Notes under the pieces: generated by a model
Database searches by the model: none
Seen by the model: the letters and a program-made list of their open reading frames with translations, nothing else
What the model was told of the DNA's origin: nothing
Made by a program: the position numbers and the translations under genes
From: a virus
Strand: one strand, 5' to 3'
IMG/VR virus record: IMGVR_UViG_3300013233_000773
DNA length: 64,000 nucleotides
In this document: positions 1-64,000 of the stretch, piece after piece
Position numbering within the stretch: position 1 is the stretch's first letter
Layout of the letters: the number at the start of each line of letters is the position of its first letter

Positions 1-763
1 TTATCCCGACCTTGTACAGTCCAGTCAGGGACAGTAGTTCACCGAGCTTGCCCATGCCGACCACGTCAAGACCCTTCCTGAGACCAGACTTGACATGGTC
101 CACCAGACCGCCCATCTTCTTGAAGACGGCACTCATGCCGCCCGCCACTACGGATCCAACTCGCATTGTCTTGACGAACTTGCCGCCCTGCAGAACCTGC
201 TCCTCTATGTCCTTGACTCGTTCGTCATCCTGCTTAAGACCCTTCTTTCCGATCTTAAGCCTCCCTTTGTTCTGCTTCTCCATGAACCCATAGAACTTGC
301 GCCACATAACCTGGAACTTGGTCTGCTTCTTCTCGTTCTTGTTCTGGTCCTTCTGAAAACCAGTGTTGGTCTTGCCGAACTTCTTAAGATTCTTCTCCGC
401 AGTCTCCGCTCCTCCTCCACCGCTGCGCTGCGCGGCCACCATCGTCTCCTGAGCCTGCTGCACCGCGTCCACCTGTGCCTGCCCAGCCCTAGCCGCCTGC
501 CCGGCCATGTCGCGGTATGACCTGGAGGCCCTATCGACTGCGGCTGGCTGACCGCCCAGGACGTCAAGTGCTCTCTGGAACTGCTGCGCTATGCGTGAGC
601 CCGCAGACTCGCCGGTTGCGCCAAAGGCATCGAGCTTCCTCTGGACGGAGGCAACCTTGGTCTCGAGCTCGTTGAGGACGTTTACGGCACCGCGCAGTAC
701 CTCCGTGGCGTTGTCCTGGAGGTTCAGGGAGAGGCTGAGGGCATAGGTGTTGATGTCGGACAC
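1..763 (-). CDS. Tape measure-like protein, N-terminal part (runs off window)
   Basis: Manually translated open frame from GTG at 763 (MSDINTYALSLSLNLQDNATEVLRGAVNVLNELETKVASVQRKLDAFG...). It is helical, Ala/Gly/Lys-rich, has no stop to the window edge and follows the hub-like gene. Absent from the ORF track because it is truncated. Confidence 0.6.
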   Translation of the reverse strand, partial: MSDINTYALSLSLNLQDNATEVLRGAVNVLNELETKVASVQRKLDAFGATGESAGSRIAQQFQRALDVLGGQPAAVDRASRSYRDMAGQAARAGQAQVDAVQQAQETMVAAQRSGGGGAETAEKNLKKFGKTNTGFQKDQNKNEKKQTKFQVMWRKFYGFMEKQNKGRLKIGKKGLKQDDERVKDIEEQVLQGGKFVKTMRVGSVVAGGMSAVFKKMGGLVDHVKSGLRKGLDVVGMGKLGELLSLTGLYKVGI

Positions 764-765
764 GC

Positions 766-2097
766 CTATTTCCCCTTCGGTTCAGGAATCTTCTTCGCTT
801 CCGCGTTCCAGTCTAGCCTGTTGCAGTATAGGTCCGTCAACCACCGGTGCGTGCTCACGCGATGGTGGAACCCATAGACCATCCAGTTACCGCTCAGGAA
901 CATGTCCTTACTGCCAGTCTCCGTCCAAGTGAGCTTCAAGTACGAGACCCCAAGGTTATGGGTGTCAGCAAGCTTCTTGCTCGGATCTCCAAGGATCGTC
1001 AGCTTCAGCCGCATGACGTGCTTCAGCATGTCCAGGAACCTGGTACGGGCACGCCCGTCGATATATTTGTCGTATCCGATTCCGACGTCCCCGGCATTAT
1101 GCTGCGGAATGCTGGCGATCGACGTCGACCACTCGTGAGGCTTCTCGACTGGATTCGTCCTGGTCGGTCCGACCACTCCGCTCGGCGCAGACGGCTTAGT
1201 AAACCCGCGCTCCTGGTCCAGCTCGACGTTCCACTTTGCCGAAGTGCGCTCGTCATAGACGTGGACGACCTTCCTCGGCCTGTCCTGGACCCTGTCAAAA
1301 TACCTCTCGGACACGGACGACAGGCCGTGCGTTATCAGCTGCTTCTGGAACGCAGAGATGTAGGGATCGGCGAGGAACTGAAAGGTGGTCCCATCGTTTG
1401 CGGACGGAGCCGCAGAGTTGAACACGTACGACCTATAGAACTCCGGCTTCCTGGCGGCCTGCTCCATCACATGGATGGCACCCCTAGTATCGAGGTCGCC
1501 GTCACTGGATACGATGTACTGCGTCCTCTGCCTGGTGACCGAGCTAGACCAGTCGATCAGAGAGCCCAGGAACGTCTTGGGATCCTGGCGCATCTGCCAC
1601 CACTGGTTCTGGTCCGAGTCGTCCGTCTCGCTTACCCGAACCTCCCCGCCGCCGTTAGGATCCTGAAAGTACTTCTGCAGGACCTGCTTCATGACACCGC
1701 TGACCTTGCCCTGGTATACGTCTCCGGAGCAGTCGCCGGCATTAAGCCACCAGGTAGGTGGGTCGACCACCACGACCGTGAAGGATCCAGAGATGTTCAC
1801 TCCGGACGCATCGACGTCCGAGAGATATCCGAAGTGGACGCCCGTGGTCTCCTTCTCTCCGCGCCACTTAAGCTCGAATTGAACGGGGGTAGGAGCCCTT
1901 CGCCCGTTGCGGAGATAACCCCTCGTGATCAGGTCGCGGAGAAGCTCCCAGTAGCTGTCGCGGAACTCGACCCGCAGGACGAACCCACCGTTCACGAAGG
2001 CCATCCAGTCGACCTTGGTGAAGAGATGTCCCGCCTCGGGACCGTCCGCCACCCGTATGGAGAGCTCCGGCTGATGTGACGTGGTCCTCTTTGACAT
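766..2097 (-). CDS. Baseplate hub / tail protein (gp27/gpD-like)
   Basis: ATG 2097 has a GGAGG RBS. ~443 aa with 'YQGKVSGVMKQVL', 'WWQMRQDPKTFLGSL' and a C-terminal 'LSGNWMVYGFHHRVS' typical of contractile-tail hub proteins. Confidence 0.55.
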   Translation of the reverse strand: MSKRTTSHQPELSIRVADGPEAGHLFTKVDWMAFVNGGFVLRVEFRDSYWELLRDLITRGYLRNGRRAPTPVQFELKWRGEKETTGVHFGYLSDVDASGVNISGSFTVVVVDPPTWWLNAGDCSGDVYQGKVSGVMKQVLQKYFQDPNGGGEVRVSETDDSDQNQWWQMRQDPKTFLGSLIDWSSSVTRQRTQYIVSSDGDLDTRGAIHVMEQAARKPEFYRSYVFNSAAPSANDGTTFQFLADPYISAFQKQLITHGLSSVSERYFDRVQDRPRKVVHVYDERTSAKWNVELDQERGFTKPSAPSGVVGPTRTNPVEKPHEWSTSIASIPQHNAGDVGIGYDKYIDGRARTRFLDMLKHVMRLKLTILGDPSKKLADTHNLGVSYLKLTWTETGSKDMFLSGNWMVYGFHHRVSTHRWLTDLYCNRLDWNAEAKKIPEPKGK

Positions 2098-2152
2098 GCG
2101 CTCCTCCGGCCACCAATATCTATCTTTCAGCGACCGGCAGCGAAGCTGGAAT

Positions 2153-3169
2153 TCAGACCATGGCGGCCAGAACGGACATGTCAAGGACCGATCTGTGCCC
2201 AAGAAGATACCGCAGGGCCGTCCCGCACCCTCCCTTCCTGTCCATGTCGTTCCAATCTATTCCAGAAGGAGGAAGGCAATATTCAAGCCGGCACTTTCTG
2301 CGGAACATGAAGAAGTGGTCCCGCAGGGACTTCGCGCCGGCCTCGTCCGCATCCGGCGCGAACAGCAGGACCTCGGGGGCCAGTGCAAGAACCTTCCTGG
2401 CCTGCCTGCCACCCTCGGTCATTGCCGCCCCGCCCGTAGCGACGCAATCATCCCCTATACTAAGACAGTTAAAGATGGACTCCACGACGACCAGGCAGGG
2501 ACACGGTTGCTCGACGTTATCGAAATTGTACAGCCAGTCCGTCTTGCGCAGGCCAGTCCTGCCCTCGTCCGGGAAGTTGAACGACTTCGCCAGGAAGCTA
2601 CGCTCCTGCCAGTAGACCATCTCGCCGTACTCGTGATATGGGAAGACTATCGTCGATGGAGTATATCCCAGACCGGCCGTCTCGACGGTCTGTTCGTCCA
2701 TGCTCCTACTCAGGAGATAGTTCAGCGCATACTTCCTAATAACGTGGTCCCTGCGCTCAGAGAACATGACCGTACCATCAGGAAGGTCCACCAGGTCGAC
2801 CGGTGCCTGTGCCCTCCTCTCGTCGTCCTGCACCTGGCCGGACGCGACCGCTCCAGTGCAGGACGACAATATCTCCCTCACGGCAGCCCTGTAAGTCAGC
2901 CCCCTGTACTTGCGGACGAATCCGATGAACGAGCCGTTGTACTGCCTGTGGTTTGGGCGGTAGTCATTTACCCAAAAGTCACAGAGAGGCTTGCCGTTCC
3001 TGCCGCGCCTGCTATGTAGCTCCTTGCGCACGGTGCTGACGTTGAGCCTAAAGGCCCTGTCACCGTCCGGATTGCATATGTGCAGCTCCTGTCCGCCCTT
3101 CCTGGAGCGGAACTCGAAGTTCTTGGCGATCCATGCCTTGACGTGTTCTGGCGTTATCCTTGCGCGCAC
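2153..3169 (-). CDS. DNA primase (TOPRIM, T4 gp61/DnaG-like)
   Basis: 'IVFPYHEYGEMVYWQERS', 'LYNFD', TOPRIM 'VVVESIFNCLS' and DxD motif 'FAPDADEAG', plus 'DWND'. Confidence 0.85.
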   Translation of the reverse strand: MRARITPEHVKAWIAKNFEFRSRKGGQELHICNPDGDRAFRLNVSTVRKELHSRRGRNGKPLCDFWVNDYRPNHRQYNGSFIGFVRKYRGLTYRAAVREILSSCTGAVASGQVQDDERRAQAPVDLVDLPDGTVMFSERRDHVIRKYALNYLLSRSMDEQTVETAGLGYTPSTIVFPYHEYGEMVYWQERSFLAKSFNFPDEGRTGLRKTDWLYNFDNVEQPCPCLVVVESIFNCLSIGDDCVATGGAAMTEGGRQARKVLALAPEVLLFAPDADEAGAKSLRDHFFMFRRKCRLEYCLPPSGIDWNDMDRKGGCGTALRYLLGHRSVLDMSVLAAMV

Positions 3170-3179
3170 GGCCTCTCCG

Positions 3180-6100
3180 TCATCCGCACTTGGACCATCC
3201 GCAGTCCATGCAGGTCATGCAGAGCCCCTCTACCTTGACGTTGCGCTGGCTGCACGATGGACACTTGAACTTGCCGATGGTCTCCTCTGCCCTGACGTAT
3301 TCGGACAGTACCCGTGCGCAGGCCCTGGCAAAGTTGGTGATCGGAACCTTGGACTTCAATATCTGGTCGACCACGAACTCAAGAGGAGTACCATGACGCA
3401 GTGCCGTGCTCATCAGGCGGGTCACCAGCGATGCGTCCGTCTCCTCGTACCTGTTGAGCTGCCTTATCAGCATGGCTCCGCTCTCGAAGCTATAGGTGTT
3501 GCCCTTGTCGGTGCTCTCCTTGAAGATGGTCCCCTCCATCCCGCCTGATACGCATGCCTTCTCGTGCTCCAGGGCGAACACCTCGTAGACCCTGTCGTCA
3601 AGGAGTCCCACGAAGACGGCATACTTCTGTCCGTTCGGCTTGATTACATGCACCCTAGCGTCCAGCCGTACCGGGCGCCTCGGCGCACTGCGGACCTCTA
3701 TGGTGTCCTTTGTAGTCCGCTTGCTGACCAGGACTCCCTCGCGGGACCCGTCGCGGTAGACCGTGATACCCTTGCACCCGGCCCGCCAGGCCTCCACATA
3801 ATACCGGCCCACTTCCTCCTCGGTCGCAGTCGACGGAAGGTTGACAGTATTCGATATCGACTGGTCGATGTACCGCTGTATCGCTCCCTGCATCCTGATG
3901 CGGAACTCAGGACTGACTTCATGCGCCGACACGAAGTAATGTGGAAGGTCCTGGCCGTGTTCCTCGAGGTATTCCTTAGCGACGGGATGGAACACGTCAT
4001 GCTCCACGACCTCCTTCGCGGTCCCCAGGTTGGTCTTCCGGACGTACTTCATCATGAACACCGGCTCGGTTGACGACGAGCATCCGGCCAGGCATGATAT
4101 GGATCCCGTCGGTGCTATCGCGTGCAGGGCTATGTTCCTGATGCCGGTCCGCCGGATGTCACACTGAATCTCGAACGGGAGCCTCTTGACGAACTCGGAC
4201 CTGCAGTGCCTGTCGGCGTCGAACGCCGGGAAGGGACCCTTCTCGACCGCCAGCCGGCACGACTCGTCGTACGACGCGGTCATGAACGTCTCGAACACCT
4301 TCTCGGAGATCCGGACGGCATCGTCCGTGTCATATCCGGTGCGCATCTTCAGGAGCATGTCAGCAAAGCCCATCGCTCCAAGGCCAAGCCTGCGCCCGTT
4401 GTCATTGGCCCATTGCTGGAACTCCATCGGGGCCTTCTCGAGGGTAATGACGCCGTCCAGAAACCGCACAGCCGACCTGACGTCCTTCTCGAACGCCCCG
4501 TGGTCGAACGAGCAATCCTCTCGGAACGGACTGCGGACGTACTTCCCGAGGTTCATGGACCCGAGATTGCACGAGTCCCCGTGGGACAGTGCTACCTCGC
4601 CGCAGTTGCCGACCCGCAGTCCAGAGACCGTCATCTCGTGATGCTCAGGCTCAGTAAGGCAGAAGGTCTCTTCCTCTCCGGCGTACTCGATCGAGACGAC
4701 CTTCTTGTGCGTCCTCCTGGCAGAGTTTCCGGAACCGCAATGTGCGTCGAGCCAGGCGGCCAGAATCACGTTCCTCCATTCCTGCATGAACCCGATGGTC
4801 TCATGAAACCTCACTAGGTTCTCCCTGCGCGAAACGATCAACTCATATTGGGCTCTGAACGGATATGTCTTCCTGCCACCGTCCCCGTCGTTCATTTCCT
4901 TCATGCCAGGCTTCCTGCGCATGGTCACGGTCGAGTCAATACCGAGCTGGGACAGCATAAGCTGACAGTCGCTCAGTAGCCCGAGCCTAGACTGCGCAAG
5001 CCTTATTGATGCTGAACACCTTGACTCATTGATCTGAACGCTACCGTCCGCGCTGAACAGGCCACGCATGAACATGGCTATGGTCCGTTCGTTGCCGGTC
5101 CACATCGACGCAGGAATCAGGTGCTTCGAGCCCGGTACCAGGCCGTCCTCCGCCATCAGCCGCCCAAGGACAATTGAGCAGATCTCTGCCTTTGCACAGT
5201 CGAAGCCCTTGTCCCGGACGATCCTCGGTTCATATTCCGGACACTGATCGGTCGAGGAGTTCGACCTTTCATAGACCTTTTTCATGGCATTCTTCAACGC
5301 CGGCATGGCCGCCTCTATGTCCCTGCCCCATGCACGCACATGGGCCCTATGGCCACGTTCGAAACGCGAGACGGAACCATCTCCTATGGTCCATCCGGCC
5401 AACAGGGCATATTCCTCGTAGTCGAAGTCTCCAAACGACGTGTTGCGCTGGACAGGAACCATGTCGCCAGGAACGACGTCCCTGAGCGAAATCCTTCCCT
5501 TTCCCTTCACCGGGAACCTGTGCCCTGCAGTCGCGACGATGAAGGATCCGTCGTCATAGGTGACCCGGTAGACCGGTGCGGCCTCGGACGTGCGGTACAC
5601 GCAGCTGGAACCAGTCAGGCCCGTCCTGCTCACTATTCGCTGAGCCTGTTCCCGGACGGACTCCTCGCAGTGTTCCTTGAAGCCCTGCTCGGCCCAGAGC
5701 TCGCGGGCTCTGCGATATCCACGCTCCGTCAGGATCCGCATATCCCCGGCCAGGCACGGGTTGGTAGTTAGGCACTTGAACCTGTCGTACTGCTGGGCCG
5801 GAACCTCCCTGCAGGTGGCGTCCCAGAACAGCAGTCCTGGCTCTGCGCGCTTCCATGCGAAGTGGACTATCTTGTTCCACAGGTCCCGCGCCGAGACCGT
5901 GCTGTACGTCCTGCCGCCCCACCGGAGGTCGAACGGCGCATCGTCCAGGACAGCGCGCATGAACTCGTCGGTTACCTTGACGCTGACGTTGGCGTACCTG
6001 ATCCTGTCGAGACCGTCGCCCTTGATCTCGACGAACTTCTCCACGTCCGGGTGAGCGACGTCCAGGCTCAGGAGCAACGCTCCGATCCTGGCGGACTGCC

Positions 6101-6632
6101 CTATCGTGCAGGTGACGGTGCTGAATAGGTCCATGAAGGCCACCGGCCCGCCTGACGTCCTTGCTGCGTTGTGTACGGGATCTCCGCTCGGCCTGAGGAC
6201 CGACAGGTCCACCCCGCAGCCGCCACCGGCCTTGTACGTCTGGGCCATCCTGTTTAGGCAGGTGAAGATCGCCTCGACGGAGTCGTCCTCTATCTCTATC
6301 ACGTAGCAGTTCTTGAGAGTCACCGCAGCCGGATTGTCGAGCCCGTACATGATACGCCCTGCGGGCACGAACTTGAAGTCCTCGAGCAGCTCTCGATATC
6401 TGCGATACGCCTTCCTGCCGCCGTCCGTCCTGGCCACCGCCTTAGCCATGCGGTCCCACATCGTGGCCGGACCGTCCTCCAGAAGCTCGCCATCCTCGTC
6501 GTGTAAGAGGTACTTGTCCACCAGCACGGTGGCGGCCAGGCTGTCTCCCAGCAGCTCCGTGCACTCCTCGATCACCCTCCTGCGGTCAAGCTTCCTGGTT
6601 GCGTCCCTGCGTCGTTCAAGCGTGGCCGTCAT
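3180..6632 (-). CDS. nrdJ: Class II (adenosylcobalamin-dependent) ribonucleotide reductase containing an intein
   Basis: 'FVPAGRI', 'LKNCYV', 'GGGCGVDLS', TNP/CGE (interrupted), 'IAPTGSIS', 'DQSISNTVN', 'GCKGITVYRDGSR'. C-terminal Zn ribbon CPSC..CMDC; no class I YY pair. Confidence 0.9.
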   Translation of the reverse strand: MTATLERRRDATRKLDRRRVIEECTELLGDSLAATVLVDKYLLHDEDGELLEDGPATMWDRMAKAVARTDGGRKAYRRYRELLEDFKFVPAGRIMYGLDNPAAVTLKNCYVIEIEDDSVEAIFTCLNRMAQTYKAGGGCGVDLSVLRPSGDPVHNAARTSGGPVAFMDLFSTVTCTIGQSARIGALLLSLDVAHPDVEKFVEIKGDGLDRIRYANVSVKVTDEFMRAVLDDAPFDLRWGGRTYSTVSARDLWNKIVHFAWKRAEPGLLFWDATCREVPAQQYDRFKCLTTNPCLAGDMRILTERGYRRARELWAEQGFKEHCEESVREQAQRIVSRTGLTGSSCVYRTSEAAPVYRVTYDDGSFIVATAGHRFPVKGKGRISLRDVVPGDMVPVQRNTSFGDFDYEEYALLAGWTIGDGSVSRFERGHRAHVRAWGRDIEAAMPALKNAMKKVYERSNSSTDQCPEYEPRIVRDKGFDCAKAEICSIVLGRLMAEDGLVPGSKHLIPASMWTGNERTIAMFMRGLFSADGSVQINESRCSASIRLAQSRLGLLSDCQLMLSQLGIDSTVTMRRKPGMKEMNDGDGGRKTYPFRAQYELIVSRRENLVRFHETIGFMQEWRNVILAAWLDAHCGSGNSARRTHKKVVSIEYAGEEETFCLTEPEHHEMTVSGLRVGNCGEVALSHGDSCNLGSMNLGKYVRSPFREDCSFDHGAFEKDVRSAVRFLDGVITLEKAPMEFQQWANDNGRRLGLGAMGFADMLLKMRTGYDTDDAVRISEKVFETFMTASYDESCRLAVEKGPFPAFDADRHCRSEFVKRLPFEIQCDIRRTGIRNIALHAIAPTGSISCLAGCSSSTEPVFMMKYVRKTNLGTAKEVVEHDVFHPVAKEYLEEHGQDLPHYFVSAHEVSPEFRIRMQGAIQRYIDQSISNTVNLPSTATEEEVGRYYVEAWRAGCKGITVYRDGSREGVLVSKRTTKDTIEVRSAPRRPVRLDARVHVIKPNGQKYAVFVGLLDDRVYEVFALEHEKACVSGGMEGTIFKESTDKGNTYSFESGAMLIRQLNRYEETDASLVTRLMSTALRHGTPLEFVVDQILKSKVPITNFARACARVLSEYVRAEETIGKFKCPSCSQRNVKVEGLCMTCMDCGWSKCG
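4605..5756 (-). mobile_element. Intein (384 aa) with LAGLIDADG homing endonuclease in nrdJ
   Basis: Inserted at TNP|CGE. Starts CLAGDMRILTERG, has block B 'ATAGHRF', LAGLIDADG blocks 'LLAGWTIGDG' and 'FMRGLFSADG', and ends 'VSGLRVGN' followed by Cys. Confidence 0.92.
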
Positions 6633-6641
6633 GGTGCGTCC

Positions 6642-7289
6642 TCATTCCTTGACAAAGTCCGTCCCCAACATCCGTTCCGCATGCGCCACTATCCTTTGAC
6701 TGCAGCATAGCCTCGTCCTCGTGCGCAGCAGCTCGCGCATGCCCGGCATCGTTCCCTTCTCGTGTTCCCTGAGGCACGCCATCGCGCGCAGACATGGACT
6801 GAAGACCGCAAGCAGACAGGACGCAACGTATCCGGCATGATGCCACCTGACCATGTCCGGATAGGCGTCCGGAACAGCCCTATGCAGCAGCACACTGGAC
6901 CACGGTTCTCCATTCCTCCTTCGGGAACTTATGAAGCAGTATGACCTGGACATAGTACTGATTGTGCCTTCTTCGGCTTGACGGTCGCGCTCAAGCTTGG
7001 CGCAGCACAGCTCGACCAGGTCCTTGCACGCCAGGACACCGAGACCCCTTCGTGCCAGCTCCCTCCTACCGGCACTCTCCACCACGGCCCCAACGACGTA
7101 CGGCAACATGTCATCCTCTATTCCGACCGCATCGGTGCGCTTCAGGAAGGCCTCCAGATGACGCCAGCTATACGTCTTGCGCGGATCCGTGCCGGAGCCG
7201 AACGACACGTTCTTGCCATAGCGGCGCGCCGCGTCCCTGAACACCAGGAACACCTTGGCTATTCTGGCATCGTCGACCACTCGTCCCAT
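6642..7289 (-). CDS. Hypothetical protein
   Basis: Likely start MGRVVDDARIAK at 7289, preceded by a GTATTTGAG motif; abuts nrdJ. Confidence 0.6.
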   Translation of the reverse strand: MGRVVDDARIAKVFLVFRDAARRYGKNVSFGSGTDPRKTYSWRHLEAFLKRTDAVGIEDDMLPYVVGAVVESAGRRELARRGLGVLACKDLVELCCAKLERDRQAEEGTISTMSRSYCFISSRRRNGEPWSSVLLHRAVPDAYPDMVRWHHAGYVASCLLAVFSPCLRAMACLREHEKGTMPGMRELLRTRTRLCCSQRIVAHAERMLGTDFVKE

Positions 7290-7342
7290 CCTAGTTGGCT
7301 CCGTAGATAACCGATGCAAGCACTCAAATACTGGAGAAGCAA

Positions 7343-7696
7343 ATGAGCAAGAAGGTCCGCAGGAAGCCCGGAGAACAGGGCAGAAAAGCCACGGAGACCA
7401 CCAAGGGAGCTTTGTCGGACACCCATCCAGTCGAAGTTGATCCATCCAAGGCCAGGGACGAAGAAGAGGCCAAGGAGATGCTCGGCGCAGTCGAGAAGTG
7501 GATTGATGGCATAGCCGAAGACGTAGGTGAGCTAGCCAAGAAGCACCGCATCAAGGCCTACGCGCTGCTGTTCGTGCATCCTGCGACCGGCAAGGTGATG
7601 TACCTGTCGAACCTCGACCGCTATAACGCCACTCGAATGTCTGCAGTGGCGGTCAGAAGAATGAAGCAAGAAATAGCCGAAGAACTAGCGGTCTAG
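7343..7696 (+). CDS. Hypothetical protein
   Basis: 117-aa ORF with GGAG RBS and coding-like composition. Confidence 0.6.
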   Translation: MSKKVRRKPGEQGRKATETTKGALSDTHPVEVDPSKARDEEEAKEMLGAVEKWIDGIAEDVGELAKKHRIKAYALLFVHPATGKVMYLSNLDRYNATRMSAVAVRRMKQEIAEELAV

Positions 7697-9657
7697 AGAC
7701 CATAGATGTTGCGCAGGTTCTCGCACAGCGAAGCAACCCTGTCCTTCATTGGAACCTCCCGCATGCGCTTCAGGATCTCCTCATTTCGCCTACCGTGCAC
7801 GGTCTGCCATCCCGGCATGCGCACATGGAAGAGGTGAAACAGGACGGTATCTCCGTCCCTACACATCTCCGTGCATTGCTCCAGCCTATCTTGGAACTCC
7901 TTATCCTCGGAACCGTATCCGATGAACTCCTCGCACAGTCCACCTATCCTAATGTACGCTTCCTTCCTTATGCCTATGCTTCCCCCCGCAAATTCACTGC
8001 TCGTCCTAGTGATCTCGGAGTGCCCAATCGACAGGTTGTCCAGGCAGACCTCGTTGGAGGACTCCTCGGTCAGGTAGACGACCTTGCCACAGACGTGCGC
8101 GGACTCATGGTCGTTCAACGTCCTTACCACCGTGGACAGATAATTTCCGTGGACCAGGACGTCCGCGTCATGCAGCACCAGATGCCCGTGCGAGCTGATG
8201 GACGCACCCAGGTTTAGGGCCGTCGACTTCGAAAACTCGGACGGGCCGCCGACGAGTACGTGCCGAGCCCCAGTGGTCTCCGACCATTCAACGCGCCGCT
8301 CTCCATCCTGTTCAACCACTATAACCTCGACGAGCGGATGGCGCTGGGCCCGCAGGTTGTTCATGACAGCCAGGACATGGGGAATATTATCCTGGTCCCT
8401 GGACCGAAAAGGGACGATGCAGCTTACCCCTTTCACGTCCGACTGCGTGGTCCTGCCGACGTAAATCCGGTTCCGGTCGCTGCGTAGCTTCTTGAACAGG
8501 ACGCGGGACCTGGATAGTTCGGACGACTTCTCCGAGCCAACTGCAGACGCGTCTGGACAGATCTTCAGAAACATGTCGGAGCCGACGACGTCGTGATAAC
8601 CGGGAGGCTGTATTCCGCTCATAGATATGCGGTGTGACCAGTCGACGTGCTCCATGCCATACAATCCGAACCTCTCGTCGAAGAAGCCAGCGGTCCTTCC
8701 TGCCTCGTCGTCGTACACGAGCACCGCCCCGTGCGGCTTCTCTGTTATAGTCCATATCGTATGCTTGCCTAACTTCCGCCTGGTCCCATCAGTGGCCCTA
8801 GCACCCTGGACTCCGGACTGGCGCATGCAGAAGTGGTGATAGCCGTGCTCCTTCATGGCGGAGACGTAGTGATGCTCCCATCCCGGCCTGAGCACTTCTA
8901 CGTCGTCGTTCATGATGATCCTGTACCGGAACCTCTCGAGGCACTGCATGAGCCTGTTCGTGTTTCCAGCGACTCCGATGCGCCTGTCACTGTGCAGTAT
9001 GGCGAATTCCTGTCCGGACAGTCCTTCGGTATATCTCCTGGTGCGCGCGTCCGTGGATTCGTCGCTTATGACCACGGTTGTCTTCGTCAGGTCGGTGTGT
9101 CTACGCAGGGACTCAACCAGCCGCCTCAGGCTGCCAATGCGGTTGTAGCTCAATATTCCGACTCCGACCTCGTTCGAGACTGGAACCACTGGTATCCTGT
9201 CGAGCTCGGTCCCGATGGGCCTGGAAAGGACCGCCGCCTGCTTCTTCCTTGCTACCTTCTTCGGCCTGGCCTGCATGCGCCGAAGCTTGGTCTGTCTAGC
9301 CACCTGCATGCGCTGCAGCTTGGTCTGCCTGACCGCCTGCATCTTGGTCCTCAATCTCTCTGCGTGCTGTCTGGCCCGGTTCGACGTGGCAGCGTTCCTG
9401 GCACGCTCGGCCTCCGACCGCAGGACCTGCGCACGCATCGCCCTCGACTTTGCCTCGGCCATGCGACGCACCGGTACGGCGGTTGGCCCAGACACGTTGC
9501 TCCTGGTCACCTTGAGATACCTGGGCACGTACCTGTCAAAGTACTGATCGAGGGCCTTGCGCTGAGACCTTGCGAACTGCACCTTCTCGAGCCTAGGTGG
9601 AGGGCCGGTCAATATCACTATCCTGCCCGTTATGTTCAGATATTCGTTTCTCGGCAT
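7693..9657 (-). CDS. Two-domain glycosyltransferase (GT2 + GT2/GT7C) with basic N-terminal extension
   Basis: Domain 1: 'VGVGILSYNR','ISDES','IMNDDVE','GFFDERFGLYGMEHVDW'. Domain 2: 'SCIVPFR','VVEQD','FSKSTALNLG','LHDADVL','IGGLCEEFIGYGSEDKEF'. Confidence 0.85.
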   Translation of the reverse strand: MPRNEYLNITGRIVILTGPPPRLEKVQFARSQRKALDQYFDRYVPRYLKVTRSNVSGPTAVPVRRMAEAKSRAMRAQVLRSEAERARNAATSNRARQHAERLRTKMQAVRQTKLQRMQVARQTKLRRMQARPKKVARKKQAAVLSRPIGTELDRIPVVPVSNEVGVGILSYNRIGSLRRLVESLRRHTDLTKTTVVISDESTDARTRRYTEGLSGQEFAILHSDRRIGVAGNTNRLMQCLERFRYRIIMNDDVEVLRPGWEHHYVSAMKEHGYHHFCMRQSGVQGARATDGTRRKLGKHTIWTITEKPHGAVLVYDDEAGRTAGFFDERFGLYGMEHVDWSHRISMSGIQPPGYHDVVGSDMFLKICPDASAVGSEKSSELSRSRVLFKKLRSDRNRIYVGRTTQSDVKGVSCIVPFRSRDQDNIPHVLAVMNNLRAQRHPLVEVIVVEQDGERRVEWSETTGARHVLVGGPSEFSKSTALNLGASISSHGHLVLHDADVLVHGNYLSTVVRTLNDHESAHVCGKVVYLTEESSNEVCLDNLSIGHSEITRTSSEFAGGSIGIRKEAYIRIGGLCEEFIGYGSEDKEFQDRLEQCTEMCRDGDTVLFHLFHVRMPGWQTVHGRRNEEILKRMREVPMKDRVASLCENLRNIYGL

Positions 9658-10186
9658 TTCCCTTCCTCACGGCCATGATCGCCGAAACCAGACTATCTAC
9701 GTCTGGCTCTGTAGTACCGTCGAGAAATACCTTCACGTCGGCCATTCTGGACAGCTCTGGGATACTCTCAAGCATCTTCTCGCGGTACCTGTCCATCGTC
9801 TCCGCCGTAAGGAAGTCCTTGCCGCGCTCCACGCACTCCTCTACGGGGCACTTAACGTAGGCATATAGCACGGCATGCCGAAACCTTCTAGCTAGGCGAA
9901 AGTATCTGGACATGATCCGCAGCGAGGCGCAGGCCGTGTCGTATATCAGGACGTCGCCCGACCCGCAGCACTCCATCTGTTCCATTAGGACGTCCAGCGA
10001 GACCGCCCAGGCGTCCAGGTCGCACTGCCTCTTCTCGAACTCTGGAAGGTCGTCATAATCCTCGGGACGCATTGACTTCGGCTCGATCACAGCATGATCA
10101 ACGTCCATCTCGCGCAGCCTGTCAACAAGCACGGCGGTACACGTAGTCTTGCCCGCCTGCGGTAGACCTGCCATGAAGACGACCAT
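9593..10186 (-). CDS. P-loop kinase/ATPase (AAA_33/zeta-like)
   Basis: Walker A 'GLPQAGKTT', 'LIYDTAC', 'CPVEECVERG'. Confidence 0.7.
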   Translation of the reverse strand: MVVFMAGLPQAGKTTCTAVLVDRLREMDVDHAVIEPKSMRPEDYDDLPEFEKRQCDLDAWAVSLDVLMEQMECCGSGDVLIYDTACASLRIMSRYFRLARRFRHAVLYAYVKCPVEECVERGKDFLTAETMDRYREKMLESIPELSRMADVKVFLDGTTEPDVDSLVSAIMAVRKGNAEKRISEHNGQDSDIDRPST

Positions 10187-10205
10187 GCTGGTCAAATACG
10201 CCGGA

Positions 10206-10523
10206 TCATATGCCCAGCTTACCGTACGGATATTTCAAGCTGGTGGTGGCCGCATACGTGCTGGACCCAGGAGACCATATGCTGCCTCCGCCCCCGCCTG
10301 TCTTCTCCGGCTGCCAGACCCTCTCCATGCTCCTGCGCGACTTCCTTCCATACTTGTCCTTCTTCCTGCCCTTCCTGCTGAGGGACTCTACGGATACCTT
10401 CTGCCCGAACCATTTCCGCTTCCGTTTCCTCCTCTTAAGACCGCTCGCTGGAAAATAGTTTCCAGGGCCGACGTCTATTGCTGCCGTTGCCGTAACGGAC
10501 TCAAGCATTGCGCTCAGCTTCAT
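10206..10523 (-). CDS. Small basic protein, possible capsid-internal protein
   Basis: 'MKLSAMLESVTATAAI' leader followed by a Lys/Arg-rich body; GGAGG RBS. Confidence 0.5.
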   Translation of the reverse strand: MKLSAMLESVTATAAIDVGPGNYFPASGLKRRKRKRKWFGQKVSVESLSRKGRKKDKYGRKSRRSMERVWQPEKTGGGGGSIWSPGSSTYAATTSLKYPYGKLGI

Positions 10524-11133
10524 GTCCTTCCTCCGCGCTTAACTTTGACGGAGGACTTGTCCTACCATAGACGGGAACTATGGCCCCGTCACGTTCCATG
10601 TGCTTGAACACGGACGGCTTGATGATGAACGATGACCTCCCATACATCTCCTCGCCCGAGATCATCTTGCCATACAGTGAATCGTCCAGGACCATCGGAC
10701 CAGCGGCTACCTTCTGGATCGGAACCTCCTGCCTGCCGATGAAGTCACGGAGATAACCTGGACTGCAGAACTTGTTGAGCGACACGCGCACGTCAACCAG
10801 TAGCGGTCCCTCCGCTCCGAAGGCCCAGTAGAAGATCGCGTTCGGTATGCCGACATACTTCATGGTGGCCACTATACGGTGGCTATACTTCTTCATCACC
10901 TCCTCGACGACCGGAACGATGTCTCCGGGATCTTCTGCGTCGAGCACCCTTCCGTCGAAGGCGGCCAGCCTGACGAACACGTCCCCATCCTGCCTGGAGA
11001 CCAGCATGGCCAGGCCTTCCGTACCGTATTCCTCGATGACGTAGATTATCCTGTTGCGCAGCTGCTGCACGTGCTTCAGGCCCACTATCTCTGGATATGG
11101 AAGGATCTCCGGAAGCTCTACAATCCTACTCAT
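10501..11133 (-). CDS. Hypothetical protein (possible degenerate ligase-like fold)
   Basis: ~210-aa ORF within an operon, start MSRIVELP. Confidence 0.55.
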   Translation of the reverse strand: MSRIVELPEILPYPEIVGLKHVQQLRNRIIYVIEEYGTEGLAMLVSRQDGDVFVRLAAFDGRVLDAEDPGDIVPVVEEVMKKYSHRIVATMKYVGIPNAIFYWAFGAEGPLLVDVRVSLNKFCSPGYLRDFIGRQEVPIQKVAAGPMVLDDSLYGKMISGEEMYGRSSFIIKPSVFKHMERDGAIVPVYGRTSPPSKLSAEEGHEAERNA

Positions 11134-11446
11134 CGATGTACCAGACTCCATCCTGGAGAACGTGATATTCTCCTCCCATGGACGACCTCATTGCGGAGAG
11201 GGAGACCTTCCTTGTGTTCTTCGCGTATTCAGCCTCCAGCATGGTGAACAACAGCTTAGGCAGGCCCTCGATAATTACGTGCAGAACGTCTCCGTCAATC
11301 GCCCCTATGACCCCGTACCATCTAGTGAAGAAGCCATGCCAGATGACGAAGTCGCCGATATTAGGAGTCCACTTACGCAGAGAGGCAAACTGCGCGAGGG
11401 CTACGGACGAGGAACCAAGACGCGTGCCCGCAGTGCTATTCTGCAT
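11126..11446 (-). CDS. Hypothetical protein
   Basis: 106-aa ORF overlapping both neighbours; beta-rich 'PNIGDFVIWHG'. Confidence 0.6.
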   Translation of the reverse strand: MQNSTAGTRLGSSSVALAQFASLRKWTPNIGDFVIWHGFFTRWYGVIGAIDGDVLHVIIEGLPKLLFTMLEAEYAKNTRKVSLSAMRSSMGGEYHVLQDGVWYIDE

Positions 11447-11882
11447 CGTCCACCTCGTAGAACTTCAACGATGTCGGATCAAACTCGTACGTAGTCCCTC
11501 CGAGGTGCCACTGCACACGGTAACCGTTCCTGCGGCCCATCAGCCTACGCTCAATAACGAGGTCCACTGCAAAGCTGGTCATGCGCAGTCCACCGGCCTC
11601 CTTCGCCTCTTCGTCATATTTCCTGACTACTTCCATGCCATCCCTAAGGGCCTTCAGAAGGGAGGGCCTTGAGCTGCGTGCCTTGATCGTCCCCTTCCTG
11701 TCTCCACCGTCCTCCTGCCACCCGACGTCCACCTCGAACCCAACCGGAGCGGTGTTGTCCTGCTCGATCATGGACCTTATCATCGCGAACAGGTCCTCGG
11801 GGCTGCGCAGAGGCCTGATGGCCACTCCGATCTCATGTGGTTCGTCCACAATGAGGTCAGGAACTACACCATCCTCAGACAT
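11436..11882 (-). CDS. Hypothetical protein
   Basis: Start MSEDGVVPDL with GGAGG RBS. Confidence 0.6.
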   Translation of the reverse strand: MSEDGVVPDLIVDEPHEIGVAIRPLRSPEDLFAMIRSMIEQDNTAPVGFEVDVGWQEDGGDRKGTIKARSSRPSLLKALRDGMEVVRKYDEEAKEAGGLRMTSFAVDLVIERRLMGRRNGYRVQWHLGGTTYEFDPTSLKFYEVDDAE

Positions 11883-12249
11883 CGGTTCCTCCGTCCGGCA
11901 TGAGTAGTCCGTCATCCTGTCCGGAGTTCTCAAGAACGACATGCCATGGATGTCTCTGGAACCACCTAGATAGCAGCTCGTGAAGGACGTTGGAGAGTCT
12001 ATGCAGCACGAAGATCCTAACGACTACCGACATTGCCGGAGGACCAACGTCAAGAGATGGCAGGTAGAGTGCCAGGGGAACCGCGACCCACACGGACATG
12101 CAATAGCCGCAGCTGACCAGCTTGCTGAGCAGCTGACCCCTCCTCGAGACCCATGCGCGGACTCCAAGAAGAATGTCCGACGACACCAATATCTCGACGA
12201 CAGCCTCTACTGCCAGCGTTGCGGCGAACCATGTAGCCAGGACCATCAT
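11875..12249 (-). CDS. DUF1360-like membrane protein
   Basis: Hydrophobic helices with a 'LVSCGYCMSVWV' CxxC motif. Confidence 0.6.
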   Translation of the reverse strand: MMVLATWFAATLAVEAVVEILVSSDILLGVRAWVSRRGQLLSKLVSCGYCMSVWVAVPLALYLPSLDVGPPAMSVVVRIFVLHRLSNVLHELLSRWFQRHPWHVVLENSGQDDGLLMPDGGTDV

Positions 12250-12266
12250 GACGCTATATACGCAGA

Positions 12267-12581
12267 CTACCCTGTTATCCGATATCCGCACGACCTGTTT
12301 GTGCATACGAATGAATATCTGCGGCGCCTCTCCTTGACGTCATATCTAGGCAATCCTGCCATTGGCCAGGTACAGCGCGGGCACTTCTTGTGCTTGGCTA
12401 TCTGCTGTCCGGTCACTCCCCTCGTCACCGCCTTTACAGGGGCCTTGCTCAGCGGCACCTTCCTTGTCGGCTTCGGCCGCACAGCACTACGCGCCGTGCC
12501 CTTTAGTGGTTGGGCGGTCGGCCTGCTCCTCGCAGACCTAGTGTAGAGAACGTTCCGTTTGCCACCTCCGCAGCAGCCCAT
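12267..12581 (-). CDS. Basic Zn-ribbon protein
   Basis: MGCCGGG start with GGAGG RBS; CPRC...CTNRSC. Confidence 0.6.
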   Translation of the reverse strand: MGCCGGGKRNVLYTRSARSRPTAQPLKGTARSAVRPKPTRKVPLSKAPVKAVTRGVTGQQIAKHKKCPRCTWPMAGLPRYDVKERRRRYSFVCTNRSCGYRITG

Positions 12582-12595
12582 GTCAGGCCCTCCTG

Positions 12596-13186
12596 TCAAG
12601 ATATTTTTGTCAGGGGCTGAAAGAACTTCTCGGGGTTGCACGACCTGGACAGTGATCTCCATCCGACTATGCAAGGAGTAGGAAGGCTCACCTCCTGCTT
12701 CTTTACGCCCTTGCGGCTGACCACATTGACGGTCACTACGCTGCGGTAGGAGTCCACGACGATCCTTGGACCTCCATATTCGAGGTGCTCAAGGGACCAT
12801 GCCGTCATGGCCACGAAATCGTTTCCCACGTCCTTGTTCGCAGACCTACCGATCTTGAACCCAAGGAACGGCTGCAGGCCGACCTCGTCTGCGTCCGAGC
12901 ACGTCTCGTTCCACCAGGTGGTGAAACAGGCAGGTCCGGCATTGCTGGCTAGTAGGCCTGGTTGAAAGTCGTTCGGCCTGTTCTTGGACTCTACGCAGAA
13001 GGCGAAGAGAGGATCATCGCATATGACGTCGCCGCAGAACCTGTGCTGGGCTATCTTGACTCCGCCGAACTTGTTGAATCCGCCACTGCTTGGAGTCTTG
13101 CGGAAGCTACGCCCGGTAAGCTCCATTAGCAGCTTCGCCCAGCGTCTCTCTCCATAGTCTCCCTTGCGTTTCGACTTATTGCCCAT
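12596..13186 (-). CDS. Holliday junction resolvase (Hjc-like PD-(D/E)xK nuclease)
   Basis: 'SKRKGDYGER', 'RKTPSSGG', 'GDVI', 'VESKN'. Confidence 0.8.
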   Translation of the reverse strand: MGNKSKRKGDYGERRWAKLLMELTGRSFRKTPSSGGFNKFGGVKIAQHRFCGDVICDDPLFAFCVESKNRPNDFQPGLLASNAGPACFTTWWNETCSDADEVGLQPFLGFKIGRSANKDVGNDFVAMTAWSLEHLEYGGPRIVVDSYRSVVTVNVVSRKGVKKQEVSLPTPCIVGWRSLSRSCNPEKFFQPLTKIS

Positions 13187-13213
13187 TGGCGGTGCTCCAG
13201 GTTCTGGAGCTAT

Positions 13214-13744
13214 CTACCCGGTGATCCACTTGTTCCTGGGAGCAGTAAAGGCATCAGCGCCGGACTTATCAGGCACGCCACGCAGGACGCCGTTCAGGAA
13301 AGCCTTGACGTAGTCGACCTGCTCCGGCTTCAAGAAGGTATCGCTGCCTGGGGCAGGAAGATATACGTCCAGGACGGTCGCAGCGGCGACCACTACGTTC
13401 TTCACCTCGTCGGGAAGGTCCTTGAACAATGAGGAGTTGATGAACTCGCGCACCTCCGCCGAAGCAGGCAGCTTGCCTTCCCCGCTGAAGTACGGCAGTA
13501 GGACCTCGGTGACGTTCTTCTGAAGCTTGGCTCCAGCCTCCTTTGCTGCGGCGGCATCCTTCTCGCTCCACTTAGCGAACCCGATCCTGACTCCCTGTCC
13601 GACTGCGAGCTCAATCCCGGCCACGATCTGGTCATGGTTCTTCTTGACCACCTCCTGCAGCTTCTGCTTCTGGGCATCCGTGCATCCCATGTTAGGTACC
13701 GACAGGGCACACAACATCGCTACGAGAATGATCTTCCTCATCAT
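13214..13744 (-). CDS. Putative lipoprotein
   Basis: Signal peptide 'MMRKIILVAMLCALSVPNMGC' followed by a helical body. Confidence 0.6.
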   Translation of the reverse strand: MMRKIILVAMLCALSVPNMGCTDAQKQKLQEVVKKNHDQIVAGIELAVGQGVRIGFAKWSEKDAAAAKEAGAKLQKNVTEVLLPYFSGEGKLPASAEVREFINSSLFKDLPDEVKNVVVAAATVLDVYLPAPGSDTFLKPEQVDYVKAFLNGVLRGVPDKSGADAFTAPRNKWITG

Positions 13745-13752
13745 CGATCCTC

Positions 13753-14157
13753 CTAGATTATCAACAGGCCAAGAAGGCCTATTGCAAGCCTCGTTCCTAG
13801 CTTTCTGCCAAGCTCCAGCCAGAAACGCCTAGCCGCCTGGATCTCCAGTGCCGTCTCCATCATCTCCTGAGCACTGGCCCCGACCCTGTCGACGATCTCG
13901 ACGTTGTCCAGTGCCGAGTACATCTCCACCAGGGCGTCGAACGACTTCCCCTCGGACATTAGCTCCAGATATCTCACGACGGCATCCTTGCCGACCTGGA
14001 GCAGTCTCTGCCGGTTGTTCCGCAGAAGGTCAACGACCTCATCTGAGACTTCGGCCAGTACCTCCTTGCCAGTAGGAGAGGTGAAGGAGATCTTGCCGTC
14101 GTCCTTCAGGGCCTCCTCTAGGACGCTGATTAATTGGCTGAGCCATTCGTTCGACAT
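13753..14157 (-). CDS. Hypothetical protein with C-terminal hydrophobic anchor
   Basis: Ends 'RLAIGLLGLLII'. Confidence 0.6.
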   Translation of the reverse strand: MSNEWLSQLISVLEEALKDDGKISFTSPTGKEVLAEVSDEVVDLLRNNRQRLLQVGKDAVVRYLELMSEGKSFDALVEMYSALDNVEIVDRVGASAQEMMETALEIQAARRFWLELGRKLGTRLAIGLLGLLII

Positions 14158-14164
14158 GTGGTCG

Positions 14165-14416
14165 CTACTTCCGGCCCCATCCGTTCACTTCACGGTCGAG
14201 GGCCTCTAGGGCCTTTAGCGTCGCTCGCACCATCTTGTCGTCCTGCGCGGGAGTCGGATCGTTCTTCTTGTCGCCATCATCCTTCCTGTCGATGTACACC
14301 TTAAACAGCGCGTGCTGGTCGCGTATCCGGGACGCAGTCGCACGACTTACCGACCTGCACCCAGACAACACGGCAGTGAAGGACAACAGGACGAGAATGG
14401 CGAATGCTCTGCGCAT
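14165..14416 (-). CDS. Small lipoprotein
   Basis: 'MRRAFAILVLLSFTAVLSGC' is a canonical lipobox (LSGC). Confidence 0.7.
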   Translation of the reverse strand: MRRAFAILVLLSFTAVLSGCRSVSRATASRIRDQHALFKVYIDRKDDGDKKNDPTPAQDDKMVRATLKALEALDREVNGWGRK

Positions 14417-14679
14417 CAGACAACTTTCTTCGTGATTATCATGCTCTGGTCTACCTGCACAGGCTCGAAACCGGCGGCAGCCTCAAGCTCCAGAAACCCC
14501 CTGATCGTCGGGTTGCCGGAAGTAGTGGGGATCGTCGGATCGTCGACCAGCCGGTGCTCCTCGACGAACGACAGAGCCTCCTTGATGGTGACCGAGTCCT
14601 TTCCTACCTGATATATCCTGCCTGTGCTCTGGTTGATCCTGAATAAGCCCATGGCTGCAACATGAACCGAGACCGCCAT
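14416..14679 (-). CDS. Hypothetical protein
   Basis: 87 aa with AGGAG RBS, preceded by a CAAAGATA motif. Confidence 0.6.
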   Translation of the reverse strand: MAVSVHVAAMGLFRINQSTGRIYQVGKDSVTIKEALSFVEEHRLVDDPTIPTTSGNPTIRGFLELEAAAGFEPVQVDQSMIITKKVV

Positions 14680-14719
14680 CTGGATGCTCCTTGTCCTGGG
14701 GGCGACGCATCAAGCTCTT

Positions 14720-15574
14720 CTATCTTTGCGCCGCAGCCGCTCCTATTGTCTTGAACGTCTGAAAGGTCCTGCCGTATTCCGCCAACAGGCCCCTTATCCT
14801 GTACCTCGTTGCGAAGGCTCTGATGGCATCGCCGTCGAAGACCGGTCTACGGGCACGGACGCGGGAGACGTAGGAGACGTTCTCTAGGACGTATGGACAC
14901 ATGGACAGGTCTATCAGGGCCCTATTGCGCCTGTACGTCCCGTCGCCGCGCAGGTCGAAGAACTCCAGCCTGTGGGCATAGTCGGCGATGATCTTTGCTG
15001 CCCTCTTTGGCCCAATCCCGTCGTAGCCAGGAATGTTGTCGGCCTTCTCCCCAACGAACGACTTCACCTCTACTGGATCGAGATCAACGCAGGCGAGTCG
15101 GCCTTTCTGCATCGGATTGTATACCTGCACGCCGCGCAAGTTGAATTCTAGCTGCCTAAAGTCACTATCGGAGCTAACGATCACGGCCTCGTCTCGTCCT
15201 CGTTGTCTACAGAAGGCATATACGAGGTCGTCCGCCTCCTGCCCGGCCCGGACGTAGTTCAGGCAGTTCATGTGTTGAGCTAGGGATAGACAGGCCTCCG
15301 AACACCTCTGCAGCAGTTCAGTGACTTGTTCACGGTCATATCGGCTGTGCGCATTGCGCCCGCACTTGTAGGTCGGCAATATCTTGCGCCGCCACAGTCC
15401 ATCCTTTGGCGTGTCCCAGAACAGATGAACGTGTCTAGGCCTGAAGCGTCTTACCCAGGAGTTGAGGAACCGGAAGAAGATCAGGACATGGTCCTCGCCG
15501 GCCGGATCGGAGAGGCCGGCGAAGACCGCCCTGTACATGCTGTTCCTGGCATCGACCAGAAGATGTTCCGTCAT
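14720..15574 (-). CDS. 5'-3' exonuclease / flap endonuclease (T4 RNase H-like)
   Basis: 'LLVDARN','YKCGR','EADDL','SSDSDFRQL','GEKADNIPGYDGIGPKRA'. Confidence 0.9.
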   Translation of the reverse strand: MTEHLLVDARNSMYRAVFAGLSDPAGEDHVLIFFRFLNSWVRRFRPRHVHLFWDTPKDGLWRRKILPTYKCGRNAHSRYDREQVTELLQRCSEACLSLAQHMNCLNYVRAGQEADDLVYAFCRQRGRDEAVIVSSDSDFRQLEFNLRGVQVYNPMQKGRLACVDLDPVEVKSFVGEKADNIPGYDGIGPKRAAKIIADYAHRLEFFDLRGDGTYRRNRALIDLSMCPYVLENVSYVSRVRARRPVFDGDAIRAFATRYRIRGLLAEYGRTFQTFKTIGAAAAQR

Positions 15575-15589
15575 GCAAGCTCCGCCCGC

Positions 15590-16663
15590 TCATGCTCCCT
15601 TGATCTGTTGAAGAAGCGACGCCAGTTCATCGTCCTCTTCGCCGATGGCTGGCTTCTTTGCTGCCTTAGCCTTTGGCTTCTCTGCCGTAGGTTCGGTAAC
15701 CTCGGCAATCACCTCGTTCTCGGTCTCTTCGGACGAGGCCCCGGAGACCTCCGAGACTACCTCCTGGCCCACGACCGCAGCAACCTCGGTAACCTCGGCA
15801 GTCGTCTCCACGACGACTTCTGACTCCTTTCTATCCTTTCCTGCGACGTCGATCACCTGATCTGCTCCGTCATGCTTTCCGCCGTTGATCTTGTCGTCTA
15901 CGATCTTCTGGAGCTTCTCCGGCTTACGCGCAGGGAACTTATTCACGAGCACATGCCGCTTGTCCAGGATCGCCTGAATCGCCTTCTCGTCCGGCTTGCC
16001 ATCCTTGGTCGCGACGAGCGGCCCAAAGGTCTTGGGTAGAAAGCTTGACTCCTCGTAGGTGTTCCAATCGCCCTTGTTGCCCACTACGAGCTTGAACGTG
16101 TAGCCCTCGTATGGATGATAGAAGATCCCGGCGGCCTTTGGATCGAGCTCATCGCCCTCGTCATCGTTCAGGATGCACTCGTCCATCTTCTTGAAGACGG
16201 TCATCGGCATGCTGAACCACATCACCTTGCCGCGCACCGACTCTGGATTGTTCTTGATGTTGAGGAAGTAGACGTTAACCGAGAAGTATGTCCTCGGGAT
16301 ATACTCCTTGAAGATCTTCTTGCGGACATCATCGTCGGTCTCCCCATCGAGCATGTCCCATCCAAGGCTGCACAGGGGACAGTCCTCGCTGTCATGGACC
16401 CTTGGACACTCCAGCTTGTCGTTCCCGACCCAATGAGCCCCGTTCTCGTAATACCACATGTCACTAGAGACCTCACAGGTCCCGGTTGCGCACTTATCCT
16501 CCTTCTCGAGCTCCGGCAGTACGCGGAAGTATGCCGTCCACTTATCCTTCCCCTTCATCTTAGGCGCACGGAACTCGTCCGGATCCTTCGCCCTAGAAGA
16601 CCGTTCGCTCCTCTTCTGGAGCATGCGCTTGCGCAGCTCCTCCCTGCTCGGCCACTTCTTCAT
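15590..16663 (-). CDS. Single-stranded DNA-binding protein (T4 gp32-like)
   Basis: 'FRVLP', H..C..CPLC Zn site, 'YFSVNVY','GKVMWF','EGYTFKLV','YEESSF', acidic tail. Confidence 0.85.
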   Translation of the reverse strand: MKKWPSREELRKRMLQKRSERSSRAKDPDEFRAPKMKGKDKWTAYFRVLPELEKEDKCATGTCEVSSDMWYYENGAHWVGNDKLECPRVHDSEDCPLCSLGWDMLDGETDDDVRKKIFKEYIPRTYFSVNVYFLNIKNNPESVRGKVMWFSMPMTVFKKMDECILNDDEGDELDPKAAGIFYHPYEGYTFKLVVGNKGDWNTYEESSFLPKTFGPLVATKDGKPDEKAIQAILDKRHVLVNKFPARKPEKLQKIVDDKINGGKHDGADQVIDVAGKDRKESEVVVETTAEVTEVAAVVGQEVVSEVSGASSEETENEVIAEVTEPTAEKPKAKAAKKPAIGEEDDELASLLQQIKGA

Positions 16664-16684
16664 TGCACTTCTCCTTTAATGCGC

Positions 16685-16717
16685 GCTCTAGCTCTAGCTC
16701 TAGCTCTAGTCCTAGCT
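16685..16717. repeat. Hexamer tandem repeat (GCTCTA)n in the ssb leader
   Basis: gctctagctctagctctagctctagtcctagcta lies between the UvsY-like stop and the ssb RBS. Confidence 0.8.
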
Positions 16718-17188
16718 ACGGCGCTGTTCCTCACGCTTGAACCCCGCAAGGCTGCGGAGATGTTCAGACTTCCTGCAGAGAGCATAGACCAGGGCACGGA
16801 TCTTATGCTCCTTCCTTGACTCATTCACGATCTCGGCCTCCACCCGGATCATTCTCTCATCGGCCAGTGCCAAGTCCTTAATCACCTGCACGCTCAGCTT
16901 GACGCCATCGAGCCTAGCCTTTTCCTGAATCGTAGAGACTATCTGCCCACGGACAGCCTCCTTCCTGGCCTCCAGGACCGCAACGACCGCACGCTGCTCT
17001 GCGAGCAGCATGTCGAAGAACACTAGCTGCTCCGGCAGGACCGCCAATTCCTCCTCGAGATCGTCGAAGTCAATCCGAAGGTCAGGACGCACATCCTTCT
17101 GGAAGACAGTCCGACCCGGAAGCTCAACCCGCAGGTTGAACAGATAATCCGCCACGTCCGGGTCCACGTTCTTGGCTATCCAGCTCAT
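16712..17188 (-). CDS. UvsY-like recombination mediator
   Basis: ATG 17188 with GGAGG RBS; helical protein ending 'LCRKSEHLRSLAGFKREE', directly upstream of ssb. Confidence 0.55.
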   Translation of the reverse strand: MSWIAKNVDPDVADYLFNLRVELPGRTVFQKDVRPDLRIDFDDLEEELAVLPEQLVFFDMLLAEQRAVVAVLEARKEAVRGQIVSTIQEKARLDGVKLSVQVIKDLALADERMIRVEAEIVNESRKEHKIRALVYALCRKSEHLRSLAGFKREEQRRS

Positions 17189-17211
17189 GCGTCCTCCAGC
17201 CGTCAAATACG

Positions 17212-18363
17212 TCACGGCACAGAACGAAGCAGCTTCCAGCCGCGCCACCGCCGACCGACGCTCACCCTCAAGGGCATCATTAAGCCCCCGACACCCTCCA
17301 ACGGCCTGGCCACTATCTCCTGAAGCGACGGAAGTAGTTCTCCAATCGAGTTCTCTGGCGCGCAGAGGACGACCGAATCGTGAACCTCCGTCAACACGTT
17401 CTGTGGACACCTCCGCAGCAACCTGGCCATCACGGAATGCATGGCGTGCGCCACGGAGCCTTGAAACTGCGCATTGAACACGCTAAGCTCATTGCGGCCA
17501 TTCTCTCCCCCGACGCCATACCTACGCCCCAGGATCGTCTCCACGAAGCCCTCCGACCGCATCCTGGCAACCCTGTCCGCCATCCACTTCCTAAACTCCG
17601 GAAAAGGCTGAAAGACCGGATCGTCGGTCCTGAGCGAATAAAAGGAACGGAAGAAATCACGCTTGCACTGCTCCCTAGAGGGCTCGCCGAGGCACTCCGC
17701 TATCACGCTGTACGGATCACCCCTGGAGAACGCAGCGGCCATCGGCCCGTCCCCGGACATGAACGCAGCCATGCGCACGTCCGCAGCCGTCCAGTCGAGA
17801 CAAACGAACCAGTCATAATCATCCCGAACATGCCTGACGGCAGTCTCCCCGGTCATTCCCTGAACGTTGAAGCCAGTCGTCCTCGAACGGCCAGTATAGG
17901 TCCCAAGATCATAGTGGATGCCATCGACGCGCCTATATCCGTGCATGACCCCACGCTGCTGCAGAATCGCATACATGACTGAAGCCCTGCCCATCAACAC
18001 GCGCCACGGATCTTCACGGACGCTCCGGACAGACTCTACGGCGGCCCTCAACAACGACTTCCGGACCGACGCTGCGTCCCTGGCCCGCCCAGCCGCGACC
18101 GGCACGCACGACTCAACCAGCCCATGTCCGCCATGAAGCTCAAGACCAAACCCCAGCAAGTGCGTGACGCAGTCGTTACATAACGCCCCATCCTCGAGCA
18201 GCTCACGCACCCTCTGTACGCCATTCCTGACCTGCTTCAGCCTGAGACCAGTACCGGGAAGATACGCGTCTATGAACTCCACCCTGCCGTCCTCCACCAC
18301 GACGGACGACAATGGCCTAGGGTGATTCCTGCTCTTATCGAACAGCGTTACGACATGGCGCAT
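17212..18363 (-). CDS. Compact family A DNA polymerase (polymerase domain only)
   Basis: 'TYTGRS..GFNVQ', motif A 'LDWTAADVR', motif B 'REQCKRDFFRSFY', 'GFVETILGRR', 'FNAQFQGSVA', motif C 'EVHDSVV'. Confidence 0.8.
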   Translation of the reverse strand: MRHVVTLFDKSRNHPRPLSSVVVEDGRVEFIDAYLPGTGLRLKQVRNGVQRVRELLEDGALCNDCVTHLLGFGLELHGGHGLVESCVPVAAGRARDAASVRKSLLRAAVESVRSVREDPWRVLMGRASVMYAILQQRGVMHGYRRVDGIHYDLGTYTGRSRTTGFNVQGMTGETAVRHVRDDYDWFVCLDWTAADVRMAAFMSGDGPMAAAFSRGDPYSVIAECLGEPSREQCKRDFFRSFYSLRTDDPVFQPFPEFRKWMADRVARMRSEGFVETILGRRYGVGGENGRNELSVFNAQFQGSVAHAMHSVMARLLRRCPQNVLTEVHDSVVLCAPENSIGELLPSLQEIVARPLEGVGGLMMPLRVSVGRRWRGWKLLRSVP

Positions 18364-18372
18364 TACGCGCGA

Positions 18373-19089
18373 TCAAATACTCAGCAGACCACCAAGCCCT
18401 ACTTCGCCGACCCTACGGACTATCTCGTCGCTGCACTCTTTGGTCATGTGGTTCGCCCAATCTCCGACTATACCCTTCCTGGGCAAAACGGGATTGCCTT
18501 CCCATAGGCCAGGAACCCTCACTCCAGTAAGCTGCCTGTCCAAGAACGACGATACTCTCTTCATGACGTCGACGAATCGACGCTTCAGGTCCGTGTAACG
18601 CACCATGAGCACTCTTCCATCGGACGACCACGGCCTGACGTGCGCGATCCACCTGTCCACAAAGTCCTCCGACCTGATCCACGAATACGCTCCGTCGAAC
18701 GGCCACTCATATGGCCTGGTCCTAAGGGCAAACTCCTCGACCGACGAAGGTCTTGGAAATGCCTGGACCCCTACGGAACGGAAATAGAAGAACATACTGA
18801 CGATCACGTCCCTTGGATCGCGCACCACGTATATCGTGCGGAAGCGACCCAGCTCCTCTGAGAGATATTCGTACGCATGGTGCGACTTATATATCGTGCC
18901 CGGACTGCTCTTCCTGCAGAACAAAGCCGTCCTGTCGCGGTAACCCTCCTTCCATTCCAAGCCAGGATCAACGTAATCAACTATAGGAACGTCCACGTGC
19001 GCGGCAGGAAGCCCCAGATTGGCTGACAACGAGTTGATCATGAAGTGAGTTCCAGAACGCTCATGCGACGCGACCAGGACGCTGCCCAT
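18373..19089 (-). CDS. Sulfotransferase (Sulfotransfer_1-like)
   Basis: 5'-PSB 'SHERSGTHF', 'KSH', 3'-PB 'YVVRDPRDVIVS', 'RKGIVGDW'. Confidence 0.88.
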   Translation of the reverse strand: MGSVLVASHERSGTHFMINSLSANLGLPAAHVDVPIVDYVDPGLEWKEGYRDRTALFCRKSSPGTIYKSHHAYEYLSEELGRFRTIYVVRDPRDVIVSMFFYFRSVGVQAFPRPSSVEEFALRTRPYEWPFDGAYSWIRSEDFVDRWIAHVRPWSSDGRVLMVRYTDLKRRFVDVMKRVSSFLDRQLTGVRVPGLWEGNPVLPRKGIVGDWANHMTKECSDEIVRRVGEVGLGGLLSI

Positions 19090-19092
19090 GTC

Positions 19093-19905
19093 CTATGCCT
19101 CCCTTATCCTTCCGGACAGAACGTCCACGCTCCTGTTCCCGTCGTACTCGTCCAGGTCCAGGAGATGCTTGAGCACGGCAGGCAAGGTAGAGGGGTCCAC
19201 CTTGCCGAACCTGTAGTCCGCATCAACCTCGCGGCAGAGACGGTCCGCGTCATACCGTCCCTCCTTGAGCATGCGCATGCACAGGTTCCTGGCCCTGACG
19301 TAGTTCGCCGATCCGGGATAGAGGACACAGTGGTTGATGTGCTTGTTGCACACCTGCCTTGGAAAGCACCAACCGACGTGATACACGGTCGCCGCAGAGG
19401 GCACTGCTCCCCTCACATCGAAGCTATATCCGTCCTGAATGCTCCTGGCACCATGGTCGATTATGCGCACAGCCCTGTCATAGGTCGGATTGAGGATCCT
19501 TCGATCAAAACCGTTCCGAAAGTGGAGGAATCTGACGGAGGCAGGTCTGCCTGCGTCCAATAGCATCTCCAGGGTGGTCATGTCGCTCTCGTGATAGACC
19601 TCGTCGGCCTGCACGTAGAACAACGGACCAGCGTCCGGCCACGTCGCCGATATCATCCTCATGGCGGCGTTGGTGGCGACGGCTATGGAGCTGCCGCCTG
19701 GGGATGGCGGAGGCCAGACGGCGGTCCTGATGTGCACCTTGCCGTTCAGTCCGGAGATCCTCTCCAGGACGTCTCCCGTTCCGTCGTCGCTTCCACAGTC
19801 GACCACCATGAACGAGTCGACCGTCGGAAGTGCCGAAAGAATAGCCTCTACGAACGGGTATCCAAGCCTGACGCCATTGCGCAGGACCATGAACGCAGTC
19901 TTCAT
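19093..19905 (-). CDS. Glycosyltransferase (GT2/GT-A fold)
   Basis: 'YPFVEAILSAL','VVDCGSDDGT','YVQADEV','VYHVGW'. Confidence 0.85.
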   Translation of the reverse strand: MKTAFMVLRNGVRLGYPFVEAILSALPTVDSFMVVDCGSDDGTGDVLERISGLNGKVHIRTAVWPPPSPGGSSIAVATNAAMRMISATWPDAGPLFYVQADEVYHESDMTTLEMLLDAGRPASVRFLHFRNGFDRRILNPTYDRAVRIIDHGARSIQDGYSFDVRGAVPSAATVYHVGWCFPRQVCNKHINHCVLYPGSANYVRARNLCMRMLKEGRYDADRLCREVDADYRFGKVDPSTLPAVLKHLLDLDEYDGNRSVDVLSGRIREA

Positions 19906-19917
19906 TGTCCCTCCAGT

Positions 19918-20286
19918 TCACTTGACACTGCCCTTGCGGGCCTTGTGCGACCTTCCATTGACCGCGAAGTGCCTCGGGTTCTTCTTCCTGCGCCCACCCT
20001 TGCGGAGACGGTCCGCAATGTCCGCCTTCTCGCCAGGCATCCGCATGCCAGCATAGGGATCGTCGTTGACCAGCTTGTGCAGGTGCATGTCCCGCCGTCT
20101 GCCCTTCTTGTCCAGCCACCCGTTTCCGCGCACGTAGCTGATCGGAATCGTCAGGAACGCAGTTTCTGCCCTGCCGCCGCACCTGGGGCACTTAACCTTG
20201 GGCTTCCTGTCCATCGGATGCTCTATCTCGAACGTGAAGAGGTCCTCGCCGTCGCTGCAGCTCCTACAGAAGTAGTCGTATTTCAT
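19918..20286 (-). CDS. FmdB-type zinc-ribbon protein
   Basis: 'MKYDYFCRSC...FEIEHPM...KCPRCG', with GGAGG RBS. Confidence 0.75.
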   Translation of the reverse strand: MKYDYFCRSCSDGEDLFTFEIEHPMDRKPKVKCPRCGGRAETAFLTIPISYVRGNGWLDKKGRRRDMHLHKLVNDDPYAGMRMPGEKADIADRLRKGGRRKKNPRHFAVNGRSHKARKGSVK

Positions 20287-20297
20287 TCTTCCTCCAA

Positions 20298-20672
20298 TTA
20301 TTTTCTCTTGCACGCCCATTTTATGGCTAGGTGGACGTGTAGGACCTGCAGGGAGGAGAACATTGATCTCCGCCGCTCCTTGGATGCCACCTCAGCCCCC
20401 TGTAGGTACCATTGCTCCAGCAGCACGTCGTCCACTCCATAATTCTCGATCAACAAGTCCCTCTCGTCTCCTGACTCGAACCACTTCCTGGTAGAGGCCA
20501 CCTCCTTTAGCGGCATCTCAAGATGGACCTTCTCCCACGTCGCCCGCCTAGTCGCGACGAGGACGCCCTTCTCCTCCTTGAACGGAAACCTATACCTCGG
20601 CCTGTCGACGGCGTACAGGACCTGTCCGCCCTCCAGTCCAGATATCCTCATCGACCAGTTACCGCGTATCAT
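20298..20672 (-). CDS. Hypothetical protein
   Basis: 124-aa ORF coupled to the helicase stop. Confidence 0.55.
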   Translation of the reverse strand: MIRGNWSMRISGLEGGQVLYAVDRPRYRFPFKEEKGVLVATRRATWEKVHLEMPLKEVASTRKWFESGDERDLLIENYGVDDVLLEQWYLQGAEVASKERRRSMFSSLQVLHVHLAIKWACKRK

Positions 20673-22000
20673 CTAAGGTCAGCCTCCCGCATCACCATCG
20701 TCTCGTAGTTGATCGTGGACGACACGGTCACGAACTTCTGCCCGTTCCTGTTCTTCGCCACGTAGAATCGGCACTTGGCGTCGGTCACCGGTCCGCCATC
20801 GCCCTGCCTGCCGGACTCGTACTCGTCCCTCGTCTGGTTTATCGTGACCACGTAGCTCAGAGGCATGTTCTTGCCATAGCTCTCGGCCGTCTTGTTGAGG
20901 TCAATCACCTTGTCGCCACCCTTGCCGTCCTGTGGCTCCAGGCCGGCCCTGTTAGCCTGGCTGGCCGTGACCACGAACACGTTCTCCTTCTTAGCTAGGC
21001 GGCAGATCTCGGTGCTTACCTTCTTCTGGGAATGATATGGGCCGTCGTCGCGCTGCATCGTCCGCGGAACGAGCAGCTCCAGATAGTCGATGATCACCAC
21101 GTCGATGGTCAGCCTGTGCATCCTGCGGAGACTGTCTATCAGGGCATGTATGACGTCCACGGAGACGTCGTCCGGAGGATACTCCACGATAACCAGCTGG
21201 GCCTTGTTCGTGCTCTTGATCGCGTTCAGGTTCTTGGCCATATAGTCCCTATAGTCGAGCCTCCTGCGTATGGGCTTGTGCGTGAAGGTGCCGAGGTACC
21301 TGTGTCCGACCTGCTGCCTGGTCATCTCCAAGGAGACGTGCAGCACGTTCCTTCCCCTGCGCACGTTGGACGCGGCCACGTTGCCGAGTGCTATAGACTT
21401 CCCGACCCCCGTCGGAGCCATGAAGCACAGCACGTCCTTGCGCACGGGGCCACCGTCGTTCAGACACCTGTCCAGCATCGGGAATCCAGTCGTGAACCTG
21501 TCCTGCTGCTCCTCCGAGAAGAGCTGATCATAGTCGTCGAAGAAGAACATCAGGTCCGTGCCGAACCTGGTTATCCTCCTGGCCTCCTCGATGATTCCGT
21601 CCTGGACCGCATAGTCGCCGCGCTCGTGTGCCTCCAAGGCCTCCCTGCTATATAGCTGAGCATACTGCTTGTGGCGCGCCCACTCCATGAGACGCTCGAC
21701 CACGACCGGCTCATCCCTGGGATCCAGCTCCTCCTTGATCAGGTCGATCACGTCGTCATGGGGATCGTCCACCGTGAGCTGCTGCTCGGCCACGTCCAGG
21801 GCCATTCGCCTACTGAGGACCACGTCGTGCTTCTCGTGATAGAACTGCACGATGCTGAACACGAACCTAGTCTCGTACTGCTCGAAGTATTCAGGCTTGA
21901 GGAACTTCAGGACCGACGAGAAGAACTCGGGCTGATCGAACGCCAATGATATGATCGCCCGCTCCTCGGCGGGACCGAACGTCCTGTCGTCTGCATCCAT
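20669..22000 (-). CDS. Replicative DNA helicase (DnaB / T4 gp41-like)
   Basis: 'TTGFPMLD','APTGVGKS','HVSLEM','IIDYLEL','TASQANR','AKNRNG'. Confidence 0.92.
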   Translation of the reverse strand: MDADDRTFGPAEERAIISLAFDQPEFFSSVLKFLKPEYFEQYETRFVFSIVQFYHEKHDVVLSRRMALDVAEQQLTVDDPHDDVIDLIKEELDPRDEPVVVERLMEWARHKQYAQLYSREALEAHERGDYAVQDGIIEEARRITRFGTDLMFFFDDYDQLFSEEQQDRFTTGFPMLDRCLNDGGPVRKDVLCFMAPTGVGKSIALGNVAASNVRRGRNVLHVSLEMTRQQVGHRYLGTFTHKPIRRRLDYRDYMAKNLNAIKSTNKAQLVIVEYPPDDVSVDVIHALIDSLRRMHRLTIDVVIIDYLELLVPRTMQRDDGPYHSQKKVSTEICRLAKKENVFVVTASQANRAGLEPQDGKGGDKVIDLNKTAESYGKNMPLSYVVTINQTRDEYESGRQGDGGPVTDAKCRFYVAKNRNGQKFVTVSSTINYETMVMREADLR

Positions 22001-22014
22001 GTGCGCTTCCGTGG

Positions 22015-22743
22015 CTATGCAGTCGCCTCAGGGCACAGGCTGGTGAGCCTCGCCTCGTCGTTAGAGACCGACCTCTCCATGAAGGACACGGCCAGGCCGA
22101 GAGCCTCGCATATTGAGCACAGCTCACTCTCCCTATAGGCTACTACCTTATCGTGCTGCATCGTGCCCCTGTCTCCGACCGGCAACGGCCTCTCCGGACG
22201 CGGCTTGAAGACGACCTGGTATGACCACTGCCCGGCCCCGACGTCCCACGACGACTGGTCGAGTCGAAGCCCCTCCAGGCGGCCCGTCGTCTCCGCAGTC
22301 TCCCTCAAATACGCCACCTCGTTGAACCCGAACCTCGGAGCAGGAAGGAAGTCAGACGATCCAGACCTCGTCGCCCGGCCTGGCTCCACTGGATGACCAG
22401 CGTCCGTCCCACCGCACAGCGAATCGAACCTGCTCCGCAGGTCCGCAAGCTCCCTCGCAGAGACGGCCAGCCGAATAGGAAGGGCCTCGCACAGGGTAGC
22501 CAAGTTCTCCTCCCGGACCTCGACTGGGCCAATCGCCGCGTCCTTGCGAGCGACGAACCTGCCGAACGACTTCCGGAACTGCCTCTCCGCCGAATAGACG
22601 TATGCACTCAGGGATGGCTCGAACCTAACACCAGCAACGAGGACCGCCTCAATGAAGCCCTTCCTGGCGGACGGAAGCAGGTACACCACCTCGCCCACCC
22701 CGAACGATGGCTTCCCCGGCCTAAGGACGCTCCTATCAGGCAT
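22015..22743 (-). CDS. Hypothetical protein with internal domain duplication
   Basis: 'PSFGVGEVVYL..ARKG.IE' and 'PRFGFNEVAYL..AETTGRLE', each followed by 'L.T/S.CEAL'. Confidence 0.6.
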   Translation of the reverse strand: MPDRSVLRPGKPSFGVGEVVYLLPSARKGFIEAVLVAGVRFEPSLSAYVYSAERQFRKSFGRFVARKDAAIGPVEVREENLATLCEALPIRLAVSARELADLRSRFDSLCGGTDAGHPVEPGRATRSGSSDFLPAPRFGFNEVAYLRETAETTGRLEGLRLDQSSWDVGAGQWSYQVVFKPRPERPLPVGDRGTMQHDKVVAYRESELCSICEALGLAVSFMERSVSNDEARLTSLCPEATA

Positions 22744-22747
22744 TCCA

Positions 22748-23806
22748 TCACTCCCCAGGCTCTAGCTCCATGCCGACCAGGACGTCCTCACCACCAGCCT
22801 CGTCAATAGTTTTGGGCAGAACCTTGGCCTCAAGGAGCTTCCTGAGGCCGTCACGGACCTCCTGAGCACCACTGAGGAACTTCACAGCGTTCATCCACCC
22901 CATGCCTAGCTTCTGCTCGCCAATCGAGAAGCTGGTGCCCCTCCGCTGGATGACCTTATGCTTCAAGCCAAGGTCCAGCAGATCCCCCTCGGACGAGATA
23001 CCATGATTGAACAGGATGACGAACTCCGCAGTCCGGAACGGGGGAGCCACCTTGTTCTTCACGACCTTGACCTTAGTCTTGTTCCCGGAGAAGCCGGACT
23101 CCGAGCCAGAATCCTTCATACTACCTATCCTACGGATGTCCAGACGAACCGAAGCATAAAACTTCAAGGCACGGCCGCCAGGAGTTACCGTCGGATCTCC
23201 GTGCCCAAAACTTCTGATCTTCTCCCTTATCTGATTGATGAACAGTAGACACGTGTTGGACCGGCGCACGGACCCCTTGAGCATCCGCAGGGCCTTCGAC
23301 ATCATCCTCGCCTGCGCCCCGACCTGCACGTCGTCCATTGCGCCCTCCAGCTCCTCCTTCGGCACGAGGGCGGCCACCGAGTCCACCACGACGACTCCGA
23401 CTATTCCGGAATCAACGCACTTCTCCACGATCTGGAGAGCCTGCTGGCCGCTATCCGGCTGCGAGAACAGGAGCTTCCGCATGTCCACCCCTATGTTGAT
23501 CGCATATTCCGGATCTACAGCGTGCTCGGCGTCGATATATGCGGCATGCAGCCCAGAAGCCTGCGCCTCGGCCACGACGGTCATCGCTAGGGTTGTCTTT
23601 CCGCTCGACTCCGGACCATAGATCTCGGCTATCCGCCCCCTTGGAAGGCCACCAACGCCAAGCGCGGCGTCCAGGCTAAGGCACCGAGTGGATATAGCAT
23701 CGCACCGCTTGATGACGCCGCCCTCTCCGAACCTGACCGCATCGTCGCCAAAGTCGGTCCTTATCTGGTCAACGAGGTGTTCAATGTCGTTCTCTTCCTT
23801 AGCCAT
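22748..23806 (-). CDS. recA: RecA recombinase
   Basis: 'GGLPRGRIAEIYGPESSGKTT','IDAEHA','SQPDSG','VDSVAAL','QARMMSKALR','GGRALKFYAS','KNKVAPPF'. Start MAKEEND with GGAG RBS. Confidence 0.95.
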   Translation of the reverse strand: MAKEENDIEHLVDQIRTDFGDDAVRFGEGGVIKRCDAISTRCLSLDAALGVGGLPRGRIAEIYGPESSGKTTLAMTVVAEAQASGLHAAYIDAEHAVDPEYAINIGVDMRKLLFSQPDSGQQALQIVEKCVDSGIVGVVVVDSVAALVPKEELEGAMDDVQVGAQARMMSKALRMLKGSVRRSNTCLLFINQIREKIRSFGHGDPTVTPGGRALKFYASVRLDIRRIGSMKDSGSESGFSGNKTKVKVVKNKVAPPFRTAEFVILFNHGISSEGDLLDLGLKHKVIQRRGTSFSIGEQKLGMGWMNAVKFLSGAQEVRDGLRKLLEAKVLPKTIDEAGGEDVLVGMELEPGE

Positions 23807-24098
23807 CGTTCTCCTCCACACTGTGCACGTCAAGGACACGTTCAAGGTCCTTCCTTGTTCGAATACTCCGCGCGAGCTTCGCGGCGGACTGCGGATCATA
23901 TGAGCCAACCTTGACCACGTCCTCCTGTGGAACCTGTATAAGGGTATGATTCCTGGCGAGCAGCAGCATATCACTGCCCTCCACCCCGGCCACGACCGTC
24001 CAGGTACCCATGGGAGAGGCCGACGCCCCCGCAGGCCCGGAGACCCACGCCACGCGCCGCACGGACAGCAGCCTTACGAAATCGAACCTTCCAATCAT
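23799..24098 (-). CDS. Hypothetical protein
   Basis: ~99-aa ORF coupled to the recA start. Confidence 0.55.
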   Translation of the reverse strand: MIGRFDFVRLLSVRRVAWVSGPAGASASPMGTWTVVAGVEGSDMLLLARNHTLIQVPQEDVVKVGSYDPQSAAKLARSIRTRKDLERVLDVHSVEENDG

Positions 24099-24141
24099 GG
24101 TCAAAGATATCTACGGAAAACCGGAACGGCGGAGAATCTCC

Positions 24142-24618
24142 ATGCGCAAACAAGAGAAGACCGTACTCGAGGCGATAAAGAGCATACTCGGAACCGGCAA
24201 GACCAAGCACGGAATAGTGGACGTAGACCGTGACGAGACCTCGCACCGGTTCGAGCACGAATGGAACTCCATAGAAGCAGAGTTCGCCCTCAAGTGCGCA
24301 GGTTCCCCACACCTGGACGGCCTCACGGCCGCCTTCCACGACATCCACAGCTACAAGTACCTCGACGACCCAACCTTCAACGTCTCCCTCGAAAAGAGAA
24401 TGACCGCGACCGGCATCCCAGCAGAGGACCGCACCAAGGCCCAGAAGGCCCTCGGCGACATGCTCAACGAACGCAAGGACATGGCCGAGAAGGACACAGG
24501 CTGGCATCCACAGCTAGACGAAATAGCCGACATGACCCGGAACGCCGACAACCGCGACGCCAAGATCACCACCCCCTACACTGGAGGCGGACCCGCCCCG
24601 TCCGAAGACGGCCAATGA
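24142..24618 (+). CDS. Hypothetical protein (possible virion protein)
   Basis: MRKQEKTVLEAIK start after GGAG RBS and a CAAAGATA motif. Confidence 0.6.
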   Translation: MRKQEKTVLEAIKSILGTGKTKHGIVDVDRDETSHRFEHEWNSIEAEFALKCAGSPHLDGLTAAFHDIHSYKYLDDPTFNVSLEKRMTATGIPAEDRTKAQKALGDMLNERKDMAEKDTGWHPQLDEIADMTRNADNRDAKITTPYTGGGPAPSEDGQ

Positions 24619-24851
24619 AGCTGGACTCCCTCAGCGGAATGAGTCCACTGGAGGCCGCGCTGGCCACCAACCCACTTATGAAGGACATCTCCAAGCGGAC
24701 CTACATGCACCAATGGCAGGACTCGGACAAGATAGAACGACAAAAGCAACCAACCCTACGCACACAGGTCGGGAACGGCGGAGACTCCTACCTCGAGGCC
24801 AGACCACGGCTAAAGAAGTACTTCGGAGGATCGTTCGCAAGGGCCCTCTAA
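24615..24851 (+). CDS. Small hypothetical protein (possible virion-internal)
   Basis: ATGA overlap with the previous gene; 'MKLDSLSGMSPLEAA'. Confidence 0.55.
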   Translation: MKLDSLSGMSPLEAALATNPLMKDISKRTYMHQWQDSDKIERQKQPTLRTQVGNGGDSYLEARPRLKKYFGGSFARAL

Positions 24852-24852
24852 C

Positions 24853-25293
24853 ATGAAGAGCATAGGCATACTGAACAACGTCCTGCTGGCCAAGATCAAC
24901 TCCCAGGCAGGGCCCGGAAACCAGTTCCAGGTGCTCGGTCTCGACAACAGACCCAGGATAGACGCAGGATCGCTCGGAGCCCAGAGTGGACTCGGCGTCG
25001 AAGACTTCACCATCTACGACACCAAGGTAGTCCCGGACGACAACACAGTCAACATAAGGCAGGTGTCCGTCAACTTCCTGGCGTCGTTCGGAACCGTCCT
25101 GTCCTACGTGGCCCCGGGTCTCTCCGGACTGAGCCAGGACCAGCTCCGCAGCACCATATTCAACGCGCTAAACCAGAGCGCCGGAAAGGTCCAGGAAGGA
25201 CCGGGAGACGAGAACGGCAACGAAAGGTTCATGTTCGTGATGGGCAGCACCAACGCCACCTTCCGCAAGCGTCCCCCGGTATGCCTGCGCTAG
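24853..25293 (+). CDS. Hypothetical protein
   Basis: 146-aa ORF in operon. Confidence 0.6.
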   Translation: MKSIGILNNVLLAKINSQAGPGNQFQVLGLDNRPRIDAGSLGAQSGLGVEDFTIYDTKVVPDDNTVNIRQVSVNFLASFGTVLSYVAPGLSGLSQDQLRSTIFNALNQSAGKVQEGPGDENGNERFMFVMGSTNATFRKRPPVCLR

Positions 25294-26138
25294 ACATTGA
25301 GAAGGCCCATTCCACCACACTTCTTGCACTGAACCTGCTTTCCCCTATCCTTGACCGCGCCAAGGCCCTTGCACAGGGTGCAGTCGCGCACATCCGGGCC
25401 ACTCTTGGCAAACGAGTGAAACGAGTCGCCGTCCAGTGACTCCCTTGCGAGCCTCTTGAATCGCTCCTGGATCACCCTGTCGTCCACGCTCACTATATTG
25501 GTCATGGACTTGCCGCTTATGTTGCTCACGGTCTCCCTGGGGATCTCCACGGTCCGCGGGCCAGCCTTGATCCTCTGTACGTCCAGGACCCTAGTCACCG
25601 GCTTCACCTTCTTGGCGTCGGACGGCAGCTCCCCCGCATCGACCCCAGCACTGATCTCCTGCTGCACCGCCTCCGTCGGATCGACCTCCTGATGCTGCTC
25701 GATCTGGACTCCACCGACCTTCCCGCCTATCGACCGTGCCCTCCGCACCTTCCGGGCCCTCCTCCCGCTGACGTCCACCTCCGCACCAAGCTCCTCACCC
25801 GGACTAGGCTTTCCTGGCTCCGCTACGGCCTGGACCGACCCAGTCTCCTCGGAGACTACCTCCACAGCATCGCTGCGGGCCGTGCTCGACGCCAACACGA
25901 GGCCTGTACTGCTCTCCTCTCCGGTCATTCCGAACTCGCTAAGGACCTCTAGGGCCTCCTTTACCTTGCGGAGCTTCTCGACAAGGAGCTTCTTGACGGT
26001 CCGCGGAGTCATGTCGTCGGAATGCTCCTCACAGACACCGACGACGTACTCGCTCCCATCGATCCTGACGCCCATCGTCACGGAAACATCGGCGGAACCG
26101 CACGATATGCACGACTTCCTCAGTCTAGAAAGGTTCAT
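25290..26138 (-). CDS. Zn-finger protein with DnaJ-type CxxCxGxG repeats
   Basis: N-terminal CISC..CEEH; C-terminal CTLCKGLG..CKKCGGMG. Confidence 0.65.
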   Translation of the reverse strand: MNLSRLRKSCISCGSADVSVTMGVRIDGSEYVVGVCEEHSDDMTPRTVKKLLVEKLRKVKEALEVLSEFGMTGEESSTGLVLASSTARSDAVEVVSEETGSVQAVAEPGKPSPGEELGAEVDVSGRRARKVRRARSIGGKVGGVQIEQHQEVDPTEAVQQEISAGVDAGELPSDAKKVKPVTRVLDVQRIKAGPRTVEIPRETVSNISGKSMTNIVSVDDRVIQERFKRLARESLDGDSFHSFAKSGPDVRDCTLCKGLGAVKDRGKQVQCKKCGGMGLLNV

Positions 26139-26141
26139 GGC

Positions 26142-26549
26142 ATGGCCTCCGGCTCCGACAAGATCGACCTCGACATTAAGTACTTCCTGACGACCTCACC
26201 AGGCCCCATACCGAAAGCGACCATCAAGGCCATCGACCACGCGGTCAGCCTGGAAGGAGCGGTCGAAGCGCGCATAAGGAAGGTCGCCCCAAGGCACGGA
26301 CCGACCGAACAGGACCTCCACAGGACCCTACACGGCCTGCTAAAGGCCGCCCAGCACGGGCAGGGACTGGCCAAGACGCAGCTGCTGGAACTGGCCAGCG
26401 TCAAGAAAGACAGGCTACCCATCCTCGTCAAGAGACTGCGGAAGATGCTCGGAACGGAAGGGCAGTACGTCCTCGAAAGGAAGGGAACCGGAAAGGCTAC
26501 ATCCTACCTTCTGAAGGTCGACCACCGGCGAACCTCAGGATCCGCCTGA
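26142..26549 (+). CDS. Putative winged-helix DNA-binding protein
   Basis: MASGSDKID start; C-terminal 'LAKTQLLELA...LVKRLRKML...VLERKGTGKATSYLL' helix-helix-wing pattern. Confidence 0.5.
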   Translation: MASGSDKIDLDIKYFLTTSPGPIPKATIKAIDHAVSLEGAVEARIRKVAPRHGPTEQDLHRTLHGLLKAAQHGQGLAKTQLLELASVKKDRLPILVKRLRKMLGTEGQYVLERKGTGKATSYLLKVDHRRTSGSA

Positions 26550-27426
26550 CGCATCCCGTCACGTCCATCATGTCATCCCACTGTGCATTGCTGCCGACGC
26601 ACAGCACCCCGAGCTCCTCCAGCCAGCCAAGGTCGGGAGGAGACCCGACCGGAACTGCGCCCGGAATCCTCCTTGCGTCGACTATGTCAAGGTCGTATCC
26701 CAGACAGCTTCCGAAGTGCAGGTACGGATTGTCCACCGGCTCGAACGTGAAAAAGACATGCTCAGACACGCCCGTCCTAACCACCTTGTAGAACCCAATG
26801 TCAAGGTCACTGACAAGACACTGCCCGGCTCCCTCCAGATCGACCCTTGATGACACTATCCGGTACGCGCACGAATCCCTCGCGCGAAGACCAGAAGCAT
26901 CCCTCCCGCAGAGTCCCAGGAAGGCATCCAGCGGAACAGTGCTCACCAGCCTGTCGTACTCGAGCTCGCCGCTGGAGCACCTGACCCTCCTTGCCGACAG
27001 GTCAATGGACAGGACCTTGCCTATCTCGGCCGCTCCCTGGATCTCGTCCCAGAACTTCCTCTGAAGCCCAGCATAGAGCTGCATTACCGTGCCGGCGAAG
27101 GTCATGAAGGCCGTCTCCAGGGCCTTGGCGGCATGCACTGGCACGCTCTCCCCATATACCTTCCTGAGGTATGGGTCGACCACCATCGGATGCGCATTGT
27201 AGAACAGCTGACCTTGATAGGAGAAAGGACGCTTGTACATCAGCTTCGGGCCGCAGTCCCCAAGGACGTCGCCCAGACCATCGACGTCGGCGTACCGTAT
27301 GAAGTCGTCCGCCAAGGGACGGTCGAACGAATAGTATCTGGACTTCCTAAACGGCACCATCCTTGCACCGTCCAGGATTAGACGGGCCAGGCATCCAATG
27401 ACCCCGGAACCGAGGATGACAGTCAT
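26497..27426 (-). CDS. FAD/NAD-binding oxidoreductase-like protein (UDP-galactopyranose mutase/HemY-like)
   Basis: 'VILGSGVIG' Rossmann motif, 'YDRLVSTVPL', 'CVGSNAQW'. Confidence 0.65.
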   Translation of the reverse strand: MTVILGSGVIGCLARLILDGARMVPFRKSRYYSFDRPLADDFIRYADVDGLGDVLGDCGPKLMYKRPFSYQGQLFYNAHPMVVDPYLRKVYGESVPVHAAKALETAFMTFAGTVMQLYAGLQRKFWDEIQGAAEIGKVLSIDLSARRVRCSSGELEYDRLVSTVPLDAFLGLCGRDASGLRARDSCAYRIVSSRVDLEGAGQCLVSDLDIGFYKVVRTGVSEHVFFTFEPVDNPYLHFGSCLGYDLDIVDARRIPGAVPVGSPPDLGWLEELGVLCVGSNAQWDDMMDVTGCVRRILRFAGGRPSEGRM

Positions 27427-27944
27427 CGCCAACAGCCCAAGTCCCACGAAGCCACGATGTCCTCGACGTCGCTCAAACCGGAAGGAGGCTCCGGCATTCC
27501 GTCGAGGACACGAGGAAGTGCTACCGTATCCATCGACACCGTGCCCTCATAGGCCTCGAAGCCATCGGTGTACGGAGCATGCCCGAGATGCATCTCGGAG
27601 GCGTAGAACGATCCCTCAGCCACCGGGTCTACGAACACGTCCTGCTCAGCTGCCCCCTCCTCCTCCGGATCGATGATCTTCTGTCCGACGTTCTGCACCA
27701 CCGTGCCAGAGGCGGACACGGAAGCGTCCGGACCACACGCAGCGCAGGTCACCGGAACCACCTCAAGGCCGACAGTGATCCCAGCATCGAACGTGACCAT
27801 ACCACCACAGGACGGACATGTGGTCTCGTACGTCAAGGCCCGCACGACGTTCCCCTCGCCGTCCATCTCGAACTCGACCGGACGCCCAGTCAGGCGCTCC
27901 CCATAGACGTCGACCATCACCCTATCGAACGGATTATCTCCCAT
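27423..27944 (-). CDS. Acidic Zn-ribbon protein
   Basis: CPSC...CAAC motifs; coupled to neighbours. Confidence 0.55.
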   Translation of the reverse strand: MGDNPFDRVMVDVYGERLTGRPVEFEMDGEGNVVRALTYETTCPSCGGMVTFDAGITVGLEVVPVTCAACGPDASVSASGTVVQNVGQKIIDPEEEGAAEQDVFVDPVAEGSFYASEMHLGHAPYTDGFEAYEGTVSMDTVALPRVLDGMPEPPSGLSDVEDIVASWDLGCWR

Positions 27945-28185
27945 CGCCCGACTCCCCGATTACGCGCCTGACCCGCTCCATTATCCCATCCCAGCACGAC
28001 CTGCACAAGTCCAGATCCATGAACCTCCGGTCGATCTCCTTAGGACCAACCTTCTGGGCGACGCTGTCCACGGAGACCAGGTCGACCTTCGCGCTATAGT
28101 ACTCGAACACATTCTGATGCACGGAACCGCACAGATCGCACCGGATACCTGTACACTTGCCGTTGGCGTAGTGACCGGCCACCAA
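27934..28185 (-). CDS. Small Zn-binding protein
   Basis: 'IRCDLCG...DLCRSC'. Confidence 0.6.
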   Translation of the reverse strand: MVAGHYANGKCTGIRCDLCGSVHQNVFEYYSAKVDLVSVDSVAQKVGPKEIDRRFMDLDLCRSCWDGIMERVRRVIGESGDGR

Positions 28186-28192
28186 AAGGCTC

Positions 28193-29566
28193 CTAGTACT
28201 CGAAGACGAACCTCGCCCTGCGCAAGCCCCACTTCCTCACGTATCCGCGCTCGGCTGCAAGCTCCGCCTCCCTCATCCCCATCTTCCGGGCATGGTTGTA
28301 CATCGTCTTCTTGTGCATCACGAACCCGTCCCGGTCTACGTACCAGTATGAGCGACCAGACCACCCATCGAACTTCCAGTTGCACGCCCGGTACACCGAC
28401 CCAGAATGCCCGAACGTACCGTCCGCAAACGACAACAGCAGCCTAGTGGACGACCTGACGCCGCGCAGCATCCGCATCGACCTGGACAAGAACCAGCTCA
28501 GCAGATTTCTGTTCTCATATCCAGCCCTCCTGCACAGCCTGGTAAGCTCCCTCACCTCCCCAGGGCTCCGCCCGAGCCTGATCAGGCTCTCATTCCTCGT
28601 CACCCCGGCAAACGTGCACACCGCGACCAGTTCGCCATCCATCACGGCTCCGAACCTTATCTGGCTACGGCCATGGCCCAGCGAATAGGTATAGTGATAC
28701 TTCTGGATAAACTCCACGGCCTCACGGTTTCCTATCGGGACTACCGAAAGGTCCGACAGGTCCACGTGGACCATGCCCACGTCCGCACCCGTCCATGAGC
28801 GCACGAGCTCCACCACCTTGCCCCTACACAGGAACTCATGTTCCCATATCGTCCTGACCTTAAGCTCCGGAAAGTACCGCTCCACATAGGTCGTCTTCGC
28901 CTTGTCGTTCCTTACGTGCACCGGAGTGTTGTGGAAATAATCACCATTGCACTCTATCAGGACTCCATGATCGGGCAGAAAGCAGTCGAACGCATAATGC
29001 CCGATCCTGTGCTCCGGCACGTGCTCGACACCGAGCTCATCAAGGATCGCATAGAGCGTCCTCTGGATGCCTGAGATCCTCGGCATCGGAGCAAAGATGC
29101 CGGTCCCAGCCTCCCTCTGGGAGTCCAGGATCCTCCTTCTCTTGGCGCGGTATCCGTCGTCCAGCCAATACCTGCAACGAGCGGCGCAGACCCTCTGACG
29201 GTACCCCTCATCCTCTGCGAACTTCCTGCTAACCGTCTCTCCTATCCTCCTACGGACTTCCCCTGACATGGCCTCCCTACTGCGCCTGCTCCTCTCCTCG
29301 CCGGACAGTCCATCCCAGAACGCCCTGGATGCCCTAGACGCCCTCTCCCTGGCCTCCCTGGAGGACCAAGCCCTAGCCTGCGAGGACTTGCGCGCAGCGA
29401 CGACGACCGGATGCCTGCGGTAGCACTTAGGGCATAGGTAGGATCCCACGTTACACGCCTGTCTCCTGCACTTACGGCGGTGCTCCTTCGGGACCACGCG
29501 GTCCTCCCTGCCACACTCCGAGCAGCGCGCAGTGTTCCCGGACAGGCACTGGTCGAAGTCTACCAC
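28193..29566 (-). CDS. Vsr/DUF559-like endonuclease fused to Mom-like GNAT domain (Hef-like homing endonuclease)
   Basis: N-terminal Zn finger and basic helical repeats; 'AFDCFLP..VLIECNGDYFH..DKAK..IWEHE'; C-terminal 'FIQKYHY','ELTRLC','LSFADGTFGHSGSVYRACNW'. Confidence 0.75.
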   Translation of the reverse strand: MVDFDQCLSGNTARCSECGREDRVVPKEHRRKCRRQACNVGSYLCPKCYRRHPVVVAARKSSQARAWSSREARERASRASRAFWDGLSGEERSRRSREAMSGEVRRRIGETVSRKFAEDEGYRQRVCAARCRYWLDDGYRAKRRRILDSQREAGTGIFAPMPRISGIQRTLYAILDELGVEHVPEHRIGHYAFDCFLPDHGVLIECNGDYFHNTPVHVRNDKAKTTYVERYFPELKVRTIWEHEFLCRGKVVELVRSWTGADVGMVHVDLSDLSVVPIGNREAVEFIQKYHYTYSLGHGRSQIRFGAVMDGELVAVCTFAGVTRNESLIRLGRSPGEVRELTRLCRRAGYENRNLLSWFLSRSMRMLRGVRSSTRLLLSFADGTFGHSGSVYRACNWKFDGWSGRSYWYVDRDGFVMHKKTMYNHARKMGMREAELAAERGYVRKWGLRRARFVFEY

Positions 29567-32034
29567 AGCACCTGTCCCTCCGAGTACACGTCAAGTTCCT
29601 CCTCCGGAGAGGACGCCTCTCCGCGCCGGCTCAGGGGGACTATCACGGACCGAGGCCCTATCTTGAAGCTGTCCCTCTCCCTATCGTACACGACGTTCAT
29701 CCTGATCCCGGCTCCCTCCTGCAGGGCCCTCTTGTCGGACGAACCATAGGCGTCCGCCCACACGAAAACCCTAGCCGTCCGTATCCCGTCATTGACGTGC
29801 AGCACATAGAACTGATTGCCCGCCTTGGACGACCTACTCTCTATCTTCTCCACCACGCCCTCAAGCGTACCGCCGACCTTCGCCCTCTCGACCGTATGGC
29901 CATGTGACCGGAAGGCCTCCATCGGAGAGCTCCAATAGTGTCCGAGAAACTCCTTCTCCATCTCCAGACGCTCAGCCAGGGACCAGTCCGTCCCGACCGT
30001 GGACATGACCTGCCCCCTGGTAACCGTTATCTTAGGTCTCCACTTCGCGATCTTGGACGGCAGCTTCTTCCTCCTGGGATATAGCTTGAAGTACTCGCTC
30101 GCCTGCCTCGCGCGCTCCTTCTCTACCTTCTCCTGCGGCCACTCGAACTTGGCTTCTATCTCCCGGCGGAGAGCCGTTATCTCCTTTCCAGAGCAGTACT
30201 TGTAGAGATACCAGGTCCAGAGAGCCTTCCTGTTCGGATGGATGGAGTCGAACCCACCCAGCTTTATGAGCCTCTCGAAGATCCTCTTGTCCTTCCCGCA
30301 CCGCTCGACCATCTCGTCCACGTCACGGAAGGGACCACATACCGACGCAAGCTTCTCCGCCGCCTTGTCTCCAATTCCCTTGACGGACGCGAGGCCGGGC
30401 AAGACCTGGTCCCCACTGACGGTAAAGTCCTTCTCAAGGGAGTTGACGTCCATGGGGGCAAACTCCACGCCGTCCGACCTTGCCGAGCCCATGTAGCTGC
30501 TCATCTTATAGGCAGGACAGGCTGACAGGACTGCAGCCCACCATTCGGCCGGATAGTGCGCCTTGAGATACAGGCACCTGTAGGTCATGATGCTGTAGGC
30601 CACGGCATGGGACTTATTGAATGCGTATCTCCCAAAGGTAACCATCTGGTCCCACCATTTCCGCGCCTCCTCCTCGCCGAGCTCCTTGCCGGCCCCGGAC
30701 ATCCACCTCTCCTCGACCCCAGGAAGCTTGTCCAGCCACTTCTTGGAGACTATCTTGCGGGCCTTCTCCGCCTCAGGAACAGTGAACCTACCAATCTGGA
30801 TCCACACCGCAGTGAGCTGCTCCTGAAAGCAAATTATCCCATGCGTCTCCTCAAGGATGCGCACGATCCTAGGATCCATCCCTTTCCTCCAGGACCCCGA
30901 ATGATCATCGCGCCGCCTGATGTACTCCGGAATCATGTCCATCGGACCCGGACGACCGAGAGCATTATACACGATCAGGTCCCAGAAGTCCCTAACGCCA
31001 CCGTCCGAAATGATCCCCTTCTGGATGTCAGTCTCGATCTGGAATACAGAGTCCGTCCGCAGATCATTGCACATCCGGAGAGCCTCGACGTCGTTGAACG
31101 AGATCGGCTCCCTCCTCCCGTCCCTCTCAAGATATCCTGCGACCGGAAGATCGGACCTCGGATCCATCCCGTCCCAGACGACCAGGACGCCCCTATTGCG
31201 CAAGACAAGGTTCCCCGCCTGCCAGACATAGAACATCGTCTTCAAGCCGAGGACGTCGAACTTGATGAGCCCGAACTTCGAGAGCTGCATGCTCCGGCCC
31301 TCGGTCCACTGGCTCGTCCATGTCCCCTTCATCCTAGACAGGGGCACCACCCCACGCAGGTCCCTATCCGCAATCACGATCCCACCCGCATGCGTAGACT
31401 GCGCGCGTATCTTGCCCACGAGCCGAAAGGCCAGATCGACTATCTCCGGATGCTCACTCCTGTACCGCATAAACTCCTCAAGACGAGAAGCGTCCACATG
31501 AGCCTGCCTGCGCACCTCCGGATCCGGATCCTCTGCGCGCTCAACAAGGCCATCTATGTCCCCCAGCGACATGTCGTCGAACTCGTCCGGAAGACCCTTG
31601 GTCATCCTGGACACTGCACGCCAGTCCGCCCCGAGCGCACGCGCCACGTCCGTCAGAGCACTCCTTGGCTTATACGTCACCCAGTTTCCTATACTGCAGA
31701 CATGCACATACCTCTCCCTGGCATATTGCTTGATCGTCTCCCGCGCATGCGGCAAGAAGTCAAGGTCTATGTCAGGGAAGTCCGTGAGCCGCACCCATTC
31801 ATGCGAAACTGCCTCGGCCACGGGATCGACGGGAGTCATCCCAAGGAGAAACGGTATGACAAGGCCGTTCTGATTGTGTTCCCACCTACGCCCCTCAGAC
31901 ACGCACTCGGTCCAGTATGTCTCCGCGCCCTGCTTCGAAATCTCGGCGACCTCAGTCTGAAGACGCTCGACATACTCCCCACCCCTCACGGCAGCAGCCG
32001 CTGACGCTCTAGAGCACACCTCGTCCCAGTCCAT
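29560..32034 (-). CDS. dnaE: DNA polymerase III alpha subunit, catalytic/C-terminal part
   Basis: 'FPDIDLDF','STHAGGIVI','LIKFDVLGL','VFQIE','RPGPM','FQEQ','YAFNKSHAVAY','GLASVKGIG','EKEFLG' and a C-terminal OB fold. Confidence 0.92.
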   Translation of the reverse strand: MDWDEVCSRASAAAAVRGGEYVERLQTEVAEISKQGAETYWTECVSEGRRWEHNQNGLVIPFLLGMTPVDPVAEAVSHEWVRLTDFPDIDLDFLPHARETIKQYARERYVHVCSIGNWVTYKPRSALTDVARALGADWRAVSRMTKGLPDEFDDMSLGDIDGLVERAEDPDPEVRRQAHVDASRLEEFMRYRSEHPEIVDLAFRLVGKIRAQSTHAGGIVIADRDLRGVVPLSRMKGTWTSQWTEGRSMQLSKFGLIKFDVLGLKTMFYVWQAGNLVLRNRGVLVVWDGMDPRSDLPVAGYLERDGRREPISFNDVEALRMCNDLRTDSVFQIETDIQKGIISDGGVRDFWDLIVYNALGRPGPMDMIPEYIRRRDDHSGSWRKGMDPRIVRILEETHGIICFQEQLTAVWIQIGRFTVPEAEKARKIVSKKWLDKLPGVEERWMSGAGKELGEEEARKWWDQMVTFGRYAFNKSHAVAYSIMTYRCLYLKAHYPAEWWAAVLSACPAYKMSSYMGSARSDGVEFAPMDVNSLEKDFTVSGDQVLPGLASVKGIGDKAAEKLASVCGPFRDVDEMVERCGKDKRIFERLIKLGGFDSIHPNRKALWTWYLYKYCSGKEITALRREIEAKFEWPQEKVEKERARQASEYFKLYPRRKKLPSKIAKWRPKITVTRGQVMSTVGTDWSLAERLEMEKEFLGHYWSSPMEAFRSHGHTVERAKVGGTLEGVVEKIESRSSKAGNQFYVLHVNDGIRTARVFVWADAYGSSDKRALQEGAGIRMNVVYDRERDSFKIGPRSVIVPLSRRGEASSPEEELDVYSEGQVLW

Positions 32035-32505
32035 CTAGAACACCCCACTGAAGGACTCATTGCCCGCCCTGGCCGAGGTCACCAGCTCCTCACGCATCGA
32101 CTCCAGCTCATCCGGAGAAGGGATGACCGAACACCTCCCATATTCAAGGGACAGGTCGCGGACTGTCCAGACCAGACCCGGATCCTTCACCGCCTCGACC
32201 CGCCACGTGTCCACGAGCGTGCGCTCCAGGACCAGAGCGGCATAACTGCACGTTGTGCGCACCACCATAGTCGTCCCCGCCCGCGCGTCCTCCCCGACGC
32301 TCCTGAGGATATACTCCATGGCCTTCAGCTCAAGCTGTCTAGCCTTGATGACCATCCCGCCTGCATGGACGATGCGCCTGAACCCATGCTTACCGCATGC
32401 AGCCGACGCGCTGAACCACGCGCCGTATGGAGACTGCCTAAAGACCACTGCCCTTGCCTCAACCAGAGCTCCCGTTCCCGGCTTCACCACCTCCATCAGG
32501 TCCAT
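32035..32505 (-). CDS. RNase HI-fold protein, probably catalytically degenerate
   Basis: 'RQLELKAMEYIL...VVRTTCSYA..' resembles RNase HI N.xELxA / xTDSxY; start MDLME with GGAG RBS. Confidence 0.45.
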   Translation of the reverse strand: MDLMEVVKPGTGALVEARAVVFRQSPYGAWFSASAACGKHGFRRIVHAGGMVIKARQLELKAMEYILRSVGEDARAGTTMVVRTTCSYAALVLERTLVDTWRVEAVKDPGLVWTVRDLSLEYGRCSVIPSPDELESMREELVTSARAGNESFSGVF

Positions 32506-32908
32506 TTCGCTCCTCCAGAATTGATTGTATGCCTCCGACCGCCACCCCGGCGGACGACAGTACTCTTGCGGACCTACGGCACGCCGAGACAAGCCCACTC
32601 TTGCCCACCAGGAGTGCATCCAGTGAATCCACCGCGACCCGCCCGGCCACGGCCCCTATCGGACCACACCCCTGCGCAACCATCCTCTCCGCCAGGCCCC
32701 TCGCCACGGCACCGACCGGCCCGCACGTCACGTACTCCGCGTCAGCCCAGAACCTAGACTCGTCCCCGTCAAGATACGAGCGTACCAGGTCCGGCCACTT
32801 CGCGAGATATCCGGACGCCGCAGCCAGGCTCCCACAGGACGCCACAAGCAGTCCAATAGAATGCTCCGCCTCGGACAGCACCCTCCTGAACGAAACCTCA
32901 TCCACCAT
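32459..32908 (-). CDS. UPF0280/ApbE-like protein (short)
   Basis: Duplicated 'GPVGAVA'/'GPIGAVAG', resembling the UPF0280 GPMAAVAG motif. Confidence 0.4.
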   Translation of the reverse strand: MVDEVSFRRVLSEAEHSIGLLVASCGSLAAASGYLAKWPDLVRSYLDGDESRFWADAEYVTCGPVGAVARGLAERMVAQGCGPIGAVAGRVAVDSLDALLVGKSGLVSACRRSARVLSSAGVAVGGIQSILEERNGPDGGGEAGNGSSG

Positions 32909-32911
32909 TCC

Positions 32912-34258
32912 TCACTCCATCTTCACCTGCAGCATCCTGCCGCCCCTGTTCGGGCTCAGGAACCTGTTGAACGAAAGTCCCCACGCTATGGGATCCAGGG
33001 ACGTTATCCCCAGAAGCCAGCACACCAAGGACCCGCCCGCACTCCCCCTCGCCGGACCGATCGGCCAGCCCCTCCTATGGGAGCAGTCCACCAGGTCCTT
33101 AGTAATCAGGAAGTACGAGGCAAAGCCCTTCTCGACGAACCTCCTAAGCTCCAGGATCATCTGCTCCCGATAGGTCACCTCCAGGCCGTCCATCGTCGAA
33201 TACTTCGTATCATCCAGGTGAAGACCACGCCTCTTGAAGCCCTCCCACGCGGCCTGCACCAGGACCGGCACGTCGTTCTCAAGCCTAGGTAGCTTCGGCG
33301 AGACGTCCGGATCGAACGCCTCGCACATCTCCGCGACCAGCAGCGTCCCGTCACAGGCCTTCTCAAACTCCGCCAGCCCTACCCCGTCCGAATAGCCCTT
33401 CGTAAGGAAGGTCTTCCGAAGCTCCTCCCTCGTCTTGAAGAACTGCTCGTCCGAATTCACGTGGAAAAGCTCCGGATCGTCTACCGTGGTCCCCTGGTCT
33501 ATCGCCATCATCGTCTTCTGGACCTCGAAGTCACGCCGTTCGAGATAGTGGCAGTCGTTCGTCAGGACGGTCCGTATTCCGAACCGGCCGGCCAGCTCAA
33601 CAAGGGTCCTGAAGGCCTTCACGTCCCCAACCTCCTCGTCGAGGCACGGCATCTGCAGCTCGATGAAGTAGTTCTCACCGAACGCCTCCTTGAACATCTT
33701 GACGTACTCGACCGCGCCGCGGAACTCGCCGCCTGAGAGGTTATCCTGCCTGATCTCGTGAGCGACTGGACCGTTAAGGCATCCGGAGAGGACGATGAGT
33801 CCCTCGGAGTGCGCGGCCAGGTTCTCGAACCACACCCTGGGCTTGTAGAAGAATCCGTGCTTTATCGCATAGTTGTTTATCTTCAGGAGGTTGCCGTATC
33901 CGGTCATGTTCCTGCACAGGACGGTAATGTGCCTGTTCCTGCGCATCCTGGCGTTCAGTCCGCGCTGCGTCTCGAGCAGGTCCTTGACCTTTCCTCCGGA
34001 CTCGACCAGCTTCCTCCTGCGCTGCTCGTAGTCGTTGTAGTACAGCTCGCACCCCGCTATGAACTTCACGGAGTGCTCAGTTGCCGAGATGTGCGCGTCC
34101 GGGATGCTGCTCATCGTCCCGTGCTCGGTTATGGCGAAGGCCGGCCACCCCCGTTCTGCGCAGGCACCGAAGTAGGCCTCTGGTTCGGCGACCCCGTCCA
34201 GCATGCTGAAGATGGTATGGTTGTGCAGGTGCACGAACTGTTCAGGAGCAGCGTCCAT
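32912..34258 (-). CDS. dnaE: DNA polymerase III alpha subunit, N-terminal PHP part
   Basis: 'FVHLHNHTIFSMLDG','ITEHG','GCELY','LSGCLNG','TNDCHY','ARGSAGGSLVCWLLGITSLDP','FNRFLSPNR', then stop. Confidence 0.92.
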   Translation of the reverse strand: MDAAPEQFVHLHNHTIFSMLDGVAEPEAYFGACAERGWPAFAITEHGTMSSIPDAHISATEHSVKFIAGCELYYNDYEQRRRKLVESGGKVKDLLETQRGLNARMRRNRHITVLCRNMTGYGNLLKINNYAIKHGFFYKPRVWFENLAAHSEGLIVLSGCLNGPVAHEIRQDNLSGGEFRGAVEYVKMFKEAFGENYFIELQMPCLDEEVGDVKAFRTLVELAGRFGIRTVLTNDCHYLERRDFEVQKTMMAIDQGTTVDDPELFHVNSDEQFFKTREELRKTFLTKGYSDGVGLAEFEKACDGTLLVAEMCEAFDPDVSPKLPRLENDVPVLVQAAWEGFKRRGLHLDDTKYSTMDGLEVTYREQMILELRRFVEKGFASYFLITKDLVDCSHRRGWPIGPARGSAGGSLVCWLLGITSLDPIAWGLSFNRFLSPNRGGRMLQVKME

Positions 34259-34339
34259 GACGGGTAAAATACTCCGCCAGTGACAAAGATAGTATGGAGC
34301 ACGGGAAAGTCCACTGAACCGGCACGTGGAGACACCTAG

Positions 34340-34684
34340 ATGAGTAGCGTCGATGGAATGGGAGCCAGGGGCGTCGTCCGTGCATGGGCAAGGTACGACG
34401 TGAAGAATAACGTTATTGGAAATTCATATCGGCTTCTCTCCATAACGGACGGCGACACCGGACAGGTTTCGTTCAACTGGGACGTGAGCTTTTCGGCCAC
34501 GGACTATGTCACCGTGATAGGAACATCGTACCAGAACGGAGTCATCTTCAATGCGTTCGGAACTCTTCCTGGAAATCCATCACAGACTGTTACTGCGACG
34601 ACCGTTCAGGTCAGAAGGGCTTCCGATGGAGCACTGGTGGAGACTGACAACATGAACGTCGCCGTTCTCGGGGATTTGGTATAA
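34340..34684 (+). CDS. Tail-fibre tip-like domain protein
   Basis: 'VRAWARYD...SITDGDTGQVSFNW..FSATDY' motif of phage fibre C-terminal domains. Confidence 0.6.
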   Translation: MSSVDGMGARGVVRAWARYDVKNNVIGNSYRLLSITDGDTGQVSFNWDVSFSATDYVTVIGTSYQNGVIFNAFGTLPGNPSQTVTATTVQVRRASDGALVETDNMNVAVLGDLV

Positions 34685-34717
34685 CACCAGTCAAGACCGA
34701 CAAAGCGAGGATCAAGA

Positions 34718-35053
34718 ATGTCATCGGCGGCACATGGAGCTGGTTCTATAGGAATAACTAAGGCGTGGTGTTCGTGGAACGGCGACACCACCGCCATCTA
34801 TTCCAGTCTAAACGTGTCCAGCGTCACGGACTCTGACGTAGGAATCTACTCAATCAGCTTTACAATACCATTCAAGGACACCAACTACGCAGCAGTCGTG
34901 TCCGCAGGATATGACGAAGGAGTAGTCTTCGATGCAGGATTCAGTCTTTCCCAGCACGGCAATAACCTAGTCACACAAGTTGAATGTAGAGCCAGAAGGG
35001 GCTCCACGAAATATGATCCTGACAACAACACCGTCGTGGTCTACTCGACCTGA
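34718..35053 (+). CDS. Tail-fibre tip-like domain protein (paralog of previous)
   Basis: 'TKAWCSWNG...SLNVSSVTDSDVGIYSISFTIPFKDTNYAAVV'. Confidence 0.65.
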   Translation: MSSAAHGAGSIGITKAWCSWNGDTTAIYSSLNVSSVTDSDVGIYSISFTIPFKDTNYAAVVSAGYDEGVVFDAGFSLSQHGNNLVTQVECRARRGSTKYDPDNNTVVVYST

Positions 35054-35070
35054 AGACTAGGAGACAAAAC

Positions 35071-35532
35071 ATGAACCCCACTACCAAGAGGATAATCCTC
35101 AAGGACCAGACAGGACACCTCCACGTCGTCATTCCGGCCAGACCAATCAAGCCCGGAGAGACCGAGAAGGAATATCTAGACGACATAGCCTCCAAGGCAG
35201 CCATCCCAGGAACCGCCGAGATAGCCAGGATCGACGCCTCCGAACTCCCAGCCAGCCGCTCCTTCCGCAGTCAATGGCGGCACGACGGAACGGCCGTCAA
35301 GGTCGACATGGCGTTGGCAAGAGTCGAAAAGATGAAAAGAATACGCGAAAAGCGCAACCAGCTCCTAGCCGCAACGGACGGCGAATACCTGAAACAGAGC
35401 GAGAGAGGGACCGCAAGCCAGGCCCTGAAGACCAAGCGCCAAAGCCTCAGGGACATCCCACAGAACACCAACCTGTCCACCATCTCCACGCCAGAGGAGC
35501 TCGAGGCCTTCGAGCCGACATGGCCGGCATGA
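35071..35532 (+). CDS. Tail fibre assembly chaperone-like protein
   Basis: 'SRSFRSQW', 'IREKRNQLLAATD...RQSLRDIPQ...WP'. Confidence 0.7.
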   Translation: MNPTTKRIILKDQTGHLHVVIPARPIKPGETEKEYLDDIASKAAIPGTAEIARIDASELPASRSFRSQWRHDGTAVKVDMALARVEKMKRIREKRNQLLAATDGEYLKQSERGTASQALKTKRQSLRDIPQNTNLSTISTPEELEAFEPTWPA

Positions 35533-35566
35533 CGGCCTGATCCCCAGCCCTCAAACATAGCACGAC

Positions 35567-36004
35567 ATGGCGACAATACTAGGACAGGGATCCACCGTCC
35601 CCAGCTTCAGCGCATACGAGGGGACCAGCGCCGGTTCAAAGACCGGTGCCCAGGTCATCACCTACGACACCAAGGTCTTCGACACCCACGGCTGGCTCGA
35701 CGTCACCGTCAACAAGGGAAGATACACCCCCAAGATAGCCGGAAAGTACCTCTTCACCGCCTGCTGGCAATACGGCCTCTCCGACGCCAACAACATAACC
35801 ATAGGCATCGCGCTGAACGGCACCGTCATCAAGTGGGGAAACGAAATAGAGTTCTCGGGCGGCTTCCCATGGGTCCAGTCCAGCTGGATCCTCGAGCTGA
35901 ACGGAAGCACCGACTACGCCGAGATAATGTCCAGCGCAACGTCCACCTACGCCAGGCAGCCAGAAGCCCAGGACACCTGGGTAATGGGCACCCTCCTGGC
36001 CTAG
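35567..36004 (+). CDS. C1q-like domain protein
   Basis: 'PSFSAY','ITYDTKVFDTHG','RYTPKIAGKYLF','LNGSTDYAEI'. Confidence 0.7.
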   Translation: MATILGQGSTVPSFSAYEGTSAGSKTGAQVITYDTKVFDTHGWLDVTVNKGRYTPKIAGKYLFTACWQYGLSDANNITIGIALNGTVIKWGNEIEFSGGFPWVQSSWILELNGSTDYAEIMSSATSTYARQPEAQDTWVMGTLLA

Positions 36005-38550
36005 GTCCCACCACAGTCCGGCGGCAAAGCCAGCCGGTACGTCACCGACACCACCCCGGACAGCCGACCGGGCCTCCGCACCGAATCCCACAGCCCAGCC
36101 AGGAGCACCGCGTCCGTAGCCTCCCCGTCCAGACCCTCAAGGTCCACGTACAGGTCAAGGTCCAGGTGCCTAGCGTCCGGATCAAGCATCTGCGACCCCG
36201 GAGAGTCCGCACCGCCCGGATTGTTCGCCGACAGGCCATTCTTGACCGACGTCACGAAGTCCTGGACGTCCCTCGTAAGGAACTGCCCATTCCGCACCAC
36301 CTGACTCCTAGTAAGCAGGTTCCCCTCATCGTCCTCCGCATACTCCGGGAACAACGGAGGCGGATCCGCAGACCTGTCCCCCGTCGGATCCACGTGCGCC
36401 CCATCCGGCCACACGTTCCCCTTCGTGGAGATCCTCGCGATTATCTTCCTCTGCTGCGAATCCAGTATCTCGTACAGGTCCCCCGGAGAAGGAGTACGCA
36501 CCTTAGTCCCACCGGACAGCGTAACCGCCCTCCACGGCCTCCTCAGGATCAGCGTGTCCGAAGTATTGTCCCTGATCGTCCTGGACTGCCCGGCCAGGTC
36601 ACCGGTCAACAGCGTCACCCGAAAGCCGTTGTTGGCCGGGAACGACCCATTGTCGTCGTTCTGGCGCTCCTTCCACTGGCCGTTCGTCCACGTCTTCGTC
36701 GTGTCTATCAGAACCCGCCTCGACGAGGAAGCCGTCGACACCGACCCCGTCCCATCCACGGGAGGGCCCGAAGGCGTAGTGGACGACAGCACCACCAGCT
36801 CGTCCCGCAGGGTCGGATGCAGCGTATGCCCGTCTCCGCGCAGGTTGTCCCTCTTCGACTCGAACGCCTCCCTGTCACCCGGCCACTCCTGCCTCGTCGC
36901 CCTGTTCGCGGACGGATCGCCCTGCCTCCGGCGCAGCGTCATCAGGTCGAACGTGTAATAGTTGTTCAGGGCAAAGTCAGGATTGTTCGAGTTCCTAGAG
37001 ACGCGCAGCGCCGCCGTAAGGTCGACGATCAGCACGTTCGCCCCCTGCCTGGTAAAGTGCAGCGGCGTAATGTACTCATAGTCCTTGTCCAGGTTCCGCC
37101 TGAACTGCTGCGCATGGCTCCGCCCGCTCACCGGAACCGTCTGCTGGAACGTGTCCACCGACACCCACGATCCAGTGGTCGACGCATCAACCGCCCGCAC
37201 CACATCCGGATCGAAGTAGAACAGCATCTTGCGCGCCGTATCGAACCACACCCGGCAGTCCGAAGCCGTAGCCGTCCCGGACGTCCCCGTCGCAACCACC
37301 GGACAGTCGGCCTGCGCACAGAACGTAAAGTCCCCACCCACGGCTACCGGCAACCACCCCGTCTTCTCCCCATCGTTGAAGACCTTGATCCACAGCGTAG
37401 TGTTCTCGTCCGGCGGATCCGAACCCGAAGGATCGCCGCTAGAACGGCCATAGACCGCACCGATCCGGCCCCGCACCACCCCCTCCGGACTGCCCGGACC
37501 GAACTTGACGTTGTCCCCCGTCACGAACCCATCGTCGTCCAGCAGGCCATTCCCCTCGCCGCCCACCGCGTTCTTAAGGCCACCCGCCACGACGGACCGG
37601 GATACCAAAGCCTCCCCAAGGACGTCCAGACCCGACGACGAGAAGAACCCACGCACTGACGGACACACCCCGACCGCGCCCGTCAGGAACCTGACGAAGC
37701 CACCGGAGCCAGTCGCCGACGCGTCCGACACCACGTCCACCACCGCCGAACCGCGCGAAGTCGAAGAGTCCAGCGAACAGTCCGAAGTACCACCAGTGCC
37801 GAGCCCAAAGGAAACCCCCGCGCTCAACAGGGTATGTTCGGAGTCCGGTCCGAACAGGCCCTTTGCCGCCTGCACACGGCCCAGAACGTCGCCGAGCTCC
37901 AGCTTGTAGGACAGCAGGCCACCGGCCATATCCAGGAGGACGTCGCCGCCAGAGACCTGCAGCCTGTTTCCGAGGCCCTTCACGGGCACCGCCGTCCCGA
38001 TCCCGACGGTGCCCTCAGAGTCGATGCGCATGTGCTCGACTATCGCGAAGTCAGAGCCAGTGCCCCCGACCGTGCCACCGGTCGCCGGAAGATCCATCGT
38101 CGTCGCGAACTGCAGATACCCAGCCCTGCTCCCATCCTCCCCCTTCTCCTTGCGCCCAGCCACCGTCCCGAACGCAAAGACCTCATCAGAGAGCGACGAG
38201 CTCTTCCCGCTGAACCTAAGCTGCGGGCCGACATCAGCACCCGGAACATCACAGCTTATCAGCCTGACGTTGCCCGCCAGCTCACCAGAGTCCACCACGT
38301 CCGACGGAATCTGGAAGCCAACGGAGCTCCTGAAGATCTTCAGGCCGTCTATCTCGAACTGGTCGCTGAACGTGTCGACGAACTTCTTCGTGGACTCCCC
38401 CGTCCCACCGCTCGATATGGGCAGGACGAACCCCGTCGTGCCGTCCAGGGAGCCGGATATGGCCACCGACAGGGCCTTCTCGGCGGTGGCCCGGATCTCG
38501 TCTATGAGGGCCTCCACCCGCCTCAGCCCATCAAGGTTCTCGTTAGCCAT
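36001..38550 (-). CDS. Large virion / tail-fibre-like protein
   Basis: 'MRIDSEGTVGIGTAVP', 'GSPEGVV..IGAVY..TLWIK..TGW' and 'GQSRTIRDNTSDTL' fibre-type motifs; upstream CAAAGATA. Confidence 0.65.
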   Translation of the reverse strand: MANENLDGLRRVEALIDEIRATAEKALSVAISGSLDGTTGFVLPISSGGTGESTKKFVDTFSDQFEIDGLKIFRSSVGFQIPSDVVDSGELAGNVRLISCDVPGADVGPQLRFSGKSSSLSDEVFAFGTVAGRKEKGEDGSRAGYLQFATTMDLPATGGTVGGTGSDFAIVEHMRIDSEGTVGIGTAVPVKGLGNRLQVSGGDVLLDMAGGLLSYKLELGDVLGRVQAAKGLFGPDSEHTLLSAGVSFGLGTGGTSDCSLDSSTSRGSAVVDVVSDASATGSGGFVRFLTGAVGVCPSVRGFFSSSGLDVLGEALVSRSVVAGGLKNAVGGEGNGLLDDDGFVTGDNVKFGPGSPEGVVRGRIGAVYGRSSGDPSGSDPPDENTTLWIKVFNDGEKTGWLPVAVGGDFTFCAQADCPVVATGTSGTATASDCRVWFDTARKMLFYFDPDVVRAVDASTTGSWVSVDTFQQTVPVSGRSHAQQFRRNLDKDYEYITPLHFTRQGANVLIVDLTAALRVSRNSNNPDFALNNYYTFDLMTLRRRQGDPSANRATRQEWPGDREAFESKRDNLRGDGHTLHPTLRDELVVLSSTTPSGPPVDGTGSVSTASSSRRVLIDTTKTWTNGQWKERQNDDNGSFPANNGFRVTLLTGDLAGQSRTIRDNTSDTLILRRPWRAVTLSGGTKVRTPSPGDLYEILDSQQRKIIARISTKGNVWPDGAHVDPTGDRSADPPPLFPEYAEDDEGNLLTRSQVVRNGQFLTRDVQDFVTSVKNGLSANNPGGADSPGSQMLDPDARHLDLDLYVDLEGLDGEATDAVLLAGLWDSVRRPGRLSGVVSVTYRLALPPDCGGT

Positions 38551-38602
38551 TCAAGGACTCTCCGGGGATGCGCCTGGTCCGACCCGATATCTTTGTCCAG
38601 CG

Positions 38603-38932
38603 TCACGCATAGAACCCGTCCGAGTCCACGCACACCAGGTCGTCGAACGACACTATACAGTACACAGGCCGCTCCGGATCCTCCACCGTGGGACATATCT
38701 CATAATAGAACCTGGCCTCGCGGTCTATCACCACCCTGTCCCCGACCGCCACCTCACGGCACCCGAACCTCCCGTCCTCCTTCCCGCAGAGCGGACAGTC
38801 CCTCCCGAAAGAGACCACCCTCCCCACCTGCGCAGGACCGTCCGCGTCCTCCAGCTCCAGAAGGACATGCCTCCCGACAGGCACCGGCAGAGCCTTCCCG
38901 CCCGGTCGTCCGCTCTCCGTGCCCTCACTCAT
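38603..38932 (-). CDS. GroES/Cpn10-like co-chaperonin
   Basis: 'PVGRHVLLE..GRVVSFG..VAVGDRVVI..YCIVSFDDLVCV' follows the GroES pattern PLxDRVLV/GxVxAVG/VxVGDxV/ILxExDILA. Confidence 0.65.
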   Translation of the reverse strand: MSEGTESGRPGGKALPVPVGRHVLLELEDADGPAQVGRVVSFGRDCPLCGKEDGRFGCREVAVGDRVVIDREARFYYEICPTVEDPERPVYCIVSFDDLVCVDSDGFYA

Positions 38933-39977
38933 CGGAGTGCATCTCCGCAGCCGTCAAGCAGCCCCTCGACACCGCAAGCAGCGGCTCAGGAGCCTGCCTC
39001 ACCTCCCCAACGGGAACGCCCAACTCCCCAGAGTGCTCCGACAGCTTCGCCGAGAGCAGAACCATAAAGCCCTTCGGCATCGACGTCCCCCCAGCGTTCA
39101 CCACCGTCACCGGCTCCGGAAACCTACACTTGTCCCTGTTGTCGCCAAAGCCCCTCGCTATCGAATGCACGATATTCTCAACCTGTATCTCGTACATGAT
39201 CCTCAGGGCCTGCCCCACCGAACCCGCCGGATGGTCAACCCCAAGGTCGAACTCGGGAGACGTCTTCACCGCCGCCACCGACGTAGGAGTCTCCCTATAG
39301 TCCCCCTCCGGACGCGCCGGATCGTACCCGAACCTCCTCGCCGCCTCCAGGTCGATCAGGTCACCCGCCCCCACCACGCAGAACTCGAAGATCGGGATCC
39401 CCATGTACGCCGCATGCACCGTGATGGTCCCCGCGCCCCACGAGATGCCAATGGCAGGCCCCTGCACGTCCATGATCAGGCACCGCGCCTCGTTTACATG
39501 GAAGGCACTGATCCGCTCCTGCCCCACGAACTTCTCGATCATCAACTGGACGATCCTACGGTGAAAGTCCACGTTCAGGGACTCGGAGTTCACCGCCTTG
39601 GCCGTCGTGCAGTAGTACAGCACCGTCCCCTTCTCCGGAGACTTCCCCACCACCGACTCTATTATCGACTTGACGATGATCGCCATGATCTCCTGCGCGG
39701 CCGGATCGTCCCGCGAAACCCCACCCTCCGCCATCGGACGGCGCAGCGTCTTGTTGAACATGAACGCAAGCTTCTCCGCCTTCCCCCCGATCGCTATCAG
39801 CGACCCACCATGCTCCACGTGCGGCACCCCCTGCTTCACCAGAAGCTGCCTGGTGAACTGGTCGTCCCGCCTCAGCTCAATGTAGCCGTTCACCTCGTAC
39901 CGGCTCCTGACGCGGCCATCCTCCCTCCACGACAGCACGATGTGCTTAGTGCCCAGGTCAAGTCCAAGCCTATCCAT
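38925..39977 (-). CDS. Actin-like ATPase (ParM/MreB superfamily)
   Basis: Phosphate-1 'GLDLGT', 'RRPMAEG', connect-1 'VNEAR', phosphate-2 'ISWGAGT', adenosine 'AGGTS', 'PLLAVSRG'. ATG 39977 with GGAGG. Confidence 0.85.
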   Translation of the reverse strand: MDRLGLDLGTKHIVLSWREDGRVRSRYEVNGYIELRRDDQFTRQLLVKQGVPHVEHGGSLIAIGGKAEKLAFMFNKTLRRPMAEGGVSRDDPAAQEIMAIIVKSIIESVVGKSPEKGTVLYYCTTAKAVNSESLNVDFHRRIVQLMIEKFVGQERISAFHVNEARCLIMDVQGPAIGISWGAGTITVHAAYMGIPIFEFCVVGAGDLIDLEAARRFGYDPARPEGDYRETPTSVAAVKTSPEFDLGVDHPAGSVGQALRIMYEIQVENIVHSIARGFGDNRDKCRFPEPVTVVNAGGTSMPKGFMVLLSAKLSEHSGELGVPVGEVRQAPEPLLAVSRGCLTAAEMHSDE

Positions 39978-40275
39978 GATGATCCTCCTGATCCGCCCCC
40001 TTGACGTCCTCGCCGAACCCGACGGGACTGCTCCCGAGCCCCCCAAGGCCCGACGCGAACTGCTCGAGCCGCTCCTCGTCGGACACCGGAACGACAGGCC
40101 CACCACCTGGGCCGCCTCCTCCCGCCTCAACCCATGGTCCGGATCCACCGGAAGGCTTCCCCTCCGCAGGCCCGGCGGGTCCATCGACGACGACGCGAAC
40201 CGGCGCGACCTCAACCCGCACCTCCAGTCTCCCAGGACAAGGACCGAACAGCCACCTCAGGAACCTCCCGATCAC
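39970..40275 (-). CDS. Small hypothetical protein coupled to the actin-like gene
   Basis: GTG start MIGRFLRWLFG; C-terminal 'FGEDVKG'; overlaps the actin-like start. Confidence 0.5.
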   Translation of the reverse strand: MIGRFLRWLFGPCPGRLEVRVEVAPVRVVVDGPAGPAEGKPSGGSGPWVEAGGGGPGGGPVVPVSDEERLEQFASGLGGLGSSPVGFGEDVKGADQEDHHG

Positions 40276-40772
40276 CGACCACCCCCATCCCTCCCGGCCA
40301 GATGCAAGAACCTGGCCGCGTCCCCCTCCCGCACGAACATGACCGAACCCACCCCCACCTGCGAGACGGTCACCTCCCCATCCCATATCACCATGAGCTC
40401 ACGGTCCCCACAACCGCACACCGTCCCCAGCCTCTCCCCACACGAAACCCTCACTGGAGCAGGACCCTCCCCATGCCTCTCCTCACACCACAGCACGCAC
40501 GCCCCCGCGTCCCCCGAGCAGGAGGAACCGGAACCAGGGCAGGCCCTATACCGCGCGAACCGATAGCGTGCCCCGGAACGCTCCTCCCGCCCGACCAGCC
40601 ACCCGTCAACCTCCCGCCACAGGACCCACGCCCCGCTCCTGCCAGTCCCCGACGACCGGAGAGTCCTAAAGCCCCCACCCCCGGCACGGTATCCTGCGGC
40701 CAGCCGGAGCCTCTCCCGCCTCGATGGAGGATCCTCTGGAACCATCGTCTTCACGAACCTAGGCACGCCCAT
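40272..40772 (-). CDS. Hypothetical protein
   Basis: 166-aa ORF coupled to neighbours. Confidence 0.45.
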   Translation of the reverse strand: MGVPRFVKTMVPEDPPSRRERLRLAAGYRAGGGGFRTLRSSGTGRSGAWVLWREVDGWLVGREERSGARYRFARYRACPGSGSSCSGDAGACVLWCEERHGEGPAPVRVSCGERLGTVCGCGDRELMVIWDGEVTVSQVGVGSVMFVREGDAARFLHLAGRDGGGR

Positions 40773-41082
40773 GGCCGACCCCGCGCACCAGGTGCAGCTT
40801 CAGCAGGCTGCACACGAACCCCGGACACCCGGCCCAGCCAGGAGGAACCCTAGCGTCCAGCCCAGCGTCAAGCCTCACCGCAGCCTCCACCGCCTCCCTC
40901 AGCCTACCCATCCCAAGGAAGTGGAGCACCATGTTCCGGTGACCAACTGGAGGAAGCTGCTCCCAGCACGCCCTGGAGGCCTCGTGCACGTCCATGAACT
41001 GCCTCGAGCACGGCCACGCCGCAAGATACGCCCCGCGCCGCCGTTCCGGGCAGCCGTCCAGAAAGTCCTCGAGACCGCTCAC
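40759..41082 (-). CDS. Hypothetical protein
   Basis: GTG start (MSGLEDFLDG) overlapping the upstream stop. Confidence 0.45.
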   Translation of the reverse strand: MSGLEDFLDGCPERRRGAYLAAWPCSRQFMDVHEASRACWEQLPPVGHRNMVLHFLGMGRLREAVEAAVRLDAGLDARVPPGWAGCPGFVCSLLKLHLVRGVGHGRA

Positions 41083-41414
41083 TGCCCCAGGGCGTCCCCT
41101 ACGGCATCCTCGAACGCCCTCATCACCCTCTTCCTCGGAGAGTCCAGCCGCTCCCCGTCCTGGAACGGTAGGAGCCCCTGCACCATCTCGACCTCCCCAT
41201 CCGGAACGGATGGCTCCTCTGCCGGCTCGCTGCTGCACTTCCACCCCTCCTTCTTCAGCCTGGAGACCACTATCGGAATCCTGGCCGAAGGCGTCCCTAT
41301 CGACCTGGCATAGCGCCACCAGGCGTTCGCGCACGCCTTCTTGGCAGACACAGCCTCCGTCATGCACGAAAACTTGACCATCCCCCGCAGAGAAATGGTG
41401 CACGAATATGTCAT
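41079..41414 (-). CDS. Hypothetical protein
   Basis: 111 aa with GGAGG RBS. Confidence 0.55.
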   Translation of the reverse strand: MTYSCTISLRGMVKFSCMTEAVSAKKACANAWWRYARSIGTPSARIPIVVSRLKKEGWKCSSEPAEEPSVPDGEVEMVQGLLPFQDGERLDSPRKRVMRAFEDAVGDALGQ

Positions 41415-41426
41415 GCAGTCACCCTC

Positions 41427-41993
41427 CTAGAACCCGTAGCCAAACAAGTCTATGTCCGGAGCAAAGGTTCGGCCGACCAGCTCCCTGGTCTCCTCGTCGT
41501 AGAAGTCACGATAGGACACCCTGTTGGAGACGTTCAGCCTCGGCAACACGGCCGACACTCCAATCCTGGAACATATCGACCGAAAGTCATCCTCAAGACG
41601 TTCAAAGCGACCAACGAAGTCAACCAGCGCCTCCCCATCGTCTGAACAGACGAGGTCCTTCTGAAACCGGACGTCGTTATCGCACCGCCACTTGACGTAC
41701 GCCCCAAAGCTCCCAAGGCCCTTGACGAGACCGTGCTGAAAGTGACGCTTCTCGAGCAGCATGTAGCAGTACTGCGAAACCTGCCAGTCCCACGGATTCC
41801 TAACGAAGGCAAAGGAGAAGAGTGACCTGAACCTCTCCCTCCCAAGCCTCTCGACGACCTCGGCAGCGCTGACGTGGGCATGAAACGGCCCGGGATTCTT
41901 CTTCGCGAACGGACCAAGCGCCCTAGCAATGCTCATCCCGGCATTCTTGTAGACGTGTATGAAGATGAACCCATGCCTGTAGGAGATAAGCAT
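41427..41993 (-). CDS. Sulfotransferase (Sulfotransfer_2-like)
   Basis: 'FIFIHVYKNAGMSI','FAFVRNPWDWQVS','DFVGRFERLEDDF','DIDLFGYGF'. Confidence 0.88.
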   Translation of the reverse strand: MLISYRHGFIFIHVYKNAGMSIARALGPFAKKNPGPFHAHVSAAEVVERLGRERFRSLFSFAFVRNPWDWQVSQYCYMLLEKRHFQHGLVKGLGSFGAYVKWRCDNDVRFQKDLVCSDDGEALVDFVGRFERLEDDFRSICSRIGVSAVLPRLNVSNRVSYRDFYDEETRELVGRTFAPDIDLFGYGF

Positions 41994-42100
41994 CCAGCAT
42001 CCCCAGCGAAGAAACCATATTTACGTTTTGCCCGCACACTCTAGACGCCTGAGCGGCCCCGCCAAAGATCAAACAGGAGACCGGACCAAGGAGACGGAAC

Positions 42101-42949
42101 ATGGCAGATCGCGCACGCACGGCAGCCACGCTCATCCTCGTCGCCGCAACCGCCGGCTGCATATCCGGAAACCGCGCCAACCACACCGACACCGGACCAC
42201 AGGTCCTGGCAGGCCCCGTCATCGCCGTCCGCGACCCCGCCGACGCCGCCGCAGGCAGGAAGCAGATAGTCTCCGACCTCAAGGACCAGATAGTCACCAG
42301 CTCCAACGCCACCAGGAACCAGCTCTCCGGAATGGTCACCACCAGCATATCCAAGCTCGGAGAGAAGGTGACAGGCATAGAGGCCTCCATCCAGAGCCTC
42401 CTCCACATGGACCTCACCGCAGACGTCAAGGCAAGCCTCAACAACCAGCTCAAGGCCACCGCCGAGATGCACAACAGCATAGAGTCCCTGCTCAAGGTGC
42501 AGAGCACCGTACAGGGAAACCTCGAAAGCCTAGTCCGCATCAACGGAGAGCTCCGCGCCCAGGTCAACGGCCTCGAAGCCAGCCTCAACGCCCTCGCCAA
42601 CGGCCAAGCAGGCATAGGAAACAAGATAACCAGCAGCATGGACCGCATTGATTCGTCCATGCGCGCCAACGCAGGACGCGACGTCAACATGTTCCCAAAG
42701 CAGGCAGTCGACGCCCTCATAGCCTCCTGGCGCACCTTCACGGCAGTCATAGCCATGATCCTCGCCCTCATCGCCGCCATCACCGCATACCTCTACCGCA
42801 GCAGAAGGGACGAACTCCACAGACGATACGAACTCGAACGCGCCCGCAACAAGGCGACGAACGACCTGCTCCACCACGCCCTCCTCCACGTCCCGCCCGA
42901 AAAGGCCAAGCAGATATTGCCAGACCAGCCACCGGCCCCGACCACATAG
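42101..42949 (+). CDS. Coiled-coil lipoprotein with C-terminal TM helix (candidate unimolecular spanin)
   Basis: 'TAATLILVAATAGC' lipobox; heptad-rich middle; TM 'FTAVIAMILALIAAITAYLY' followed by RSRR. Confidence 0.6.
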   Translation: MADRARTAATLILVAATAGCISGNRANHTDTGPQVLAGPVIAVRDPADAAAGRKQIVSDLKDQIVTSSNATRNQLSGMVTTSISKLGEKVTGIEASIQSLLHMDLTADVKASLNNQLKATAEMHNSIESLLKVQSTVQGNLESLVRINGELRAQVNGLEASLNALANGQAGIGNKITSSMDRIDSSMRANAGRDVNMFPKQAVDALIASWRTFTAVIAMILALIAAITAYLYRSRRDELHRRYELERARNKATNDLLHHALLHVPPEKAKQILPDQPPAPTT

Positions 42950-42959
42950 GACCGAGCGG

Positions 42960-43748
42960 TCAAACCGGCCACGGAACGACAGGCCTCCGCCTCCTGGAAA
43001 GCCTCCCAGGAACACGGGGCACGCACTCGGAAGGGTTCAGGATACAATACAGGTCATCTATCTCCCACCCCTGACGAACCACCCCACGGCACAGCGACGA
43101 CTCAAGCACCGCCGCCCACTTCCCCTCCCCACGATCATGCACCCACGCCCTACACACCCGCCCGACCAGCCTAGAACCCCAAGCGTTCCAACCACGCTTC
43201 GGGGAGAACCTCTGCCTACGCACAAGCTCACCACAGCGGACCCACCCGGCACCGGGCAGCCTAATGAAACCATCTCCGAAGAGCACCCTCTCGTGTACCG
43301 GAGCCCCAGTGCCCCTATCCGCCCTAAAGCACCCATGGTCACCACCGCGCAGGACCCTCGGAAGGTCCCCAACCGACCTCACGGACGGACGGACGAAGTC
43401 AAGGACCGCCACTACGTCCCTGGCGGCCTGCTCGAGCACCACGGGGTGCACCGGCCTCAGCTCCCTGTGCGACCATGTTAGCTCAACCAGGTCCCCTAGG
43501 ACGTCCTTCATCTCGAACACTGGTAGGGAACGGCCCTCCACGATCGCCCTATACCACCCGGACAGGATCCAGTTGTGGACGAACCTAGTCGCTAAACATG
43601 ACCTGCTGAAGGACTCCTCCTGCTCCTCCCCAGGATACAGGTGTACGGCGTGCCTGTCGAACAGCCTGATCCCGGACCGTATGCGGACATCGAACTCGGC
43701 CATCCGGTCAAGTCCTCCACTCAGTGCCTCTTTGCACATTGGAAACAT
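42960..43748 (-). CDS. Hypothetical protein
   Basis: 262-aa ORF with GAGG RBS, divergent from the structured non-coding element. Confidence 0.55.
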   Translation of the reverse strand: MFPMCKEALSGGLDRMAEFDVRIRSGIRLFDRHAVHLYPGEEQEESFSRSCLATRFVHNWILSGWYRAIVEGRSLPVFEMKDVLGDLVELTWSHRELRPVHPVVLEQAARDVVAVLDFVRPSVRSVGDLPRVLRGGDHGCFRADRGTGAPVHERVLFGDGFIRLPGAGWVRCGELVRRQRFSPKRGWNAWGSRLVGRVCRAWVHDRGEGKWAAVLESSLCRGVVRQGWEIDDLYCILNPSECVPRVPGRLSRRRRPVVPWPV

Positions 43749-43825
43749 ATCCTCTGAACCAGGACTCTCAGGAGAGGGGCAAGCGGCCTGTCCTCTTAGT
43801 CGATCCAGAGCGTATATAGCGTCAC

Positions 43826-44455
43826 TGGAGGGAAAGGACCCTCCCGAGGGGACAGGCCTGATCTTTAGAAGGGCCAGTCCAGGCGGTCGTTAGAAAGGCA
43901 GCCGGGTCACCGACCCTGCAGCGCGTCGTGATGACGCCCTGTGTGACCAGGCGGACCCGTTCAAATGGGTACGGCTAGACCGCCAAGACAAAAACAGCAA
44001 AGCCTAGGGCGCAGTTAAAGCCAAGCAGGACAGAGGACCGCCGGTGAACTCTAAAGTCTCATAGCCGGCAACACAGAACGCCATCGTGAACCGGACCGGG
44101 CGTGGCACCCCGGAAACGACACGATGCCGGCACGGCGCTGCACATGCTGCTCGATCACGGCACTAGAAAAAGCCGAACGGGGCACACACGACGCTGAGTG
44201 AGGATGGAAAGGGACGACAAGCCACCTTCTCCTGAGAGCACATGTGCAGGACAGACCGACCGGAATAACCAGCGGGCCAAGAACAGGCGACTGTCCTTGG
44301 CGCCGGAGAGTAGCGGTAATCAGTCCGCCACGATGGAACTCCGGCAATGCGGACCTCTGCTTGGTCGTGACCGCCCGGACGAGATCCGGATGGACGCGCG
44401 AAAGGAAGCATCCTGGCCACGCCATGGTCACCTGTCTAGAGGACCATGGCCCACG
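43826..44455 (+). ncRNA. Putative large structured non-coding RNA (unclassified)
   Basis: Many nested and long-range complementary segments, a GCGA tetraloop, A-rich linkers, an upstream promoter-like 15-mer and no credible ORF. Confidence 0.6.
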
Positions 44456-44535
44456 TTTAACAAGGATGGTACCTTGGAGGTGATGAACTAGGCTACTGAC
44501 AACCAAATAACTGGATCCATCTCATGGCCAGTGGG

Positions 44536-44681
44536 CTCATTCTCTCCTGCCACATGCAGCGGCACACCAAGGAGAAGAGGAAGAGGAAGAGAAAGATAGA
44601 CATAAAACCAGTGCCATTGACCTCATTGACCTCATTCTCTCCTGCCACATGCAGCACAACACCAAGGAGAGGAAGAGGAAG
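44536..44681 (+). repeat. Imperfect direct repeat pair (25-nt exact core)
   Basis: ctcattctctcctgccacatgcagc at 44536-44560 and 44631-44655, each followed by acaccaaggaga..gaggaag. Confidence 0.85.
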
Positions 44682-45018
44682 TAGAAGGCGGCAGTCGTTC
44701 CCTTCTGCCATATGGAGTGGATCCAGTGCTGGGGGCCAGGAAGTTCCTCTCCCTTGTCCTAGTGGGCCATGGACAGCAGGATAGATCAGTGGTCACCGCA
44801 GGATCTGGAGGCCAACAGCTGAGGTTCCGGTTATCTTGTTGAAGTCCCGGTTACCTCTACCCCTGATAGCGATGGGACAGCTGACTGTTACTGGTGGACT
44901 GCTAGTATAGAGTACCGCTGGTCCAGGGCCTTGCAGGCGGCGGATGCGGATGCAACTGGAGACATCATATCCAGACAGAGAACGGACAACTAGAAGAAAA
45001 TGAGCCAATGAGTGAGAC

Positions 45019-45065
45019 AAAACAACCGGTTGTGATAGATAAGGAACATAAAACAACCGGTTGTG
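45019..45065. promoter_or_regulatory. Twin palindromic operator-like sites
   Basis: aaaACAACCGGTTGTg at 45019-45034 and 45050-45065. Confidence 0.65.
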
Positions 45066-45080
45066 GTCTAAAGAAGTTAC

Positions 45081-45108
45081 TTGCATTTAGTCTCTTATTT
45101 GATATCGT
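45081..45108 (+). promoter_or_regulatory. Sigma70-like promoter
   Basis: TTGCAT-16 nt-TATCGT with TG extension in an AT-rich tract upstream of 45133. Confidence 0.4.
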
Positions 45109-45132
45109 GACCCTGGTCTTGGAGAAGACAAA

Positions 45133-45642
45133 GTGGCCATGTTCTGGATATGTAAGGAATGTGGTGAAAGGATGACCGATAGGCAGTCATATCTCGAACA
45201 CTCGTGCGCGCCAAATGGTTCAGTGCAGGCTTGCCTCTCCAAGCGCGACAAGGCCCTGGAAGAGATAAGGTTCTGGATAGGCAAGGTTCCCTATGAGTTG
45301 CGTTCAGTCCTCGTCATGACCGTCAACCTGCTTAAGATGATCGATCCTGACGAGAAGACCTTCGTCGTAGACGGCGAGCTGTATAGGAGAAAGATGGAGG
45401 ATGCGGAGGAGCGCGCCAAGGATGCGGAGGGGCGCGCCAAGGAGGCGGAGGAGCGTGCCAAGGAGGCGGAGGAGCGTGCCAAGGAGGCGGAGGAGCGTGC
45501 CAAGAGAGCGACGGAGAGATTCATGGCCCTGATGGAGGACAACAACGCACTAAAGGCGAAGCTGTTCGACCTGCAGGAGGAGATGGACAGGCTCCGCGCA
45601 AGGATGATGTCGACTGAAAAGAGGATGCTGGACCTGGACTAA
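45133..45642 (+). CDS. Zn-finger coiled-coil protein with AEERAKE repeats
   Basis: 'WICKECG...YLEHSC'; 21-nt tandem repeat at about 45397-45503. Confidence 0.7.
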   Translation: MAMFWICKECGERMTDRQSYLEHSCAPNGSVQACLSKRDKALEEIRFWIGKVPYELRSVLVMTVNLLKMIDPDEKTFVVDGELYRRKMEDAEERAKDAEGRAKEAEERAKEAEERAKEAEERAKRATERFMALMEDNNALKAKLFDLQEEMDRLRARMMSTEKRMLDLD

Positions 45643-45675
45643 CCTCAAACATATCTGGTCCGGAGTCCTTGCAGA

Positions 45676-47784
45676 ATGCCGAGCGCGACCAAGCTGCCAA
45701 AGAGAGCAAACGATGGTGACCAGGTGGCCGACCACCTCGGCAACGTCTACGAGTACAGCTCCGAACAGAACTGCTGGCGCAACATAGGCATCCTGAAGCC
45801 TCCACAGGTGGTCGACTCCGAGAACAATGGTATCATCACCCCAGAAATATTCGATAGGATACAGTCCATACGGAAATTCAAGAAGGACGGAGTCAAGTTC
45901 GACCTCAACAAGATATTCGTCGGCAGGACCGACCGGCACCCCTACTTCTACATGTTCCACTCGACGGACGACCTGATCAGGTTCGACCCCTACGTCGAAC
46001 CGGACGGAACCGTCAAGCTGCCGATAGAGTTCGACCGCCAGAGGTTCTATCAAAAGCTCACGCGCACACCGTGCACAGGGCCACGTGGTCACCAGGGGCC
46101 GCCAGGACTTCCTGGAAAGGACGGCAAGCCGGCACCGAACGAAAGGCCAAGGTCACCGGTCAAGCTCGACAAGGACTCATTCACGATCAATCCGGTCAGG
46201 ATCCCCGCCCCGCTTCCCGACGAGCCAATCTCGGTTCGGGTCTTTGACAACGACGAACAGGTTCTCGAGGTGCTCGTTCCGGTCGGCACCGGAGACCTGG
46301 AGGCCGTTGATGGACCGGTCTTTACCGTCGACCTCGAGAGGACAGACCTCTCGTTCAACGATGGCATGCTCGGCGGAACTGTCTTCGTCAGCAGCGGAGA
46401 GTTCGTCAACGAGCCGAACAGGTGGAGGTACAGGGCTAGGCAGCGGGGCAGGGCGGGGCCGCCAGGAAGGGACGGATCCGGTCTGCTTGAGGTCGTCGAG
46501 GACATGTTCGTTGACGATGCAGTGTCCTTCAACGGGTTCGTGGCGTCCGTTCACGTTACCCCGACGGAGGATGTAGTCGTCCTTAATGGCTCCTTGTCGG
46601 ACAAGCTGTGCAGCAGTTCCCTTAAGCTGACCTCCGAGGACCTGCCGGTCGCCGACCTGCTCGAGAGGCGGGTGGTGGCCGTGGAGCAGGCCGCGAAGAG
46701 CTGCAAGGACGTGGCCTCGTACACGTTCAAGCCGGACGAGGTGGTGGTCCCGAAGCTCTCCCTGCCCGACTGGACTCCGACGATGGCGTGTAGGGATCAG
46801 AGGAGGTTCGAGTTCCAGAAGTTCAAGTGGTTCGACGAGATTGGGGAGATAGTGCCCGAGAACGCCGACTGCATGACGGCGGGCTTCGCGTTCACGATCC
46901 TTGGAGAACCGAAGCCTGGCGTGGAGTGCTGCAAGGAGGATTTCTTCCTATGCAACAACCAGGGAGACTTCTGCGTGATCGACGGGTCTCCTGCAGTCGT
47001 TTCGCGCGGTGAGAACTCGCCGGAGCCGTCCGCCACGGTCGGGACGGTCAGTTCGAGCACGGCAGTCGTGGAGACGCCCGACTTCATCATTCCGGAGCCG
47101 GAGCCCGTCAAGGAGGGGAAGATAGTGCCGGCGAGGTGTCCGTTCGGATCCTCGTCGTCTTCCAGTTCGACAAGCTCCTCCAGTTCGTCCAGCTCGAGCT
47201 CATCTTCACTCGGGTCCAGTTCGTCCAGCTCGTCGTCCAGCTCTTCATCGTCTAGTTCAAGCTCGTCGAGTTCAAGCTCGTCCAGCTCTTCGTCGTCGAG
47301 TTCGTCCAGCTCCAGCTCGTCCAGCGCATTGACTGAGTGCTGTACGGACGGGCTGTCGGCGTCGTATAAGGTGATCTGCGGGGCGGTGTTCTGCGACTCG
47401 AACGATCCCTCAGGATTTGCCAAGAACTTTGCATTCCTGGAGTTCAACAAGGGATGCTTTATCAAGTGCACGGAGGTCAATAGTGGTGCCTGCACGTCGT
47501 GCACGACGAATGAGTTCGTCGGGCGGTGTGAGCTGACGTGTCCAGCCGGTGGCGCCAATGGCTTTGGTCATCTGGACGAGAAGACAGTAACCCTGAAGTG
47601 GAAGGACAAGATCCTACAGAACGTACTCCACAATGAGTGTGGCGCAGATAGCGTCAACACCCCCTTCACTGGTACGATAAAGCTTGCGTGCGACGTTCTC
47701 TGTGAGAACGGAAATCCGAAGGTGAAGTACATAAAATTCATCTTCACCAACGGATGCCTGAATGGTATTATTGGCTGTCAATAA
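45676..47784 (+). CDS. Virion-like protein with short collagen motifs, poly-Ser linker and Cys-rich C-terminus
   Basis: 'GPRGHQGPPGLPGKDG', Ser tract at about 47149-47325, Cys-rich tail. Confidence 0.7.
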   Translation: MPSATKLPKRANDGDQVADHLGNVYEYSSEQNCWRNIGILKPPQVVDSENNGIITPEIFDRIQSIRKFKKDGVKFDLNKIFVGRTDRHPYFYMFHSTDDLIRFDPYVEPDGTVKLPIEFDRQRFYQKLTRTPCTGPRGHQGPPGLPGKDGKPAPNERPRSPVKLDKDSFTINPVRIPAPLPDEPISVRVFDNDEQVLEVLVPVGTGDLEAVDGPVFTVDLERTDLSFNDGMLGGTVFVSSGEFVNEPNRWRYRARQRGRAGPPGRDGSGLLEVVEDMFVDDAVSFNGFVASVHVTPTEDVVVLNGSLSDKLCSSSLKLTSEDLPVADLLERRVVAVEQAAKSCKDVASYTFKPDEVVVPKLSLPDWTPTMACRDQRRFEFQKFKWFDEIGEIVPENADCMTAGFAFTILGEPKPGVECCKEDFFLCNNQGDFCVIDGSPAVVSRGENSPEPSATVGTVSSSTAVVETPDFIIPEPEPVKEGKIVPARCPFGSSSSSSSTSSSSSSSSSSSSLGSSSSSSSSSSSSSSSSSSSSSSSSSSSSSSSSSSSSSALTECCTDGLSASYKVICGAVFCDSNDPSGFAKNFAFLEFNKGCFIKCTEVNSGACTSCTTNEFVGRCELTCPAGGANGFGHLDEKTVTLKWKDKILQNVLHNECGADSVNTPFTGTIKLACDVLCENGNPKVKYIKFIFTNGCLNGIIGCQ

Positions 47785-47794
47785 GGAGGACGGG

Positions 47795-48358
47795 ATGCAC
47801 ACCCTCAAGAACAAGCACCGGCTGCCGGCAGCCAGGAAAAAGTTTCTATACCCATGCAAGCACCGAGTGCCGGTGACCGAGGTCGAGAACCCACCGTTGG
47901 TGGCCAACAAGAACAGTAGCGTGTGTCTTGCCATCAGTGAACGGTGCGGGGCCATGACCTCGACGAACGCCACAATGTGTGCGCAGTGCCAGCTAGACGG
48001 AGAGATGAATGAGGGCTACGTCCGAAACTGGGCGGACAAGATGATAAGCACAGCGATGCGGAACGCCTATCATGGCTTTCATGCCAAGGAGGAGATTCTG
48101 AACGTGGCCCGGGTGGCCCATCAGGGCATCTGCGACGTACGCGCTGGCCGGAATAAGCTACGTAGCTTCCTGGAGCAGATGGTGATGTTGGACAGGCTAT
48201 CCTTCGACGAGGTCGAGAAGCTGATCAGGGAAGAGATGCCGGAGATCAACGAGGATGAGCTTTCTAGAGAATCTGAAGGAACTCAAACAGGGCAAGCCAA
48301 GGACGACGCCACAGCACCTCGCAACGACCGGAATGCCGAGTCCGGACGAGCTACCTGA
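47795..48358 (+). CDS. Cys-motif hypothetical protein
   Basis: ATG 47795 with AGGAGG; 'CKHR..C..C..CAQC'. Confidence 0.6.
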   Translation: MHTLKNKHRLPAARKKFLYPCKHRVPVTEVENPPLVANKNSSVCLAISERCGAMTSTNATMCAQCQLDGEMNEGYVRNWADKMISTAMRNAYHGFHAKEEILNVARVAHQGICDVRAGRNKLRSFLEQMVMLDRLSFDEVEKLIREEMPEINEDELSRESEGTQTGQAKDDATAPRNDRNAESGRAT

Positions 48359-48707
48359 GAACCTGAGGACGCGCGGCGGCTGTGGATCGTGTGGAAAGAA
48401 GAGCCTTGGTGGAATCAGCTACGTCCGCGCCATGATGTCCGGCAAGGTTCCGGAGTCCGTGGCGAAGGAACGAATGACGGCATGCGAGGCCTGCAACGGC
48501 AAGGATTCCGCAGGTGAGCGTCTCTTCCGGATAGTGGAGGGCAAGCCATTCTGTGGTCTTCCGCGCCTAAAGAAGCCGTACAGGGACGAGTCTAAGGATG
48601 GCTGCGGGTGCCCGCTAAAGGAGAAGGTGCTATACAGGCAGTCGTCCTGTCCCATAGGCAGGTGGGGCCCGTGGTCGGAGAAGAGGGAGACTGGAAAAGA
48701 TGGCTGA
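48255..48707 (+). CDS. Cys-rich protein with CGC...CPxGRW motif
   Basis: 'GCGSCG','RMTACEAC','GCGCPLKEK..SCPIGRW'. Confidence 0.65.
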   Translation: MSFLENLKELKQGKPRTTPQHLATTGMPSPDELPENLRTRGGCGSCGKKSLGGISYVRAMMSGKVPESVAKERMTACEACNGKDSAGERLFRIVEGKPFCGLPRLKKPYRDESKDGCGCPLKEKVLYRQSSCPIGRWGPWSEKRETGKDG

Positions 48708-49953
48708 ACCGACCCCTGCCCCTGAATGCCCATCGTGCGACGAGTGCTGCAAACCATGCTGTCAGAACACGGACTGTAGCTGCGGGACGCTGGACTGCAC
48801 CATCGACCTCGTCATAGAACCGTCCGACCTGCCTACGCTGGACTATTCCGCATCGGCGCATGATGACAAGTGCTGCACGCCGACGTCTGCCAAGATCACC
48901 ATGGTGGACACTACCTGTTCGGCGATAACCATAGAGGCATGCTGCAACGACCTCAATGGCTGCGTAAACTCTTCCTGCAAGAAGATAGGATGGAACGTAT
49001 GCAATAAGACCAACCGCTGCATAGAAGTACCGACCTTCTTCAAGATCAGTGGTCTCAAGAAGGACCCAACCGGTTCAGTCTGTCCGGACGAGGACACTGA
49101 CTGTTGCTTCCTGCAGTTCAAGGGTTTCTTTGACACAAAGTGTGACTGGTCAGATTTCGTTTCGTTCGAACCAAATGGCGTAGCAAATGGGCCGCGATTC
49201 TGCATCAAGCCATGCAGCTCCGCGACTTTCTGCGTCAACTACCGGGTAGGCATGCCGTCCAACGAATGTGGCTGCAAGAAATATTCGGACTCGCCGGCAG
49301 GAACGAAGGACTGCTGTGAAGCAACCGCAACGGTAGGCCCGACCTGTGCACAGGTCTGCTGCACTGATAACATCAACAGTCAGCCTCCAGGTTCACAACC
49401 TGACACGGCAGGATGTAACTCTTTATGCCGCAAGTCATTGGAACAAGACATAGCGGTGGACTGTCCAGACTGCTGTGGATGCTGCGTTCCTGATCCAGGT
49501 ACCGTTCTGGCCGATTGGGTCATCCTCGCCGGAGAGGACAGTTGCTGCACTGACCTTGTTGTAAAGACGACGGACAAGGCCGATTGGGATTGCTGTTCAG
49601 GCGGATGCACGACCGACGACGACTGTTCTGTGTCTGTTCAGATACCTAACATCTATGACTGTATAGATGGATCAAACCCAATAAGCACGTGCTCCTGTAC
49701 GTTAGAAGTCGCAGATCCCACGCACGATAAATACGTCAAGCCATGCATCTGCGATCCAGGAAACACTGAAACTGCATGTATGGGCAATCCTGACACCTGC
49801 AGGCACGGCGCAGCATTGGTCATGGTCGGCACAGAAAATGACCTATCATCGTCGACCTGCTGCTATCAGCAGACAAGGGTAGCGGCGTCGACGACATGTC
49901 TGACAGACCCCTGTATAGGCGCGACTACACCCAATGGCCCTTGTCCGTTCTAG
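48700..49953 (+). CDS. Extremely Cys-rich protein
   Basis: About 57 Cys in 417 aa by manual count, with 12 CC pairs. Confidence 0.75.
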   Translation: MAEPTPAPECPSCDECCKPCCQNTDCSCGTLDCTIDLVIEPSDLPTLDYSASAHDDKCCTPTSAKITMVDTTCSAITIEACCNDLNGCVNSSCKKIGWNVCNKTNRCIEVPTFFKISGLKKDPTGSVCPDEDTDCCFLQFKGFFDTKCDWSDFVSFEPNGVANGPRFCIKPCSSATFCVNYRVGMPSNECGCKKYSDSPAGTKDCCEATATVGPTCAQVCCTDNINSQPPGSQPDTAGCNSLCRKSLEQDIAVDCPDCCGCCVPDPGTVLADWVILAGEDSCCTDLVVKTTDKADWDCCSGGCTTDDDCSVSVQIPNIYDCIDGSNPISTCSCTLEVADPTHDKYVKPCICDPGNTETACMGNPDTCRHGAALVMVGTENDLSSSTCCYQQTRVAASTTCLTDPCIGATTPNGPCPF

Positions 49954-50360
49954 GTCCAACCATGATGCACGGTCATTCGGAACTCCACACACCATCCCTG
50001 CCAAGGGACCAAGGCTCTCCAGGCTGATTAGCGAGTCAGAATATCTGCTTGACCGTCAAGCGACCGTCGACCGGCGTCACGTCCATGACTATTAGAAAAG
50101 TCAACGATCGCATCGATCTCGGAGACCTCAACCATCTGGTCCGCCGAATACAGAAAGTGCGGCGGCAGGAACCTCAACAGCTGCCTCTTGCTCTCCATCG
50201 GACACTCAACGCAGTCAGGAGACAGCTGATCCCTTCTGATCTTGAGCCCACTTTATCAGCTCTCCACGATGTACGCAAGTTACTAGGAAGCAGATTTCGG
50301 ACATGTCTTCCTCCATTTCAGCGCGCCAAACCCAGTACCGACGTCATGACATGAGACCCT

Positions 50361-52046
50361 TTATTCTCCGCCGCTCCAGTCCACCACCTCCTTGAACCAC
50401 GCCGGAAGCATCCTCTCCGAGCTCCTATAGAACCACTTGAAGTTCTGGTCCAAGACGTACGTTATGCCATGGTCGTCCTTGCTCCGGTAGATCCGGCCAT
50501 ACGACTGCACCAGCTTCGTGGCGGTCAACCAGTCATAATACTCCGACGACAGCTCCATCCTCGCCTTGACCTGCGGATCTCCCTTGGACGGATACGGCAC
50601 CTTGCAGATGACCTGGAACCTGCCGAGGTCGTCCGCGAGGTCCAGGCCCTCGTGCATTGCGGGTGCTACGATTACCGAGTCGGACGATGCCTTGTGCGCC
50701 CGGAGGAGCCTCGCCTTGTCTCCGCCGAAGTCGAGGTCCTTCTGGTAGAGGAACCTGTCCCTCACGTCCCTGGCGCACCCGGACAGCAGCGCGTTCGCTA
50801 TCTCGAAGGTGTGCGTGTGGATGATCCCCCGCTCCCCGGCGTGCCTGCGGCAGATCTCGTTGACGTCCTTCACCATCTTCGGTAGGGTGCTTGACTTGTT
50901 CGCCCAGCTCATCGGGCCGCTCGGCCTATACAGGATGGGCCTCGCCTTTGGAGGAAAGGTACTCCCGAGGCGGATGAAGCAGGCGTCCTGGGGGTCTATC
51001 CCGAGAGCCTCGCAGACGGTGCGCTTAGAGAGGATCGTCGCGCTCATCATAAGCACCTTGTTGGCCTTCGAGAAGACATAGTCGTCCGCGAACCTGTCCA
51101 CGAACAGAGGCTTGAATTGCAGCGTCCTGCTCGAACCGTCCTTCGCCTCCCTATACTCGCATATCCAGGACTCCGGATCCATCGTGTACATCTTCTTGAT
51201 CCGCTCCAGGACCGACTTCCACTCGTCCTCGTCGCGTACGTTTTCCGCGAGGCGCGCGAGTTTCCTCTGGTTCTCGATCCTGTCCAGGAGGTCCACCTCC
51301 TGGAAGAACTCAAGGTACTCGGCCACGGAGCCCAGCTCCGGAAAGCGGATTCCGTCGGTCAGGAAGGGCCTATCGTTTACGGACGTCCCGACGAACCCCA
51401 TCAGGACCGACTCCACATTGTGGGCCTCGTCCAGGATCATCAGGTCCCTCTGGCCGAACTGGTTGGCGTAGACGGTCTGGTACAGGAAGGAGTGGAAGTT
51501 TAGCAGGGTCATGGACGCGGCCTGCGCCCTGTGCAGCTGATTCCAATATGGGCAGATGCCGCGCTCGAGACAGTCGTCCCGCTTCGAATCACCCTTCTTT
51601 CTGCACTCCCCGACGTCGCACCCAGGCCCCTTCCCGGCCTCCTTGAGGAGGCCCGGAACGTCCTCGGCTCCGCAGTCGAAGGCCTCGGGATCGAGGGCGG
51701 CCTCCGAATAGTATTCGCAGGGATAGGCGTTCCTGCCCTTCAGCTCCACCATCGGCTCGTGCAGCCTATTGGCGTGCACTCCCTCGGGGCCGAAGTCCCT
51801 GGACAGCTGGTCCTGCAGGAACTTCTGTGGAGCCAGGTAGTAGGACTTTCCGAAAAACTGGGCTAGGGTCATCGCCACGGCACTCTTGCCGGAACCAGTC
51901 GGTGCCTCCAGGAGGACGTACTTATGAGTCCTGAACGCCTCGAGCACGGACCTAATGGTCTGTCTCTGCCCAGCCCGGTACTTCTTCATGGGGAAGTACT
52001 GGTCTATCCTTCTCTCGATCGGTCCAGCTGCGGTAGATACGGCCAT
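50361..52046 (-). CDS. DinG/XPD-family helicase
   Basis: 'YRAGQ','EAPTGSGKS','LKGRNAYPC' + Cys cluster, 'ILDEAHN','MSAT','EGLDL','KVPYP','QSYGRIYRSKDDHG'. Confidence 0.9.
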   Translation of the reverse strand: MAVSTAAGPIERRIDQYFPMKKYRAGQRQTIRSVLEAFRTHKYVLLEAPTGSGKSAVAMTLAQFFGKSYYLAPQKFLQDQLSRDFGPEGVHANRLHEPMVELKGRNAYPCEYYSEAALDPEAFDCGAEDVPGLLKEAGKGPGCDVGECRKKGDSKRDDCLERGICPYWNQLHRAQAASMTLLNFHSFLYQTVYANQFGQRDLMILDEAHNVESVLMGFVGTSVNDRPFLTDGIRFPELGSVAEYLEFFQEVDLLDRIENQRKLARLAENVRDEDEWKSVLERIKKMYTMDPESWICEYREAKDGSSRTLQFKPLFVDRFADDYVFSKANKVLMMSATILSKRTVCEALGIDPQDACFIRLGSTFPPKARPILYRPSGPMSWANKSSTLPKMVKDVNEICRRHAGERGIIHTHTFEIANALLSGCARDVRDRFLYQKDLDFGGDKARLLRAHKASSDSVIVAPAMHEGLDLADDLGRFQVICKVPYPSKGDPQVKARMELSSEYYDWLTATKLVQSYGRIYRSKDDHGITYVLDQNFKWFYRSSERMLPAWFKEVVDWSGGE

Positions 52047-52084
52047 TGAGCCTTCCTCCCCTGAGCCCCGGTATTTTACCTGCC

Positions 52085-53161
52085 ATGAAGATCCTGATCA
52101 CAGCCGACGTCCACAACGGAGTGCCAGGCAGGCTCGACGACACCGTCTGGGCAATGGATATCATGCGGGACTACGCCGACAAGCACGGCATAGAGCACGT
52201 CTTCGTGCTCGGAGACCTCTTCCATGACCGGGTCAACCTGAACATCGAGGTCCTGAACAGGACCTACGACGTGCTCGAGCGTGCCAGGAACGGTGGCCAG
52301 GAATGGATGTGCTTTCCGGGCAACCACGACATGTTCTACAAGAACTCATGGGAGCACAACTCCCTGCACCACCTGCGCACCGTGATGACCGTGCACGAGG
52401 AACCGTCGAGGTTTGAGCTCGGCGGAAGGGCCTTCCACGTTCTCCCGTTCATCTACTACGAGTCCGAGTACATGGAGGCCCTGTCCAGGATCGACGCCGG
52501 GGAGGAGGACGTCCTACTGACGCACATAGGCGTCAACTCAGCCCAGTACAGCTCCTGCTTCCTGCTCCAGAACTGGAACATGGTAAACTTCTCGTCCTCC
52601 CCGTTCCGCAGGATATACACGGGACACTTCCACTGCCATCAGCAGGTCGGCCCCAAGACCTGGTATCCGGGCAGCCCGATACCGTTCAAGTTCGACGAGG
52701 GAATGGTGGACCATGGCTTCCTCGTGTTCGACGTGGAGACCTGCGAGCATGAGTTCGTCAACATAAACGACGCTGGGGCGCACACTGGGTACCGACCACC
52801 CGACTACCTCACCGTGACCGACGAGGATGTCGAGGCCACGGTCCCCATGGCAAAGGGGAACAGGATAAGGATAGTACTGTCCAGGGAGTATACCAATGAA
52901 GAGCTCGGGCGCATGCACGACGTGCTCAAGGAGGCCGGAGCGGAGAAGGTGGATTGGACGACCCCGAGGATAAAGGAGGACGACGAGGGGCCCGAGCTCG
53001 ACGTCGTCCTGGACGGGTCTGGTGAGCCGCAGGATGTCTTCTCCGCGTGGGTCTCACACGACTGCCCGGAGGACCTGGACATAGAGTTTCTCGCGCACCT
53101 GCATGGAGAGGTCTCGCAGAAGGCCGTTGAGTTGTACGTCTCAACCGAGGAGGACGAGTAG
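52085..53161 (+). CDS. Mre11/SbcD-like nuclease (T4 gp47-like)
   Basis: 'TADVH','LGDLFHDR','GNHD','TH','TGHFH','YPGSP'. Start MKILIT at 52085. Confidence 0.9.
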   Translation: MKILITADVHNGVPGRLDDTVWAMDIMRDYADKHGIEHVFVLGDLFHDRVNLNIEVLNRTYDVLERARNGGQEWMCFPGNHDMFYKNSWEHNSLHHLRTVMTVHEEPSRFELGGRAFHVLPFIYYESEYMEALSRIDAGEEDVLLTHIGVNSAQYSSCFLLQNWNMVNFSSSPFRRIYTGHFHCHQQVGPKTWYPGSPIPFKFDEGMVDHGFLVFDVETCEHEFVNINDAGAHTGYRPPDYLTVTDEDVEATVPMAKGNRIRIVLSREYTNEELGRMHDVLKEAGAEKVDWTTPRIKEDDEGPELDVVLDGSGEPQDVFSAWVSHDCPEDLDIEFLAHLHGEVSQKAVELYVSTEEDE

Positions 53162-55516
53162 GTGCTGAAGCTCAAGAGCCTTAGCATGCGGAACTTCCGC
53201 TCCTACGGCGACTACGACACCACCATGGACCTGGACGGCCTCGGGCCAGTGCTCATCGTCGGAGAGCTCACCGAGGACCAGAGGAAGTGGTCCGACAGCA
53301 ACGGAGCAGGAAAGAGCACCATAGTCGACGCCATCGTCTGGTGCCTCTTCGGCAGGCTGCCCAACAAGGCCGCTCCCGGCGACCACGTGGTCAACGTGGG
53401 GACCGGAAAGGGGTGCTCCGTCACGCTGACCACCATGGACGGCCACGTCATCACCAGGACCAGGAAGTGCCCGAACGATGACCTGCTCATAAGGTCCCCG
53501 GACGGCAAGGACGTCTCGGACTCCGTCAACCGCAACGCGCAGCGGCACCTGAACGCCATGTTCGGGCTCGACTATGACCTGTTCATGTCCAGCGTCGTCT
53601 TCAGCCAGAAGGGGAAGTCCTTCCTCGAGCAGTCCGACGTCAAGAGGCGCCGCGCCATGGAGCGTATGCTGAACGTCGCCAAGTACGACCACTACGTGCA
53701 GGTCGCCAAGGAGATGATCTCCAGCGCGGAGTCCGCAATGGAGCGCGCAAGGGCCGGCACCGCACAGCAGGAAAATGAGCTCCTCAGGATCTCCGCCATG
53801 ATAGAGAAGAGCCACAGCGAGAAGATAGCGGACGACCAGAGGAGACAGGAAAGGATAGACGAGCTGCGCAGGCAGCTGGTAGGCCTGGACGGCAAGTACG
53901 CGGACGAGCGCAATGCGCTGCTTTCCAGGATAGCGGACGCCGAGAAGGAGCTCGCCGCCATACCGGTCATCGACGCCACCTCCCTAGCCAGGGAATGGGA
54001 GCTCTACGAGGAGCGGCTTAAGGGCCTACGGAACGCTAGAGAGGCACTCGACCAGCTCAGGCACAGGGCCGAGACCGCCGAGGCCACCAGGAAGGCCCTC
54101 CTCGAGCATAGGGACCGCGACTTCGGGGAGCAGGCTACCAGACTACAGGCGGAGCACGCCCGCGCCCGTCGTGAACTGGCCGGATCGTCCACAGTGGACG
54201 TCGACGCCCTCGAGAAGGAATGGAGCTCCTATAGAACCGCCACGCAGGCCATCAAGGAGGCCGAAGATGGAGTCAGGAAGCTAGCGTCGGAGCGCAGCGG
54301 AATAGAGAGCGAGATAGGAGTCCACAAGGCCAGCGTCGCAGAGGCCGAAAGCAAGCGTGGAACGACCTGTCCAGAGTGCGGACAGGAGGTCGCGGACGGC
54401 TTCGTCACCGACAGGAAGAGCCGACACCAGACCGAGATCGACGCGAGCAAGGAGAGGATCGCCGGACTGGACGCCGAGATAGGCAGGCGCAGGGGCCTCA
54501 TCGAGAAGGCCAGGAGCCGGATTACCGATCCGAGCATCACGCTGGACGCCGCCAGGATCAAGAACCAGACCAATGCCTGCCTGAAGGAGGCCATGGAGCG
54601 TGCGGCCGAGGCCATCAGGCACATGGCCGAGGAGAAGAGGCAGGCGGACGCCGAGAAGGCCGACAGGGAAAGGAAGGTGGCCGACCTCGCGGTCGAATCG
54701 AGAGAGCTGGCGGACAGGATCAGGAACGGCACCGAGGACCTGGCTGAGGCGGAGAAGCGCGTCACCGCTACGAAGCCAGGCACCACCATGGCCGAGGCCG
54801 AGGCCGTCCGCAGGCAGGTGGGCGCCAAGCGCGGAGAGATAGGGACCCTCAAGGAGGCCCTGACCGGAATCGAGGAGCGACGGGTGACCGAGGCTAGGAC
54901 CCTGGAGGACGAAATCCGGCGCACGTCTGAAGAACAGAGCCCATACGACAAGGTCCTGGCAAGGTTGGAAGCGGACCTTGAATCCGTAAGGAAGTCCATG
55001 AAGGAGGGCTCGTTCGAGATAGCCAGGAGGGACGACGAGGTTAAGCACCTGACCTACATCGCCAAGTCCTATTCGGACCGGAGGAGGATCAAGGCGTTCG
55101 TGGTCAAGAAGCGGATCCCCTTCCTGAACGACAGGATAGCATACTACCTCAAGATGCTGCGCTGCGACTTCCCGCTGGAGTTCAACGACTTCCTGCAGGC
55201 GAAGACTGGAACCTATCCCTATGAGCTGTGGTCCGGCGGGGAGTGTAGGCGGATCGACCTGGCGCTGATGCTGGCGATCTACCGCCTTAACGGGGTGGTG
55301 CACGGGAGCCAGTGCAACGTGCTGGTCTTCGACGAGGTCGAGAAGTCCCTGGACCGCAGCGGACGTGAGGCCTTCGCGGAGCTGGTCATGCGCGAATTCC
55401 CGGACAAGACGGTCCTGCTGGTCTCCCATACGACGGACCTGTTCGACGCATTCCCCAGGAAGTTGGTGGTACGTAGACGGAGCAGATATGAGTCCTACGT
55501 GGAGGAGCTGAGATGA
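53162..55516 (+). CDS. Rad50/SbcC-like ATPase (T4 gp46-like)
   Basis: 'NFRSYG','NGAGKST', Q-loop, Zn hook 'CPECGQ', 'WSGGE','VFDEV..LD','VSH'. Confidence 0.92.
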   Translation: MLKLKSLSMRNFRSYGDYDTTMDLDGLGPVLIVGELTEDQRKWSDSNGAGKSTIVDAIVWCLFGRLPNKAAPGDHVVNVGTGKGCSVTLTTMDGHVITRTRKCPNDDLLIRSPDGKDVSDSVNRNAQRHLNAMFGLDYDLFMSSVVFSQKGKSFLEQSDVKRRRAMERMLNVAKYDHYVQVAKEMISSAESAMERARAGTAQQENELLRISAMIEKSHSEKIADDQRRQERIDELRRQLVGLDGKYADERNALLSRIADAEKELAAIPVIDATSLAREWELYEERLKGLRNAREALDQLRHRAETAEATRKALLEHRDRDFGEQATRLQAEHARARRELAGSSTVDVDALEKEWSSYRTATQAIKEAEDGVRKLASERSGIESEIGVHKASVAEAESKRGTTCPECGQEVADGFVTDRKSRHQTEIDASKERIAGLDAEIGRRRGLIEKARSRITDPSITLDAARIKNQTNACLKEAMERAAEAIRHMAEEKRQADAEKADRERKVADLAVESRELADRIRNGTEDLAEAEKRVTATKPGTTMAEAEAVRRQVGAKRGEIGTLKEALTGIEERRVTEARTLEDEIRRTSEEQSPYDKVLARLEADLESVRKSMKEGSFEIARRDDEVKHLTYIAKSYSDRRRIKAFVVKKRIPFLNDRIAYYLKMLRCDFPLEFNDFLQAKTGTYPYELWSGGECRRIDLALMLAIYRLNGVVHGSQCNVLVFDEVEKSLDRSGREAFAELVMREFPDKTVLLVSHTTDLFDAFPRKLVVRRRSRYESYVEELR

Positions 55517-55692
55517 TCTGCAACCGGTGTGACAGGGACCTTCCGGAGTCCGAGTTTCCGCTCGACGGGGGCCGCAGGGGGAACCTCCGTAGGCAGTGCA
55601 AGGAGTGCATGCGGAAGATCAACAGGGAATATCGCCGGAAGCGCAAGGAGCGGATGCTCCGAGAGAAGCAGGGAGGTTCCGGCGGAGCATGA
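55513..55692 (+). CDS. Small Zn-finger protein (59 aa)
   Basis: Manually translated MICNRCDRDLPESEFP...QCKECMRK; ATGA-coupled on both sides and below the ORF-track cutoff. Confidence 0.6.
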   Translation: MICNRCDRDLPESEFPLDGGRRGNLRRQCKECMRKINREYRRKRKERMLREKQGGSGGA

Positions 55693-56525
55693 TGCGCCTA
55701 AACAGGCCCTTCCTGCTGTACGCCGACTGCCTAGTGCGGTACGACGGCAGGGCCAGTTCCAGCCTGGACCGTGGCAACTATCTGATCGTCCGGAAGGGAG
55801 ACGGCTCGCTAATGGTGCACGGAGCGTCCCGCCTAGTCCCCCTGAACTATCAGCCTGCGGGGGCTGTGATGACCGGAGCCGACGACGTCCTGACCAGCGA
55901 GCGTCGTGGGGAAACGATAACCATAACGGTGCACGGTGTGATCTTCTTCATGGAGATGAACTCCTGGTCAGACCTCAGGACCAGGATGAAGATGACCGAG
56001 AACGACCTGCGGGAACAGATCGTCGAAAACGTCTCCCAGATCGTCGGAGAGGACGTTACAGAGGTCTTCAAGGAATACCGCACGCCCTATGGCCCAGTGG
56101 ACCTGCTGGTCACAGCAGCCGGGCGTGACCACGTGATCGAGGTCAAGAGGGGCCGGGCAACGGTCTCGGCATGCACGCAGCTCCTGCGCTACCTGGAGTA
56201 CTTCAAGGAGACCGGAAGCGACGCGACCGGATGGTTGATGGCACCAGAGATAACCGACAACGCCAGGAAGTACTGCGAAAAGCACGGGCTGCGCTGGTAC
56301 GGAGTCCGGCACAAAGCTAGGAGACGAAAGGAGGACGACATGTCGCTTGGAACGATAGTCGAGCAGATACGTGGGGCCGACCAGCACAGGATAGTGCAGC
56401 AGGATGGCAAGCACCTCATCGAGGTGCTAAAGGGCGGACAATGGACGGCCGTCCATTCCTGCAGCAGTAGGCAGGTCGCCGAGGACGTCGTCAGACAGGC
56501 CAGCAGCAAGGTCATACTGGGATGA
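55689..56525 (+). CDS. nucS: NucS/EndoMS mismatch endonuclease with in-frame C-terminal extension
   Basis: 'CLVRYDGRASSSL','KGDGSLMVH','PLNYQP','ENDL','EYRTPYGPVDLL','IEVKR','QLLRY','LMAP'. Confidence 0.88.
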   Translation: MMRLNRPFLLYADCLVRYDGRASSSLDRGNYLIVRKGDGSLMVHGASRLVPLNYQPAGAVMTGADDVLTSERRGETITITVHGVIFFMEMNSWSDLRTRMKMTENDLREQIVENVSQIVGEDVTEVFKEYRTPYGPVDLLVTAAGRDHVIEVKRGRATVSACTQLLRYLEYFKETGSDATGWLMAPEITDNARKYCEKHGLRWYGVRHKARRRKEDDMSLGTIVEQIRGADQHRIVQQDGKHLIEVLKGGQWTAVHSCSSRQVAEDVVRQASSKVILG

Positions 56526-56833
56526 AGAAGACGCTCGTGGCGACGATAGACGCGACCGGAGTGCCGGAGTGGACCATCCGCGCCCTCATGAACCAGATGA
56601 AGGCATGGATCGACGCCAACCGCAGGACCCTCCCGTTCGAGGACATCCTCATGATGCCCATGGATGGACCGTCCAGGCTGTATTGGCTCGAGGGCGAGCA
56701 CGGCGATCCTGCGGATGAGAAGGCCCTCGAGGAGATCCGCGACAGGCTCAAGCCCCTGCTCGAGGTCGCGCTCGACCTCCGCCTGGACCGGGCCAACCAG
56801 TACGTCGTCCCGAAGAGGTTCAGGAGCAAGTGA
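56522..56833 (+). CDS. Hypothetical protein
   Basis: ATGA-coupled 103-aa ORF. Confidence 0.6.
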   Translation: MKKTLVATIDATGVPEWTIRALMNQMKAWIDANRRTLPFEDILMMPMDGPSRLYWLEGEHGDPADEKALEEIRDRLKPLLEVALDLRLDRANQYVVPKRFRSK

Positions 56834-57357
56834 ATCTACCAGGCCGCAGATATGACTACGAGCGTCCAGAACTGCCCAGGAAGCTGACCAGGACGGCCAG
56901 GAGGAGACCGGTCATGCGCAGACGGGAGGTACCGGGACATGGACGGGTCACCGCCCTGCGCGTAGCGAGGACCAGGATAGCCTCTGCAGACGCCGTGCGC
57001 CCCGAAATGCGCATAGGGCATAGGTGGTATCCGTTTCCGGACGGCAACTCCTTTCTGCACACCGTGATAACCAGCAGGTCCATAAACGGCACCAGGATGG
57101 GCAGTGACCACGGCTACCTCATCAAGGCCTGGAAGGACTGGCTAAAGAAATGGGCCAGGAAGAACGGAGTAAGGACCGAGATAGTTGAACCAGTCCGGAA
57201 TGACGCAATCAACGGGAAGGACCGCAAGAAGAAAAAGAAAGAAGGTAGAACAGAGAAGGACGTGAAGCAGGAGCAGGTAACGGCACCGCCGGCACCGGTA
57301 GAACAGGATGCTGTCCAGGACCAGCATGAAAACGGTCAAACCTCCATGGGAGGGTGA
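56830..57357 (+). CDS. Basic hypothetical protein
   Basis: GTGA-coupled 175-aa ORF. Confidence 0.55.
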   Translation: MNLPGRRYDYERPELPRKLTRTARRRPVMRRREVPGHGRVTALRVARTRIASADAVRPEMRIGHRWYPFPDGNSFLHTVITSRSINGTRMGSDHGYLIKAWKDWLKKWARKNGVRTEIVEPVRNDAINGKDRKKKKKEGRTEKDVKQEQVTAPPAPVEQDAVQDQHENGQTSMGG

Positions 57358-57569
57358 CCATGGACTTCCACATAATCGGAATCGGACTGGACGGTGACAG
57401 TCACGTCAGGATAACCAAAGCAGACCACCTGACCGTCCTCGGCGGCACTAAGGAGAGCCACGAACGGATGCAGGAGATGGGCATCAAGGCCGTCGAGCGG
57501 ATCCGCAGGAGAGGCAGACACCCCTCGGAAATGTCACGTCAGGAGCTAGTCGACGTCTTCAATGAGTAA
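57354..57569 (+). CDS. Hypothetical protein
   Basis: 'GIGLDGDSHVRITKAD..VLGGTKESHERMQE'; coupled ORF. Confidence 0.6.
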   Translation: MTMDFHIIGIGLDGDSHVRITKADHLTVLGGTKESHERMQEMGIKAVERIRRRGRHPSEMSRQELVDVFNE

Positions 57570-58098
57570 CAGGAACAGGCAAGCAGCGATATCTGACTCC
57601 CGGTCAAGACAGGACGCGACCGTAGAGACGGCCTACGGGACGCGCACCTGGTCGAAGTTCATTCACTCCAACAAGGATGGTAGGGCGGACTGCCAGCTCG
57701 TAACCATGCTGAACGCCTACTATTACATGTACGGCAGGCGGATACAGCAGGACTCGGCGACGTACGAGAGGCTGACGGACGAGTGTCACTGCAGGAACGG
57801 AACCGCCCTGCAGATAGATAAGCTACATAGGCGGTACAGGATGAGGACAACCGAGTATGGTGCCCTGGTCGGATTCAGCTCAAGGAACGTAGCCATGAAG
57901 TGGCTACCAGTGGAGGCAACCGTGCAGGACAGGAGATACGGAAGACACTCGGTCCTGATAATCGACTACGCACACCGCCCATGCGCAGTCCGCGTCCTGA
58001 ACGCAGGTCTTATGGATTGTGTGGCGTCGAACGGATGGACCCTGCTGGATATCTTCCTGCAGTTCGTCAGGTCCGCAAGGTCGTTCAAGCCGCTATAG
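57562..58098 (+). CDS. Papain-like (C39-like) peptidase-fold protein
   Basis: Cys 'ADCQLVTMLNA', His 'RHSVLII' and Asn 'VRVLN' in papain order. Confidence 0.5.
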   Translation: MSNRNRQAAISDSRSRQDATVETAYGTRTWSKFIHSNKDGRADCQLVTMLNAYYYMYGRRIQQDSATYERLTDECHCRNGTALQIDKLHRRYRMRTTEYGALVGFSSRNVAMKWLPVEATVQDRRYGRHSVLIIDYAHRPCAVRVLNAGLMDCVASNGWTLLDIFLQFVRSARSFKPL

Positions 58099-58331
58099 GT
58101 CCAGCGGTCCGTCCCACCGTTCAAGCCACGCCAGGGCCACTGCAGCGACCTGCACCAGCTCCTTGCGCGCATGCGCGCATGCGCCCGGTCTCCGTCGACG
58201 ATGCCCTGGGACGTCTCGCCGGCCTCCTCGACAAGGAGGGCAAGCCAGAACAAGTCCGAATGGCCATGCCTGCCCCATTTCGCGTCCTGTCTCGCACGTT
58301 CGGCAAGTATATCCTCGAGTGGATCAGGCAT
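58093..58331 (-). pseudogene. MazG-like nucleotide pyrophosphohydrolase, frameshifted
   Basis: Frame 1 'ERARQDAKWG..LVEEAGE', frame 2 'RKELVQVAAVALAWLE'; an 8-nt duplication at 58164-58184 shifts the frame. Confidence 0.75.
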
Positions 58332-59352
58332 GCCAACCCCCATTTACGTAACCTCCCACGAGATTGACCGACCTCCAGTCCGGAAGGTCGGAGACGTGGA
58401 GCCCGACTGAACCATGCGACTCGACGTAGTCAAGGGCCTCCCTATCCAGCAGGTGCCTCACTATCGTTCCGTCGGAGGTGTGCACTATGTGTAGACGGTC
58501 ACCATCCCAGCAATAGTTCGGATACGAGCCCGTCCTGCCGGACAGCCTAAGCAGCGGAGACGACCCAAGGATGGCACCGTTCCACCTGCCGAGGACCAGA
58601 CATCTCCTGTCGTTGCCATGGTTCCACACGACGAAGGGCGATCCGCTATCGTCATGTAGGGCCACCAGGGAGTTATTGGCGTTGGTCAAGCCAGACCGTA
58701 GAGGAAGCGACCATGACCGGCCATGGTTGTCGGACGTGAAGTACCACGCCCTCCTGGTAGGCGTCACGTCGCGCAGAAGGGCGTGCAGCGTCCTCCCGTC
58801 GTACCACAGGGTCGGCTGCATCATCGAGCCATTTCCGAAGCGTCCGTTCACCGCTCCGATCCTAGACCCTATGGATCCGCGACGCCACCAGTCCCTGCCG
58901 TCCTTGCTGGCCATGATGGTGCCATAGCAGTTCTTCTCACGGTAGGCAGGCAGTAGCCACCTTCCGTTCACCATTATCGGCTGACACCTTGCCAGGAATC
59001 CGATCCGGCCCCGGAAGGCACGCCTGACGTCTCCTGGCTCGCTGAGGTCGATGGTCCAGTTACTGCAGAAGGACCACCTATCGACCGGGTGACGGCACTC
59101 GTTATATCCCAGCTCGAACTTCGAGTACAGCAGGATAGCAGGATTAGTGGGGATCAGGACGCAGTTCCCCGTGCCACCCGGAAACGTCAGGCGTCCGGTG
59201 ACGCGGTCATCGACCATCCTCTCCACGACCACATGCTGCATGTCCGTGCACTCCATTCCGGAATAGTACGCGACCCATAGCGCATCCCTTGACCGGCACA
59301 CGGTTGCACAGTGAGAGGGTCTTCTGGAGTGAATGTACGTGACTGCAAGCAT
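58324..59352 (-). CDS. BNR/Asp-box (sialidase-like) beta-propeller
   Basis: Asp boxes 'SKDGRDW' and 'SDNHGRSW'; 'GRWLLPAY','QPTL','SYP'. Confidence 0.75.
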   Translation of the reverse strand: MLAVTYIHSRRPSHCATVCRSRDALWVAYYSGMECTDMQHVVVERMVDDRVTGRLTFPGGTGNCVLIPTNPAILLYSKFELGYNECRHPVDRWSFCSNWTIDLSEPGDVRRAFRGRIGFLARCQPIMVNGRWLLPAYREKNCYGTIMASKDGRDWWRRGSIGSRIGAVNGRFGNGSMMQPTLWYDGRTLHALLRDVTPTRRAWYFTSDNHGRSWSLPLRSGLTNANNSLVALHDDSGSPFVVWNHGNDRRCLVLGRWNGAILGSSPLLRLSGRTGSYPNYCWDGDRLHIVHTSDGTIVRHLLDREALDYVESHGSVGLHVSDLPDWRSVNLVGGYVNGGWHA

Positions 59353-59411
59353 CCGTAGTTCCTCGGGCCGCCCCAGGCCGTATCTACTGTGGGAGCGCGG
59401 AGAACCTGTCC

Positions 59412-61235
59412 ATGAAGATAGCCGTATATGCCATAACCAAGAACGAGGAGAAGTTCGTCGAACGCTTCATGGCGTCCTGTGGGGACGCCGACGAGGTCGT
59501 CGTGTGCGACACCGGAAGCGACGACGGAACCCTGTACCGCCTCAAGAGGACCAGAGCGAAGGTCGGGCACGTCAAGCTGACGTGGGACGACTGGCCCGAG
59601 ACTACCAGGACCGAGGAATGGAGAAGCAGGCTCGGACGTCCATGGCGGTTCGACGTGGCCAGGAACAAGTCCCTTGAACTGGTATCGGAAGACGTCGACG
59701 TCTGCATATGCCTAGACCTCGACGAGATACTCCTTCCAGGATGGCGGGACATGCTCGAGAAGACCTGGCGGGAGGACACGACCAGACTGCGCTACCGCTA
59801 CGTCTGGAGCTGGAAGGACGATGAGAAGGGAGTCCCGGACCTAGTCTACTATGGCGACAAGATCCACTCCAGGCATGGGTATGAGTGGAGGCATCCCGTC
59901 CATGAGGTTCTCTATAGGACAGGCGGGAAAGAGGTCCAGAGCTGGGCCAGGGACGCCACGCTCATAGAGCATCACCCGGACCATGGAAAGTCCAGGGGCC
60001 AGTACCTGCCCCTACTGGAAGCCTCCGTCAAGGAAGACCCTCTGAACGATCGGAACGCGCACTACCTTGGGCGTGAATACCACAACCGGGGGATGTGGGA
60101 CGAAGCGATCAAGGAGCTTGAGAGACACCTTGGACTGGAGAACGCGAGATGGGACGCAGAGAGGATGGCCTCCATGCGGTATCTTGCCCGCTGCTACAGG
60201 GCCAAGGGAAACGAGAACGAGAGGATCAGGTGGCTGCGGAGGGCCTGCGCAGAGTGCCCCGGCGAGCGCGAGCCATGGGTCGACCTGGCCCAGGCCGCGT
60301 TCGACAGCAAGGACTACCTGGAGGGGTACTTTGCGGCCGAGAAGGCCCTGTCCGTGAGGGATAGGTCGCTCTGCTACATGACCGAGGGCCTGGCGTGGGG
60401 CGACAGGCCATATGATCTTGGAGGCACGTGCGCGTTCTACGTGGGCCTGGTCGAGAGGTCGCGGAGGCTCAGCATCGAGGCGTGGCGCAGGAACAGGACC
60501 GACGCGCGCCTGGCCGGGAACGTTAAGCTGGTACGCCTTGCTTCACGCAACAACGTGCCGGCCGTAGTTCCCGACGTACACGTCCTGTGGCCCACCGTCC
60601 GGCCCGGTGCGTTCCTGGAGATGCTCCATGAGTGGCGCACGAGGGCGTCCGGAGAGTTCCGGCTGCGGGTCGCCGTGAACACTGCCGAACAGAAGGATGC
60701 AGTTGGAGAGTGCGGCGCGGAGGAGATAGTCGTGGTCGAGGGGTGTCGGGGCGTTGCGCGGGCCGCCCATGCCCTGACCAGCACCCTGGAGGCTCTTCCT
60801 GGGGACGTGGTCATCCTTGCCTCTGACGACTTCATGCCGGTCGAGGGCTGGGACGTGGAGGTCAGGAGGATGTTCTCGGACTTCGACGGCTGTGTGGTCG
60901 TCGACGACGGATGGAACAAGCGCAGGTGCGTTACGATCCCAATAATGGACGCTGCGTGCCTGTATAGGCTGCACGGCGTGATGTACCATCCTGCCTATGT
61001 CCATCAGTATGCCGACGAGGAGCTCTTTGAGGTGCTCGAGGAGATGAAGCTCCTGCGCGATGCGCGCGGCGACGGGGTGCGTACGTTCGAGCACCTTCAC
61101 TGGCATGCCGGAAAGAGGGAGAAGGACGACGTGGATGACGCGATAGCCGGTGCCTGCGAGGTGGACGAGGCTACGTTCCGGTCCCGCAGGAGGCTGCCGG
61201 TCCATAGGAAGATATTGATCGGCGGTCAAACCTAG
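59412..61235 (+). CDS. GT2 glycosyltransferase - TPR - second GT-A domain
   Basis: 'YAITKNEE','CDTGSDDGT','FDVARN','LDLDE','HPVHE', TPR-like helices, then 'ILASDDF','YADEEL','EHLHW'. Confidence 0.88.
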   Translation: MKIAVYAITKNEEKFVERFMASCGDADEVVVCDTGSDDGTLYRLKRTRAKVGHVKLTWDDWPETTRTEEWRSRLGRPWRFDVARNKSLELVSEDVDVCICLDLDEILLPGWRDMLEKTWREDTTRLRYRYVWSWKDDEKGVPDLVYYGDKIHSRHGYEWRHPVHEVLYRTGGKEVQSWARDATLIEHHPDHGKSRGQYLPLLEASVKEDPLNDRNAHYLGREYHNRGMWDEAIKELERHLGLENARWDAERMASMRYLARCYRAKGNENERIRWLRRACAECPGEREPWVDLAQAAFDSKDYLEGYFAAEKALSVRDRSLCYMTEGLAWGDRPYDLGGTCAFYVGLVERSRRLSIEAWRRNRTDARLAGNVKLVRLASRNNVPAVVPDVHVLWPTVRPGAFLEMLHEWRTRASGEFRLRVAVNTAEQKDAVGECGAEEIVVVEGCRGVARAAHALTSTLEALPGDVVILASDDFMPVEGWDVEVRRMFSDFDGCVVVDDGWNKRRCVTIPIMDAACLYRLHGVMYHPAYVHQYADEELFEVLEEMKLLRDARGDGVRTFEHLHWHAGKREKDDVDDAIAGACEVDEATFRSRRRLPVHRKILIGGQT

Positions 61236-61252
61236 AAGCAAGGAGGACTGCA

Positions 61253-61678
61253 ATGCCGGACGATGCACCGGACAGGGTCGTACTGGAGCGTCTGCTGTAC
61301 AAGATTCCTCAGTGCATAGACTACCAGAACCTGTATGCCATGGAGGACGAGTTCAACAAGGTCGGTCTGTCCGTCCATACCACTCCGAAGAATAGGATGA
61401 TCCTGTGCAGGGTAGTCGATGGCCGGATCGTGGCGGACAAGGTCATCGACGACTATATCTTCATCGGGAGCATCGAGGACTCGATGCGCGAACTGTCCGA
61501 GAGGGCGATATACAAGATCTGCAACTTCGTGCGCAGCAGGGCTGACAAGGCCAGCAAGCCGTTGAACATAGCCAGGCCGTGGCGCAATGGGCTGCGAATG
61601 AAGGACACAATCATGGTGGCCAACGAGGACGTAAGCCAGATAGCTGACGATCTTGACTCTGGACTATTGCTGGGATGA
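61253..61678 (+). CDS. Hypothetical protein
   Basis: 141 aa with AGGAGG RBS. Confidence 0.6.
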   Translation: MPDDAPDRVVLERLLYKIPQCIDYQNLYAMEDEFNKVGLSVHTTPKNRMILCRVVDGRIVADKVIDDYIFIGSIEDSMRELSERAIYKICNFVRSRADKASKPLNIARPWRNGLRMKDTIMVANEDVSQIADDLDSGLLLG

Positions 61679-61714
61679 TGCCCTGGCCGTCATTGCGCTT
61701 TAAAGGAGCATGGC

Positions 61715-62464
61715 ATGGTGACCAGAGGCAAGAGCGTCTTTTCTCGCGCCATGGTGGCTCCGAAGTCCGCAAGGTGCCCGGAGGTCGTGAACGACCTTCT
61801 GCTATATGCGCTGTTCGCCCGGGTGACGCTAACCCCGCACAATGAGCAGTGCGGCAGGACCATCGAGTTCTCCACTTCCTACGACGCGGCCACCAGGACA
61901 GTCGAGCTGGAGGTCGCGGACGACGACCTTAAGTTCTTCGACCAGCTCACCGGCGTTCAGCGCGGGCCCAGGTTCCAGAAGTTCATCAACTGGCTCATAG
62001 GGTCCAGGCAGTTCGAGTCCACGGTCACTCCTGACTTCGTGTCGGCGACCGCGTTCGACTTCTGGTATGGCGCGACCCCGACCCAGATGGAGGACGTTCC
62101 ACTGGTCCTGTTTCCGACGGTGGAGCCGTCCGCGATAGGCTATAACGCCAAGCTGAGGCCCACGAGCACCAAGGCGGTCATCTCCGCGACGTGGAAGTTC
62201 GTGTGCGGCAGCGGTTCGTCACTGACCGTCCGGGTAGTCGTGACGGTGATAAGCCCGGACCAGGATCCGTACGAGGTGGTGCACGATGCCATGGTCTCCA
62301 CGGCAGGACTGTCCGCCGGCGACGTCTTCGACACGGACCTGCTTTCCTTGTCAGTGCCCGCCGGAAGCGTCCTTGCCCTGTCCATGATGAGGAACTTCTC
62401 CGGCTCCACCGATCCGCACAGCGAAATGGTCGGGCTGATAGGGGTCAGGATCAGCGATGAGTAG
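61715..62464 (+). CDS. Hypothetical virion-like beta protein
   Basis: 249 aa, beta-rich C-terminus, in an operon with the collagen genes. Confidence 0.55.
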
Positions 62465-63188
62465 ACCCGTTCCGGTCACCGACAAGGGGTGCGTCGAGTC
62501 GACCGCTGACCTTCCGTCGTCCGGCAACTTAGTCGGTGACTTCTACCTGGTCAAGGAGACCGGCGTCCAGTGGGTCTGGGACGGTTCTACCTGGATACCG
62601 CTGAACGTGGTGGCCCCGACCGGTCCTGGTTCCGGGTCTCCTGGCCCGACAGGACCGACAGGACCGACAGGACCGACTGGTCCCACGGGTCCGACTGGTC
62701 CCGCTGGGACTTCTGCAGCCACTGGCCCGACTGGCCCGACTGGCCCGACTGGCCCGACTGGCCCGACTGGCCCGACTGGCCCGACTGGCCCAACTGGCCC
62801 AAGTGAAGCCAGGTATTTCCTAAGGTACTCCGAAAGGTCAAGAGTTCCGGTCGGAGGAACGAGATATCTGCGCGCTGGACGCGTCGTCGTATCGGACACC
62901 GGTGACAGGCTGACGGCAGCGAGCACGCTGCGTGGAATAGCTGTCTCCGTGAATGCGTCGGATGCCACGAACGACTACGACGTCGAAGTTATAACGGACC
63001 CAGGGGGCACTCCAGTAGTGAAGGGGACCTTGTCCCTCCTTTCCGGTAGTACCGGCACGTCGCGGCGTGATCTTTCAGCATCGATTGCAGCCGGGGACGC
63101 CATCGGGGTTCGCCTCGTGCGGACCTCTGGTTCTGGCTCTTCAGACTTTAATAGGATCGTGGTCGAAGTCGAAGTAAGCATTCCATAG
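62457..63188 (+). CDS. Collagen-like (GPT repeat) fibre protein
   Basis: '[22 protein letters not shown]', two GPT runs and a globular C-terminus. Confidence 0.85.
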
Positions 63189-63203
63189 GGAGCACCATGG
63201 TAG

Positions 63204-64000
63204 ATGGCAGAAACGCTGATCATCAAGTCCAATGCTCTCAGGGTCACGGAAGTCCTAATAGACGACCTTGGCTTCGCCATCCCTCCAAGCGGTGGGTCCG
63301 TCACCTTGACGGAACCGTCAGACCTGCATGACGCCAAGATATCCATCGATCTAAGAACGTTCCTGACGGACGACGTATTCGGTCCTTCATCGTCCACACT
63401 GATATTGAACGATGGCTCGTCTGACATTGCACAATCTGCCGTTGGCGACTTTCTGCGAATAACAGGTGGGGTTGTTGGTCCGACTGGTCCGACTGGTCCT
63501 GTTGGGATTTCTGGTCCGACTGGTCCGACCGGTTCTGCTGGAGTTGCTGGTTCCACTGGTCCGACCGGTCCCACGGGGGTTGCTGGACAGACTGGCCCGA
63601 CTGGTTCTGCCGGAGCTGCTGGCGTTGTGGGCCCGACTGGCCCAACTGGTTCTGTGGGGATTGCTGGTCCCACTGGTCCCACGGGAATTGCTGGACCAAC
63701 TGGTTCTACCGGAGTTGCTGGACCGACCGGCCCAACTGGCCCCACGGGAGTTGCTGGACCAACCGGCCCAACTGGTTCTGCGGGAGTTGCTGGACCGACC
63801 GGCCCAACTGGTTCCACGGGAGTTGCTGGACCAACTGGTTCTACCGGAATTGCTGGACCGACCGGCCCAACTGGTTCCACGGGGATTGCTGGACCAACTG
63901 GTTCTGCGGGAGTTGCTGGACCGACCGGCCCAACTGGTTCCACGGGAGTTGCTGGACCAACTGGTTCTGCTGGAGTTGCTGGACCGACCGGCCCAACTGG
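63204..64000 (+). CDS. Collagen-like (GPT/GVA/GST repeat) protein, N-terminal part (runs off window)
   Basis: Manually translated [14 protein letters not shown]...[19 protein letters not shown]..., with uninterrupted Gly-X-Y to the window end. Confidence 0.85.

Follow-up and report, generated by a model that had tools for sequence, protein, structure and literature searches.

To our knowledge, every C-family replicase studied so far carries its catalytic core on one chain, and the sole published natural C-family split that does not involve an intein was reported in a computational note, for a minimal form that was taken to reflect a possible ancestral state. That form is the minimal split Pol III alpha of the group 2.2 jumbo phages (Cronobacter phage GAP32, Klebsiella phage RaK2), in which an NTP-binding N piece and a Mg- and template-binding C piece are encoded without an intein by genes lying far apart; it has no PHP domain, occurs together with a family B polymerase and was proposed, by computation only, as a model of an ancestral enzyme (Iyer, Anantharaman, Krishnan, Burroughs and Aravind 2021, PMC7824862). 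The cyanobacterial DnaE-n and DnaE-c proteins are described as carrying split-intein halves that trans-splice the two products into one chain (Caspi et al. 2003 via PMC3919608). Finally, a preprint on the PhiKZ-like chimalliviruses reports a split family B polymerase, made of stably associated DNAP-N and DNAP-C, together with an RNase H-clamp protein called Rhc (Basu et al. 2026 preprint, PMC13648687).

Here we describe a locus in the virus record IMGVR_UViG_3300013233_000773, which derives from a huge uncultured phage and of which 64,000 nucleotides were analyzed (the window). Two of its genes, N and C, probably encode the two subunits of a single C-family (DnaE-type) replicase, held together non-covalently and forming its active site in trans. 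An initial annotation of the same DNA had proposed such a trans-assembled site, and this proposal is now supported by the partition of motifs between the genes, by the fixation of the split in relatives and by a complex model that passes its controls.

Division of DnaE motifs between genes N and C

The features of the locus are as follows.

32912..34258, minus strand: gene N, predicted ORF of 448 aa; PHP exonuclease domain and N-terminal, dNTP-binding half of a DnaE palm
33548..34231, minus strand: PHP domain of N; ligand positions H12, H14, D21, H46, E71, H110, C160, D235 and H237
32945..33259, minus strand: palm fragment of N, residues 334-438; helices, strand, R404-G405-S406, helix, F430-N-R432-FLSPN-R438
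32915..32944, minus strand: C-terminal tail of N (GGRMLQVKME), clade-specific
32459..32908, minus strand: intervening gene X; 149 aa, helical, KWPD motif; ATG 3 nt past the N stop
32035..32505, minus strand: intervening RNase H-fold gene; about 156 aa; start at 32505 preceded by a GGAGGA site
29560..32034, minus strand: gene C, predicted ORF of 824 aa; encodes a degenerate copy of the palm fragment, the Mg-binding half of the palm, thumb, fingers, HhH and a C-terminal region
31804..31977, minus strand: degenerate palm duplicate of C, residues 20-77; aligned by hhalign to N362-429
31759..31776, minus strand: catalytic strand of C, P87-D88-I-D90-L-D92; aligns with PDIDTDF of Taq alpha
31246..31263, minus strand: K258-F-D260-V-L262-G263 of C, with the third catalytic aspartate; aligns with KMDFLGL of Taq alpha
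30688..31107, minus strand: fingers domain of C, residues 310-449; PF17657, E 1.2e-25
30220..30471, minus strand: helix-hairpin-helix DNA-binding module of C, residues 522-605; PF14579, E 9.4e-16
28193..29566, minus strand: nuclease-Mom fusion gene of homing-endonuclease type (PF25680 Mom, phrog_559, phrog_3339); context only, not part of the polymerase

The product of gene N matches the PHP family at residues 10-202 (PF02811, E 5.5e-36) and PF07733 over profile positions 4-98 only. Against solved structures it aligns to residues 6-417 of M. tuberculosis DnaE1 and 82-396 of E. coli alpha, and its AF2 monomer model has a pLDDT of 90. The ORF, its Pfam matches and the M. tuberculosis alignment bear out the initial description of a gene that carries the PHP domain with apparently intact metal ligands, RGS and FNRFLSPNR and then ends before PDID. 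All nine ligands are identical to the aligned residues of M. tuberculosis DnaE1 and invariant in 76 relatives. Across 76 N relatives (50-64% identity), R404, G405, S406, G409, S410, R432 and R438 are likewise invariant, and the palm fragment is the best-conserved part of the protein (mean pairwise identity 0.64). Given the invariance of the nine PHP ligands, proofreading is most likely a function of N in addition to its contribution of half of the palm. The suggestion that N is a dedicated proofreading subunit is compatible with assembly in trans.

Gene C, whose ATG directly follows the stop codon of the RNase H-like gene, matches PF07733 at positions 69-260, PF17657 (fingers) and PF14579 (HhH), and can be aligned with residues 317-899 of E. 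coli alpha and 428-950 of Taq alpha. Among 68 C relatives (41-56% identity), P87, D88, D90, D92, K258, D260, L262 and G263 are invariant. The pair of genes therefore contains the domains of a DnaE-type enzyme, with PHP in N and fingers and HhH in C, and all motifs of a DnaE-type palm are present but divided, RGS being carried by N and the aspartates D88, D90 and D260 by C. The catalytic core lies not on one chain but in two ORFs; the 877 bp that separate these hold two other genes. The roles assigned here to the RGS, arginine and aspartate residues are taken over from published work on the E. coli, Taq and M. tuberculosis enzymes. Because RGS and the arginines are invariant only in N and the aspartates only in C, the motif partition supports an active site formed in trans. 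From N would come the PHP 3'-5' exonuclease and, of the Pol-beta-like palm, the half that binds dNTP (strand, RGS loop, helix and FxRFLxPxR loop); from C would come the metal-binding strand with its two aspartates, as well as the third aspartate, thumb, fingers and DNA-binding modules. The active site would form solely at the N/C interface.

The duplicated junction and the predicted complex

Since the structure alignments of N and C overlap on E. coli alpha, about 80 residues of canonical DnaE are represented in both proteins. The duplication goes beyond chance. Positions 361-439 of phrog_405 are covered by N and by C. Direct BLASTP between the two is weak (E 0.02, 26% identity); profile-profile comparison by hhalign of N340-448 with C1-110 gives an E-value of 4e-6 and a probability of 87%, pairing N362-429 with C20-77. 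PF07733 begins at profile position 5-16 in the C proteins of relatives. According to the alignment, the copy in C has lost the strand and the GS/RGS loop through a 10-residue deletion, and the FERF-type arginines are also missing; no conserved arginine takes their place in C among the 68 relatives. The earlier claim that C opens with a degenerate second copy devoid of RGS and the arginines, and then continues into PDIDLD and KFD, is thus upheld. Conservation of C20-77 equals that of the catalytic palm (mean pairwise identity 0.52, compared with 0.52-0.55), and Q35, N54 and P71 are invariant in the 68 relatives; on this sequence evidence the duplicate is under selection.

The similarity of N to every fused DnaE ends at residue 438-441, and what follows is a tail with the pattern RGG-x-(M/L)L-x-V-x-M-(E/D) common to all split relatives. 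The tail has a mean pairwise identity of 0.58 and is disordered in the monomer model (pLDDT <50). Reading it as a degenerate copy of the aspartate strand (MLQVKME against MPDIDID) was considered, and given this disorder it stays conjecture.

The termini at the junction are the 10-residue tail and the homologous duplicate, not the ends of an intein-split DnaE. It is nevertheless conceivable that an unrecognized splicing element links the two halves covalently once they have been transcribed or translated, as cyanobacterial DnaE is the classic split-intein host and relatives of the gene studied here carry inteins at other sites. We consider this very improbable. A Hint/intein Pfam search of N and C was empty, as the initial annotation had stated for intein halves; the conserved tail of N has no intein N-terminal block, and C starts with the duplicate rather than with a 35-residue intein C-half. 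A joined product would, moreover, carry about 60 palm residues twice. Nor is there an intron at the locus according to Rfam, since a scan of 29000-35000 gave a single, chance-level match, and conserved ORFs occupy the gap.

As the initial annotation had advised, the pair was modeled as a complex. The N+C model scored 0.82, against 0.00 for the best of three controls. Of 80 solved complexes, 58 attain this mark, as do 2 of 110 mismatched pairs. Because the model may remember solved structures of intact DnaE, which the score may partly reflect, it shows likeness rather than binding. Between runs, at least 96% of the contacts are the same, with partner pLDDT of at least 89. Residues N398-409 and N431-448 are predicted to face C78-94 and C221-262, and all of N431-448, tail included, lies in the predicted interface; the placement of C20-77 is read from the contact list only.

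These data also bear on a second explanation, in which C is a self-sufficient polymerase with other dNTP-binding residues and N is a separate PHP exonuclease or phosphoesterase that docks on C or acts elsewhere. The invariant PHP ligands do imply an enzymatic role for N of its own, the two genes are 7-16 kb apart in some relatives, and in E. coli proofreading is performed by a separate subunit, epsilon. However, a pure exonuclease would have no need of the palm fragment with RGS, R432 and R438, which is where N is best conserved, and C has neither the core strand and GS loop of the nucleotidyltransferase fold nor a replacement for the FERF-loop arginines. In addition, the complex model places the strand and GS loop of N against the aspartate strand of C. 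This explanation is accordingly judged unlikely, and a replicase shared by N and C remains our preferred reading.

Under the shared-replicase reading, the overlap at the junction may be the scar of a gene fission, in which an intact DnaE underwent a partial duplication and each copy then retained only what the other had lost. Because the junction is duplicated, the N/C split appears to derive from an intact gene. The degenerate copy in C and the short tail of N, judging from their conservation and the model, could have been retained as docking elements at the interface.

Relatives, intervening genes and origin of the split

For each half, at least 120 clusters of proteins were found in metagenomes, and all of them are split. 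The 120 best N-type clusters measure 427-632 aa, and none of the 120 best C-type clusters has a PHP domain. Among representatives at 50% identity, all of the top ~22 terminate at the tail, after which there is a sharp drop in similarity to fused DnaEs at 33-41% identity. The two genes are separated by 0.84-2.7 kb in 11 viral contigs (L005-L014, L016 and L017) and by 16.5 kb in L015. In three relatives rated complete by CheckV (341, 408 and 371 kb), PF07733 matches the N and C genes only; the same three genomes have no match to the beta clamp (PF02767) or T4 gp45 (PF09116), and family B polymerase (PF00136) is absent from them and from a 140-kb record. A blastn search of the 7-kb region against GenBank phages gave no match. 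Judged from these sequences, the split is fixed in a clade of phages of roughly 350-400 kb, and the split DnaE seems to be the main replicase of the clade. A small family A-like ORF (17212-18363) was also noted in the window. Because it is conserved in all relatives, a second polymerase activity may exist besides N and C.

The window comes from a single metagenomic contig, which would be compatible with an assembly error or with a recently broken, decaying gene. We give this explanation next to no weight. The same architecture recurs in more than 100 independent assemblies with invariant catalytic residues, which contradicts the misassembly against which the initial annotation had hedged, and the start and stop codons of the locus are tightly coupled and accompanied by ribosome-binding sites.

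Genes N, X, RNase H-like and C are co-oriented and closely packed, and from this arrangement they look co-expressed; a promoter and terminator scan gave a number of sites not above that in shuffled sequence. The two intervening genes, originally described as unrelated to the polymerase, are indeed present, but both are kept at this position in relatives and so form a conserved cassette. Protein X has homologues at the same position in L005-L017 and no match in Pfam, PHROG or the ESM Atlas. The RNase H-fold protein (AF2 model pLDDT 70) has RNase HI structures as its top Foldseek matches (2ehg, TM 0.62; 3aly), with TM up to 0.62-0.65. Its relatives give weak matches to PF00075 and PF13456, and the copy in the window has none in Pfam or PHROGs. 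In a low-identity alignment, all 10 aligned members have S or T in place of the third catalytic Asp, and the first carboxylate of the D-E-D-D set is an E in the copy of the window and is missing from several others, so that the RNase HI carboxylate set is incomplete. The protein thus appears to lack one catalytic Asp and to be catalytically degenerate. The locus as a whole sits in a replication module with RecA, DnaB-like and gp32-like genes, and the nuclease-Mom fusion gene lies directly downstream of C.

Inteins typically home to functionally constrained sites. In the relative L014, gene N is interrupted exactly at RG|S by a split intein, with stop codons and another reading frame between the halves. 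The C gene of L012 contains a 470-residue insertion, which we do not call an intein because the intein search found no match for it.

The trees suggest that the seam between the FERF loop and PDxDxD broke more than once. A single origin of all split forms was rejected by the N-domain tree when all split forms were grouped together (AU p 0.0003) and also with the fused LR756511 included (p 0.03), the groups in both AU tests having been named after the tree was seen. On the other hand, the split forms have the RGG tail and the form of the duplicate in common, which fits a single origin. A broader scheme, which we hold tentatively and regard as rather doubtful, would make this seam a recurrent fission point, broken independently in at least two huge-phage lineages, and possibly also in the GAP32/RaK2 group, each time by partial duplication and complementary loss. 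The peptide bond would then be replaced by a built-in, non-covalent "zipper" formed by the duplicate and the RGG tail, and with X and the RNase H-fold protein as additional subunits the phage replicase core would comprise four proteins.

Comparison with known split and fused polymerases

The break in DnaE of cyanobacteria lies elsewhere in the protein. Their DnaE is encoded by two genes, as here, but the present locus has no intein and a duplicated junction. Fractured genes, in which a split intein is accompanied by a free-standing gene between the halves, were reportedly described by Dassa et al. in 2009. The break at RG|S in gene N of L014 resembles these and is a separate, second break, while the N/C break here is without an intein. 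With the PhiKZ-like enzyme the locus shares a two-polypeptide jumbo-phage replicase and an RNase H-domain protein, by analogy only. That polymerase belongs to family B, not C, and Rhc has a clamp-like domain, unlike the RNase H-fold protein here, which is about 125-156 aa long and without one catalytic Asp. The fused DnaE-like proteins of phages (phrog_405; Streptomyces, Mycobacterium and Pseudomonas phages; the uncultured huge phage LR756511) have the same domains in the same order as N and C, which together span phrog_405 positions 42-1054, but each is one polypeptide chain (26-34% identity) in which the junction occurs once.

The closest counterpart is the GAP32/RaK2 form, whose pieces we confirmed indirectly by scanning both phages. 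Its N pieces (172-188 aa) match PF07733 at positions 19-96 only, ending at 95-96 where N ends at 98, just past the FERFL-equivalent motif and a few residues before the point at which N leaves homology. The seam is therefore the same: it separates the palm subdomain that binds NTP from the one that binds Mg. The enzyme described here differs in its full size and its intact PHP site, fingers and HhH, in the absence of a family B polymerase from complete relatives, in the conserved cassette that occupies the 877 bp between its halves, and in the duplicated junction. A non-intein palm split in jumbo phages was thus already known, and what appears to be new is its full-size, PHP-bearing DnaE version: a PHP-proofreading DnaE with an active site apparently shared by two subunits, as its sequence and the complex model indicate. 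The duplicated junction argues that C-family splits derive from intact genes and are not primordial. The locus would also be a clean natural case of gene fission through duplication and complementary degeneration. The system could be used to probe how a Pol-beta-like palm tolerates a cut between its nucleotide- and metal-binding halves, and the seam suggests itself as a natural split point for engineered two-part polymerases.

A DnaE polymerase divided between two genes

The DnaE-type (C-family) polymerase of the window is encoded by two genes, N and C, which form a head-to-tail set of four together with gene X, for a helical protein, and a gene for an RNase H-fold protein:

32912-34258, minus strand: gene N, 448 aa
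32459-32908, minus strand: gene X, 149 aa
32035-32505, minus strand: RNase H-fold gene, start preceded by a GGAGGA site
29560-32034, minus strand: gene C, 824 aa

The ATG of X lies 3 nt beyond the N stop codon, and that of C directly abuts the stop of the RNase H-like gene. Downstream in the window, which comes from a 140.5-kb record with an estimated completeness of 38%, are genes for RecA, a DnaB-like helicase, a gp32-like protein and a family A-like ORF (17212-18363, minus strand, 383 aa, matching only the last ~135 positions of PF00476), so the locus lies inside a replication module. All five relatives that were checked carry an equivalent of the family A-like ORF (381-450 aa), at a distance of 8-15 kb from the DnaE genes. 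Amid the replication and recombination genes is also a sulfotransferase-domain protein (18373-19089, minus strand; PF00685, E 1e-23).

Pfam assigns to N a PHP domain (PF02811) and only positions 4-98 of the PF07733 profile, and to C positions 69-260 of PF07733 followed by fingers and HhH. Both ORFs are present and neither product has a Hint or intein match in Pfam, bearing out the initial annotation of a DnaE in two genes without inteins; an intron was likewise not found at the locus with Rfam. Against solved structures, N aligns to residues 6-417 of M. tuberculosis DnaE1 and 82-396 of E. coli alpha, and C to 317-899 of alpha. The two alignments overlap on the canonical enzyme and ~80 residues are therefore encoded twice. 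In phrog_405, a family of fused phage DnaEs, N covers positions 42-439 and C 361-1054. Direct BLASTP of N versus C gave a weak match (E 0.02); compared as family profiles, N340-448 and C1-110 align with an E-value of 4e-6, and the duplicated junction claimed earlier thus stands. The PF07733 match of the C proteins of several relatives starts as early as profile position 5-16. Judged by these alignments, the junction is genuinely duplicated, and the two copies are asymmetric.

Alignment with fused phage DnaEs indicates how the motifs were apportioned. N retains the strand, R404-G405-S406, the next helix and F430-N-R432-FLSPN-R438, and terminates in a 10-residue tail, GGRMLQVKME. In C the flanking helices are kept, a 10-residue deletion takes out the strand and RGS loop, and the FERF-type loop is without the conserved arginines; the protein goes on into P87-D88-I-D90-L-D92 and later K258-F-D260. 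By analogy with what has been published on the enzymes of E. coli, Taq and Mtb, the motifs so divided would have dNTP- and metal-binding roles.

Conservation and history of the split

The split is fixed among the relatives, and the partitioned motifs are invariant. In a search of 5.8 billion proteins, the best 120 N-type clusters were all 427-632 aa long with PHP and a partial palm (47-64% identity), and the PHP domain was missing from all of the best 120 C-type clusters. The two types are separate throughout, and the breakpoint is conserved in related phages. Of the representatives at 50% identity, the ~22 that match N best all stop right at the tail, and those that are longer carry internal insertions; below them similarity falls abruptly, to 33-41% identity with fused DnaEs 1000-1600 aa long, in which the match breaks off at N residue 438-441. 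Invariant positions include the nine PHP ligands, R404, G405, S406, G409, S410, R432 and R438 in 76 N relatives, and P87, D88, D90, D92, K258 and D260 in 68 C relatives. Within N, conservation is highest in the palm fragment (mean pairwise identity 0.64); in C, the duplicate (residues 20-77) equals the catalytic palm in conservation (0.52 vs 0.52-0.55). On eleven IMG/VR contigs (L005-L014, L016, L017), C lies 0.84-2.7 kb downstream of N. Three CheckV-complete relatives (341, 408 and 371 kb; terminal repeats in two of them) have exactly two PF07733 matches each, N and C; family B polymerase is absent from these three genomes and only the small family A-like ORF is present. The sequences argue that the split is neither an artefact nor a dying gene.

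In relatives, the same position is held by homologues of the RNase H-fold protein and of X, the latter with a KWPD motif, sometimes together with extra genes. In one relative (L015) the RNase H-like gene still adjoins N although C is 16.5 kb off. X has a match in neither Pfam, PHROG nor ESM Atlas. The model of the window's RNase H-fold protein has an RNase HI fold (pLDDT 70; TM up to 0.62-0.65 vs archaeal RNase HI). None of the ten aligned members has the third catalytic Asp, which is replaced by S or T, and the protein may be a non-catalytic accessory subunit.

Several relatives carry further interruptions. In L014 (9100-10260), N has an additional break at precisely RG|S. The upstream piece has ...FAPRG at its end, with Cys and Hint-like sequence after it; past stop codons and another reading frame is a piece ending ...NGVFSSN, then SAGGSLV. 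The arrangement resembles a split intein or 'fractured gene' within the dNTP-binding motif, with weak Pfam support for an intein (Hint E 1.4e-3, Intein_splicing E 2.2e-4). In L016 (4700-5450), Hint-like sequence interrupts C between the duplicate and the aspartate strand, and the frame resumes as FPDI-stop-IDIDF, with an in-frame stop within the catalytic motif. The C of L012 (10316-14098) reaches 1261 aa through a ~470-residue insertion between fingers and HhH that has no Pfam match. The C-type gene of the L015 genome (L027, G010:C1:17261-20737) lacks the duplicate, starting at the aspartate strand (...SWDIDTDFLP), and adjoins a nuclease-Mom gene that resembles the window's own (28193-29566, downstream of C). 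Genes for nucleases of the homing type seem to be recurrent companions of the C polymerase gene.

A second, more distant split group (L018, L022, L024, L025 and the N-type representatives P0280, P0289 and P0302) shares an RGG tail on N and a degenerate duplicate at the C start, with N and C 7-10 kb apart. In an IQ-TREE phylogeny of the N domain, tail excluded, the window clade is monophyletic (support 99-100). A supported branch parts it from the second group, which encloses the fused, single-junction DnaE of a 595-kb uncultured phage (L036, LR756511.1 330079-347350; 51% identity to the N proteins of that group). A single clade of all split forms was rejected (AU p 0.0003), and one including LR756511 marginally so (p 0.03), the groups for both tests having been named only after the tree was seen. 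Either the seam would have been broken more than once, or a re-fusion would have taken place.

A predicted N-C complex

N(1-448) and C(1-540) were modelled as a complex, each with its own alignment. The model scored 0.82 (best of three controls, 0.00), a mark that 58 of 80 solved complexes attained, as did 2 of 110 mismatched pairs. The pass may be memory because intact DnaE structures have been solved and, as a modelling result, shows likeness rather than binding. Runs shared at least 96% of contacts, with partner pLDDT of at least 89. In the model, the strand and RGS of N (398-409) and its loop and tail (431-448) contact the aspartate strand of C (78-94), the fingers and C221-262; the packing of N helix 385-393 against C helix 100-105 matches that in intact DnaE, and C27-67 is also part of the interface. 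Modelled alone, N has a pLDDT of 90 with residues 433-448 disordered, which fits a tail that orders only on C.

Motif partition, invariance and the complex model together support assembly of the active site in trans, as the initial annotation had proposed. N and C would form a heterodimer with the polymerase site built at the interface, and N would additionally proofread via its PHP domain. The overlap would be a scar of fission, in which partial duplication of an intact gene was followed by complementary loss, and the remaining duplicate and the tail may serve as docking elements.

Relation to known split polymerases

GenBank phage searches returned fused forms only, and the splits mentioned in reviews of bacterial DnaE are intein-mediated or frameshift fragments. 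The closest precedent comes from group 2.2 jumbo phages, for which Iyer et al. (PMC7824862) described a "minimal split DNA polymerase III". In GAP32 and RaK2, both cultured, we found one ORF each of 172-188 aa, matching PF07733 positions 19-96 only:

L039 (GAP32), 1168-1734: Pol III palm piece, ends ...DLDVNEFLKW/Y
L040 (RaK2), 1219-1737: Pol III palm piece, ends ...DLDVNEFLKW/Y

Both stop just past the FERFL-equivalent motif, the same seam as in gene N of the window. PF07733 detected no C-type partner in either genome at useful significance. The minimal split enzyme differs in being without PHP and beside a family B polymerase, and it was proposed as a model of an ancestral enzyme, whereas the duplicated junction in the window argues that the split was derived from an intact gene. 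The split family B polymerase of PhiKZ and its RNase H-containing partner offer a functional analogy to the window locus.

Follow-up and report, generated by a model that had tools for sequence, protein, structure and literature searches.

The stretch of DNA analysed here (hereafter the window) comprises 64,000 nt and is the last 64 kb of a 140.5-kb IMG/VR record (G000) that is classed as provirus and 38% complete. It encodes RNR, DnaB, RecA, gp32, a split DnaE, an actin-like Volactin protein and SbcC-like proteins, and is therefore part of a giant phage. Within it, a 1.38-kb gene-free gap (43749-45132) separates a minus-strand gene (42960-43748) from plus-strand genes starting at 45133. The product of the minus-strand gene is a 262-aa orphan with no relatives in the large protein collection searched; its N-terminus matches the TnpB/IS605 OrfB HTH domain (Pfam E 5e-5; PHROG transposase family) but no RuvC part is detectable, so that it looks like a truncated TnpB-like gene. 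On the right side, the gene at 45676-47784 (+) encodes a 702-aa protein, used below as a marker, with a conserved 440-aa N-terminal domain containing a short Gly-X-Y run and several invariant Cys. About 209 metagenomic relatives share this domain, often beside a Volactin-like actin gene and with highly variable C-termini (up to 2280 aa), while no Pfam or PHROG family and no cultured-phage relative was found.

The gap contains a proposed RNA gene of about 640 nt, whose features, as deduced from the window and from the homologs described below, are the following:

43769: cumulative GC-skew minimum of the whole 140.5-kb record, where genes switch from the - strand (left) to the + strand (right)
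43810-43824 (+): promoter-like 15-mer containing GTATATA
43824-44460 (+): proposed RNA gene, both ends of which are inferred
43873-43876 (+): 5' arm GCCA of helix Pz, pairing with TGGC 44414-44417 and closing the 5' and 3' ends; kept but invariant in the homolog L004
43882-43984 (+): Pa domain, in which helix GGCGGTC 43882-43888 / GACCGCC 43978-43984 encloses Pb (43923-43937) and Pd (43955-43970); conserved GUU..AA follows the 5' arm and GGYUAG precedes the 3' arm
44021-44028 (+): 5' arm CCAAGCAG of the long-range helix Pf, pairing with 44357-44364
44027-44035 (+): conserved junction strand AGGACAGAG (family consensus GGA[C/G]NGAG), whose first two bases (44027-44028) also close the Pf 5' arm
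44040-44069 (+): Pe hairpin, GCCGGU 44040-44045 / GCCGGC 44064-44069, with the conserved CUNAUAG segment spanning the 3' end of its loop and the first base of its 3' arm
44070-44275 (+): window-specific variable insertion inside Pf, holding the long hairpin 44138-44249 and one copy (44228-44247) of the iteron-like motif TCTCCTG..CACATG
44276-44301 (+): Pi hairpin, capped by the GNRA loop GCGA
44303-44344 (+): Ph hairpin, CCGGAG 44303-44308 / CUCCGG 44339-44344
44350-44364 (+): conserved G..CCU motif followed by the Pf 3' arm CTGCTTGG (44357-44364)
44375-44389 (+): Pg hairpin, CCGG-ACGAGAU-CCGG, whose loop could pair with the conserved AUCUU at 43861 in a hypothetical pseudoknot
44421-44453 (+): terminal 9-bp hairpin, a possible 3' end; a terminator-like hairpin lies in the matching place in L004 (L004 1709-1731)
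44529-44685: two 62-nt direct repeats carrying the other two genome-wide copies of TCTCCTG..CACATG, plus polypurine tracts

A sequence-only reading of the region had described it as an ORF-poor stretch packed with complementary segments, and this observation is confirmed, all the segments that it named being present at the positions given. All six frames carry a mix of TAA, TAG and TGA codons, so that no single recoding opens a frame, and alternative genetic codes were rejected. The + strand folds at -259.9 kcal/mol (z -3.9 against dinucleotide shuffles), versus z -2.6 for the - strand. However, this energy ranks only 19th against 100 other 646-nt windows of the same genome at equal GC; energy alone is thus not decisive, and it is the comparison with homologs that decides.

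The first homolog was reached through the 702-aa marker protein, one of whose relatives, encoded on the Logan contig L004, is preceded by an 850-nt gap that shares co-linear blocks with the window RNA, by eye and by alignment. Local Smith-Waterman alignment of the two is not decisive, but global alignment beats all 150 shuffles and 60 natural controls (z between 4.5 and 7). The window carries about 280 extra nt inside Pf and L004 about 220 extra nt after Pg, which is why naive alignments fail: the MAFFT alignment of the two sequences is wrong in the 3' half because the insertions lie at different places. With an anchored alignment, the RNAalifold energy reaches z -6.1 on the + strand and -4.2 on the - strand against column shuffles. 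A script-checked table of nine helices shared by the window and L004 gives 47 pairs, of which 10 are changed on both sides, 3 on one side and none is broken, and enforcing the shared helices costs only 7.5 kcal/mol (window) and 14 kcal/mol (L004) relative to the free MFE. Another pairing in the window, Pf2 (44038/44349), overlaps Pe and is kept only as a possible alternative.

These data also allow the individual pairings of the sequence-only reading to be judged. Its long-range pair 44021/44357 (Pf) reads CCAAGCAG/CTGCTTGG in the window and CCCAGTAG/CTACTGGG in L004, and is kept with compensating changes, as are the 43955 hairpin, the 44276 GNRA hairpin and the pair 44302/44339; the pair 43872/44413 is kept but invariant. 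In contrast, GGCGGTC 43882, proposed to pair with 44369, pairs locally with GACCGCC 43978 (L004: GGGTC/GACCC). The 43827, 44138/44236 and 44421 hairpins and the alternative pairings of CCATCGTG lie in window-specific parts and remain predictions from the window sequence.

The family was then widened with covariance models. A model built from the window alone (R1) found L004 at E 0.003 and, in IMG/VR records retrieved through a protein alignment of the marker domain, three near-identical records (G007, G008, and G009, together homolog M) at 26.6 bits. A three-sequence core model (R2), against which the window scores 88.7 bits, found four more IMG/VR records, G006 (46 bits), G003 (36 bits), G005 (21.5 bits), and G004 (18.8 bits), with one hit in each of the two complete, terminally repeated genomes, G003 (320 kb) and G005 (371 kb). 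The RNA thus recurs in at least six other uncultivated giant-phage genomes, and is single-copy in the window's genome. The two weak hits are validated independently: in each of the seven sequences compared (the window, L004, M, and the IMG/VR loci A52, A53, A54, and A55), there is exactly one downstream G..CCU motif, and the 8 nt that follow it pair perfectly with the 8 nt before GGA[C/G]NGAG in 6 of 7 sequences, with covariation at 5 of the 8 positions; the seventh sequence needs bulges. Pe is 97.5% paired, with 4 of 6 pairs changed on both sides, while slid controls fall to 13-42%. RNAalifold on an unbiased MAFFT alignment of M, A52, and L004 recovers Pa, Pf, Pe, and Ph, the Pa 3' arm in M being assigned with the help of A52. 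Pa, Pb, Pd, Ph, Pg, and Pi are also kept; a hairpin directly 5' of Ph is present in all members and is GNRA-capped in four of the seven (GCGA in the window, L004, and A54, GAAA in M). In addition, G-U pairs recur on the + strand and unpaired positions of the window RNA are 49% A, both of which point to the + strand. The proposed family, for which we use the working name skew-minimum RNA, is recognized by the GGA[C/G]NGAG junction strand, a Pe hairpin ending in CUNAUAG-like loop sequence, and a Pf helix whose 3' arm follows G..CCU; all three features are present in the window, at 44021-44069 and 44350-44364.

No described RNA family accounts for this RNA. A search of the whole window with the 4227 models of Rfam 15, including GOLLD, ROOL, OLE, raiA, HEARO, RNase P, tmRNA, 6S, group I and II introns, and Polynucleobacter-1 (RF01718), gave no hit at gathering threshold and, at E<=10, only scattered hits of 12.8-18.6 bits to unrelated families, read as noise. 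L004 gave only two weak unrelated hits (10.5 and 17 bits, E<=10), and five IMG/VR homolog loci gave none at E<=1. By sequence, neither the gap nor the RNA found anything in INPHARED phages (blastn) or in related loci (blastn and nhmmer). Four exact-pattern scans (two of viral contigs, one of metagenome contigs, and one of genome contigs) gave only chance hits, in coding DNA or a tRNA, and a fifth recovered only M plus one coding false hit. Weak model hits in G003 (L043) and in another record, G002 (L044, about 14,620-14,700, - strand), were due to chance; the latter falls, through its anticodon-arm region, in a tRNA-like gene with an acceptor stem ending in CCA and the T-arm GTTCGATCC.

The position of the RNA in the genome, where the strand bias flips at the likely start point of DNA copying, is a further common trait. 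In the six genomes or contigs that could be tested, the RNA lies 42-1168 nt from the local cumulative GC-skew minimum, and in four of them (G000, G003, G004, and G008) this is also the contig-wide minimum. The minimum of the window's record, at 43769, lies about 55 nt before the proposed RNA start. In the complete genome G003, the global minimum (168,977) is 327 nt from the RNA, for which simple arithmetic on the distances gives a chance of about 0.002 for this genome alone. The contig-wide minimum lies 296 nt away in G004 and 1168 nt away in G008, and a sharp local minimum lies 42 nt away in G006 and 392 nt away in G005. G005 has a second, deeper V-shaped minimum at about 345,800, some 96 kb from the RNA locus and without an RNA model hit, which could be a second origin or an inversion. 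In all six genomes, genes to the left are mostly on the - strand and genes to the right mostly on the + strand, and the RNA points away from the minimum or spans it. In M, however, a protein gene lies between the minimum and the RNA, and the next gene downstream is convergent. No RNA was found near the marker gene in the relatives L003, L005, L006, L007, L021, L022, L028, and L029, which at first suggested a sporadic or mobile distribution. This reading was dropped once the RNA proved to track the skew minimum rather than the marker gene, the absence being explained by a variable distance between that gene and the switch point and not by loss of the RNA.

Several lineages carry repeats or AT-rich DNA next to the RNA or inside its variable insertion, although these differ in kind and position between lineages. 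The motif TCTCCTG-N(0-6)-CACATG occurs exactly three times in the 140-kb genome, each time on the + strand in this gap, at 44228-44247 inside the variable insertion and at 44543-44562 and 44638-44657 in the 62-nt repeats; it is iteron-like and may be a protein-binding site. In G003, sixteen perfect tandem copies of GATTAAAA (L053, about 168,824-168,951) lie between the genome-wide minimum and the RNA, and A54 has an AAAAGCAA array and an 88% AT stretch inside its insertion. The insertion of the G005 homolog (A55) instead holds an 87-codon, helical-looking ORF without a Pfam match (L055:1652-1915 (+)). A small family-A polymerase-like protein (about 375-390 aa), matching only the C-terminal half of DNA_pol_A, is encoded about 16-27 kb from the RNA in all five genomes searched, i.e., the window's own (17212-18363 (-)), G003, G005, G006, and G008. 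RNase H (PF00075) was not detectable in four of the five.

As for the ends of the RNA, the 15-mer at 43810-43824 recurs exactly once, as the sequence-only reading had noted, at 12249-12263 (-). This second copy ends at the A of an in-frame ATG (12249; ORF 11875-12306 (-)), which suggests a leaderless mRNA, and several other TATATAG sites in the genome are also followed by a start codon within 2-5 nt. GTATATA occurs only four times in the genome and also precedes the M RNA, while L004 has TCTATAT upstream.

Altogether, we hold with high confidence that this is a real, conserved, strand-specific structured RNA of a new family. In the best explanation, 43824-44460 (+) is the gene for a stand-alone, complex-folded non-coding RNA of about 640 nt, the first recognized member of an undescribed family kept by a clade of uncultivated jumbo phages. 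The interpretation made from sequence alone, an undescribed large structured phage RNA, is supported: the region passes the sequence-based tests set for it beforehand, namely the absence of an Rfam hit, a fold better than shuffles and covariation in homologs. What the analysis establishes is a conserved multi-helix core, in which closing helix Pz is followed by the Pa domain and Pf then encloses Pe, a variable insertion of 124-510 nt, Pi, and Ph, with Pg lying after Pf, together with specificity for the + strand and a constant position at the GC-skew minimum and gene-orientation divergence point. Transcription, the two ends and any function in replication are, in contrast, inferred. Our preferred but tentative reading, which we consider somewhat less likely than not, is that of an origin-associated transcript that primes or controls initiation. 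In this view, the RNA would be transcribed outward from the replication origin by a phage promoter (GTATATA box) and its folded core would decide whether the transcript stays hybridized to the adjacent repeat-rich or AT-rich DNA, a persistent hybrid then serving as primer, or as an opening device, for the small family-A polymerase and DnaE replisome of the phage, in the logic of ColE1 RNA II and of the T4 oriF/oriG origin transcripts. The sequence-only reading had already raised, as an alternative, a pre-primer at the skew switch, invoking a PolA-like enzyme, an RNase H fold and DnaE; this is not proven but gained real support from the position of the homologs and from the family-A polymerase, though not from RNase H.

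This reading has a serious, if also tentative, rival in a trans-acting "ornate" RNA in the manner of GOLLD or ROOL, i.e., a scaffold, a multimeric assembly or a decoy for a host or phage protein, which would sit at the divergence point only because the first strong promoters are there. The skew minimum is also the transcription divergence point, so the position fits a first-promoter RNA equally well. The promoter-like box, the terminal hairpins of the window and L004, which look like a discrete 3' end, and the closing helix, GNRA loops and conserved unpaired motifs typical of tertiary-folded RNAs are in line with this possibility, as is the lack of a co-directional gene after the RNA in M. Against the origin reading also stand a fold more elaborate than priming alone needs, the gene arrangement in M, the absence of RNase H (PF00075) from four of five genomes and the differences in the nearby repeats between lineages. 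Moreover, the gene directly downstream of the L004 RNA (L004:1883-2593 (+)) has a near-threshold Acb2/Tad1 hairpin-domain hit (26.8 bits against a cut-off of 27), matches phrog_2428 and may encode an anti-defence sponge. On the other hand, a trans-acting RNA gives no reason for the 6-of-6 coincidence with the skew minimum across at least four lineages, nor for origin-like repeats or AT-rich DNA inside the variable insertion, and no sequence or model similarity to GOLLD, ROOL, OLE or raiA was found.

The remaining possibilities are less likely. A long structured 5' leader acting in cis by attenuation, antitermination or a riboswitch-like mechanism is unlikely: the next genes downstream are co-directional in the window, L004, A52, A53, and A54, and L004 has a terminator-like hairpin between the RNA and the next gene, but the downstream gene is convergent in M, about 670 nt of repeats separate the RNA from the next gene in the window, the downstream genes differ between members and the size is several times that of known leaders. 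A DNA-level element, either single-stranded origin DNA folding into a priming signal or plain protein-binding origin DNA, would fit the skew minimum and the nearby repeats, but is very unlikely given helices that span 124-510 nt of variable insert, recurrent G-U pairs that would be G-T or A-C mismatches in DNA, GNRA loops and A-rich unpaired positions. Equally improbable is a degenerate or unusual self-splicing intron or mobile ribozyme, which the ORF in the A55 insertion and the absence of the RNA next to the marker gene in some relatives could have suggested: no flanking exons exist, the neighbours being separate genes, often on the other strand, or repeats, the RNA is present in one copy per genome at a fixed landmark, and there is not even a weak group I (RF00028) or group II hit in any member. 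A group I intron interrupts a host gene and has a P3-P7 pseudoknot core with a G-binding site, and a group II intron has a 5' GUGYG, a 34-nt domain V with catalytic triad and 2-nt bulge, and a domain VI bulged A. No group II domain V-like hairpin was found either, the only GNRA hairpin in the window RNA (44276-44301) having a different length and layout. Finally, an omega RNA was considered because of the TnpB-like left neighbour, but such RNAs lie on the same strand as the nuclease gene, overlapping its 3' end (TnpB) or just upstream (IscB), and co-occur with it, whereas this RNA is on the opposite strand, upstream of the 5' end of a gene that is not shared with L004 or other members, and there is no HEARO or omega-RNA hit.

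How jumbo and mega phages start replication is essentially unknown and their origins have not been mapped; a conserved, easily recognized RNA gene that marks the GC-skew minimum in genomes from 140 kb (incomplete) to 371 kb gives a concrete, testable landmark for the origin, which the R2 model, with one hit per complete genome, could be used to annotate in metagenomic phage genomes. A bolder possibility, again judged somewhat less likely than not, is that phages of this clade start or license bidirectional replication with a dedicated, tertiary-folded origin RNA, whose conserved core flanks a lineage-specific insert carrying the DNA-level origin elements (iterons, AT-rich unwinding DNA). This would be a ribonucleoprotein-style origin not described for any large dsDNA phage. 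If the RNA takes part in initiation, it would extend RNA II-type and R-loop-type priming from small plasmids and T4 to giant phages, with a much more elaborate fold; if not, it is still a new large "ornate" RNA family of about 0.45-0.7 kb, with GNRA loops, long-range helices and a tolerated insertion site, which makes it a good target for cryo-EM and function discovery.

Among known systems, the pre-primer RNA II of ColE1/pMB1 plasmids is likewise about 0.55-0.65 kb and highly structured, is transcribed from its own promoter beside or towards the replication start and fits a system with a family-A polymerase. Its transcript forms a persistent hybrid at the origin, is cut by RNase H and is extended by a family-A polymerase, under the control of an antisense RNA I. 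There is, however, no sequence or model similarity between the two, no antisense RNA I-like partner was seen, and the RNA described here appears to end in a hairpin and has a closing 5'-3' helix, whereas RNA II reads into its origin; it also sits in 140-370-kb phage genomes at a bidirectional-looking skew minimum. The origin transcripts of phage T4, oriF (uvsY) and oriG (34), would share with it the logic of a phage origin at which a promoter-driven transcript stays hybridized next to an unwinding element and primes leading-strand synthesis, but these RNAs are short and are not known to need a conserved tertiary-type fold, while here a multi-helix core is conserved over deep divergence, down to 24-38% identity in the neighbouring marker protein. 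With regard to GOLLD and ROOL (PMC12286853), the Rfam models of these families give no hit, no tRNA genes are present in the window, so that the RNA is not beside a tRNA cluster, and a fixed position at the skew minimum is not a described feature of either family; nonetheless, all are large (about 0.6 kb), intricately folded, phage-borne RNAs of unknown biochemical function, with GNRA loops and many conserved unpaired nucleotides.
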